A DNA stretch of 55,431 nucleotides, filler included, from Sphacelaria rigidula (Eukaryota): assembly GCA_964200075.2 (NCBI GenBank). It is 6 parts of 6 records of this genome, joined end to end, with 100 filler letters (N's around TTAATTAATTAA, not from the genome) between each part and the next. Parts side by side here need not be neighbours in the genome. Positions count along the whole stretch, not along the records: positions 37,024 to 46,177 come from CAXNAA020009165.1; 5 more parts are not named here. One strand, given 5' to 3'. Positions 1 through 55,431 of the stretch are shown one piece after another. Position 1 is the stretch's first letter. Each line of letters starts with the position of its first letter. The notes under the pieces were generated by a model. It was not told where the DNA came from. It saw nothing but the letters and a program-made list of their open reading frames with translations, and searched no databases. The translations under genes and the position numbers were made by a program.

Positions 1-2027
1 GTTGCTTTATTATCTGGTATCGCCACTTCCAGATATAGCAACGGCTTATACACTGCGTCATGGGTGTCTCACCATCACGACAGGGGGGCAAGAGAGGAAA
101 AAACGAAAATCACAGCTGAGCTAGTTGGCCATATGATATTCATGAGCCAAAACACTCTGTAAAATCGGTTGGACGGTACTTGCGGGTTCCCTGGTAGAGG
201 GTAGCCGAATCGTATTACAATACAGTAGGTTCTATTTCTCGAGCAGTGGTCCATCACGTGAGCGTGAGCCAGATTCTCGGTGAAACCTCATGTATATAAT
301 GATCGTGCTCGCAGGTATGGTACTTGGCAATTCCGTTTCTGTAGTTCTGAACAGTAAATTAATTATGTTGTCTATTTCAGTTCTTGGAAAACCGAGTGTC
401 CCCAACATCACGTACCAATACGATGCAAACAATGACACTCACTTCACGTGCAGCATACATCAGTCCTCGTACGCGTATCTACAAATGCACGCATATCCGG
501 GTCTTGAGAGGTGAAACGGTAAATGCGGGCACAAGACCCAGCTCGAAATAACGAGTGTTGCACTGGGCTGATAGCGTACGTCTTTCTGCATCTTTCTTCG
601 CTAGTGCTGCTTTGTTTCAGGTCAAACGAGACGAGAGAGTATAACTGCACTTTGTGGGGAAACAAGAAGGTACATGGTGTACCACGAGTACAGTACCAAA
701 CAAACGCTAAAAATTTGGGTATGTCGTTGAACAAAACAGCCGCATGACTGGTTGCGATGACTTCACCGGCAGGTAGGTATGTATGGTATTTTCTGTTCTG
801 GTCCACTCTTCTCCGAAACCTGTGCTCAAGCACCGACCTTGAACACCTGGATATGGCGGGAACGTGGCGGATATTATAGTAGAGTATAGGCGATGAAACG
901 CTTTTGTGAAAGATGATGGTACGTCACAGAACTGGTGAAAAAACAAGGTATTAATAGTCTCACACACACGCTACTATACGGATGCGTGACGTGGGTCCCG
1001 TACCGCGAACACTGCGACTTGCTGAGAAAGGTAAACTACCTTCTCCTCCTGCGAGTCATCCGGTACCGTCGAGTGCGTGGCACATACTGACAGCTGTCGT
1101 ATGCGCAGGTCCTCAAGAAGACCTGACGCTAAAATGCCGAAGCCATCGTCCGGCAAGGGCGACTGCTATTCGCGGGAGTCCTGGCTAGACAACCGGACAG
1201 ACGACTTCCGAAGCGAACAGCATTCGGAAGAATAGTGGGGGAGATCCAGGATCAAGTTGCCCAGAACAAAACTGGCTGGAGTGCCTGAGGGACGATCTCC
1301 AAGCTTTTGGAGCCACAGACGGCTCTACGGACGACAACCGCCAGACATTTGGAATTGACGGCGTCCTCTGACCCTCAGCAGCGAGTAAGGAGGGGGGGTT
1401 GCCGTGACACGCGGGAGTGCTGCAGGGAGCGGAGAGGTTCATGATCTCATGGCACAGAAACGAAGAGGAAGCCAACCGACTGCGTGCGATTGGACGGGAC
1501 ACCGACGAAGCCAACACGGCAATGCCGACGGTCCAGAGAAGGGGGGGGTGGGGAATGAACTCCCCCGATAAAGGGTGTCCTTATGCCATGCGGTGCTTGT
1601 CTTGATATGCCTGGTATGCTTGTACGTATGGCTTTACCTCGAGAGGTTGAAGGATAGAACCTTGCGATCCTTAGTTCTTTGGCTGGTGATCTTTGGGCCT
1701 TGATTTTGGCCCGTAGTCTGACCCTATGTCCATCTCTACTTGGCCTCGCGCGGCGAGTTGGAAAGTCGGGCGCCGCCTCCTGAAGTCCGAATGACCACCT
1801 GCGGCACCGGATGTTTCGATCGATGTTAGCTATACTTGTGTTTTTTTTCTTTTTCTTATTCATTCATGTTTTGCTTGTATCGCGTCTGCTGGGTTTTTTC
1901 TCGGTCCTTTTTTTTCTGATTTCATCATACCTTGTTATAAGTAGCTAGCCTGTGACCATTGAAGACGTCCGTATCAGATGCCCAGTACAGATGTACTGCG
2001 CAGATATCGGAACGGTTTTTAATGTGA

Positions 2028-2028
<1 letters not shown>

Positions 2029-2073
<45 letters not shown>
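2029..2073 (+). repeat. (CAA)n microsatellite, possibly a retroposon 3' tail
   Basis: About 14 perfect CAA units; same motif as the tail of the LINE relic at 4303-4345. Confidence 0.9.
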
Positions 2074-2074
<1 letters not shown>

Positions 2075-3299
2075 CACAAAAACGGCCGTAGGGCATCTTG
2101 CTGAAGCGCGCTTCGTAGAATTGCCCACGGTGTCCACTTCGCCGTCGAATTGACACACGGGGTACCCTCATGAAAAGCGACTGAGGAAGATGCCCTACTA
2201 TCTATCTTTTTATAGAACTCTGCACGCTATGCTCTTCCATCGGTTCTGCAACATACCCAACACCCAGCCCTAACCCTTCTCTTATCCTTACTCTTATAGC
2301 CTCTTTTCGCGCATAGAACCTCCTTCGCCACCTACACTTTCTTGTGCCTGTTTCCATCCGGCGGTTCCTAAGAAGGCAAAATGCTGTCTTCTGTCCTTCC
2401 GCGTTCCTCACTGTGACAAAAGAGAAATGGTTGCAAAGCCGCCTCTGATCCTACGAAGAACAAATCTCTCGCGAGGAAGCTTAGATTGACGATCCAGGGG
2501 CTAGTTTCGCCGAAAGACGAGGCTCAGCGGATTAGTTTATCTCGGAGACAGTCGCCGTCCTCTCCGGGGGGATACCAGCGTACTGTTTCGATATTTTGTG
2601 CTCCCAGTTTGACTTTTTGTCGAAAAGGTGACTCGTCAAATAGAACAAAGCGTATTTATCTGCACCGACCTCAGAGAAGAACGTTTTGAGGGATTCTTTC
2701 ATGAATATTTTTTCTGCCAAAAGTCACACTGGTCACACAAAGGATCGGGAAAAAGTGCGCTAGAACCCTCTCGGAGCGTACAGCAAGCCGTTGACGTGGA
2801 ACAATCCACGAAGCCCCGTACTCCGGCGAAATGGCCCTGAATCGCCAACGTAGGCTTATGTGGGCGAGGTTCATTTTTCACAGAGGTATGCTGGTCACAA
2901 AATGCTCCCGAGCACCACTTGCACATGTGTTCCTCTCTCCGAACGGCGGGCGGCTGTCTTAGCAAACGTTCACCGGGTGCAGGTTTGGTCACGGCGCGCA
3001 TTCCGCAAAAGATAACCCGAGCATGGGCATACGCGGGTACGAGGAGTGCCGACGAGTCCGAAGCGGGAAGTCATACACATGCGTCCCAAAACCCCGATTA
3101 TGCACGTCAGTGTAACTCATCCATCGGGCGGCAAAGCAGGAGCCCTCAAGTATCCCATTGAGGCAGAAAAATAGACAAATATTTCGAAGATGCCCTGACA
3201 GTGACGGCTAACGGCAAAGCGACGGGCCCGGATCGTCTTCGTGCTGAAGCAAAGCTTGGCTTGGCCCGGGGACCTTTGGATATTCTGTATCACTTCCAC

Positions 3300-4303
3300 A
3301 GCATCATCGCTGCGGTTTGAACATCTGGCGAGGTGCCGCAGGAGGAAAAGACGACCTGTTCAAATGCTGCACAGGAAAAAGGGTAGGACCGAGTGTGGTA
3401 ACTATAGGGGTACCTCTCTCGTGACAGATGCCGGGAAAGTTCTCCTCAACGTCTTAGCCAACAGGCCCGGTAGCTACTGGGAGAACGTAGGGATGTTCTC
3501 ATATAAACGGTGCGGGTTTCGGGCGAGAAATATCCCTCTAAGCACCTACTTCATCGATTCGCAGAAGCCGTACGCCTCAGGAGACCGCGCCAAGTTTGCC
3601 CGCCTTGGTGGTGTTGTCAGCGACGATGCGAGTATTTCAATCGCAGTCTAACCCCACATCAGCGCTGCATGAACACGCCTCTAAAAGTGCAGTTCCCAAA
3701 TTGGCGATCGGCCCAACGTCCAGCTATCTCTGAAGATCCAGCCGCTCAAGTCAGAGGTAGTGAAAGCTATACTGTACGGATGCGCTGCATTGACCCTGCG
3801 TCCCCAAGACTGCTGTGAGTGGTTGGATTGCGCGAGAAGGAGCGAATTGACTACAAGACTTCGCTGCACAGAGATGTGCTCCAGAGGACCAACTACGAGC
3901 GCATCGAGATGACCGACCATCCGCAAGCGTCAACTCTAGTTTGCGCGGGGCCTTCGTTCGGGAGGACGAAACACGGCTTCTGAAGCGCATCGTGTTCGGA
4001 CAGTTAGCCGCAAAAGGGCCCAAAGGGGCTGGCCGCCCTCCCAAACACTGGGGGACCGCCTCCGTGAGAAACTACGTGCACGAGGGGCTCTTCCACGCAA
4101 GGCAGCGGAAATGGCTCATCCATGGTGTGGAAGTCAGAGAAGCGCACGATTGGGTCACTGCGACGAAGAGCATGGGCAACTGGCCTATAGTAGTCGACAA
4201 AGGGGCAGAAGATTTCGAAGAAGCGTGGCAACGCGAAGACAAGAGCCAATCGGATATTCGCCACAAACGAGAGGCCCCCGCATCGAGAACCGTCATCGCT
4301 CAC

Positions 4304-4345
<42 letters not shown>
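3300..4345 (+). mobile_element. Decayed, internally deleted RTE-like LINE (RT fragment, C-terminal region, (ACA)n tail)
   Basis: Translation gives KKGRTECGNYRGTSLVTDAGKVLLNVLANR...CGFR...FIDSQKPY (RT N-terminal motifs NYRxISL, QxGFR, FIDxxKAY) and RLLKRIVFGQL...GRPPKHW (RTE C-terminal motif), ending in (ACA)n at 4303-4345. Confidence 0.85.
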
Positions 4346-4346
<1 letters not shown>

Positions 4347-4594
4347 ACGCGAGGAATTCAGAATGAAAGTGATCGAGAGAGTGTCCCGCTTTGTACCCGA
4401 CAAGGGAAAGGTAGGGTAAACTGGGATAAGACGACAAGTGATCAACCCATATCTTCTCTTATCGGTTTTCGACTTTTCTCTCGCCCTGTGATATTGCGGT
4501 GTCCATTGATTGTGCTTTTGTACAAGCTCGCTCTACTGTGCCCATGGGTTTCATCCATCCCTTAGTTTCCTCCTTCTCTTTTCTCTCTTTCTTG

Positions 4595-4650
4595 TTGTCT
4601 CACTTCTCTCTCTTTCTCTTTCTCTTTCTCTCTCTCTCTCCCTCTCTCTG
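4595..4650 (+). repeat. (CT)n-rich microsatellite
   Basis: Direct reading of the sequence. Confidence 0.85.
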
Positions 4651-6599
4651 AACGTTTGTTTCCTCCAGTGTTGTACACTCGCAGTTTGGTGCCTTACCTC
4701 CGGAGGTGAGAGCTCACAGCCAAATAGTGTGGGCGAAAACTCTGAGCCACAATCTGCTCTCATGGTGTTTTCGGTTTGTTTATTTTGTGTGGTGTGGGGG
4801 TGCAGGTGCTTTTTTTTGCGCACCGCCGCTTCACGTGAAGCCATGCTGTAGAGGCCGGCCACTCCTAGTCTCGTTGGTGATTTTGTGTACTTCGAAGAAT
4901 GAGTTATGTTCTAGTGGTTCTTCATATCCTTCCTTCCCTTTTTCTGCTTGTTCTAGTTCTTGTTCTGATTTTGCTTTGCTGGTGTTTGTCATTCATTGTT
5001 AATCACTCCACTCCGCTTGTTTGCTATATTTTTTGTTGTTCCCTCCACTTTCGTACTCCGTTAAGAAGAGTTTGCGTTTTGTTTACCCTGCGTACTGTAC
5101 AATGGTAGGTGAATCTATATGGGCTCAAATGTCGTTACCTTCAGCTTCATCGACCGTCAGGAGGCCTCAGACCCGGGGCGAGCACTATCTTGTATATTCT
5201 AAAACCAAATGATTCGCTCCAAAACCCTGCTTGGCTGACAACCGATGCCGTCTTGACCATACGTATACACACTGTCCACAACAGTTGCATTACATTTGCG
5301 ACGCTTTCTCTTTCTCGATAGCTCATTCATTGACGCTGTTTTTCCGTCGCTCTGCGTTGATCGGCGAGCAATTGTTTCAAGTGTCAACCAAATGACAATA
5401 CAAGCGATCTGCTACGTGTGTGTCCACACCCTCTCGTTTGCGCCGCTGTTGCTGAAGGATTAAGTCGTCCGTTCATCATATTGTACTCACGTGCGTCACG
5501 AAGAACGAGCGCTCGGATACTGACTATCAACAGAGTTGAACGAGTGGGTAACATACACACATATGCACTGGCTGAGACAAATGGGGAGGACTTTCAGGGT
5601 GATTCAACAGAAAGAGCACCCCAGAGCGAACGATGTTTCCATATGTACGTTGTTCCCAGTATATGCCCGTGCACATAACTTCCTACAATAGCAAAGGAGA
5701 GACGAAACCAAAATCAAAGGAGAGTAGCCTTGAAAAATTTTCTATGATAGGTTCGGGTGATGGAAGCGGGCATGGGTCACGGTCACGGTTCAGAGGTATG
5801 GGTCAGAAAAACGGGGATGTCGCAAATTCGGTAGCCCTCGGCCTATCGGCCGGAGACAAGCTTGATGGCCAAAGAGCGCACGACAAAAGTCCAGGAGGCT
5901 TAACGCTTGGCGTAAGAGGACGGGTGTGGACTAAATCTGCGGTGGTCTCACCAGTATTCGAACTGGACGTGCCGCCTGCTTCAGTTTCCGGAGATCGTCG
6001 TTGCCATCACACGCTAAGAGATCTTCCCTCCTGATCACCGCCAGCATGATGTCTCCCCTAGTGCGCACGTAGCAGCCTTTAGGTCTCCCCATCGACGGTA
6101 GTCTAAACGGCCTCGAGTAACCTAGAGTCGATCGTGCTGAACCCGGTAAACCGTCCGCGCTAGAATCTAACAGGAACTGCGTAAATTTCAAATACCCCCC
6201 AACAAAACAGCAAGAAGTCGTGTCGGGTGTGACACAAACAAAACGAGATGTCGCTCGACCGAGGACGATCCGTCCGTGCAGCTGTGTCGGTAGGCAAAAA
6301 AGGTGGGTGTGACCTGGTTATATAGTGTGATTATTGATTTACAATACGCACTTTGCCGGTGGTACGCTACCTAAATGAAGGGATTTTTACGAGATACGGA
6401 ACATACGTTTGTTCCCCATCGGTCGGTACGTTGTGCCAGTATTGACGATTCACAAAAACCGACTTCTTCGCACACTACAAATAAGAAGTACCGACAAAAC
6501 TATACTTTTCCCAACGGCAAACATACGCAACTGAGGGATCATGTAGAACAAACGGATGGAGGGGGTTGTAAGTCTTGCCTGTTGCTAGCAACTGAGCAC

Positions 6600-8528
6600 C
6601 TAATGAGCGATTTCGCATTCCAGCTGCGGCCTTATCCGACTCACCTTCAGCGGAGGCGATGGCGGGCGCACGGAGGACACAGCGGTTGCCCAACATGCAG
6701 GCTCTATATATCGCTCCTCCTTCTCTATCTCATCCACGACATGATCTACATCTCCGGGTTGCCCATCCAGACGGGCCTCAAGATGAGACCTCACAATCTC
6801 GTTGGCGTTGCTGGAGAGCGCACCGCAGTATCGGTCGGTATCGAGGCTGGAGTAGCTCCGCCTCTTGGACACCGCCTCGGTGGAAGTGGCGTCGGACACC
6901 GAGGACCCACATGTGGCCGCCGACATTGACGCTACGGAGTCTAGAGGACATGCACTCGAAATTCCGCACACGCTGCTCATAGAGTTGTCGACCTCTATGC
7001 GCCCTCCTAATATCCGAGATCCATGTGAGGCCTGCACCGTCTTTTCAAGAAGATCCCCGATGCTTCCGCCATCCTCCCCGACAAGTACCACCATCGGTAT
7101 CTGTCCGGAGTCGACTTGTCGAGTCAGCTTAGGAGCGACAGGGAGGACACCTCGGATTGCCTTTCTCTCTGCTCTTCCTATTTCCGGCTTTTCGCTTCGC
7201 CAGGTATCGTCCCCAGTTGCTGGGGGAGAGGGAGAGCTTTCTTGCTCCCATCGTTCCTTACCGACGTCAATGACCCTATCTGCTGCCCTGGGTTCACTTT
7301 GTGTTGGATCAGGTGCCTCTGGTCGTCGATCCGTTTGTTGAGTCCCCGCGATGTGGCCCTTCGCCACGACGACCACACCATCGCCTTGTCGCGACGCAGA
7401 AACCTCGTGATTGGGCGTATTTGCGCGACTACTAGCACCACAGTGTTTGTCTCCCGTGTGGATCTCGGAGATCCATGGCTCTGGCCCCCCTCCAGCGGTG
7501 ATCACGCGATCCGCCGTTTTTGGCCGTACTTGGTTCTGGTTCCTTCGATGTTGCGGTGCGTGCTCGGGGCTACATGGTAACTTGCGTTGAGGCCATTCAG
7601 ATCCACCGTCACGATCCCCACGCGGGGGTAACAGCAATGATTTACCGCTCAGTAGCGTCCCATCCATTGTTGTGCGTGTGGGAGAAATTGGTGTTGTTGG
7701 ACGAGACAGGGTGATCGATCCCGTTGAAACGGGTGTCGCAGTACGCTCGGTTGGCCCGCACGTGAAGGCAGGGCCGAATTGGACTAGATCGTTGCCAGCT
7801 GTGTCCGCCACGTCTTTCGAACCCAGCACCACACGCGCGACCATCAATACGCGCTTGTCCGAAGGGTTACCCCATTTAGATATTCCGTGTTCAAGGTTTC
7901 CCGAGAAAATTCCCTCCTGTTGCGTGGGCCCGATACTGCATCGTGCGCGGCGCTGTCCATCCGGCGTTGTGGTTAGTAAACGTTGTTTCGGTTTTAACGT
8001 GCAGAAGCCTGACGGATACGTGTCCTTAAGTAGCTCATCATCACCTCCACGATGTCGTCGATACCTGAAAGACGGAACTGTCGATGTCGAGGGTGGTGGC
8101 GCGTCTTGTGCAGCCTTGGCCGAAACACAGACGGCATCGTTGGTCGTGTAGTTCGGCAGGGGAGGATTCAGGGTTGGTATGATTTAACGTGCCGCAGCGT
8201 TCTATTTGTTGCTCCGTACGAGTCCGAGACTATCGATCTTGACCTGTGGTCACTGTAATACGCAGATATGCGTCTTACTATGTAGGCGGAGCACTTGATT
8301 CACTGATCGATTGTCGCGCATTAATGGAGTAACTAACATGAGCCGCCGTTACACTCTAGTCAAAACATCAAATCCTGTCTCGCGCAAGACCTATCCAACT
8401 CCTACCCAGGAGGCATATCGCACGCGCCGTGGCACCCCACCGAGTAAGAAGCTGCTGTCTAAGTGTCCGCACCCCTGAACAAGGTAGAGTGTACCCTCTG
8501 TCCGTTGTCCGTCTCGCACTACGCTACA
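6600..8528 (-). mobile_element. Possible LTR-element relic: candidate LTR (about 8254-8528) upstream of a 415-aa low-complexity ORF of unknown function
   Basis: Long intronless ORF 6600-7847 with no motif I recognise; the upstream segment reads TGTAG...TTACA on the minus strand. No second LTR, clear PBS or pol seen. Confidence 0.3.
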
Positions 8529-9156
8529 GGAATTGGAACCCATGGTACGCTACAGTAGCCAATAACGTTTGAGCAAAACATCATTGAATTAGGATTTCTC
8601 CCAAATTTCGCTCGAAAGTTCTAGAATCGGTAGAAGTTGGCAGAAGAACCAGCTCGGTCACAGGAAGTATTATTTTGCCAACTTTGAGTTGTCCGAGCAT
8701 CGCTGGGTTACACAAGTTCTGTGGGGGTGTTGTTGGGCGCATTGCGGTTAAAAATATCACGGTTAGCCAACTGTAGCGCAGCAAATGTCAGAACTACAAA
8801 GCCTGAGACGTGTGATTGTTCACCATAACGATCGAGATTAATTCGATTTGGTAAAGGTATCAAAGAACACGAGCCTGGCTGGGGCTGCGTTTCTGTAGGA
8901 CCCCCGACGTCGGGTCAGCCCGCGGTAAAAGTCGTTCGAAATTGATGTCAACATCTTTCTTTCATGAATTCATGTCGGTATGAAGTGTCTCTCGATTCCG
9001 GAATGTGAGGACTACCTCTTTACCGCAATGAGTCTTAGTGTACCAAAACATCCGTCATGTATCAGGGGAGAGATTTATCGATCTCTCGAGACCATGGTCT
9101 CGTCGTGGGGAGGGGGGGGCGTTCTCATGTGTTGCTTGCCTTAGTCGTTTGACCAT

Positions 9157-9256
9157 NNNNNNNNNNNNNNNNNNNNNNNNNNNNNNNNNNNNNNNNNNNN
9201 TTAATTAATTAANNNNNNNNNNNNNNNNNNNNNNNNNNNNNNNNNNNNNNNNNNNN
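9157..9256. other. Assembly spacer (N44-TTAATTAATTAA-N44)
   Basis: 100-bp N run with a central six-frame stop linker; identical spacers occur at 18413, 27669, 36924 and 46178. Confidence 0.98.
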
Positions 9257-9722
9257 TTTTGCCTCCCAGAACCATGCACTTTTGGGGGGGGGGGCTATCG
9301 TAGAAAGTGTCTTTGGCAAGCACGGATCCGTCAAAAATCGTGCGTGACAAACACGCACGGATGTGCTTCGGCACCAGTTCAGTAACAACCAGTAAGGCGG
9401 CCTGCATACTACGTCCTCTGCTGTTCATTTTGACCGCCTCTTCATACTCGACGTATTTCTGATAAAAACGTCGGGACGCATTTTCGCGAAAATGCCGTCC
9501 ATACTCTGGGGCTTCCAGCGATCCTGCAGGCATAAGCTCAGTAAACTTGAACTTCACCTCTTCGCCTGCATCGCCATCACCCACTTTCTTGCGCGTTGCC
9601 AAAGCTGCACGCAACAGTTCCAGCCAACCTAGCCGTCTCTCTGTTGTCAGCGAGCTCCCACACTTTACAGAGTGTACACTCGTGTGTACAAAGTCTGATA
9701 TAATTTCTCCGCAGCTGCCCAC
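9257..9722 (-). mobile_element. Gag-like ORF fragment of a probable LTR retrotransposon, truncated by the contig end
   Basis: Intronless ORF containing RRFYQKYVEYEEAV...VTELVPKHIRACL, resembling in my recollection stramenopile gypsy-type gag N-termini; not verified. Confidence 0.4.
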
Positions 9723-9899
9723 AGCTGAAAAACCTCTTCCAGAAACCAGCGGGTTCCTCTTAATAAACGTTTATTATAGAGCCCCCCTGGACTCAGAACA
9801 AGGTCACAAGATTGCTCCAAGGGCTTCCTCCCTCACTAGGGCCTGGAGACTTCAAGATAGTTGTTATTCATAAACGCACAGCCTTCGTTACCGGAAGTA

Positions 9900-12560
9900 A
9901 CCACATGCGTGAAGCATGTGATGTTCAAATCCACAGTCTGCCGGTCAGACCCGCAAGTCCGTCAACCAATAGAAAACGCCTACTGCAGATTGTTCCACTT
10001 GTATATCATCATGAATCTGCTCGTACGTGTCCTGGAGGTGGACTACTCTACATGGCGGAGGTCGAGGTCCGTTTGCCGTGGTTGGATTAGTATGCATGAC
10101 CTGAATAGCGGTTTGAGGTTTTTTGATTGTCTGAATATAATGATGGCAAGTTGAAGCATTGAAGCTTTGATGGCGGGGAGGCATGCGATGCATGCGTTTT
10201 TAACGGTGTTGCAGAAGCAAGAGGCCAGGTGCGTTCTAGACATGTTGGGTGCTTCTTTACTTCTAGTGTGAGGATGATGTATCATTTGGCTGTTGCACTG
10301 CGTCGCGCAGGTGTTGAACGTACAAAAAGCGCATTCTGTATGTTGAGAAGTACCTTGTCTCGGATGAGAGGGACGATGAGTCACGGATCTTCTGGACTTT
10401 GACGTTTGCTGATATTTCCGGTTTCGTGCCGATGAAGAGTCAAGAGACTTGTTTCGGGCGAAGATTTGAGTTTGGCGCTAGCTATCGCTTCGTAACTCGA
10501 AGTGGTGCAAGTAGCTTGCATGTTCATGATGGACGATATTTTTTTGGAATCTCTTGCGAGTTGTTCGGAAGTGGGGCAAGCTTGTATGGAGCTGTTGTCG
10601 AAAACAGCGGAAGAGATTGCCATTCTTTGCGGAAAACGACGGTACTATCAGGCACCAATGATGTCTGAGTTTGTCAAGCTCTGATGTAACTGCTTGTTGG
10701 TAGTAGAGAGCTTTGAGGATGCTGTACACCTAGCCACCATTGTAAACCTAAGGTCAGGGGCATTGTAGGTGGAGTTGCGGGTCTGATTGCCAGACTCTGT
10801 GATGGTGACCTCCATGACGAGTAGAGCCGGTTTTGCTACTCTGGTGGAGAGAGGCTATGGCCCTGTTCTCCTGTACTATGCTGAGGGTTAATACAAAAAT
10901 AACTGAAGCTGTTGAAGTCCATGTGCCCGTGATGGGAGGAGTCCACATGGCAATCTGATGTTGAGTGACAGAAGGACAGCTTCAATATTACGGGCAGGAT
11001 CGACCGCCTCCTGGAGAGTAACCGCTGGTTTCTGCGTTGTAGACGTATGGCGAACGGCGGGTTTCAGGCCGTTCGACCACATGCAGACGGTAAAAGCTGT
11101 CCAAGCATCATCGATGCCTGGTGCCCGTTTGACGGCTGACTCGTATCGGTGAAGGACTTGACGGTCCCGGGTTACGTATCTTTGTACAGATTCCGTGGGT
11201 GACTGAGTGAAGTTGCAATAGCACGGGCGTGCTCTTGCACACCATTAGCTGGCATGAGCAAATTTAAAATGCGGACGCCAAGTGCTCCCATGTGCGTGGG
11301 GGTTCGAATGGACCTTTAGAGCGCACATCATCCGGCGTAACACGGTCTGATTCCCAATCGATCTGGCCTTCCATCAACTGACTGTACACCAACAAGCTAC
11401 CCCCCATCGAGGATAAGACAGAGGTGTTCATATGCCAGGACATCGCCGTAAGAAGGGCCGTTAGGTCGCACAGATTTAGCTTTGAAGCCGATCTTGATAC
11501 GGTAACTGCTCAGAAGCTCAGGGAGATCTATACTATTAATAGTCGTTTCGTGGCTTCAGTAATGCGCGGGCAGTGTTTGAGGTCAGCTGGTGTTATGTGA
11601 CACACCTTCTTGGATTGGTCGGACATCACTGTTGACAAATGATCCACCAGTGCATCAACTGAGCTACCGCCGCTACGAGTCATGGTACGGGACATTTTGG
11701 CAAGATCAGATGGTATTTGACGGACATGCGCAGATATCTCGGGGATTTGGCCAGAGTTGACCTTGTCGAACTCAAGTTGTACAGTACGCCACATCGCTGT
11801 CATCGCGTCGCTGCGTGCGTCAGAAGTTGAAGTCGACGTGGTAGACGAAGTAGCGCGGGGAGATGAAGGGTGGCGGTTGGAGGTGACGAGGTGGTCCAAA
11901 GTGAGACTGGTGACGCCGTGAAAAAGGGTGTCGGCTGGGACGATGCAGCTGCTGTGGCTGCTGCTGCTGCTGCAGTCATAGCCGCGGTCTGCGGGGACGG
12001 GTTCGCGGCTGCTTCAGCTGCTGCCGCTGCCGCGGCGACGGCAAGGGGAAGGTGTTCTTGCGCGTTGTCTACCGGGGTGTCACCCTTGGACTCTTCGACA
12101 CCAGAGTTGGGCATGGTGTCAACAGAGTCAGCTGCCTCCAAGCCCAAACCGTGGTTGAGGAGGGTGTCCATGGAGTGAGTGAGGGTTTGACATGCTTAGA
12201 TGTTAGATCGCTGCCGTCAAGACGCCAATATAAGACACAGTCGGACAGTGAGTGTGACTTATCCTACCCGAACGGTGTCTGTGTGTGCAGGTTGTAGCTT
12301 CTCACTCGGTGAAAGGGTACGGAGTGTGCGGAGCCGTGGCGTGGACTTGAAGAGGACGGACTTTGCAAGCCGGTTTGGGTTAAGGTACAAAACTGACGGA
12401 GATAAGGATGCACCCACGAGGGAACATCCAGACACGGGAGAATGACACTACCAGACTGGGGCTTGGATGGTGACCGTCCCAGGGCGACAGACCCGGGAAG
12501 ACGGTCCGGGTTGACTAGCCCAGGGTTATTATATTATTAAGCGGGTCGGGTCATCATACA
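9900..12560 (-). mobile_element. Ty3/gypsy-type relic: 5' LTR, PBS, frameshifted gag, protease remnant
   Basis: The minus strand at about 11270-10960 translates, across stops and frameshifts, to PRTWEHLASAF...FTQSPTESVQRYVTR...WSNGLKPAVR...TLQEAV (retrotransposon gag pattern). Gag ATG at 12171; Cys/His stretch near 10340-10260; DCG-x-NITC protease-like remnant near 9940-9915. Confidence 0.75.
12229..12560 (-). repeat. Candidate 5' LTR (332 bp) followed by PBS-like TGGCGTC at 12227-12221
   Basis: Minus strand begins TGTATGA and ends TCTTATA (imperfect terminal inverted repeat), then TGGCGTC, about 50 bp upstream of the gag ATG. Confidence 0.55.
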
Positions 12561-13801
12561 GATATCATAATAACATGTATATAGGTAGAGAAGTACATGT
12601 ATTGCAGACAATCCTGCCAGATTATGCAAAACCCAAATAGTTCATTAGCTACGTACCCAAACCTGCGGCATAGGTCACGAACTCAGCGCAGGGATATCTA
12701 CTGCAGCAGTGATAGGAACCCGACATCACCACACTTTTGGCATGATGTGTTTCTTCTTATTGGCAAAAACTTGGGCATCTAATTTTGTGGCAGGGTCCAC
12801 CGACGGAGTTGCGTGTCGGGGCGGGCGATCAAATTGCCAACGCACTCATGGGCAGTAGAGGCGGTGAAAAAATGCACGTGGTTCAACTCCGCTTCGCATC
12901 CTCCTGTACGCAGAGAGTCAGAAAGCTGTGCTGTCTGTCGAATCTGCTGTGTGCCGCGTTACCCGCTTCTTTTCCACATCGCGCCCGCATGCTGTGCGAA
13001 ACACACACCACCTGGACAGTACAGGCCGCAACTGTTGTATAGTCTGTACTGTCTGTACTCACTGTGTGTTGAATATAAGTAAAGAACCGCTCCACGAATT
13101 CTTCGCCTTTTCGATTCAAAGCGTGCAATTTCGCTCGGACCCAAACATAGCAAAGCGAAGTGAATCAATTCCGCCGCACGAAGTCGTTCGAATCGGAGAA
13201 AATTTGATGAGACAACGCAAGGCCATTTCTTCCGATTCGTATTTTATCTGGCTCGTATTTTCCACTTTTAGGACATTTGACAAGGTTTTTGACCTCCAAG
13301 CAGGGACAATCGCCACCAAACGTCTTGGACACTTTGTATCACCCCACCGAGAGGAGCCCAGCCCACTTTTCCGATTCTATTGGGTCAGAGATTTCGAGAG
13401 CGGCCTCTGGACAAAAATACGAGAAAAACACATATTGCACAGTCTGAAGGGATTTTCACACTTTTTTTTTCGATCGAAAAAGTGCGGTAGAATGTTTTTT
13501 GCCGATCTGATAGGTCCACCGTATTTTATGTTCCTTGAAGGCTTTAACTCAAAATTATAATTAGCGCCGCTTCGTGCACTTGATCCCTATCTTACAGACC
13601 ACCACGCCAAATAACACCTGTTCACGTGCACTTGTAAGGTGTTGTTTGGTGTGGCCGTGGCGCGCTCCCTCGTAGTGCACCGTTTTATAGCGGAGCAAGG
13701 CAATTGTCACGAGAGATCTTGATGGGTTGAGCAGACGACGTACGCGAGTGGGGCGCTGCATCGCCATGCTTTTCATTATTCATTCAGACGTCACCCGCTG
13801 G

Positions 13802-14037
13802 TGTACAGTTCTATCTCAACCTTCGCTCTCTGAATCTCAGCCCTGAACCCCAACTATAGAGCTTACAATATAGAGCCGCGGAGCCGTTCTGGCTAGACTG
13901 AGCACTAGCTGCAGTACTGGTTCCCGGACCGTTCCTGTTTGTACTTTGTACTGAACCACACTGGCTCCTACTAGGCTGGTTGACTACATGCCTGCGAATC
14001 CACGTATGAGATCAATGTCCAACACATAATCTGCACA
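13802..14037 (-). repeat. 3' LTR (236 bp) of the copia element, preceded by PPT GGGGGAG (14044-14038)
   Basis: Minus strand reads GGGGGAG|TGTGCAG...CTGTACA, a 6/7 terminal inverted repeat, just downstream of the RNase H stop. Confidence 0.75.
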
Positions 14038-17000
14038 CTCCCCCATGATCGTATAGCGGCAACACTAGAGAGCTGATACGATCACACCCAACGCGCTAGG
14101 ACAGAATTGACAAAATCAGAAACAGATGACCTTTTGACCCGCTTCGTTAGGATGTCCGCGCGCTGCTCGCTCGTCGGTACGTATCGCATGATGAACAGCT
14201 TCTTCTCGACGTACCGCCGTGAGCATTTTAGCTTCATATCAACGTGTCTTGTGCGCCCGTTGAACCCGGTGACTGTAGCCGCTTGGATAGCGCCACGATT
14301 GTCGCAAAACCACAGGGTCGTGTCCTGTGGAAGTCCCATCTCTTCCAGAATACCCCGATTGAATATGCAATGGCGCATACCCTGTATCATGGCCGTACAT
14401 TCCGCTTCTGAAGAAGAGAGAGTCAAGGAGGCCTGTCGTTTGGATTGCCATGCTATCGGAGACTTGTTCATTAGCAGGAGGTAGCCCGTGACACTCCTGC
14501 GTGTTTCGGCATCGTTCGCCCAGTCCGAGTCCGCATAGCCCACCAATGCCTTCTCGGTCTTCACGTTCCTCCCACCATATCGTAGGCAGATGCCAAGCGT
14601 ACCAGCTAGGTAGCGGAGAACGTGTTGTAGACCTTGCCAGTGTCGTAGACAGGGAGGGGCGGTCCAGCGCCCTAGGTCTCGGACACTGTTGGAGAGGTCC
14701 GGTCGTGTCATCCCTGCGAGGAACATGAATTTCCCGAGAATCCTTGCGTACGGAAACTGGGAGGAGTTCTGCTCCGCTTTACCTTCTTCCCGCTCTGATG
14801 GGTCCATCCCCGGGTCGAGGGGCGTATAGGTTTTCCGCACTTGTGTCGAGCCCCTTCCTTCAACGACGATACTTTCGGCATAGGCGCGTTGGTCGATAGT
14901 GATGCTGTCATGGGGGCCACAGTGACACTGACGCCGAGAAGCTTGTCGGGCACACCCAGATCCCGACCCTTGAATCTCGCCAAGAGGCATGTCTGCATAC
15001 GCTGAATTTCTTCCGTGTAGTACCCGAGAACAGGAGGTCATCTACGTACGTGACTAGACTAGCGACGGGCCCGTCTTCGGCCTGACAGCAGTAGAGGCAT
15101 TCGTCGTAGTGGCTGCTGTGCCAGTCTTCGGCGAGTATTGTGCTCCTTAGTTCCTTGAACCATTGTACGGCGGGCTGCTTCAAGCCATAAATAGCCTTAT
15201 CCGCCTTGACCACGCTCTTGCCGGGCAAGTGTAGCCAAACGTCTTCCAGGAGCGGCGCATTCAGATATGCCTGCGTGAAATCCAGCATTCCGACCCTCCA
15301 TTTGCGCAGAGCAGCTGTCGCCAGGACAGTGCGCATGACGTCAAAGCCTACGACCGGGCTGAACGTTTCGACGAAGTCGATTCCCTTGCGCTGAGTGAAC
15401 ACGCGAGCCACGAGTCGGGCCTTATATCTTCTCTCTACTGCACCGTCGGCCGTGCGCTTGATCTTACATATAAATCGCGCCTTGACTGGTGTCTTGTCGT
15501 GCGGTAGAGGCTCTTCGGTGAACGTCCCTTGACCCCAGAGGCCTTCCATTTCATCTTCCATGGCCACTTTCCATCTGTCAGCGTCGGGCCCTGCCAGGGC
15601 TTCCGTTGTGGTCGAGGGTTCTTGTGGTCCTGTGGCAATTTCGCCGACCAATCCGAGCATGAAGAATGAATGCGTGTTCGTCTTGATTTTGTAGACGGGC
15701 GGCTAGGAAATTTTTGTCGTCGGAACTGCTGCCGTCAGAACTCCCAAAGCGTTGCTGTGCGTTGTCCCCTCGATGCCGTTGCGCTAGTTGACTGGACCTG
15801 CGCAGTCCACTCTTCGTAGAAGAGCACCCCGATGATGGCGGGTCCTGAGGTGGCTGTCCACCCGGGTCATCATCGCCGTCGATTGGCGCTGCTTTCTCTT
15901 CTTCGGATGGTTCGTCCTCGTCATCACTGAGTTCGACCGCCTTCAGCTCCCCCACGATGTTTAGGATCTTGGCCTCTGATTCAAACGTAATGTGTGCAGA
16001 CTTGACGAGCGTTGATTCCTGTATCAGCCATACATACCAGCAGAGAGAATGCAGATCGTGCCCCACCAAGATGCCCCGCTTCGCATATGGGTGGAACTTT
16101 GCAGAGGCGCCGCGTTGCTGCTTGTGCTGATGCACGAAACACTCGAATCCCCAAGTACGAAGCCGGTCGTAGTTGAAAGGCTTTCCTGTCAGCCTCTTAC
16201 ATGGGGTCTCGCCCCCGAGGTACTCGTGGGGCATCCCTGCGGTCTTGAATGCCGCGTCCGCCACAGCAAAGAACCAATAGTCCTCTCCGCGTCCCGCTTC
16301 CACCGGTTGGCTGCGTGCTATCTACATCAATTGTTGAATTGCACGTTCAGCAGTCTCATGACTCTGCGGTGTCCTTGGCGGTGAGTTGCGCCATTTGATG
16401 CCGCGACTGGTCAGCATGCGTTGACATTTGACTGACCGTCCAAGTTCCCCAGCGCCGTCTCCGCTGATGCATTTGATGACCACTCCCTCACGGGCCATTT
16501 GTCGATGTAGACTCCCGTGGCGTCAGCGGCCGCATCTCGTGTCTTGAGTCCAACAACGTGCTTGTCTCGACTGGCCTCGTCCACGAAAACCTGAAAGTAT
16601 TTCATGCCGGTGACATCGGCGTGGAAAGGGCCTTCAAGATCAGTGTGCACAACTTCACCTGGTGCTTTGGGACTCATGCCGCCGCGGCCGTAGCTCGGCG
16701 CCTCGGACTCGCATTCCTTGCAGACGCTGCAGCGCATATCGGACGCCACCGTGGTATCAGTGACATCGATTAGCCCACGCTTCTCGAGGTGTTCAATGGC
16801 AGCCGGATCGGTGTGTCCCAAGGTGTCGTGCTACTCCTTTAATGTGAGGCGCTGCTTCTTGTTTGCGAACGAAGCGTGCGCCGATGCCGCATGGTCGCCA
16901 CCCCCCTGCAGCGATGTGACAGTGTCAGGAACCCTCTATTCTCGGCTAGGGGATCTTCGGTCCATCCTTTCTGAACCGGAGGTAGCTCTCCTTCCTGCCG

Positions 17001-17480
17001 GAACCCACGAATTCTCCTCGCTCGCGCCGAATCGTTCCGGTACTCAGCAGCCGGCAAGGTAATCCAGGGGCCCAAAGTACGTGTGACCTTTGCCGGAGCC
17101 ACCTTGCCCCGAGCACCCACGTGCAGCGACATCTCTCCCATTGCCAGTGCCTGCAGTTGTCCCTTGTTCCCAAATGTACAGCTTCAATTGACCGTACGCG
17201 TATTTTTGAGATCCTGCTTCCAGGGAGTCATGTGGACATTCGCTCCCGAGTCGCAGAGAATCGACACCTCGGTGCCACTGTTGGTCGACGTGCACATGGA
17301 TACTACTCGCTCATCTTCGACTACCACGTTCATCGTCATGAATGCCTTTGGTCTGTCCCTCCTCCCATTACTTCTGCCATTTTGTGGAGGGGGTGGGAAC
17401 GTTCGAGCGGGGCTCATCCCCGGCGGGTGTTTAGCTGGAGGTTTGCCGTTAAGGAAGGAGCGACACTCCCGCTACCTATG
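13802..17480 (-). mobile_element. 5'-truncated, frameshifted Ty1/copia LTR retrotransposon
   Basis: Copia domain order: Zn-knuckle end (HR*REC, about 17480-17463), protease ILCDSGANVHMTP, pre-integrase HDTLGH...CSVC, integrase VHTDLEGP, RT (RYKARLVAR, LDFTQAYLNA, KAIYGLKQ, YVDDLL), RNase H (YADSDWA, SSSEAE, CDNRGAI, ADILTK). Split over several ORFs. Confidence 0.97.
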
Positions 17481-17728
17481 ATTTCGCCAAGTCAAGACAA
17501 TCATACGTGAACCTAGGGATCGCACTGCCCTCCCAAACCGAAACACACCGCTCCATTAATTGCTGCTCATCAGCTGAGCACGCTGTGCGTGACCTTGCTC
17601 AAATTGGTGCAGAATTCAGTGAGAAATGATGAGTTGCGTGAGACGCGCGCACAGCACACGCTCAACAACAGTCAGCAACAGCACGTTTTCGGTTGCTATT
17701 TGATACGCACGCGGCCGCATTTCATCTA

Positions 17729-17780
<52 letters not shown>
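17729..17780 (+). repeat. (ATT)n microsatellite
   Basis: About 17 units. Confidence 0.95.
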
Positions 17781-17781
<1 letters not shown>

Positions 17782-17859
17782 ACTAATTTACATAAAAAAC
17801 CACGTGGTGAGGAGATCAGGAGCCGCAAAAGGATCAACAAGAAAAGACACCACAAACAG

Positions 17860-18412
17860 CACAGAATAGACGCTCGAACCACAAACAGCGAGACCCGAAA
17901 TAAATAGAACAGAATAGACACTTTACTCTCAAGAGACAAAGAGACCAGACCACAAGCAGCGAATAAATATTACAGTTTACTTTCAACAGACCAAGAGACC
18001 AGACCACAACGATAGAGATCATCATTTTAGGGCTATAAACTGCAAATAGACGTTTCGAAGAGACCATGAATAGCGAGAGCACGATCAGGAGCAGCAAAAG
18101 GAGCAGCAAGAAAAGACACCAGAAACAGCAGCGAAAGCCCCCCCAACAAAGAGCAGAATGGACGCTTCAACAGCGAACCACAAACAGCGAGACCCGAAAT
18201 AAATATAACAGAATAGACGTTTCTACAGCGAGAGCCCCCAATAAATAGAACAGAATAGACACTTTACTTTCTAGAGACCAAGAGATCAGACCACAAGCAG
18301 CGAATAAATATTACAGTTTACTTTCAACAGACCAAGAGACCAGACCACAGCGATAAAGGATCATCATTTGAGGGCTATGAACTGCAAATAGACGTCTCGA
18401 AGAGACCATGAA
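17860..18412 (+). repeat. Tandem duplication or satellite with about 342-bp period running into the contig end
   Basis: AATAAATAGAACAGAATAGACACTTTACT...GAAGAGACCATGAA occurs at about 17899-18070 and 18240-18412, with internal sub-repeats (CAGAATAGAC, AAGAGACCAGACCAC). Confidence 0.85.
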
Positions 18413-18512
18413 NNNNNNNNNNNNNNNNNNNNNNNNNNNNNNNNNNNNNNNNNNNNTTAATTAATTAANNNNNNNNNNNNNNNNNNNNNNNNNNNNNNNN
18501 NNNNNNNNNNNN
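18413..18512. other. Assembly spacer
   Basis: Same N44-TTAATTAATTAA-N44 linker. Confidence 0.98.
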
Positions 18513-19914
18513 TTTTCGAGAATCGGCTGTTATGTGCTGTTTCACCGCTGGAATCCGTGGTGGATGCCATACTAGACGATCGTATCGTGTGTCGCATGCA
18601 AGTCAAATCTCTATGATCGTCGTGCACGCGCCAAGCGTGTGCGTGCATCGATGTGTGTATCGAAGGGGGGGTGTCACACAAACTAGGGGGGGAAATACTC
18701 ATGACCATGCCTGTCATAGTAATGATACCATTCATTGACCTCGCGTCCCAAACTGACAAACTGAGGGGTGAAGATGAGCAATCTTAAAACTTGAAACTCA
18801 TAACACGAAAGCGAGTGATGTGGCCGTGTTATGACTCAAGGGGTAAATATGAGTTATCTCAGAACTCCGAACACAAAACTGCTCAGAACACCGAGCACAA
18901 AACAAAACAAAACGAGGGACAAGGCTGTGTAACATGAGTTGAGGGGTTAAGGTGGGCTATCTCAAAACCCAACACACAAAAGTAAGAGGTGGGTACATCT
19001 CTGTGTACAGAATTAATTGTTTGAGAACTTAGATCACATTACTGAGCTCCACATCATGTTGAATCCTTCACTCATTCGTTGCACATATATCGTAGTCACG
19101 TTAAGAATACATGGTACGAAACAGACAGTATTGCAGTGAGTGAAGAGTTGTGCTCGTCATAGCTGACAAGAATGAAACCGTCATAGCCAGTTATTGATTA
19201 GTACAGGGTACACAGATAGTAGCTGATATCGATTGATAAATAGCGTATAGTATTACCTGGATGAACAGTTTGTTGTACTGTACTATTGTAAAGGCCCTGG
19301 AATTCTAGGAACGGGCTTAATTAAGGAAAAGCAGGATTGCGGAACACCCGTTTAGCGCAATGGAAAAATAAGTGATAGGCCTGTATGGCCACACGCGAGT
19401 AAAAATATCCGTAGAAAGTAATGGGAAATTAATTCTTATTTTATGGAAAATGATCAATTGTGATTGGACAGGATAGTCGGATCCTCCGTTAAAGGCAGGA
19501 ACGTACCAAGGACCGGAATTTGCGAATATAGCAAGTGAGTGGGGCGTTATTTTGGTCGGATATTTGTACCGAGAACAAGTTGAGAGTTTACTCAAGTGTG
19601 TAATGTACCGAGTATTCAGTCGGGGGGATCGGGGATTTTTACTTTGCACAGCTTTTGGGCATGCCCACCTTCGGCATTCTCCTGCATTCTCCATTATTTT
19701 TCTCCTTCTTATCCAGCTCCTGCCTTTTATATTGTGTGTGCTGTTTGTTTCGGCCGATAAGCGCCATCTTCAAAACCAATCTGTGTTTTTGCTTCGAATG
19801 TGTTTAACAGCACGCTGTGCTCCTCTGAGGACTTGCTCGAGTCCGTGCCACATACTACAAACCTTTTCATCCAAGACATCACTCTTCTTGTTCTAGGATT
19901 TTTTTTTCTACCAT

Positions 19915-20128
19915 TCAACCGGCCAGAACGTGCACCGCTGGTTTATCTTCTGTAACTCACCTGGCCAAGATGTGCACCGATGAGTTATCTTTCATAACTC
20001 GCCCGGCCGGAATGTGCAACGCTGAGTTATACTGCACATGACGTACTCACTTGACCAAATTATATGCATGGATGAGTTATACTTTATAACTCACCCGGCC
20101 AGAATGTGCACCGCTGAGTGATACTTCT
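19915..20128 (+). repeat. Minisatellite, 5 units of about 41 bp (TAACTCACCCGGCCAGAATGTGCACCGCTGAGTTATA)
   Basis: Degenerate units, each bracketed by the inverted pair TAACTCA/TGAGTTA. Confidence 0.8.
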
Positions 20129-20874
20129 GTGGCCGCCCGTTCAAAAAATTGCCGAAATTGGGCGCGAGCACCGGTGAATTTTTTACTGTCGAGCCGCCAA
20201 GTCCTTCGCTTTCGCACAGATCTCCGCCGCATGTCGTGCAGATGAACCTGCTGATTGCAAAGCGCCGTGACCATCCTGTCCTGACGCTGCAACATCGGAA
20301 ATTTGTACATGGGGCCGACAATTATTGTTCCAGCGCAGTATATGTGAGCGGAAAATGAAGGAAATGAATCGCAAGAGGGTATGATAGTGGGGAAATATAG
20401 CATGGCCGTTCTTAATGCTTGTTTCTGTCATTTTCGGCGGTAGCAGACTTGTAACACAGGCTTTGCACAAAAGGTGATCCCGCCAATTGAATTTGTCGGC
20501 AGCAACACATGTATGTTTTCCTGCCACGAACATTTCGTTCTTGTACAGACCGACTTGAATCGCCGTCAATCTCCCCCTCCCCCCTCGCCGGCGGCCGGCG
20601 GCGGCGGCTAACACTGCCCGTGACTTTCGGCCGCACAGATGATTTCTCATCCAAACCCATAGACAAGACATCAGTGTCTCTCTGACATTCTCGGTACAGT
20701 AGTTTGCAGCTGAACTAGGAGATTTTTGTAACTTTTCCTTCGCGATTTTCAAAACGAGCTGGGTCAGCAGTAAATCCTGTGTTCGCTTTCCACACCACAA
20801 CTTCTCAAGTTTTCCAAATCAACGCGACTTGAGCATATTGCTGTGAAGTGCAAACCAACCTGGTAACACATGGC

Positions 20875-21400
20875 ACCGCCGCTGAATGAAAAAAAAATTG
20901 AAAAAAATGTACTGCATAATATATGACCTTAACCACGGACTAAAAAAGAGAGAAAATGTCGGGATTCGAACGCATGACCTTCATTACCGGAGTCTCCTGT
21001 ACCACTTGAATCAAACGGGCGCGGCCGTGTAACACGAAAAGGGCGATGCCGCGCCCAATTTGAGATATTTTCGGCCGCAACTTTACCAGGATATCGTTGA
21101 CGCGAGTGCCCATATGTGTCGGAGCGTTGTCGTCGTTTTCATCACTTTTTAAAGGAAGTTATAGCATTTTCCCTGTGTTTGCTGAAACTTCAACTCGCTG
21201 TAACTTCCTGTCTTTTCTTGTCTTTCCTCTGCACTACTAATAATAGGGTTGCGCGGGTTGATGATAATAATATCGTGTCAAAGTTTCAGCGTCTAGCTCT
21301 TTGAATCGCCAAAATGAGATCTCCACTCTTCGTTCAAAAATCACTGTCAGCTGGCCCAGTGTTTCCGCGTTCCCCGCTCATCTCAGTGGACATTTGATAC
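20875..21400. repeat. Dispersed repeat with an embedded tRNA-like module (minus strand about 21027-20945); related copy at about 51558-51995
   Basis: Shared blocks CCGCCGCTGAATGAA, TGTACTGCATAAT, GTCGGGATTCGAA, GGGCGCGGCCG and AAATCACTGTCAGCTGGCCCAG in the same order on two unlinked contigs. Confidence 0.75.
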
Positions 21401-21899
21401 AAACGTTCGGGGATCGAGAGATACAAGGCATCCGCTCCACATTTCGATACACAATCATCTCCGCGCCCAATATTCAACGACTCACATGCTGACCAATTTT
21501 TGAGGGTCCTGCGACTTCCCGGCCCCACATTCTGACCCTTGGGTATTTTTTCTCGATTGAAGCAGGCCCGCTCATTCTCGCGAACAAATCAAGATGATTT
21601 TTGTTTTTCATGTCTACCATTTCATTGCGCTAGAGCTAAAAGACTGTGTTTTTCACCAGTAACGGTCGATAGCACCCCTTGATAAACGAGGTACTGACTC
21701 TGTATCACCCTGGCAACAGCCATTGAGGATTGTGCCCTGGGCACGACCTGATTTTACTCCCAATTTCTATCGACGCTAGGGCTTCCGAGTGCTAAGGATG
21801 AGCTATATGCGAGAAAAATTCAGAAAGGTACCCAACTACGAAAATTGCCCAACCGAGCTTTGCATAGCGCAGGGGGGGGGGTGAACTCATGATCTTGCA

Positions 21900-22095
21900 T
21901 ACCGTAGTCATAAGACCATTGACTTTGCATCCCTACAAGGCCGGGACGGAGCACGCCGGGTTTTCGCCGGAACAGGCTCGCAATCAATAACCAAGCGCGA
22001 AGCGCCGTGATGTGCTCGGCGAGTCGCATGAAGGGTAGCCTACTAAGATTGTTCGGCCCGAAGCGTACTGATTATCTTGCATTTGGATGACAGCC
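21900..22095 (+). repeat. Dispersed repeat, second copy at about 39385-39580
   Basis: Shared CATCCCTAC..GCCGGGAC.GAGCACGCCG...ACCAAGCGCGAAGCGCCGTGA.GTG.TCGGCGAGTCGCAT...CTAAGATTG.TCGGCC.GAAGCGTAC. Confidence 0.85.
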
Positions 22096-22474
22096 TTCAA
22101 TGAGTTGCTTTATAGCACAGGGGCGTGGTGAAGCAATCCCGATCGCTCTCGTGAGCGATTTCACAGACCTTTTTTTTTAGTTTGACCTATTCATCGCACT
22201 AGAGTCGAAAATAAATGTGTTTTGGACCAAAAACGGTCAGTTGCACTCCGTGTCAACTCAGCTCGTAAGCCGTTCAATATTGAGCGCAACGACGATTGTT
22301 GCTTCGGAATGTGGAGCGGATGCCTAGTATTTCCCGGTCCCCATTCGGGATCAAACGTTCACTGGGATAAGCGGTGGCACTCCAAAAACTAGTTAAAATC
22401 GTCGACGACGAAAAAATGACAAAAACCCCCCATGTCAACTGAAAACTGCTCTATGTATATCACAGTGATGTGAG

Positions 22475-24692
22475 CCGGTCGCCCGGGTGGCTCAGTTGGT
22501 AACCTCGGATTCTTCTGATGGTTGGGTCGTGGGTTCATATCTCGGAGCGATCTGGTATTTTTTCTCACAACATGCCCAGCAACGGAGAGCGACTATGCCG
22601 TAGGTACACAATATTCGACGTAACCGTCGACGAGGGAAGGGGACTGCTGTACCCCTCTCGCGATGAAAAATAAAGGCAAGCACCGCAGAAAGAAGGTGGG
22701 GTATTACACACTCTGGACAATGGACGCAATAATAGTCTATTGCTTCAGCAACAGACACGGGGAAAATCTATCAATATATATTGTCGAACACGGTAGATGG
22801 TGAAACACATCTATTCATATGTATTGCAGGGGACAATGGATGTTGCAATAATCGATCGATAGCCTATGGCAATTACAATAGATAGCAATCACTCGCTATC
22901 GATGGACATCATGTACCGCAATAGCTTCTGGGTTGTATATATCGATAGCCATTGCCGTCATCAATATGTTTGGTGAGATATTCATCGATAGTCGTTACCG
23001 TTATGCCATCCATCGATAGTCGTCGCCGTCATCAATAAATTAGGTGAGCCATTTATAAATACCTACTACCGCCATCAATAGATTTGGTTAGCCGTCTATC
23101 GGTAGCCTCTACCGCCAACAATGCATTCTTTGGTATCTACCAATATGGGCATTACCGTCAACATTCGATTGTTCTCGAGAACACCTATCGATAGCCAGTG
23201 ATGCCGACGATAGGATTTGAAAAAAAGATTGCTCATTGCAGTGGTCTCATGACATGAACGGCAATACCTCTTACACATGAATACGCAACGACCTGAGGCG
23301 ATAGCTGGCCATAGCTTCTGTGGAGTAAGGTGGAAACATACAGCGAAATATCTCCATACATAGCGCTAGTGATCGATGCCATTCAGCTACTTCTGTGGTC
23401 AGCAATATATATTAGTGGCCGCGATTCAGATTACATTGTGATCAGCGGTAGGCATTCGTGGCCGCGATTCAGATTCTATTGTGACCCTCAAAAGACATTG
23501 GTGGACTCAATTGATATCCTGTTGTGACCAACAATATGTATTGCTGGCCGCGTGGCAGATCCTACTGTGATCCTCAATAGACATTGGTGGCCAGGATTCA
23601 GAGACTATTGCAACCAATAGAATGTATCGATAGACAACTTGGCCCCTTCATTGTCACGGCAATGAAACATTCCGTCCCTTGTCCCGAATCTATTGTCGCC
23701 TGCGGTAGCTATCGCTAGACTTTGATGCCAGTCGATTGTGACTGACAATGAACACTGACAGACAATTTTTCGGGGCTATTGCAGCGCCAATGTTCTATTA
23801 CATAGTCTATTGTCCAGGGTATAAGCACATCTCACCCACACATGACAGTACTGAAAGCGCTCATGACCATCAGAGGGACAACCATGAGCACTAACACCAC
23901 ACCAACGACAAAAGTTGCAAGTCTTTATGCACAAATATTGCGGATTCTATAAAATACAAGCGTTCCAAAATTGTAGAAACGTGATGTCATATATTCACAA
24001 GTAGTATCATTATCATTATATGCCCACTGCATGTCCAACTGCGGCTTCTCTACCGTACCCGAACGGAGTATAATATGCTCTATACGTCGTACTTTGCGAT
24101 GTAGGTGTGGCAATAGACGACAGAGAATATCTATCGGTAGGCATTGTATACCACAGTAGATTCTGGTATATATCTATCGAGAGTCATCGCCGCCGCGCAT
24201 AGATATATACGCAACCTGTCAGTAGCTATTGCCGTAATAAATAGGTTAGTTATATAATCTGTCAATAGCCATCGTCGTCATCAATACGTTTGGCACGCGG
24301 TCTTTCGATCGTCATTGCAGTCATCAACAGATTTGGAAAGATTTCGATCGATGTATTTGGTCGGCCGCCATAGATTTCGGTGAAGGGCCACAGCAGGCTG
24401 CTGCCCAGACAAGAGTGTGGGAAACTGGTCTGTCGATAGAAAATGTCAACGGCAATAGAAAGATAAAGTTGACGATCGATGGCCATTACGGACGACAATA
24501 TTGGCATCTACTGCAGCAGATTCTTTTGATATCGCAATAGATGCCGTCTATTGTCCAGGGTGTGGAATATCAAAAACAAAGAAGAAAAAACTCCTGTGGT
24601 GACCTTCCTCCTGTGTGACCCCGGCTGATGTACCCACATACACCGAAATATGTAGACCGGCGTTCAGAATAAAAGGGACGACAACACACACA
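22475..24692 (+). mobile_element. tRNA-headed SINE split in two (22475-22706 and 24565-24692) by a TIR element
   Basis: A box TGGCTCAGTTGG and B-box-like GGTTCATATCT; body colinear with copies at 25958 and 35109-34808; tail GAATAAAAGGGACGACAACACACAC. Confidence 0.85.
22707..24564. mobile_element. Non-autonomous TIR DNA element (1.86 kb), rich in ATCGATAG/CTATCGAT motifs
   Basis: Left end CACACTCTGGACAATGGACG; right end reverse-complements to CACACCCTGGACAATAGACG (18/20). An extra right-TIR copy lies at about 23806-23820. No convincing ORF. Confidence 0.85.
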
Positions 24693-25243
24693 GTAATATG
24701 CAAGTTACGGACAAATTTCTTCTCAAGAATGAGCCTTGGAAACTTTCAAGGGCGTCGCAAAATCGTAAAGAAGTAATGTAGATGCACTCTCCGGCCGGGA
24801 TATGCGGCCTCGCTCATCCTCAACGCAAAGCCCATCCGCAAAGTGTCAAATCCACTTTTAACAGGGAATTCTGAACGATAAGAAAAGTGTTTTGTACAGG
24901 ATGAAGGGAGGTCGGAATTGTTCGATATGAAAACGGGATTTTACAGATTGCGGATGGATCGTTGGGAGGATGAGTGAAACCCCACATCACGGTCGGACAA
25001 CGCATTTGCATTATTTTTCGAAGATGTTTCGATGCTCAGACCGCTCTCAAGGTTGTCTTTTTTTGTGAGATTTTTCAGTTTTGGGACGTTTGATCCAGCT
25101 TTTCGCGCCCAGACAGGGAATATCGCCATGACATGCCTTGGACACTTGCATCACCCCGCGGAGAGGACTCACCTTTCCGATCCACCTGGCTCCAAGGTTT
25201 AGGCAACAGACTCTGCACAAAAATCTAACTGTACATGAAAGCC

Positions 25244-25400
25244 GATTGCCCCGGTGGCTCAGTTGGTGACCTCGAAGCCTCCTCTGACGGTTGAGGCGTG
25301 GGTTCGAATCTTGGTACAGTCACATGATCTGGGATTTTTCCTCACACAATGCCCAACAGTGGAGAGCAACTACGTCGTGGGTACAGAACAATCCGACTTA
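25244..25400 (+). mobile_element. SINE 5' fragment (tRNA-like head)
   Basis: TGGCTCAGTTGG A box, GGTTCGAATCT B box, then ATCTGGGATTTTT...AACAGTGGAGAGC as in the other copies. Confidence 0.8.
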
Positions 25401-25957
25401 AACCATGTTTTTCGTGAGATTGAGAGTTCAATATATGATTGAGAGTGACCTTTTCTTGCGAACGGCGGTGGCATTCACCCTTCAAACTGTTATACGACAC
25501 GTTGGCTTCTAGCATGATAAGAGGCTCATTGACCCTTGGAGCAGTAGACCTAATGAAAAATTCGTGCAAATGGTGGACAGGGATGTCACTTGATTTTTTA
25601 CTTGATAAAGTTCTGAAAAAAATGTGGTTTGGGGCAGGTGAGCAGTGAACCCAGCTCGTCCAGAACGTGTTTCGGTCGAAATCAGCGCCTGCCGCGACGA
25701 TTCGAAGTCTGCCAACGCACACTTTGCCTAGGGAAAACTATGCACCCTCCTCGCCCGAGGGTCTCGTGCGCCTTGGGTCGGGGTTAGGGTTAGTGTTAGT
25801 GTTAGTTTGTAACATTCCATAATGTTCCCCATCAAACATTATCTACGAACATTTCTTCAGGTCCCCTCCGTCAGGCCGCGAGGGAAGGTCACCTGCTGAA
25901 TCGGCATCAATTTTCACTTGAAAAAAGTATGCGTGATTCAGATGGACTACCCGAATC

Positions 25958-26219
25958 GTACCGGTCGCCCCGACGGCTCAGTTGGTAACTTCCACACCTT
26001 CTGATGGTTGGGTCGTGGATTCAAATCTCGGAGCGATCTGGGATTTTTTCTCACACCATACCGAACAGTGGAGAGCGACTATGTCGTGGGTACACGAAAT
26101 TCAACTTAATGGTCGACGAGGGAAAGGGACTGCTGAACTCCTCTCGCGATAAAAAGGGGAAGGCAAGCACCGCAGAAGGAAGATGGAGTACCAAGAACAA
26201 ATGGGACGACAACACACAC
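25958..26219 (+). mobile_element. tRNA-headed SINE with 9-bp TSD, internally deleted
   Basis: ACCCGAATC at 25949-25957 and 26220-26228; A/B-box-like head; (AC)n tail. Confidence 0.88.
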
Positions 26220-27668
26220 ACCCGAATCACGGTCTAAGGGTTAACCCTTTAACCGCGAGGATAGGTGACCTACTGAATCGGCATCAATATTCACTTGAAA
26301 AGCGTATGCGTGATCCAGATGGACTCTCCAGTAGACCTTACGTAATGTACGTAAGAAAAGGTTGGTACTCGATTTTACTTGATTTCAGACTGAAGAAAGT
26401 TCTGAGAACGTTTATGGTCTGGGGCAGGTGAGCAGTGGTGAGCAGTAGACCCAGCTCGTCTAGAACGTGTTTTGGTCCAAAATCGGCTGAAAGGTTCATG
26501 CAGGTATTTTGTTTTTTTCCTCGTGCTCACGTTTTTTCATGTCCAGTTGGATTTTTGTTCAGAGGTCATTCTCCAAACCTCGCAGCGAGGTTAATCAGAA
26601 AGGTGAGCTAGACTCCTCTCGGTGGGGTGATGCAAAGCGTCCAAGACAAGTGATGATGGCGATATTTCATGTTTGAGGCTCAAGAACTAGATCAACCGTC
26701 CCAAAACTGAAAAACCACGCAAAAACAACCGTAGGAAACGGCCGAAGGTCCCATCCCACAAGTAAAAAACACTGATTCAAAAACTGCCTTTTTTTGGCCC
26801 CTTCTCCGTCGTTTTATGCTAGAAGAGAGGGCTAGGCGGATGTTGCCACCTTCGAATGACTGACGCTACTCGCCATTCCAGGGTACCTTGTTGCATGCCG
26901 TGGAAGATATATGTATCGCCAATTTGTTACGCTGTAGTGGGTGGAGTTGAGCAGGAATTCTTTTGGAGCGCAGTTGTAGGGGTGATCTCCCGTCGTGTGT
27001 CTACCGTCGAGTGTCAATCAGTGTATGACACTACAATGTGTTCGTCATCGAAGTGTTCGACCTGTCCGCATCTCGATTTTGAGTGCGTGGCAACAAACTG
27101 CTTGAATCCTGATATGGCGTGAGACACATGTGCGTGGGTGACTGGACATGGTTTCGGCAACAGCAGGTGCTACTAATACTGACCGTGTTCGAGTAAGCTG
27201 AATATTTCGTGTCAGATCTAAGACAAGGAGGATCTACGACAGTAAGTGGTGACGCACTCGACGTGTAGTGTTTTGATTGGGTACACGTGTGAAGGTTTTC
27301 CTCCGGACATACGTGTACACGTGATGGGGTGGAGCTGAGTTCCTGGCTTCCCCAGTCTCTCTCTCTCCGCAAGCTACCCCAGCTAACTGCGCTGGTACAA
27401 TACACTATTTGATCAACTATTTACGGGTGCATGAACCAACGAACAGACCGACGATGCGTCATTACTGCATCTTGAGTCCATCAGTAGCACCTTGTCGCTG
27501 CCTCAACCACAGTTTTCGGCGGCTTGAGGAAGGCTGCTATCGCAGGGACACACTGCTCTATTGCTGCGCTGTTACCCCCCCCCCCTCCCCTCCCCATGTA
27601 GGTTCTTGTGTAATGTATGGAAGAAACGTAATGAGCTCCGGAAAGGAAGTAATGAGCGCCAGAATGTT

Positions 27669-27768
27669 NNNNNNNNNNNNNNNNNNNNNNNNNNNNNNNN
27701 NNNNNNNNNNNNTTAATTAATTAANNNNNNNNNNNNNNNNNNNNNNNNNNNNNNNNNNNNNNNNNNNN
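27669..27768. other. Assembly spacer
   Basis: Same linker. Confidence 0.98.
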
Positions 27769-28481
27769 AGATGATTTTTCTTTCAACATTTGTGAAGAGG
27801 ATTCAAATAATATCTCCGGATTCGCAGTTTTTTGCATCCAACAGTCACCGTGATGAGCGGTGGCAAGCAAAACAAATTTGGACAATCTTTGAGAAACTAG
27901 GAAATTACGGATTCTGCATACTTCTGACGCTGACTACTGTACTCCTTTCGCCCCATAACACCAAGTAACATTGACTTGGGCACCGTGTTCCGAAAATGAT
28001 CTGTTTTTCTGCACCAAAATCTACCGAAGCTAACAATTTCGAGTTCTATCAAAGAGTTGTAAGCGAGGAAAACCCCGAAACACCCCTGAATAGTTAGACC
28101 GCCCACTACTACTGTAGAGACTTTTTCTACCCGCAGTAAACTTGTTGAACGTCTTTCGAGCAATCAGGCCTCAGAAAATGGGGGGGGGGGGGGGGGGGGC
28201 GCCACCAAAAGAGAAAAAAAAAAGGCGGGAGTGGGGGTTGGTTGTTTCGTANNNNNNNNNNTATATACATGGTGCGCTGAGGAGGTGATGGGGGTGATGA
28301 GGTGGGTGGAGGGAGCGGGGGGGGGGGGGGGGGGGGGGGGGCGCCGCCAAAGGCAAGAAAAAATGCGGTATTATCGGACTTGTTTTTCGTTCAGAAATAT
28401 TGCCCCCGGTGGTGTCTGTAACCCTGTTGAGAAAAACATCAAGAAAAACATATATAGAATCGACAGGTATAATCCTAACCG

Positions 28482-28570
28482 CCGCGCCCCGGTGGTGTAA
28501 TGGTCCGACCGTTGTTATTAGGGTGGAGAGAACTGGGGTTCGACTCCCGATGCGTCGGGTTTTTCTTCGT
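28482..28570 (+). pseudogene. tRNA-like module (pseudo-tRNA or repeat head)
   Basis: A box TGGTGTAATGG and B box GGTTCGACTCC followed by a T-run; acceptor and anticodon stems do not pair properly. Confidence 0.55.
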
Positions 28571-29737
28571 AATATGTATGATTTCCACCGGGCAAAGCGT
28601 GAGAACGTGAATAAACAAAGTAGTCGACTGGGTTGGTGTGACGTGAGTTGACGCTGTGCGGGAGTGCTGACCCAAGCCGCGAGACCAAAATGAAAGGCAC
28701 GTACCAGGGGAAATATGGACTGATCCCTTGAGACCACGGACTCTTCCCGAGGAAGGGGAGGGATTTAAGGTGTGAGGGAAAAAAACGTATATCATCACTA
28801 GTTGCTTCACTACTCGTAGATGTGGTGGATTGTACGTTTTCTTTTCGTACCGGTCACGACTTCGCAATCAGATTCACTGTTGTTGCCCAATCGCGAATGG
28901 CTTGAATGTCCGATACCACATATCTCCCTTTTCGCTGAAATCGTTCAGTGGGGGAATGCCCTTTTTTCATCTACGGGAGAAGGGGTGGGGGGAGAAGGGG
29001 GGTCATATCATACAGGGAATATTATGTGGTGCATACGTTCTAACGATACCCTCCGCGTGTTCGAGGGTATCGTCACTCGTCTACAAATGTCCATCAATGT
29101 CAACATCGAAAACGGTAGAGAACACCCCCATTCTGTCGGGAATAGGAATAAAGCGATTTCATCCCCCGGCGGGTTGGGAGAAATGAGGAGCTGGGATGAA
29201 TATTTTATCGTTACCACGCTCCATCGATGTGGTCGCGTGTGAGGACGCATCGTAATTCGCGTGTAACAGGCCAAAACGGTAGAGAACACCGAGGTGACAA
29301 TTGATTTGGGGAGGAGATGCGTGCATTAAATCTCCGGAGAAGAAAGGTACATATATGTGTGTATGTGTTCATGATTCCATATTTCGGTTATCCCGAAAAA
29401 CTTTCATGCCATCCAAACGTACCGGTATTCACACGGTATAGGCCAAAACGGCGGATACCACCCCTAAATTCATCGCGGTGGAAAGCACCCCCCGGGGATA
29501 GCTATTCCTTGTTCCCTGCGCTACCATGCACCCCCGCCCAAGGCCTACTTCACCAACGTTGTCCATGCACTACTACGCACCATATGTCTAGTTATGTGCT
29601 CGTAGCGAGTTCACTGGTGTATTGAACTCAAATATCTCTGATACGTGGCCTGGACAAATAGAGCTAACTAAACTACATACGTCGAACGAGTCATTACTCG
29701 TAGAAACGAGTGGATTCGTGGGTGTTTTTTTTCAACA

Positions 29738-30396
29738 CAACAAGCATGACTCGTGTGCTCGAGTCATTAGCTTTTTCGCAACGAGCAATGACTCGTGTGC
29801 TCGGGTCATTAAGCTTTTTCACAACGAGCGATGACTCGTGTGCTCGAGTCATCATCTTTCTTCACATCGAGCCATGACTCGTGTGCTCGAGTCATTTTTT
29901 TTTAACGAGCAATTACTCGTGTGCTCGGGTCATTCATTCCTACACAACGAGCAATGACTCAAGTGCTCGTCCTATAAATGTACTACTGGAGAGATACTCC
30001 CCGCCGCTTTAGTAGAACTCTAATCTCTGTGTGTGAGGGGCGAGGGGCGGGGAGTGCTTGGATAACATCAAAACGAGCTTTGGAGCTTGGCGCTTGTACA
30101 TGTGCAGATATGCATATGAACTCGAAGATTCTAGGTTCAAGATCGTCGAAGAGATTATTGCTATCATGTTTGTGTGCTCGTCGGGTTGCTGACTCCTCCT
30201 CTCAAGTCGTTTATCACGAGCAATAACTCGTGCGCCCGAGCCATTTACTTCTCCCCCACGAGCAATGACTCGAGTACTTGCCCTATTATTATTTTCCGCA
30301 ACGAGCAATGACTCGAGTGCTCGCCCTATTCATTTCTTCCATAACGAGCAATTACTCGAGTACCCGCCCTATTAATTCTTACGGTCAACGAGCAAT
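29738..30396 (+). repeat. Two clusters (6 and 4-5 units) of a palindromic 32-bp repeat with 6-12-nt pyrimidine-rich linkers
   Basis: Consensus CAACGAGCAATGACTCGTGTGCTCGAGTCATT; units near 29738, 29779, 29822, 29865, 29903, 29945 and 30214, 30256, 30299, 30342, 30386. Confidence 0.92.
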
Positions 30397-32761
30397 CCAA
30401 CAAGTGCGAGTGCCACGAGTCGTACTCGTGCTCGCCCGACGTGTGCTATATACCTAGAAAAATATAGCCGGTACCGGTAAACTCAAAATAAATGGGACAG
30501 CTAGCAACCTCCTCGCCAGTTCCAGTTTAAATCCAGTTTGATCTGTAGTATTAAGTGGTCCAGTTCACAGCCCTAAGATTCGATTATTCGAAACGGCGAC
30601 GATTCGTCCGACCCTTGGACTGCTGTAGAGAACTACAATGCAGTAGTTCCTATAACGTCGATGTAAGCCATAGCACGAAAAACAGTATAAAATACTGGGA
30701 GGGAGGGGTGGGGTGGGGGATTACAAGATGAGTTTCATCATGGTGTTGCTCCCATCATGTAATTTACGAAATTTGTTTGATTTGTCCATAATCGTTGACC
30801 CGGTTCATTTCCCCATAACTCCACAGGCTTACCTCGGGAAGTTAAGCCCTTGATTTTTTATCAACGATTTCAAGTTTTCGAAAAAAACATTGCAAAAATG
30901 TGACGGCGAGAGCACGCACTTTCGGCGGCGAGTTATTTTCTTGTAGAAACGGTCAACAAGAACAGTTTCATTATGATTTTTCTGGAATGAAAGTTGTTTC
31001 CCGTTTCGGCTGTTGAACGTGAAAGAACAACGGGCCTAATTCTACTGTGGTAGAGGTGCACATTTCAACCAAAAATATTTCTGAGGCTAAACACTAAGGC
31101 CCAGATGTTTGTTACCAAAATGCTCCCACAGTACAGAACCTCAGAAAAAAAACTGCACCTACCGTAGAATAGAATCATTCGTAGAAATAATTACTCGGAA
31201 GCACTCCCTGCAGGTTGCCTGGCATATTATTGATTATTCTGATGAAACGTCGAAGTATTTCCGATGACGGGGCACGGTCATATTACCTGACGAGTCCCTC
31301 GAGTGTACGCTTCCTGAAGCGGACTCGCAAACACATCTGGTTTTTCAGATAGCTGATGATGATGGTATCGCCTTTTGCGCCGATTGCGACGTTACGCATG
31401 CGTGTGCCGCTTAAATCAACTGAATCCCTGTTGTTGTGTCAATGCACGCACACGTGTGCGCATGCGTGTAACATACATGTACGTATGTGTGTGCGAACAT
31501 TCTATGCTGCACCCAGATATCCCAACGGGAAGGCTACATTATAGCATCGCGCGCCGCACGGTTCTCTCGGCGACCAAAAAAAGGGGCCACCACCATAAAG
31601 TTACCCTGTGGTGCTTGCAAAACTTACAACGCACTAAGCAGTGAAAACTCGCGCCCATCCACAGAAGGGCGCCATGCTTCAAGTACAGGGTACACCAGTA
31701 GGCTCATGCAACGTGCTTGTGATAAGAAGGAATGGGTCAGTCGAATAAATAACAGCAGCGATCGAGTCATGCTGCGGCAGAAGTTGCACTTTTGGGCCCA
31801 GATGCTTCTCATCATTGAGGGGCTCCTAAGATTAGGAGCTACACGAGAATATGGATCAGGGCATTTCCGTTTTAAAATTCATTCGAGACATCCCCAACCC
31901 ATTGGAATGCTAATCACGGGGTCCTTGCACGTTTTTGATAAGCCTTTTTTTTGTTAGTGAGGAAAAGATCTTCTAACATTTCCAAACAGATTTTTTGTGG
32001 GCACCTGCCGTGGCACCACTCGGCCGGTATTCACACCACGCAATAAAGAGGTCGCCGGTTATCGCGACACGAAAGAGAAATGGCGATAGCTATCACAAAG
32101 TTGCTTCGCGATCTTTTTGCCCACGAGAAAACTCTAGCACCACGGGAATCTCCAAAGTGGTCAAACGCAACGTTGGAAACAGAACACCAATGGCGCGCAG
32201 AGGGTATTGCAGGGGCATTATCAGCGGGCGGGTCGTCGTGCTCAATATCACATCGTCTTGGGCAAAGGGAGCATTGCAGGAGATGGCATCGGATAGTCTT
32301 TGTGCGTGAGCTACTGTCTTCCGTAAAATGTCTACTTGGTTCCATATTGAGTGTATGGCATGATTCTGGCGGAGCGCGGATAAGACAGGAAACGACCAAG
32401 AAGAACACGCGGAAGTTGGGATCGGTGGCGACCCTGAAGAATGAGAAACTAGCCTCGAAGAAATGCAGCTGATGCGGGCTCTAGCGAAAGGAGATCGATC
32501 CTCGACGCCGAAGTGATGTTGCTACAATCGGACTGCGCTGTAGTCGATAAGACCGCTGGCGCGCTGCACTGTGGTTTTAATCGATCGTCAAAACCATGAA
32601 GCCAACATTTATGTCGCTAGACTAGTTGACCACACGAGTCAAGCGTGCGAATGGCCCACAGGTAATTTAGCGAAATTATGTGCATATCGTCGTGCAACAA
32701 GGGTGCACGTGACGATGCAGCCAATTGCATCCACACCTGGGACTGATGCCACAACCAAAAA

Positions 32762-35700
32762 TCAGACTACGACCAAAGCTACCGCGATGATACCAACAGC
32801 TAAGCCGAACGCAGCCCCGACGCTACGCCACCCGCCAACCCCCGACACGCTTGAAAGGCGCGCCACAAGGAATCGTGTGTTCGGCGCCGCGCGTGCTGCT
32901 ACGCTCGTCTCGGCTTCATCACCATCTCTCGGCTGCACCACCTCGGCGAACGACACGGTGGGGGCAGCCGTGGGACTATCTGTGAACATCTCTCTGTCGC
33001 CGAAGATGGGTGCTGGGGTGGGGCGAACCGAGTCAACCGCTTCTTCAAGCTCTGTGCTCGATGAGCAGAATAAGTCGACCGAGATAGCGCCCCGACCTTC
33101 AAAGTGGTAATTTAGAGTTTCGCTCACACCAAACGCCCACAATAAGATGGTCGGTCCCCCCGTTCCAGTCATCAAGGACAGCTTCCCCTCGCCGATCGGG
33201 TCGGTTGGCCGTGTGAACCCCAGAGTGGTTTGTCCTGCCGCCTTTTCCATGAACGTTTCGGTGATTTCTTGCTCTGGCGAAGGGTCGATGAATGCCGCGA
33301 TCTGTATCATGTTGCAAATCGCATGCAAAATTGCCAACTGTTTTGAGCAACCGGCATGGACTAAGTATATAAGGGTGTAAAAGAGTGTGCAGTTTTACAA
33401 AAAGCTAAATACTTCTGCAATGGGCTGCATATCGCCAACAATATCAAGAAGGATAGCGAGGAAGCAACGTGACTCTCAGACACATCCAATTCACTTGGCT
33501 TCGAGCATGGGTGAAGCAAAACAGGGTGCACAACATTTGTGCAGGAGTCTGGTTGCGTATCGGTAGATATGGTCATCGAGTTATGGGCAGCCTCACGATC
33601 ATAGTGACCCTGTACGCTCGTATGCCAGGGATAGCGACGGCTTCATCTTCGTCAAAGCCCACAAAGCATGGCCTAGAACAAGTCGCATTCTAGACGAGGT
33701 ACCACGATACCAGTGATTCTTGTCGCCCATTCGTGATTGTTGTACTTGATAACCCTCCTCATCGAACCAGAACGGTGTGGTACCGTCGACTGAGAATTCA
33801 ACTGGTTTCTGGTGCTCCCCTCCCGACTTTCGAATAACTTCCTCTTGCAGTGCACAGAACTGTCGCACTTGGTATCAGACTTACAACTTTATCCCTATGC
33901 CAGGATAATCACGAGAACTCCCTCCATGCTACACATATTGAATCAAGGACAACATGGTGGTGCTGATATTTGCTTGCTTTACATAAGTCACTCACACGCG
34001 AGTCGAGGTCATACTCAGTAGCTATGCCTTGACTTGGAATGGCCACGACGGCATCTGATCCGACCATGAATCCATTCGACGAGAATCCGATGGCTACCCA
34101 GCCGGGAAGTTCAGCGTTCAGCACCGCCTGTCGTGTCAGATTGTTGCAATGAAACACCAGGTTTGCCCATTTGCGCATCCGAAGGTACAATTGGTTCCTG
34201 TATTGAGAAAAATATACATTCAGTGCATGACTGGCAAGCCACCATAATCCTGCCGGACAATGATGTGTCTTCTCCCGTCGATGCAAACGGTTAAGAAGGT
34301 AGTCAAACATGCGAGCGATTTCTACATTGCGGGTTATCTTTCGTCCCGACTTTGACGGTCTTGCACACAGAATAATGCTCTGGTGGAGGATGCGTTCAAT
34401 TGCATCGATATCGTGACCTGAAAAACATTGTATGCATTCGTCAAATAAAACCGAGACTTAGACGAAAGGTGCGGTAAGCATCGACAATAACATCTTGATG
34501 AGTAAAGTAGGTTTTCAGTAACATCGAAAACCGAATACTTGCGGACTGCCTGCTGGCAATTTTGAGTGAATGTGCTCTTTCAACGTATGACCCCTTGGGG
34601 AATACGAACAAATGACCTTCTATATGTTCAGCACTGCATTTCTGCGGATTATGGACAATCTGGGCAACGAATGACTGATCGATTATTAATCGTTCAACAT
34701 TGACGGATCATCTCCATGGAATCCAGCCGTTGTAAGCTATAGGGGCGTATACGCGGAAGGCGTACCTTGTCTTGTTACCAGCGAGTCCAAACATCACAAG
34801 TTTTCATACTTGTGTGTGTTGCCATCCCATTTATTCTGGACGCCAGTTTACGCCTTTCGGAATATGTGGGCGTACCAGTCGGGGTCACACGGGAGGAAGG
34901 TCAACACAAGATTTTCCTCTCCTTTACTTTGTTATACCGTAGCACTCCACCTTCCTGGTGGGGTGCTTGTCGCTTTTTTTTAACCGCGGAAAGGGTTCAG
35001 CGGCCTCATTCTTTCCCTCGTTGAGCGTAAAGTCGAACTTTTAACTTTGTATGCCCGCGGCAAAGTCGTCCTCCACTGTTGGGTATTATATGAGAAACAT
35101 ATCCCAGATGTTATCAGTACTTGCTTTTACATATTCTCGAACCACTTTTCAGAGTATTTCGTGGAAAACTTTGTTGCAGAGCAGTAACGAACATATTGAC
35201 CAACATGCCGTCACTCCATGGTCCCGTCCAGTATACTGTAGCACGTACGTGTGTACAGTACTGTCGTCTTACCGTGAAGGATATTGTTTCGAGGTCAGGA
35301 GAAAGCTTCCAGTAGAGCGTGAACCCCACGGCTGGTTCAGCCTGTAAGCAGAGTTGTAGTGATAGCAACATAAATAGGGGGAAGTGTTGGACGTGATGAT
35401 TGTCAAAACGTCCCTGACGCCTATAGCAATAGTGCCATTAAGTAGGTTGTCCCAGAGCGTCGCAGCCATGCTCTGTACAAGTACACGAAACTGCTCATTG
35501 TATAGAAGCTCAGGACGCATTTCTCTCTGTCCTGGACCGTATCATAGCTATGGGGGTATTTCTGAGGCAGAACGTGCATGGCTTGTCAAAGTTTAAACCT
35601 GTAAGTGTCCATACTCCAACACGCCTTCCCGATTGATGGTGTCATGGATGCACACGTGCATGAGACAGTTTTGTTACTGCAAGTCTTACTCCGATCACCA

Positions 35701-35878
35701 ACAAATAGCTCACCTGGAAATCGTAGCCCTCCAAGCTACTTTCGGCACACTCGACAGAAATCACATCTTCGGAGTCCTGCTGCGCCATCGTCCCCAAGTA
35801 GCTGGGCCCGAGGAACGGGCACAGTGATGACAGGAATGTGTAGTACACTACTACGAGATACGGCGAGGAACCCCTCAT
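32762..35878 (-). CDS. DOMON-domain protein with probable signal peptide and C-terminal hydrophobic anchor; 4 exons (35878-35714, 35341-35273, 34127-33996, 33301-32762), 301 aa
   Basis: All three introns are GT-AG, phase 0, and give an open frame: MRGSSPYLVVVYYTFLSSLC...YDFQ|AEPAVGFTLYWKL...ISFT|AVLNAELPGWVAIGFSSNGFMVGSDAVVA...EYDLDSR|IAAF...TTLGFTRP...LLWAFG...LNYHFEGRG...PTPAP linker...AAFGLAVGIIAVALVVV*. Classic DOMON motifs LxW, GWVAIGFS, MxGSD, FxR, WAxG and YH. Confidence 0.9.
34808..35109 (-). mobile_element. Headless copy of the same SINE family in DOMON intron 2
   Basis: Reverse complement matches the SINE body and tail (CCAGAATAAATGGGATGGCAACACACACAAG). Confidence 0.8.
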
Positions 35879-36668
35879 GATCCTGAGTCCACGGCAGGTT
35901 GGACCTCGGTATTTACGACGCGCGAACAACCGTTTTGACCTAGAACGGAACAGACTCTGAACAGCTTGATGCGAAGAAATCAAGGCAGACTGCTGCTGCC
36001 ACCAGAAATGGGTGTGATGCTACCACCACAACGTTGCCTCAATGTTAGATCGCGAGAAAATAGATATCATCGTGCTAGCATGTACCCTAACAGAAGATCC
36101 GACGGATTCGCCGACTCCAACATGGGCGGTTACGTTTTGGATTACTGTAGTATGTGCCATTTTTTAGCGAAAGAGGGCGACGCCTCCACGATACTGGATC
36201 AACCATTTTTTGTGTGTGTCTTTTGTGCTGTCGGTACTGCTACGACCTGTAGGACGATATACGCGACGCTAGGTGGCGGTGTCACGCTGGGTACGGTGTT
36301 TGAGTTTTCTCGCCCTTAGCATACAACAGACGGGTGCAGTGCGGTCGGTTTTCCCGTCGAGGTTTAGCAGCGTCTTCTCTTCGCTCAGAACGTTCGACGA
36401 GAGATTGATCAAACAAAGCCTCAACTGCTGTTGAGCACTGTCTGTACGAGTATACTGTCTCACAGACAGTATAATACTACTACTGTTCGTCCGTAGTGCA
36501 GAACTCGTAGCGGCACTCACACTTGGTTCCCCCAAGCCTCAGCTGAAAGGAGGAGCTACCTGTGACACACGTACAAGCTGGAGGAAAGGGTGGCATTACA
36601 TACTACTACTGCTGCTACTGCTACAAGCTACAACTGCACGCCATTCGTTGACAGTCTCCTTCCAACAG

Positions 36669-36812
36669 ACTGTATTCGAGTACTGCAGCCAAAACAGTAA
36701 TCCTCTTCAGATCGAATATCCCCCTCGTGCTCGTGTCGAGGTCTTTCCGAAAGCTGGCACAAAAGAGGGCATCTGGACCCTGGGACAGTACAACAACAAC
36801 ATCGGCCAAAAA
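36669..36812 (+). CDS. Probable internal exon of an unidentified gene divergent from the DOMON gene, truncated by the contig end
   Basis: TTCCAACAG acceptor, 144-nt open frame (TVFEYCSQNSNPLQIEYPPRARVEVFPKAGTKEGIWTLGQYNNNIGQK), GTGAGT donor. No family recognised. Confidence 0.5.
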
Positions 36813-36923
36813 GTGAGTTACGCGATGATCAACTCTGCGCCTGCTCTGACCCCCCCCCCCCCCCCCCCCCCGCCGCCTCCCCGCCCCCCCGCCGTGCTCC
36901 CCTGGCCGCGCTGGGGGCCGCGC

Positions 36924-37023
36924 NNNNNNNNNNNNNNNNNNNNNNNNNNNNNNNNNNNNNNNNNNNNTTAATTAATTAANNNNNNNNNNNNNNNNNNNNN
37001 NNNNNNNNNNNNNNNNNNNNNNN
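36924..37023. other. Assembly spacer
   Basis: Same linker. Confidence 0.98.
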
Positions 37024-37580
37024 CAACCCCATCGCTAGCCCTAACCCTAACGATGTTCACATGCCGTTCCGCTCCTCTAAGCACGCGGTCCTCTCACGCA
37101 TTACAATGGGTTCTCGCCGTCCTCTCTGTGGTGGCAGTTACAGGGACACGTTTGTACCAAAAGTATGCACCCGCTTGTCCCCCCCCCAACGACATGTAGG
37201 ACTACCTTGCGTTTATAATGACACGGGAGAACATCATGTAGAGAACATCGTTGCATGAGGACACAACGCGACGAGTAGGTGTCATCGAGATGGACCGGTA
37301 GTGTTACTTTTAGTCAACGGTATTGCTTGGTCCGGCGGTCGTGCGCATTGCCGCCGCGCATTGTGCAGTGGTTGCGGCGATCACTTTATCGACGGTGTAT
37401 GTACTAAAAAACATCCCAACGTGCTCCAGGATTAATCACCACTGCTTGAACAGCATTCTCTACTGGTGGAAGAAGGCCCAATTACATTTGTTCCTCAATG
37501 GCTGTCGCAAAGGGAAATACATGATGTTTCGGCGCACACGCGCCCCCTCTCCGTTCACGGCTCATCCAACACAATCGCAG

Positions 37581-40500
37581 CTGGGTAGGGTCACCCGTGG
37601 ATCCGGAGCACATTCAGCCCAGCTGGATGCTCGTGCCTGTCTCGAACTTGATGGGGGCCGCCGCTGCCAAATCGGTCAACCCGGAGTACTACGAGTGGGG
37701 GTGGTTCCTGTTCGGCACCGGCGTGCTACTCTGGCTGGTCCTTTGGCCGATCACCTTCAGCAAGGTAGATGATGTTGATGATGATGACGATGAGGATATC
37801 AGCAATGATGATGGTGGTGGTGTTGGTAACGACGACGACGACGATGATGATGATAGTTGACACGAATTTCAAAGTCTTGGAGAGTTGTTTGCTGCTCGTG
37901 AACATCCTCTACCGTTGCACTGAACGCCCGGCATCAAAATACGGGAAATATCACACCTGTCTGTGAAAGGATCACTTGGTTGTTTACAGACACCTGCGGG
38001 ACATCGCTTCCCTTCGTGCTTTCTTTCAAGGGATGAGAGTTTCGGGAAATACTTTTGCGCCCGACAGTGAGAGTGAAAGAAGGATTGAGTCGAAACTCTC
38101 GGAGGTTCAGCGTGTGTGTCATCATTCCATCAGTCCTGGACGCCAGTCTACACCAGGTGTGTGTGGACTGCTGTCCAGGACTGATGGAATGATCGCACAC
38201 ACTCTGAACCTTCAAAACCTAACGCTCTGAAGCTCTTTCACCCTGCCTCTAAATCGAAAAAATATTTTCCGAAACTCTCTTCACATACCAAGTGCTACTC
38301 ACCGACGCTGGTTGCAAAACAATGATACATTCACAAACAAGACCCGAAGTCGGACTCAAGCCTCTTCGAAGGCCAATTCGATCCGCGGATCGAGGTTTCA
38401 AGCCCCGATACTCTGTTTGGCGAGCCGCGAGCCAGATCATTTTTTCGATTCTTCGAAATATGACACGCGTGGTATCCAACGGTAGAGTTGCGCGCATTCG
38501 TGTAATTCTCAATGCGTGTGCAAAGAATAAATTTATTATGCAAGTACTTTTCCTCATCCTGCTTTTGTCGTGCGGGTCTTAAAACCATTCGAGCATCTCA
38601 ACAAGGTTTGGCATTCTGGTCTTGCGCAAAGGATATTATTACTGTAACTTATCGATGATGCGGTGTACCTACGTCTTACCATCTGACCTCCGATACGGCC
38701 CAGGCGATCTCTGACCACCACAGCGATATCCGCACTCGGAACTTCTTCGCTATCTGGGTGGCACCTCCAGCGATGGCGATGCTAGCATACCAACACCTGG
38801 AGAGTGTGCTCATCTTTGATTCCCTGCAGCGGGTGCTATATTGTGAGTGATCAGCAGCGGTCTGGCGATTGAATAAAAAAACGTTCCTTTCTTTAGTTTC
38901 TTGGCTTTGTGGGGCTTTTTTTTCAGTCACAATTCCGACCTCTCCCGTTCCTCGAGACGAATCCTTCCTCTAGAGTGGTTGGTCTCGAGAGAGCAACCTA
39001 TCTCCCCCCAGGACACGCCATGCATTCGGTCTTGCGGGTTGAATCGGCAAACCCGCGCCGCGTGAACGCTTGTCAAATAAACCCATCGGAAGTACTTTTA
39101 CTCCCGTCCTAATGCTTTCAACGGCGGATGTTTGATATGTCGGATATGACCCCAACACATGCGGTGTGGATCGAACACGTCTTCTCTGCATCTGAATGTT
39201 GTTTGCTACACCATGTTCAACCGGGGGTGTGCATATTGACACTGATGTTTGCACTAGGAGATGTACCATGGTGCACGAAGAAGTGCGGCACTCGGGCTTA
39301 GCAACTGTGCAGAGCTGGGGGCGACGGGGGGTGGGGAGGGAGGGGCGGGGGGGAGGGGGGGGGATACCCGTGGTATTGCACGCTACAGTCATGGGACCAT
39401 AGACCTCACATCCCTACGAAGCCGGGACAGAGCACGCCGAGTTTTCAAGAGGCCGGCAATCAACCACCAAGCGCGAAGCGCCGTGAAGTGATCGGCGAGT
39501 CGCATTAGGGGTGAGCTGAATCCGGCTAAGATTGCTCGGCCTGAAGCGTACCATGAATCTTGCGCATGGATGGCAACCTGGAAAATATCATTTTTCTGGC
39601 ATCGCCACTTCAAGGGACACCCATGGGTTACCCTATAATGCGTGAGAGGACCGTGTATTCAGGGGGCCGCATTGCAGTTCAAAGCGCCTCAGGATCGACG
39701 TTTTTGAAAACCGATGGGGCCAGTCCCAGCAGGGACCACGCCTCTGACCCTAATCCTAACACCAACCCTAACCCGAACCATAGGGGTGTTGGAATTCCGA
39801 TGCAGTCCTCTACGCACGGAGTCCTCTCACACATTACAATCCTGCCCCACGGATGTCTCACCATTGAAACACAACGTAGTCCAAACACCAGTAGGAGGCG
39901 GCGACAATACCCAGTATCACCAGTATCCGCCAGTGCCATCCTCCAAAATACGCAGTATCTGAAATACCCAGTATCGTCAGGATTTGTCAGTATGAGACGC
40001 TGAAATACCCAGTACCGTCAGGATTTGTCAGTATGAGACGCCGAATTACCCAACATCCGCCAGTATCCGCCAGTACCCGGCCGCAAAAAACCCAGTATCG
40101 CCAATATCGTCAGTACGAGGCGGCGAAATACCCACTATCGCCAGTATCCGCCAATATGAGGCGGCAAATTACCCAGTATCACCAGTATCCGCCAGTACGA
40201 GGCCACTATCGCCAGTATCATCCAGTGTGAAGCGGCGAACTACCCAGTATCACCAGTATCCGCCAGTTTGAGGCGGCGAACTACCCAGTATCACCAGTAT
40301 CCGCCAGTACGAGGCCGCAAATCACCCACTATCGCCAGTATCATCCAGTATGAAGCGGCGAACTACCCAGTATCACCAGTATCCACCAGTATAAGGTGGC
40401 TAGATACCCAGTATCGCCAGTATTATCCAGTATGAGGCGGCAAAAGACGGAGTATCAACAGTGTCCACCAGTATGATAAGAGGAAGTACGGGGGGCGTAC

Positions 40501-43500
40501 GGATACGGGGCAGTACGGAAATCCCTATGGGCCATACTGGTACGGGTCATACGAGGAGCATCTTTGGAACATTCCCTTCCCGCGGAGCTGAAGTTCCCCA
40601 TCCCGCACAATGCAATCTCACGCGACTCATATCATGGTTACCTCAATAAAATTCGCAAGCGAGAACGACGGCGACCTAGTTGCCTAGCTTGCAGAGTGAG
40701 TGGTGTGTTTCAAAGTGCCGGTACCCACCGACGCCAACCCTGGAAAGGGAAAGGGAGGGTTGTGGTGACGCAACCTACGTTTTTGTCAAATCTGCCGTGA
40801 GAATGGTGAATCCCCTTCACGGTTGAATATGCACGTCCCGGAAGTGGTGTACCGCCCGCCCGCTCGCAGCAAAAACTCGAACTCGGTCCCTTATCCTTGT
40901 GATGGAACGTGCTGCTTGTTGCACCGCCCCACAGACCCGGCTCTGTCGATGGCCGCAGCCGTGGCGGTGCTCGCGTGGCCTGTGAATTTCTTCCTGGAGG
41001 GAGGATTTAACATGTCCAACTGGGCGCTTGCATTCCCTCTCGACGCTCTCGCTGCCGCGTCGGTCCTCGCCTACAGTTTGTCTCATCACGAAGCCATCAA
41101 GGTATGGAATAAGAAACAGACACAATCGCGAACTCTTGTTCTCAGGTGCAGAAGCGGAACTAACCAGTGCATAGGAGTGCCTAGAATTTTGCAATGTCGG
41201 CTGGAAGGCTGAGGTTTGTTCTCAAACACCAGACCGTCCACAGATGTGTCTGCGTCCATCTTTCTCACTGCATCTGACGTGTCTCTCCTGCGCTACCATC
41301 GCACATCGCAGTCACCGCTCCCCCCCTGAATGACTTCGTCACTCGGTTCTCTTCCACCTTTCCAATCAACCGAAAGGCGATTTATGTAGTCATCCTGACG
41401 TCGGCGTGCATGGTTAACGCCATCAACCTTCTCGCCACACTGGGTGCGCTGAAAGCGAGGAGCATATTCACTCCGTCGCCGAGATGGTCTCCGCTCATCT
41501 TCGCGGAAATGGTGCACGAGGTGAGTACTGTAGTAGGGCACGCGGTGAACGCCCCGGAGCGATCGTAAACGCAGCCAAATACGCGGGCTATCATGGGGGC
41601 GGAGAGGGTGGGCAGGGGGGATGTGTCATTGGTGCCCTCGGATTGAAGTTGATTTAGTTGGAGTGGTAAGCTATCATTGTTGTTAGAGCTTGGGGATGGG
41701 GTTGTACAGTAGCCACCCGCGGAAAGCCTCGCAACAAGAACTGTTATATGTTGACCACCAGCCGGAAAACCGGCACGGTTCGACGGGTTTTCCCAGCGGT
41801 CGTTGAGACGGGCGTTGGAGGCATTGTAGACGTAACATTAGTTGACAGAACCCGTCCTGCTCCTTTCATAATCAAACTACATCTTAAGCTTTGAGTGCCG
41901 GTACAGCTGCGGGCAGTATGCCCTGCTGTCCCGTACCTGCCCGCGTTTGTCTTGCCCTCCATAAAGAACACAACTTTACTTGATCGCGTTCACATTTGGA
42001 GAGTATGTTACTTCTTATACCTGACCTACAAGATGATTGAGCGCTGACGGTAGTTGCGGGCATGCTTGGACAGGGATAGGGGCTTTGATAACCTTTACGC
42101 GCGACGTACAAAACAGGGGGAAAACGATCGCCATGTTTCACAAACTTTGGCCCTTCACAGGCGTTCCGCGAGGCTGTCCCAAAGCTCGAGAAGTTGGCAG
42201 CGGCCGCACAGCCAGGACTGGCTGACGCGTTCACCGTGCGTGCCCTCGCGACCGCGTGGTCCGCTGTGAGCAAGGTGCACGCGGTGCACACTCGTGCCAA
42301 AGAGACGGTGGTTTTCCCTGAATTGGAAGGATTCTTCCCTGGGCAGGTACGTGATCTTGGTTGAGTCTGTGGATCAATCAGTAAGTAAGATAATGGGTGA
42401 TGCGCAAACGGTGTTGGTTTTGGAAGAAGCTCCAAGCCAGGGCGACGGCATTCCTAACTTGTGGCCGTGGGTAGCCACGGTGTACCGCTTGCGATGTAGA
42501 GCCCACCGGTTAGTTGAAGCTCCTTGACGATGCGTTGTCCCTCCGCCCCAAACAACCTGCAGACGCTGCTGCTGCTGCTGACGAGTAACTCGACTCTATT
42601 ACCGAGCACCTTGTGCTCAGATCGCCCATTGCATGTTCCCGTCAAACACCACTCGCTTGCTTGTGTAGACACACGGAGCGGTCAAGCAGCGTGAGGAGCG
42701 TGGGGAGCTCATGTCGTCTATACAGATGGCAATCAACGCCCTCACGGATGAGAAGGGGGGCAGGTAAGATCTACAGTATCCCATAACCCCTATCGTTATG
42801 AAATCGAAGCGTGAACAGTTGTTACTCAAGTGACCACCTATTACGTAAAGATTTGGTTCGAGCATGACAAGTTGACCATGAAAGCAAAATGTCAGCGCAA
42901 ACAATCCAAACAATGTGACGCCTATTATTCTTCTGCCCCACCTCGCGTTGAAACCAATATTTGTGCTTCTAATACCTTACGTGCGGCTGGAAACTACAGC
43001 GACGGTGAGTACAAGGACGACGCGATCCGTGCTGACCTGCTGGAACAGCTGAAAGCAGACATTCAAGCCTTCAGCGAAGAACTTGTTGAGGGACTGGATG
43101 AGGAGGAGCTGTCGTTTGCCGCTCCTATCGCCCGCAAGGTTAGATAAATCATACTCCATGCGGCGATATGCTGGTGGCCCGTAATGTCGTGGTTTCATTG
43201 CAGATGCGATGTGCAATTCGGCAATGCCTCATCTTACCGTTGGAGTGTTGGGGCTACGGTCGCCGCGGTATCGTGTCAACGGACAACAGTAACGCACACC
43301 CGACCCGGCAAGGGTCGTTACTGCTCACCAGTTTTTTCTATGTTGCTCTTGTCACGATCTTAGAGTAGTAATCTCGTTGCTGTCATTTGATCAACGCATA
43401 TAGCCAGCCAAGCCATAGCCTCGATCCCGCTATAGACTGGAAGAGAACGGCCAGCAAGAGAGTGGTAAGCATTGAAAATGACAAACTCGGATAGATATTG

Positions 43501-45452
43501 CATAGCCGCAATCAAACCCAGGCGAAGTTCCCACCTTGAAAACGGTCTCAGAGTATGGTACAGGGAATACATCGCGAAAAATGTGTGCCATAGGTTCCTT
43601 TATAGTTCTGATTTCTGCATTCCTTGTTGGGAGAACGGTCGGCCATAGACGTATTCGTAGAGGCAAGAGAGAGCGACGGCGTGGCTGAAAGTCGTAGGGT
43701 TCCACACACGTTGTGAGAGGAACGATGACTACCGAGTCCGTCTCGTAGCTCCCCTTAAAATAACGACTGCCCTCGTCTCTTTCCACGCGGGGTGGTTATT
43801 GTCGCCCTTTACGGGAATGTTCGTGCCTTTTTTGTTTGTGGGACTCGCCTGCAGTATCTACCCATCAGCACGACCAAATCGCTGGTGAGGAAGGTCTGGG
43901 ACACCACCTCGAACTCAGACATGTCGGAGCTCCTGGCATGGGTACTCACGACACTGCGCATCCGTGGCCAGAGGGTGAGGACTGCATCTTCGTATCGTGC
44001 CGTCAAAAAATCACTATTGTCAAGCTTGCGAAACAACTTGAATATGAGAAGACCGTTTTCGACGACTGTCGCTTGCATGGGTGTAGCCAAAGCTCACAAA
44101 GTTACGAAGATCAAGAATATTGACAACATAACACAAGGCGTTGCACCTGAGCGTTCATCCGCTTCTACACGGCTAGAGTTAGGGTCAGGGTTCCCCCAAA
44201 GTTCCCATCTAGCCACCAAAACGATGGGCATGCGAACACACGATAACCACCGAAGTATCAGTCAGATAGTTGAATGGTTACGGTGCGTTCTAACAAAAGC
44301 TAGTCACCGGTTCCGATGTCCGCACGATACTTCTTGGCTATTGCATTTACGAGGTGAATAAACACAGAGTAACACGCCTAGAAGATCGGTTTTCACAATC
44401 CCGGTTAAAGTTCAAGCAGTGAGCCCGATATGGCCCTTGAAAGGATTATCCAGGGCCAAACGTTGCGTTGGTTACGAGGGTGACAACCCCGGAGCGAAAG
44501 CGCCGGTGCGATAGCGCTGACTGGTAGCACCATTGTTGTGCGTTCCACGAGGGTACACATTATTTTTTAAAGAGCTATGTTTATTCCAGTCTCTAGGGTC
44601 GACCACAACGGCCTTGCAGTTGTCAGGTTGTAAACAATGACGGGAGTTGACGAAGAATTCGACACGTTTTTCTTCGCGGGCAACAATGCAGCTGATACTG
44701 TGCAGCTATGGTGTATCTCGGAACAAGATCAAGAGGATCGGTCGATGTTAGTGGGACGTTCACTTACACCTCCAACAGATCTCCGGTCCCTGCCCAGCAT
44801 GCTCTTTCCCATCCCCGCAGATTTCTATTACCCAGGGGGAGTCTAGTTTTTATAATGGATTTCTTGTGGGTTTCAAGTAATATTGTAGAGAACGTATATA
44901 GTCCCAAGTGCATACGGCTAGTCGGTACGAACTCGTTATTTTTGCTCGTTGTACAGAACCCTCGTTGCGTGACTGTAGTCGCCAAATGGTCGGACCTTCA
45001 ACCGCCACCCCTCCCAAGAAAAAGGATTCGGTTCGAGAATAGTGGAACGGATCAGAATTCAAACCGCAGTCTTACGGAGCACTGGTTGGTGAAGTCATGG
45101 GAGAGTTTGTGCGAGCGTGACCCTGGCGCCGCCCCGGGCCATGGATATGCAGCGGAACATTCAGAGGGAGGCTGGACCTTGCAATTCCACTGATATGCAA
45201 CTCATATACACCTCTAAACCACGAAATAATGTTTGCCAATAATCCATATCTTTGTTCCTCTGCTCGCACCCGCGTCGCGCAAACAAATAGACGCACTTCC
45301 TGAAAGCATGGGTGTGGGCGATGCCCGAACGTGCGCAGCAGCTAGGGTTGATGGTATATCGGGTCGTCGATGATATCACCTGGGTCGAGCTGGCGCGCGA
45401 TCTCCCCGAAATTGTTCCCCGCGGGCTACCTGGGCACAGCCGTTACTACTAG
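37581..45452 (+). CDS. SLAC1/TehA (TDT family) anion channel with C-terminal hemerythrin-like domain; 5'-partial, 9 exons: 37581-37764, 38704-38842, 40935-41101, 41377-41520, 42161-42346, 42669-42763, 43000-43138, 43855-43974, 45291-45452 (444 aa visible)
   Basis: All 8 introns are GT-AG with compatible phases (0,1,0,0,0,2,0,0), giving one open frame to TAG at 45450-45452. TDT motifs: IQPSWMLVPVSNLMGA, GWFLFGTGVLLWLVL, FAIWVAPPAMA, FNMSNWALAFPLDAL. Then a helical HHE-like region: MVHEAFR...HAVHTRAKETVVFPEL...GLDEEE. Confidence 0.9.
37768..37856 (+). repeat. (GAT/GAC/GGT)n intronic low-complexity repeat
   Basis: Directly follows the exon donor at 37765. Confidence 0.85.
38065..38245 (+). ncRNA. 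Intronic hairpin, candidate pre-miRNA
   Basis: Arms of about 50 bp (38101-38153 and 38161-38213) with a perfect 21-bp core ATCATTCCATCAGTCCTGGAC / GTCCAGGACTGATGGAATGAT and a looser basal stem (GTGAAAGA / TCTTTCAC). The hairpin is certain; the miRNA identity is inference. Confidence 0.45.
39893..40475 (+). repeat. Intronic minisatellite, about 14 units of about 41 bp (TACCCAGTATCACCAGTATCCGCCAGTATGAGGCGGCGAAC)
   Basis: Units are built from three CCAGTAT sub-repeats; read directly. Confidence 0.93.
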
Positions 45453-46177
45453 AGAGGCACGGAGCCGATGGCGCGTCGGAGCGTTTCGTTCCGTGTCACG
45501 CCGTTCCTTTTGGATTTTGAAATGTAGTATTGTTTTAGGTATTTCGATGCCTCTCAGCGTAGTTCATGGTGTTGTATATATTTTTGTTCGGAATATCCCA
45601 GAAGGTGACCAAATGTGGAAAGGTAGGATATTTTCACGCGTTTTTTGTGCTACGTTTTTGAAAAAGAGCGGATATATGTCGGAAGCCTCGTGAAAGTAGC
45701 ACCGAGAACCACGACGAGGGGTTACGGGGACGGGGGCAGGGGGGTTCCCAACATGGTACGTCCGCCTTAACAGGTCTGCAACTACCGATTGCTTCGACAA
45801 CCATCGTTTTAAGATGAGTTCATAGTCGCGACTAAGGTAGTTTTTGTTTAAATGCGAGTTTTCGGCTGGAATGCTTGGAATGTAGTAAAATATTTTTTTG
45901 TAACTTGTGGCATGTTCGAGCTTGTTTGGAATACTACGTTGTGTACATTTTTTTATCCACCCTCTGTGGTACCACGACATACCTCCGGGCATCTAATGGA
46001 TAAGCTCAATGCGAGTTGTGTATAACCTACGGTGGCATGGAGTGTTCTGGGTTGTAGTGCCGGTGTAAGTAATGTTGAAAATTACTCACACAGCTTATAA
46101 TGTGGCTGTTTTCACAGGCACCGTAGGTAAGGTACCGTACCGAGCGTACCCCCGGTATTTACCGGGGTATCCCATAC

Positions 46178-46277
46178 NNNNNNNNNNNNNNNNNNNNNNN
46201 NNNNNNNNNNNNNNNNNNNNNTTAATTAATTAANNNNNNNNNNNNNNNNNNNNNNNNNNNNNNNNNNNNNNNNNNNN
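46178..46277. other. Assembly spacer
   Basis: Same linker. Confidence 0.98.
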
Positions 46278-46429
46278 AGCGGGTGACCTCCCCTCGCCGT
46301 CAAAGGGCCAGCTCTTTGGGGGGGGGGGGGCGTACTCATTCGTTGCTTGCCTTAGTCGTTTGACCATTGACCACCCATCCCTTTCGAGACGGAGCACTTT
46401 TGGGGCCGGATCCCCAGAAACATGTAGAG

Positions 46430-47062
46430 TTTGCACTCAGGGGCCTTTTCGTGAATGGGCATCATTTTCACTTGAAAAAAATATGCATGGTCCAGATGTG
46501 GACTACCCTCGCGGTCTAAGGGCTGACCCTTAGAGCGCGATGCAGGTAGTCCATCTGAATCACGCATACTTTCCCCAGTGAAACTAATCGTGATTCAGCA
46601 GGTGACCGGGTACGTTATCGGAATCAAGCATACTTTGTCAGGTGAAATTGATGTCAATTCAACAGAGGACCTACTCTCGCCGTCAAAGGGTTAACCGCGT
46701 CGTAGCGGTGGTTGTTCATCATGGGTCATATACAGTCATACAAAGCCGTACAGCAAGCAAGTGACTGCAATGGTGCGCAGAAGAGATTCTTGTCAACATG
46801 CGTGGCGTCGCGCACCACCGCCGACCACGGCTATCTGACTACGGTCACAGGGTTAACCCTCAGACCGCGATGCGGGTAGCCCATCTGGATCATAATACGT
46901 TTCCCAGTGAAATTGATGCCGATTCAGCAGGTGACCTAACCTCGCGGTCAAAAGGTTGACCGTTTGACTGCAAGCATCGGTCATCGCAATCAAGCATACA
47001 TTTTCAGGTGAAATTGATGCCGATTCAACAGATGACTAACTCCGCCTTCAAAGGGTTTAGCT
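46430..47062. mobile_element. Chain of about 100-bp MITE-like units with CCCT...AGGG ends and TTAA-like junctions (piggyBac-like); related units at about 25862-26335
   Basis: Clearest unit 46857-46955: TTAA|CCCTCAGACCGCGA...TCGCGGTCAAAAGG|TTGA. Core GTGAAATTGATGCCGATTCAGCAGGTGACC is repeated in both orientations; junctions AAGGG-TTAA-CCCT (about 26236) and AAGGG-CTGA-CCCT (about 46518). Confidence 0.7.
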
Positions 47063-47399
47063 GTTTAACCGCGACGGTTGTTCATCATGGGTCATATACA
47101 GCCATACACAGCAGTACAGCAGGTAGGCGAGATGTGCAGAAGTAATCGTTGCCAACGTGCCCAGCGTCAGGCACTTGCACTGACCACGGCAATCCGACTA
47201 CGCAAAAGCCGAGAAGCCACGCTGACAGATTTCGGAGTGACTGGTGAAACTGACCAGCGCCAAAGCCACAGTGTCAAACGGCTGAGAACGTCACTGGCAC
47301 CGGAGAGACATAGAGGTTCCGTTGAATTGGCGGGTAAAGAGTAGGTCACTGGTGCCGGGAAAATGAGGTGCGTCAGACTTTGATGAGGGAAAGGTCTAA

Positions 47400-50337
47400 C
47401 GGCTCGGCGCGTCACCGGTGTCGGGGGTTCCGCGCGTTCAATCCCAAGGAGGAGAGAGATGTGAAAAGTGCTACGGAAACAGGTTGCGGTTTTTCCGAGT
47501 AGGGAAACTTCAGATTATGGTGGCTAGGGAAGTCACTGGTCCCAGAGTAAATCCCGCGGAGAAACGGGCAAATTCCGCAAAGGGAAACGGGAAAGTGTGG
47601 ATACAGGGTAAATTCCTCAAAAAAGCACGGGAGAGAATAAACGGAATAATACTGGCCGCTGGTGCGTCGGACTTCGAAGGAATGGTGCGCTTTCAGGCCC
47701 CGTGATTGTTGCACCTGCGTCCAGAGACGCGGAATGCGGACAAACATAATGAATAAGAATAGTATATATATGTGCACAAGAACCCCCGAATCTGACTCTC
47801 GAAACGTTAAATATAGCACAAAACTAAATTCTTGCACACATACGCCTTGTTGCATGTCATGCGAGCAGGTAGTGAAACCCTCGCATATGCCCGGCTGCCA
47901 TCCCACCCGGCACATGCCACAAATGTGGTTGACAACATTTCTCGGCCGACAGGCGTAGAACCTGCGGTGCCGATTTTAAATATGAGGGCAATTGCTGGCG
48001 GCCACGTTGGCGACGAAGACACAGTAGTAGATGAGCCCAGTCCCCAATCGTATGGGAAACACAGGGCGGTTGCACTGTTCTGTGACTCTGGGGCGCCAGT
48101 CGCGGTCGTCGGTGGTGCGGTGGGTGGCGGCGACGACCGACGACGCTCGCAGAGTGAAAACGTAGAGAGGCTATCGCCGGGGGAAGGCCCGACGTACACA
48201 GTCTCTAGTACCTGCGCACCGGAGGTGAACACACGGGTTCTATCGGCATCCACTGCGGCGACGACACTCCTCCAAGAAGTGGGCACCACAACTCGCAAAG
48301 GCCGAGTGTGGCATGTGGGCATTTCGACGACAGAGGCATGGCAGAGGCGGCCCCGCGGACATACTTGCGGCGGTGATAGGCCGACGATCAAGCGGGGCGG
48401 CGTCGGTGCCGACGACGGCGCCGAACACTAGTCTGCGCACCCGCGCAGGGGTTTCAGAGATTCCGCGGTCGTATCTTGCCGCGTTGACAGGCCACGAGAG
48501 GGGGGAGGAAGCGGAGGCAGGAGAATCGCGCGCGCAAAGTGACGCGCTCCCCGCCCCTTCTCCTCGTCACCTGTTGTGGTGGCGTGATGGTAGTGGACCT
48601 GATAGGAGTATCCACAGCGCACCTGGACCCGGCGCAGGTGAGGGAGAGATGTCCACAGTCCACTTCATCATACATTCCGGAAGGTTGTTTGGGAAATCCC
48701 CGAAGAAGTGGCTGTTGACTTCCATGGACACTGATCAGTGGATCATTGTACTTCTGGCGATGGCCTCCGGGTGTATCAAGCCGCATGGCTCAGGCGCCGT
48801 GCTAGTCACTGTCAAACGCATCGTGATTGGTGGCCCTCGGTACATACTGGTGAACCGGGTGTACGGTGCGATCGATAATCTGAGGGACGGGAGCGAGAAT
48901 GCTTGGCTGCTCGACGGCCATTACGGTTGGCTGACACCATCAATCAAGGTGGCACTGTTCGTTTTGACTTACCTGCTGGCCGGGTGTGATTTTTTGCCAC
49001 ATGTGTCCAGGATTCCTTTGCTGAAGATGTGGGATCTCGTTCTGAAGGCCATTCGCACGCCGAACCTCTTCACGAAAGCGATACTGGCGGACAAAGATGG
49101 GAGGCTCAGAGTGGAGATGGACGAGGGCGTGAAGCTTCTGGCCACCGTTATCTTTTTCAGGTTCGAAAACGCTTTCTCGCAAGTTGCCACGGATCCGGGG
49201 ATTCTGTTCACCACGTGCGGACAGGATTTGGCGCCGTACGTGAACAAGATCCGCCTGTGCATCATCACAGCGCATGGGCACCAGCCTTCCCGCTGCTGCC
49301 CAGACTTGGACGCATGTAAGAAGCACGTCAGTAAGACCGATGCAGTGTTGGAATACTGGGGAGGAAGCTTCCTGCGCAGCATGTTTCCCGTGAACTTCAA
49401 CGGACGCGGGTGGGGCATAGAGCCGGAGAGGAGGACTCACCACAAGGGTGGTGCAAAAGCGTCGATACCAGCGGGGGTGGAGTTATCACGCGATAACATT
49501 GTGGTGTACTTGTCGAGTCACACATACGTCGACACTTCCGGAAACGTGCAAGTACTCAGATGCACATGCAACCCGGAAAGGGCGGCGACAAAACACAGAT
49601 GTCGGAGTTGCAGGTGTTTGGGCAACTGCACTCTGAGGTGCGGTTGCCAGGGTCGCTGCTTCGTGCCCCCGCCCCCTTCGCGAGCGGCCGACGCGAATCC
49701 CGCTGAGGAAACCGGCGACGGACACAGCGGTGCACGCGGCCGATCGCGAGACGGGAGAAGCCGATCAACAGCGAAGCATGCAAGGGGCGGGTCGGCTGCA
49801 TCACGTGGAATGGGGGCGGCATCTCGAGCAAGCACCGCACCAGGGACACCTGTTGATGCGACTGATGGTGAGGAGCCTCGCCGTCGCGGCGCCGGGAGGG
49901 AGGTGGTGGGGGGAGCGCAGTCGGGACCAGGTCCGATCAGTGAAATCGACGGCGTAGACGGCCGCGCACGCGGCCGACCTCGCAAGGGGAAAGGCCGGTC
50001 AACAATGAAGCATGCAAGGGGCGAGTAGGATGCATCCCGCGGAAGGGGCGCGGCAGGTGGAGCGAGCAACGCGCCAGGGGCACCTGTTGATATGACTGAT
50101 GGTGAGGGGCGTTACGGGCACGGCGGCGGGAGGCATGGGGTAGGGAGGGCGCATCCGGGAGAAGAGCCCATCAGTGCCTACTTTTTCGACGGCGGATCAG
50201 ATAAACCCGCCGGACACACGTCGAACTTTGCAGTCGGAATCTGGATCGGAGATTCGGATTCAGAATGCAGCGGGTCCGAGAGAGAGGACTCGGCAACGGA
50301 AGCGGGCGATGACAATGAGGAAGATTTTGCGTTCTGA
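47400..50337 (+). mobile_element. Decayed Academ (AcademX)-like transposon ORF: PIN/XPG-like nuclease, Cys cluster, basic/acidic tail
   Basis: ORF 48313-50028 has GEGE (48637), SMDTDQW (DTD at 48727), LLAGCDF (GCD at 48982), YW...GRGW and CxC-x10-CxxCxC-x3-CxxxCxCxxxC (49561-49659). The upstream part is frameshifted; an in-frame TAG at 50026 is followed by a continuing frame to 50337. No TIR or DDE domain located. Confidence 0.65.
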
Positions 50338-51557
50338 TTTCAGTCTGTGGATAATATTGGGATTGTTTTGTCTATATATAGAGAGATTGCGCAAACGTTC
50401 CTGTACAGTTCAAGGTTGTTTTTTTCCAGGCTGTAGTCGTTAGCCGTGTATTATGTACATGGCGATGATGGTTCGTGTATGTGCGGTGCACCGTGGGGTA
50501 CAAAAGTGTATGGGGAGTGATCTGGCTACGCCCGTCAGCGAATCGCCTGTGGTGCATCAGGCTATATAGTAATGTCAATCAAGTGAGTGTTTCAACGCAA
50601 CGCGACTCATCGGCGACGACACCATGGTATGCCAGTGAACATTCCGACTTACCGTGCAGCACTACCATCGCTCGCGCCTCAACGTTACGGCATTCGTGGA
50701 AGGAGAGAACCGCCGGGAATCATCCGAATCACTACTGTGTTGAACAGTTGGACGAAAAATATCGGGTGGTGTTCTTTGTCACACTCTCGGCGATATCCCT
50801 GATGCTGCACCATCTGCACCGAACCGGAGGGTCGTGTCACCACTGGTCTTACGCATCATAGATCGGGTCGATTTTCGGAACGTTAGATATTACCCGCTTC
50901 TTATGGCAAACGCAACATGTTGAACTACTGCTTTTTCCTTTTATTTCTTCGTTTTGGGCGTAGATGATGGCTGGGCGGATGTTGCCTCCTCGGTATGCCT
51001 TGCGTTCATCCTCGGAAAATCTGTCGCGTCACATAAACGTTCTGAGGTGCTTGTGTCTTGTTTGTTTAGCTGAAGTTGTGTGTTCGTCCTCGAACTATGA
51101 ACATCAGTCGAGTCCAGAATAAGGTAGTAGTCAGGTGTAGAAAACCATGGCAATCATCACCTCGTGTCGACTGTTCTTAGACAAAATGCCAGTCCAGTCG
51201 AACACAAATCTGCGGCCACCGGAAAATGCGAACGTGATACGGGTTGTTCCCCCGGTCTTGACCACTCTGGCAGAAGAGTGTATGTGGAAATGAAATAATC
51301 TGCCACTACTCAAAAAAAATAATCTTCCTCGAGCTTTTTTGTTTCCTTAAAGTACAGGAAGCCATTAGAAGCTGTCAATATCCCCCTGGCTCCCTTTAGG
51401 GCGCGAAATAACATAGACGAACAGAAACATAGAGCTGCAAGCTGGGCCAGTAGTAAATGCCGCATTCGCATGTCACACCATAAGTTATCAACTTTACCAA
51501 GTCAGCCCGACTTGAGTGTATTGGTGTGACCTGCAGGCCAACGTGGTAACGCATGGG

Positions 51558-51995
51558 ACCGCCGCTGAATGAAGAACACATTGTACTGCATAATGAATCA
51601 CCTTACCGACGGAACAGAAAAAAAAGGAATCCGTCGGGATTCGAAGTCGTGACGTCCATAACTGGCGTCAACTGTATCACTTGGGTTAAATGGGCGCGGC
51701 CGCGCCACACGACAAGCTGGATGCTGCGCCAAATTTTTCAAAGTTTTGGCCACAGCTGCACCAGGATCTCCTCCGGTGAAGGACGCAACAGCCACAGTAG
51801 GGATGCCCACGTTTTTTTTTTTTCGCGGAGTTCAAGCATTAACTGCACATCCTTTTTTCTTCCCGGCATCCCCGGGAAGGCTGTGTGTAGTGACGATAAA
51901 AATGTGGTGTCAAAATTTTAGCGCCCAATGCTTCGAATTTCCCACCGCCCGGCCCGGATACATCCGCAAATCACTGTCAGCTGGCCCAGCTCGCA
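51558..51995. repeat. Second copy of the dispersed repeat with tRNA-like module (see 20875-21400)
   Basis: Colinear shared blocks; minus-strand TTCGAATCCC followed by a T-run. Confidence 0.75.
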
Positions 51996-53065
51996 CAGTG
52001 TTTTTTTGGCGTTGTTCGTCCGCCATGGGAACTGACCTTAGAGGCGGAGGGGTCACGGCTTCGCTGGCGACAGTATGCGTGTGTGTACGCCACGTTTTGG
52101 GAAGCGACCTCGCGTGCCACCGCAGCTAGAATGTCATGCATATGTCTAAACATCTTCTCTGCTGACAGGCAACGCTGTTGCTTCGATGGAAAAGTGTGGG
52201 GGAAAATATCTACAACAACGAACACACCTAAACGCGGCGCAATTCCCGCCGGCTTATTTTGGATACCGGCTTCCTTTGTATAGGATACGCTTTTCCACCG
52301 CATCTCATGTATCCCAACACCCCGCACTGAGATGGCAATATCTCGATACACACAGCCGCTGCAGCAAGAAATCAAGTTGCTCTGTGTAGCTAAGACGCAT
52401 ATATATATCAGTCCTCGAAGTCGCAGCTGCGCAAACCCCTTGCCTCGGATGAAAATATTGACTTATAGTGATGTTCATCTATTGCAATTTCGGCACGATA
52501 CCGAGAACTACTCAGTGCGATTTTGATTTTAAACGAGAGCTATTGGCAATCATGACTCGTCTGTTGAGTTTCAGCTGGTTGCCATTCGTGCACGGCGAGT
52601 GATCTGCGATCGCGTGTAGGTCGGCCATATTGGAAAATGACTTTTGGGATTGTACAGATTTCCGTGGGTTTTCCCCCGGTTATCCGTCGATCGTTCGTGT
52701 GCTGTACTGGATGGAATTGAACCGGACTTCAACGGAGGGGTAGCGTACGACGATTACTATAGCTGTGCATCACGATAGTTGTCATTTTTCTAACCTGTCG
52801 ACTTATTCACTTCACAAAGTCGCTTTTGGGGGGTCGTGAAGAACGTGACACTAAACTGGGCGAAACACTGCACACACAGTGACACAGAAGTGGATAACGA
52901 CAACATCGTCAAAAGCGGGATTCATCAAGTCTGGTCATGTACAGCCTCATCGTCCCATGCTATCGAGGAGAACACGAGTCGAATAAAAGAAGCGTCGATA
53001 CACGGTCGGAGTGACTGTACATTGAGGAGTTTGCGTGCTTTTTAAAATTTGCAAATTGTTCCCCA

Positions 53066-53120
53066 GGTACGGGTACGGGTACGGGTACGGTACAGTACGG
53101 TACTACTGTCTACGGTACCG
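53066..53120 (+). repeat. (GGGTAC/GGTAC)n short tandem repeat
   Basis: Direct reading of the sequence. Confidence 0.85.
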
Positions 53121-54999
53121 TGCTGTGCCTGGTCTTGTACAGCGGATAAAGGGCAGTACAGACAGCACCGACGGTATTCACGCACTGAGGGCTGAGAAGT
53201 GTAGCGAACGACACCTGAGGGCTGCAGAAAAGAAATCGAAGAAGCACCTGCAATCTCAAGCTGAAGAGGAGAACCATGCCGCGACTCGATCACCGGAGGC
53301 TGGAGTCGCTGTTCTCCTCTTCCGGTGGGGTGCCACCGTCCCTAGAGGGAACCGGACAAGGGCCCGCGGAGCGACGACGAAACTTGAAGATCGCGCTTAG
53401 CTTTCAAATGGCAAGTCCGCAGTACTACAGACAGCAGCATACAGACAGGAGTGGTGGTGGTAACTTTACAACAGTTCACTATGTGGAACGCGGCCCTCGG
53501 ACACGAAGCAAACCCTCATTCTCTGGTCGTGAAATATAGAAACTTTGTGTGGGGTGTTTGAAACTGCACGTTCAACATATGACGTGTAAGGCCGTTTCTT
53601 CCGGTTATTTGCAAATAAGGAGGGAAAATAATAAGATGGCTGTTTTGACCCGTGACAATGTCCACCACCCGGCGCGTTATTGCCTCTCTACTTCGAATCA
53701 ATTGTCGTTGTCACCCCCACTGCATTTTCAGTACGTATCACTTGTTTTTCCTGTAGTGGACGCTGGCTTTATTCGCATCACCAGCAATAACAACGCGTGG
53801 GAGACACACTCGACGCGCACAGCTACCACAGAGAGATTCGCACTGCCATTTATCCCAAAACTTAGCCGCGTGAGGAAGCATGGACCCGTCGGCGCGTAGT
53901 ACGGACTAGCGCTTTCCAGCACGGTGGCTATCACGGGCAACGTGCGTAGGCGTTGTCGCACCATCAAAACGCGGATCGTTTCTCGCCCGAGGAAGAGCAG
54001 CAGCAGCAGTATCGGCACCGGCTGATTCAAACCCACCCACAACTGTATATATCCACTGGTAGTAACGCTGCTGCTGCTACTGCTGTTGCTATTTCTTTTT
54101 CTCCTTCTCGAGCGGGAGGCCGTAGACATTTTGACCGGCGACAGTGCACATACACCCTTGCGCGTGATTGCCGCCCTGCCTGAGGTCGCTGGTCTATTCG
54201 TGTGCTGTTTTCGTAATGACATCACGCGTCTTTCCCCCTACATTGGAACGGCGTGTGATTTCTCGTGAAAATAAATTTGTGAACCGTTACGTCACCATCA
54301 CTATATACCTGTATCACGAAATGATTATCACCTTCCTTGTTTCGTCAAAATGCGCCTTCTGATATATATATATATCTTCTTGGGGTGCTGTTGTAGAGAT
54401 GCACACCTCCTAGGTCACACAACTTAAACATCCATGTACAACTCCAAATTTTAGGCCTTACTAGTGTCCATTTTGACCCCGGTTCAGAATCGTAGCGGGA
54501 AAAAAACGCAGTTGAAATTCTTGAAAAATAAAATTTTGAACCGCTCCCGTAAGAGTTGGCCTTACGGTTGGTTATTTCACAAGATCCTCGGGGAAAAATT
54601 ACGAGACGGGGGACATGTTACGAGATGGGCCATCCTGGCTTGTATCTTGTGAGAAAATACGAGACGAGATCGACTTGTATTCTCGTCTTGTATTTTTCAT
54701 TCGAGACGCGGCGAGACTAGCAACGCCCGCCAGCCCTGAATATGTTTGTGCCCTTCGACATCTACGGGGCTCTCCTGACAGCAATGTTGAACATCCACAG
54801 CGCCGTTTATACACTAGACCAAACTTTGCTTCGCCATCCGGCGCACGCGAGATGTCGTCAGGGGCTGATGATCTATTGGCATCAATCGTGCTCTCGAAAA
54901 CCTGCCGCACAGACAGTACCCAGCGCAGAGATTACAGGGTACTACTCTGTGCTGTCTCATGCAGTGAGTTGTTGTAGGTGTCAGTTTGCACACAGCAGT

Positions 55000-55431
55000 A
55001 GTATGCATGGCTGTAGTAAAAGTGATGCGTACAAGGTGAGATATGTGGACAACATGCAATACAGACAACACCAGGCAGAACTGTACTGTCTGCACTGCTG
55101 CATTGAACAGTAGGGTCTACATGCCATGCTGCACCCAACGACTGCCGAAAATGATTTGGACGACGTGCAGTACGGTAGCATGGAAATGTCGGTTTGCCAG
55201 TACAGTACAGAGTAGTACAACGGCTGCACTAAATCTGATGTGGGCAACGTGCAGTGCAGACATAATTAAGCAGTACAATACTGCCTGCTCTTCCTGCCGC
55301 ATACGGCAGTATACATGCGCACATGTCAGGTTGGAGACGGTAATATACAACGGCTGCACTAAAATTGATGTGGAGGAGTGCATTAGACAATACAGTACTT
55401 TGGTCTGTACTGGCGCATGCGGGATATGGTA
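55000..55431 (+). repeat. Degenerate tandem repeat with about 130-bp period
   Basis: TACAACGGCTGCACTAAA..TGATGTGG at 55216 and 55346, with weaker copies near 55010 and 55140. Confidence 0.6.

What the first reader, a model, noticed from the sequence alone, without database searches (positions are those of the whole stretch)
37581..45452. SLAC1/TehA-type anion channel fused to a hemerythrin-like domain
Seen: nine exons splice in frame into one protein whose membrane half carries TDT-family motifs, including WALAFP, followed without a stop by a soluble helical domain with hemerythrin/HHE spacing and a Trp-rich C-terminal extension (AWVWAMPERAQQLG...WVELARDLPEI). Established: the Phe of the W-x-x-x-F-P motif is the pore gate in TehA and plant SLAC1; plant SLAC1 is controlled through kinase-phosphorylated tails; hemerythrin domains sense O2, NO or Fe. 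Inference: a channel with a built-in cytosolic sensor or regulatory module. I know of no functional characterisation of this architecture, although it may exist as uncharacterised database entries. The ORF track misses it because it is fragmented into short exons.
Basis: partly seen in the sequence, partly recalled or inferred. Interest (0 to 1): 0.85.

Follow-up and report, generated by a model that had tools for sequence, protein, structure and literature searches.

The report
Anion channel with degenerate hemerythrin tail
This is the expressed 3' half of a brown-alga gene for a SLAC1/TehA-type anion channel fused to an iron-sensor-like (hemerythrin) tail; the fusion belongs to a widespread, untested algal protein family, but this copy has lost half of its iron-binding residues.

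Summary
Nine GT-AG exons (37581-45452, + strand) splice in frame into 444 residues. These align without gaps to three full-length annotated homologues. Intron-less contigs in 4 of 4 laid runs join the exons, including 41520/42161. The window is six separate ~9.15-kb contigs. This one is a Sphacelaria rigidula contig that cuts off the gene's 5' half.

The full protein family is Glutaredoxin - DUF4395 - SLAC1/TDT channel - hemerythrin module, about 900-1050 aa. It occurs in brown, green and red algae and other protists. It sits in databases under automatic names; I found no functional study. The gate Phe of TehA (F262) aligns with the Phe of WALAFP.

The tail is a hemerythrin homologue. The family profile hits YtfE at 2e-6 and FBXL5 at 6e-5. 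The predicted four-helix bundle is closest to HHE proteins. The "Trp-rich extension" is part of a BRUTUS/HRZ-type hemerythrin unit.

This copy keeps only 3 of 6 di-iron ligands (H,H,K,R,G,E). That includes Lys in place of a bridging Glu, whereas 107 of 126 relatives keep all six. A built-in O2/NO/Fe sensor is therefore unlikely here; a metal-free regulatory bundle is the better reading.

The parts
37581..37764 (+). Exon 1 as seen here. It is an internal exon; upstream exons lie off the contig. It encodes TDT helices, Pfam SLAC1 profile positions 131-193.
   Evidence: (36.1 bits, cut-off 27.9)
38704..38842 (+). Exon 2, channel domain (AISDHHSD..VAPPAMAMLAY..). It ends in phase 1.
   Evidence: (joint 38842->40935 in 4 of 4 runs)
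40935..41101 (+). Exon 3, channel domain. W-A-L-A-F-P is at 41021-41038. The Phe codon at 41033-41035 is the equivalent of the HiTehA F262 / AtSLAC1 F450 gate.
   Evidence: (SLAC1 profile positions 264-300)
41377..41520 (+). Exon 4. It encodes the last transmembrane helix, the conserved Pro-rich linker (FTPSPRWSPL) and the start of bundle helix 1. The first, invariant ligand His (MVHE) has its codon at 41515-41517.
42161..42346 (+). Exon 5, hemerythrin-like bundle helices 1-2. In VHTRAKETVVFP the His is kept, while the bridging Glu position is Lys.
   Evidence: PF01814, 17.7 bits; joint 41520->42161
42669..42763 (+). Exon 6, bundle helix 3. The ligand His position is Arg (KQREERG).
43000..43138 (+). 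Exon 7, bundle helix 4. The ligand His position is Gly (VEGLDEEE); the second bridging Glu is kept.
43855..43974 (+). Exon 8, first helices of the BTS/HRZ-type extension of the hemerythrin unit.
45291..45452 (+). Exon 9. It holds the most conserved part of the module (FLKAWVWAMPERAQQLG..PEIVPRGLPGHSRYY) and the TAG stop at 45450-45452.
45453..46137 (+). 3' untranslated region covered by the spliced contigs.
   Evidence: table 8: pieces 45290-46137 in runs X1 and X2

Best explanation
The region is the expressed 3' half of a gene of the brown alga Sphacelaria rigidula. The gene belongs to a conserved eukaryotic-algal family with the order dithiol glutaredoxin - DUF4395 membrane domain (with an F-C-x-G-C motif) - SLAC1/TehA (TDT) ten-helix anion pore - BRUTUS/HRZ-type hemerythrin module.

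Shown here: the exon structure, the splicing, family membership, and conservation of the pore-blocking Phe. Also shown: the tail is a hemerythrin homologue whose di-iron site is eroded to H,H,K,R,G,E from the canonical H,H,E,H,H,E.

Inferred: the protein forms a SLAC1/TehA-like trimeric anion pore gated at the WALAFP Phe. The C-terminal helical module sits in the cytosol, tethered to the last transmembrane helix by a short, conserved Pro-rich linker, and acts as the regulatory or gating domain. In canonical family members the module would bind two irons, as in BTS, FBXL5 and YtfE, and couple iron, O2 or redox state to the pore. In this paralogue lineage (window, P0004, P0005, Ascophyllum P0003) Lys/Arg replace metal ligands, probably pairing with the remaining Glu. 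The bundle is then a metal-free scaffold that is still under selection. It may be a constitutively set regulatory domain, or a modulatory subunit, rather than a sensor.
For: Gene model and splicing. Source and truncation: (P0001 is 100% identical and sits on a 9154-bp contig).

Channel. Pfam SLAC1 hits exons 1 and 3 and scores 1e-32 to 4e-35 on homologues. PDB search with paralogue P0005 gives SLAH1 at 1.7e-18 and HiTehA at 2.9e-16. TehA's WAFSFPL aligns with WAFAFPL, and by my count along the printed alignment the second Phe is residue 262. F262/F450 are the pore-blocking residues according to a Discussion passage of PMC10645844.

Hemerythrin homology. Pfam PF01814 scores above its cut-off in Ascophyllum P0003 (33.8 bits) and in 5 of the 7 relatives scanned. 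A sixth scores 25.0, just under the 25.3 cut-off, and P0014 has no hit. The family profile hits YtfE at 2.4e-6, FBXL5 at 6e-5 and NMB1532 at 8.5e-4. AF2 of the P0005 module (pLDDT 85.7) gives four long helices plus short ones. The best structural matches are 3cax at Z 14.9 and 2p0n at Z 13.7.

BTS/HRZ relation. Multi-hemerythrin CHY-RING E3 ligases are the best hits outside the family. Their alignment runs through the extension.

Ligands. The YtfE set is H84, H129, E133, H160, H204, E208 (PMC9052748 Introduction passage), mapped through the alignment. The window keeps 3 of 6, and 107 of 126 relatives keep 6 of 6. In BTSL2, E-to-A at the central Glu removes that site's iron, and the BTSL2 H2 subdomain is a natural iron-free hemerythrin fold (PMC12022348 section 8).

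Still constrained. Between Sphacelaria and Ascophyllum the bundle is 59-65% identical within the degenerate lineage. Canonical copies show 60-64% between brown algae. The extension is 75-89% identical. The degenerate lineage is a supported clade (100*) inside the brown-algal clade.
Against: No current, metal content, localisation or oligomer state has been measured for any family member. The structure models are of paralogue P0005, which is 82% identical overall and 70% identical in the bundle, not of the window's own product; the spliced product could not be handed to the tools. The window's own annotated fragment P0001 scores 23.2 bits for PF01814, just under the 25.3 cut-off. Foldseek gave no PDB match at E<=1e-3. 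In the VIA search, hemerythrins are mixed with generic and designed four-helix bundles. H,H,E remain, so a single metal ion or another ligand cannot be excluded. Algal TDT proteins were placed nearer the Mae1 malate permease than SLAC1 by Dreyer et al. 2012 (PMC3509319 passages), so 'channel' rather than 'carrier' is not settled. Whether this gene's missing 5' half carries DUF4395 and Grx is unknown.
Confidence: 0.6

Rival explanations
1. One reading: the tail is a working di-iron hemerythrin that senses O2, NO or Fe and gates the channel.
For: The domain is a hemerythrin homologue. Two His and one Glu ligand remain. Canonical relatives keep all six ligands. BTS and FBXL5-type domains are iron/O2 sensors (abstract of PMC12022348).
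Against: Three of six ligands are replaced by K, R and G. One of them is a bridging Glu whose E-to-A change removes the iron of that site in BTSL2. The sister paralogues P0004 and P0005 keep only 2 of 6.
Confidence: 0.1
2. The tail is a decaying relic. After duplication the sensor became useless, and the module persists only as neutral baggage on a working channel.
For: Ligands have been lost. Loss is recurrent in the family: at least 6-8 changes on the tree.
Against: The degenerate bundle is as conserved between two brown-algal orders (59-65%) as canonical bundles are (60-64%). The extension is 75-89% identical. The reading frame is intact through six exons and is spliced and expressed. Lys recurs at the bridging-Glu position in 13 of the 19 degenerate sequences, which looks like compensation rather than drift.
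Confidence: 0.12
3. The membrane half is not a gated channel but a Mae1/Ssu1/TehA-like carrier for an oxyanion or dicarboxylate (malate, sulfite, tellurite/selenite, nitrite). The redox domains act on or sense the substrate.
For: Dreyer et al. 2012 place algal TDTs nearer Mae1 (PMC3509319 passages). Database names include 'malate transporter' and 'tellurite resistance'. The Ectocarpus orthologue was reported as copper-induced (PMC4108028 passage). Earlier scan notes link prokaryotic TDT genes to nitrate reductase operons and to thiol-redox clusters (unchecked leads).
Against: The best solved matches are SLAH1 and TehA with the gate Phe conserved. No transport data exist either way.
Confidence: 0.2
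4. Gene-model artefact: two neighbouring genes (a channel and a hemerythrin protein) wrongly joined.
For: The NCBI annotation of this contig holds only a 120-aa partial protein covering exons 5-7 (P0001).
Against: Spliced contigs in 4 of 4 runs join 41520 to 42161 and all the other exons. In my domain scan of the stored sequences the fusion occurs as one protein in 110 relatives (111 counting the window's own product), from brown, green and red algae. One of the relatives found is an intron-free 869-aa ORF (L001).
Confidence: 0.01

Closest known systems
Haemophilus influenzae TehA and plant S-type anion channels SLAC1/SLAH1/SLAH3 (Pfam PF03595; PDB 3m71, 7wnq, 7en0, 9m7s)
   Same: Homologous membrane domain: E 1.7e-18 to SLAH1 and 2.9e-16 to TehA for paralogue P0005. 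The W-x-x-x-F-P motif is shared, with the pore-blocking Phe in register.
   Different: [quoted passage not shown] Here the C-terminus is a roughly 250-residue hemerythrin-type helical module, and in full-length relatives the N-terminus is Grx plus DUF4395. No currents have been measured.
Hemerythrin domains of the plant/algal iron sensors BRUTUS/BTSL/HRZ, and of mammalian FBXL5
   Same: These are the best hits outside the family for the module profile. The alignment covers the four-helix bundle and the following helices, and in two proteins reaches the W.WAMPE and PEI regions. The H-HxxxE-H-HxxxE ligand pattern is present in canonical family members. FBXL5 scores E 6e-5 by sequence and Z 11.1 by structure.
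   Different: In BTS/HRZ the domains are attached to a CHY-RING E3 ligase; here a single unit is attached to a membrane pore. The window's copy lacks 3 of 6 ligands, like the iron-free H2 subdomain of BTSL2.
E. coli YtfE/RIC di-iron protein (PDB 5fnn)
   Same: Best solved-structure sequence match of the family profile, at 2.4e-6. Its six ligands map one-to-one onto the canonical family columns.
   Different: YtfE is a soluble enzyme with an extra N-terminal domain. The window's copy has K, R and G at E133, H160 and H204.
Ectocarpus siliculosus Esi0050_0061, 'Glutaredoxin/malate transporter fusion protein' (P0012), and its algal orthologues
   Same: Same family and same domain order. The C-terminal module is 51% identical to Ascophyllum P0003's. 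It was reported as up-regulated by copper stress (PMC4108028 passage).
   Different: P0012 is a canonical copy with 6 of 6 ligands and a CPFC glutaredoxin. The window's gene belongs to a separate brown-algal paralogue lineage with eroded ligands.

Membership tests
SLAC1/TehA (TDT) family, Pfam PF03595 | Match to the family HMM at or above the curated cut-off | tested here: met
   Exon 1 alone scores 36.1 bits against a cut-off of 27.9, and exon 3 scores 18.1 bits. Collinear paralogues score 114-122 bits over profile positions 2-331.
SLAC1/TehA (TDT) family, Pfam PF03595 | Pore-blocking Phe (HiTehA F262 / AtSLAC1 F450) in the W-x-x-x-F-P context | tested here: met
   TehA WAFSFPL aligns with paralogue WAFAFPL. 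The window has WALAFPL at the same gap-free position. The residue's role comes from a PMC10645844 passage.
SLAC1/TehA (TDT) family, Pfam PF03595 | Complete ten-helix domain | tested here: not met
   Only profile positions from about 131 to the end are encoded on this contig. The 5' half lies beyond the contig end. This is an assembly limit, not evidence that the gene lacks it.
SLAC1/TehA (TDT) family, Pfam PF03595 | Trimeric assembly and anion conductance | not testable with these tools
   Needs biochemistry or electrophysiology.
Hemerythrin/HHE cation-binding domain, Pfam PF01814 | Match to the family HMM at or above the curated cut-off | tested here: inconclusive
   The window's own pieces score below the 25.3 cut-off: exon 5 scores 17.7 bits and P0001 (exons 5-7) scores 23.2 bits. 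The whole spliced module could not be submitted. Lineage-mate P0003 scores 33.8 bits and canonical relatives score 36.6-46.2 bits.
Hemerythrin/HHE cation-binding domain, Pfam PF01814 | Four-helix up-down bundle | tested here: met
   The AF2 model of paralogue P0005's module has helices 11-33, 40-76, 82-110 and 115-152, with pLDDT 85.7. VIA matches are 3cax at Z 14.9 and 2p0n at Z 13.7. This was tested on a paralogue 70% identical in this part.
Hemerythrin/HHE cation-binding domain, Pfam PF01814 | Di-iron ligand set H-HxxxE-H-HxxxE | tested here: not met
   The window has H,H,K,R,G,E, which is 3 of 6. 107 of 126 relatives have HHEHHE. Ligand identity comes from YtfE through the alignment.
Algal Grx-DUF4395-SLAC1-hemerythrin family (unnamed; e.g. 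Esi0050_0061) | Collinear SLAC1 domain, Pro-rich linker, hemerythrin bundle and conserved C-terminal extension ending ..IPRGLPG..RY[FY] | tested here: met
   Gap-free alignment. All invariant columns of the module are present in the window's product. The tree places it inside the brown-algal clade with 100* support.
Algal Grx-DUF4395-SLAC1-hemerythrin family (unnamed; e.g. Esi0050_0061) | N-terminal glutaredoxin and DUF4395 domains | not testable with these tools
   The 5' part of the gene is not on the contig. The spliced contigs reach only 386 nt further upstream, and no whole genome is held.

The most novel reading that the evidence does not exclude
The family is an iron/redox-gated anion channel in which a BRUTUS-type di-iron hemerythrin, together with a dithiol glutaredoxin and a CxxC membrane domain, directly controls a SLAC1-type pore. 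That would be a channel-level iron or oxidant sensor spread across eukaryotic algae. The window's lineage would be a naturally 'ligand-dead' paralogue whose Lys/Arg-Glu pairs lock the sensor in one state. It could co-assemble with canonical paralogues of the same alga into mixed trimers that tune sensitivity. Both kinds coexist in Ascophyllum (P0003 and P0011). The silent subunit SLAH1, which modulates SLAH3 in plants, would be the analogue; those two proteins are solved together in PDB 9m7s, and SLAH1's functional role is my recollection.
Probability: 0.15. Interest if true: 0.8.

Novelty: new variant of a known kind. Interest (0 to 1): 0.5.

Why it matters
S-type anion channels are known as kinase-controlled effectors in land plants and as a structural model (TehA) in bacteria. 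How algae use their many TDT proteins is open; Dreyer et al. 2012 noted the diversity without mentioning these fusions (0 occurrences of hemerythrin or glutaredoxin).

This family attaches to the pore the same kind of hemerythrin unit that plants use as their iron sensor (BTS/HRZ), plus a dithiol glutaredoxin. That gives a directly testable hypothesis of metal- or redox-gated anion flux in ecologically dominant algae. The Ectocarpus orthologue was reported as copper-responsive.

The window's lineage offers a natural control: the same scaffold with the metal site replaced.

For annotation, the NCBI model of this contig covers only 120 residues of a product at least 444 residues long.

Tried and rejected
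- Whole-genome look-up: no genome is held for this window, so the 5' half could not be fetched.
- Sequencing runs: no RNA holder listed. X1-X4 are only guessed to be RNA. I rely on their contigs lacking the introns. Stretches without cover are not used as evidence.
- Foldseek against PDB with the module model: 0 matches at E<=1e-3. The only sensible row was 3cax (probability 0.99, TMq 0.51).
- ESM Atlas with P0008 residues 690-938: best scores 0.83-0.84 to hemerythrin clusters, below the 0.9 level, so a lead only.
- Co-loss idea (glutaredoxin active site lost together with the iron ligands): the counts were 5, 19, 4 and 40 for the four combinations. That is a weak association, confounded by truncated gene models, and I dropped it.
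- Prokaryote genome scan with the module: 33 pattern matches but only 1 confirmed locus. L001 is a 3459-bp contig of a Myxococcales MAG carrying an intron-free 869-aa family member. There is no support for a bacterial home of the module, though the scan used one peptide pattern only.
- Short hits (about 240-300 aa) as free-standing modules: cluster 5 holds such short members on 1-2 kb contigs together with 971-aa members. These are therefore most likely fragments, and I make no claim of a stand-alone form.
- Rfam on the contig: 0 matches. Minus-strand and intronic stop-to-stop frames of at least 110 aa: 19 in all, the longest outside exons 189 aa. None was followed up.
- Earlier scan notes: 0 hits for all four words and 0 by sequence.
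- Literature. 'SLAC1'+'hemerythrin' gave 2 papers, unrelated by title and abstract start. 'DUF4395' gave 2 unrelated papers. 'hemerythrin'+'TehA' gave 1 unrelated paper. 'glutaredoxin'+'SLAC1'+'algae' gave 5 papers, none on this protein by title and abstract start. These were seen as search listings only. Supplements, such as the Ectocarpus expression tables, were not available.
- Complex prediction: not used. A trimer of channel domains would pass by likeness to solved TehA/SLAC1 and would not change my odds.

Full report
WHAT THE WINDOW IS. The 55,431-base window is not one stretch of genome. It is six pieces of 9154-9156 bases joined by N44-TTAATTAATTAA-N44 spacers. The finding lies in piece 5 (37024-46177). 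A search with exon 5 returned a 120-aa NCBI partial protein of Sphacelaria rigidula, 100% identical, on a 9154-bp contig (P0001). The piece is therefore a whole small contig of a fragmented brown-alga assembly. No whole genome is held for it.

THE OBSERVATION. I rebuilt the exon model from the sequence. Nine + strand exons have AG acceptors and GT donors throughout, and the phases fit. Their coordinates are 37581-37764, 38704-38842, 40935-41101, 41377-41520, 42161-42346, 42669-42763, 43000-43138, 43855-43974 and 45291-45452.
- The 444-aa product aligns without gaps to three independently annotated full-length proteins: P0005 (364/444 identical), P0004 (358/444) and Ascophyllum P0003 (312/444). 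The only gap is a 5-residue insert in P0004's model at the exon 4/5 junction.
- tblastn of P0004 and P0008 against the whole window finds exactly these nine exons and nothing in the other five pieces.
- I laid the contigs of four runs (X1-X4, one study, kind only guessed as RNA) on the contig. All four give contigs that skip seven introns at GT..AG, including 41520->42161. Record coordinates also put exon 1 beside exon 2. The contigs carry a 3' UTR to 46137.
- Four other runs hold 54-98% of the sampled words, so they hold much or nearly all of the stretch. The spliced form is therefore a processed transcript of this locus.
- Position 37581 is an internal acceptor. The 2410-nt contig continues 386 nt upstream into sequence absent from the genomic contig; the printed 30 letters of it read ..LTMLTWFSIA, as in the homologues.

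THE MEMBRANE HALF.
- Pfam SLAC1 (PF03595) matches exon 1 at 36.1 bits against a cut-off of 27.9, over profile positions 131-193. It matches exon 3 at 18.1 bits over positions 264-300. The full-length homologues match positions 2-331 at 1e-32 to 4e-35.
- Against solved structures, paralogue P0005 hits Arabidopsis SLAH1 (1.7e-18), H. influenzae TehA (2.9e-16), SLAH3 and SLAC1, giving 16 distinct sequences at E<=0.01.
- In the printed alignment TehA's WAFSFPL lies on WAFAFPL. Counting along the chain, the second Phe is residue 262. F262 in TehA and F450 in AtSLAC1 are the pore-blocking residues (PMC10645844, Discussion passage).
- The window has WALAFPL at the same gap-free position, with the Phe codon at 41033-41035. 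This Phe is at least 90% conserved among 18 family members.

THE TAIL.
- Exon 5 alone gives a weak Pfam Hemerythrin match (17.7 bits). The window's own annotated fragment P0001 gives 23.2 bits, just under the 25.3 cut-off.
- Relatives clear the cut-off. P0003 scores 33.8 bits, and five of the seven scanned score 36.6-46.2 bits. One scores 25.0, and P0014 has no hit.
- A profile of 16 C-terminal modules (A2) hits E. coli YtfE (2.4e-6), the FBXL5 hemerythrin domain (6e-5), NMB1532 (8.5e-4) and ScdA (0.007) among solved structures.
- AlphaFold2 of the module of paralogue P0005 (pLDDT 85.7, pTM 0.84) gives four long helices followed by six short ones. The full-length P0005 model (pLDDT 81.3) shows the same tail after the last membrane helix.
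- Foldseek found nothing at E<=1e-3.
- The Foldseek-independent VIA search ranks 3cax first (Z 14.9, 172 residues aligned) and 2p0n, which is NMB1532, second (Z 13.7). An HHE protein (6q09) scores 11.9, FBXL5 scores 11.1 and DcrH-Hr scores 11.0. These sit among many generic and designed bundles. The tool warns that Z below about 13 for helical bundles can be generic.
The fold evidence alone shows a four-helix bundle. The hemerythrin assignment rests on sequence profiles and fold together.

THE EXTENSION. A profile search of 1.84 billion representatives gave 1399 hits at E<=1e-3 and 119 at E<=1e-30. Besides family members, the list holds proteins of 1100-1500 aa with three or four matched stretches. 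Pfam shows that the four I tested are BRUTUS/HRZ-type E3 ligases, with hemerythrin repeats plus zf-CHY, RING and zinc ribbon. Their alignment to the module runs beyond the bundle, to profile positions 187-197. In P0098 and P0111 it reaches 230-233, covering the W.WAMPE and PEI regions. The 'Trp-rich extension' is therefore part of a BTS/HRZ-type hemerythrin unit, not a new appendage. It is also the best-conserved part of the whole protein, at 75-89% identity among brown algae.

THE METAL SITE.
- YtfE's ligands are H84, H129, E133, H160, H204 and E208 (PMC9052748, Introduction passage). Through the alignment they map to single columns of the family.
- All 13 canonical sequences in my first set of 19 keep all six ligands. 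The window has H,H,K,R,G,E (3 of 6). P0004 and P0005 have 2 of 6, P0003 has 3 of 6, P0013 has 4 of 6 and P0014 has 3 of 6.
- Over all stored relatives with one module covering these columns, 107 of 126 are HHEHHE and 19 are degenerate. This set includes near-identical cluster members and the window. Lys stands at the first bridging-Glu position in 13 of the 19.
- For BTSL2, changing the central Glu of the H-HxxxE-H-HxxxE motif to Ala removed the iron of that site, and BTSL2's H2 subdomain naturally lacks a di-iron centre (PMC12022348, section 8).
By that precedent the window's module should not hold a di-iron centre.

THE FAMILY.
- Searching with the module of P0003 among proteins of 476-1516 aa gave 18 proteins. 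They come from brown algae (Ectocarpus, Scytosiphon, Ascophyllum, Sphacelaria, Choristocarpus), green algae (Chlamydomonas sp. UWO241, Pyramimonas) and unnamed sources. Most carry PF00462, PF14340, PF03595 and PF01814. My own scans confirmed these domains.
- The order is Grx - DUF4395 - SLAC1 - hemerythrin.
- Names retrieved for ten representatives add the red alga Porphyridium ('SLAH3'), a MMETSP transcriptome, marine metagenome proteins ('tellurite resistance protein', 'glutaredoxin 3') and a EukProt entry Clim_evm1s74.
- I built domain profiles from alignment A1 and scanned 198 sequences (197 stored plus the window's product). 57 have all four domains, 20 start at DUF4395, 34 start in SLAC1 (this includes the window's own product), 66 are module-only pieces and 18 are multi-module. 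Many of the shorter ones are fragments; cluster 5 is an example.
- The glutaredoxin is of the dithiol C-P-[FY]-C kind, and DUF4395 carries F-C-x-G-C.
[quoted passage not shown] I found no functional study of the family. Dreyer et al. 2012 on algal TDTs do not mention hemerythrin or glutaredoxin.

WHERE THE WINDOW'S GENE SITS. A FastTree of 91 rows was built from the start of the SLAC1 domain to the C-terminus. Rows lacking one SLAC1 hit, or lacking one complete module hit, were left out of the 198. Support is SH-like only.
- The window groups with P0004 and P0005 (99*), then with Ascophyllum P0003 (100*). This sits inside a 12-row brown-algal clade (100*) that also holds six canonical copies.
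- Ligand loss needs at least 8 changes on the tree, 6 of them forced by starred branches.
- The duplication is therefore older than the split of Sphacelariales and Fucales. Ascophyllum has both kinds (P0003 and P0011).
- The eroded bundle is not freer to vary. It is 59-65% identical between the two orders, against 60-64% for canonical copies between brown algae.

HOW IT MOST LIKELY WORKS. Shown: the gene structure, the expression as one spliced message, the TDT pore half with its gate Phe, the BTS-type hemerythrin homology of the whole tail, and the loss of half of the metal ligands. Inferred from the TehA/SLAC1 family: a trimer of ten-helix pores with both ends in the cytosol.
- The tail would hang under the pore on a short conserved linker (FTPxxKWSPL, with two invariant prolines).
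- I read the tail as the regulatory domain of the pore. In canonical members it is probably a di-iron, iron/O2/redox-responsive switch, acting with the dithiol glutaredoxin and the CxxC membrane domain.
- In this lineage the metal has been replaced by charged side chains. The bundle is a fixed scaffold that keeps the conserved extension in place, giving either a constitutively set regulator or a modulatory subunit.
- Which anion moves, and whether it moves by channel or carrier, is open.
Earlier notes of this scan link prokaryotic TDT genes to nitrate reductase operons (once with a hemerythrin) and to thiol-redox clusters. These are untested leads that fit the domain combination seen here.

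LIMITS.
- The spliced product could not be given to the structure and family tools. Models and PDB alignments are of paralogue P0005 (82% identical overall) or of family profiles.
- The tree is a fast one.
- Counts include fragments and near-copies.
- No supplement of any paper was seen.

VERDICT. The gene is a truncated, under-annotated member of a database-known but uncharacterised algal family. Relative to characterised S-type channels it is a new variant. Interest is moderate.

Noticed in passing
window 9157-9256, 18413-18512, 27669-27768, 36924-37023, 46178-46277: The window is six separate contigs of 9154-9156 bases joined by N44-TTAATTAATTAA-N44 spacers. Neighbouring pieces are not genomic neighbours.
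   Followed up: yes
window 37024-37329, 39166-39777, 45898-46177: The two contig ends and part of intron 2 attract very high summed contig depth in the four runs, in the hundreds to thousands against tens on the exons. Many loose ends occur there too. These are expressed dispersed repeats, which probably explain why the assembly broke here. Telomere-like CCCTAA-type runs lie at about 37040 and about 39750.
   Followed up: partly
window 39961-40476 (intron 2): Tandem array of a 41-nt unit, about 12.9 copies at 75% match.
   Followed up: partly
window 38032-38282 (intron 1): Nested inverted repeats: 51-nt arms at 88% complementarity, 7 nt apart, inside 49-nt arms. This forms a roughly 250-bp palindromic, MITE-like element.
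   Followed up: no
window 37765-37860: A GAT/GAC-rich microsatellite starts right at the exon 1 donor. It stays open in the exon's frame (..FSKVDDVDDDDDEDISNDD..), so intron retention would add an acidic tail. The read-laying tool also skipped this repeat.
   Followed up: no
window 42161-43060 (P0001): The public annotation of this contig holds only a 120-aa partial protein covering exons 5-7, out of a product at least 444 aa long.
   Followed up: yes
L001 581-3190: An intron-free 869-aa family member lies on a 3459-bp contig binned into a Myxococcales MAG. It has a truncated Grx, DUF4395, SLAC1 and a degenerate hemerythrin module. It may be eukaryote-derived contamination or a transfer. It was the only confirmed hit of the motif scan over prokaryote genomes.
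   Followed up: partly
family-wide (P0003-P0197): Loss of di-iron ligands recurs in the family, with at least 6-8 changes on the tree. It usually puts Lys at the first bridging-Glu position (13 of 19 degenerate sequences), which suggests a repeated route to a metal-free bundle.
   Followed up: partly
window 38787: Run X4's contig reads G where the window has A, in exon 2. It is one contig at depth 34.7, and is probably an allele or strain difference.
   Followed up: no
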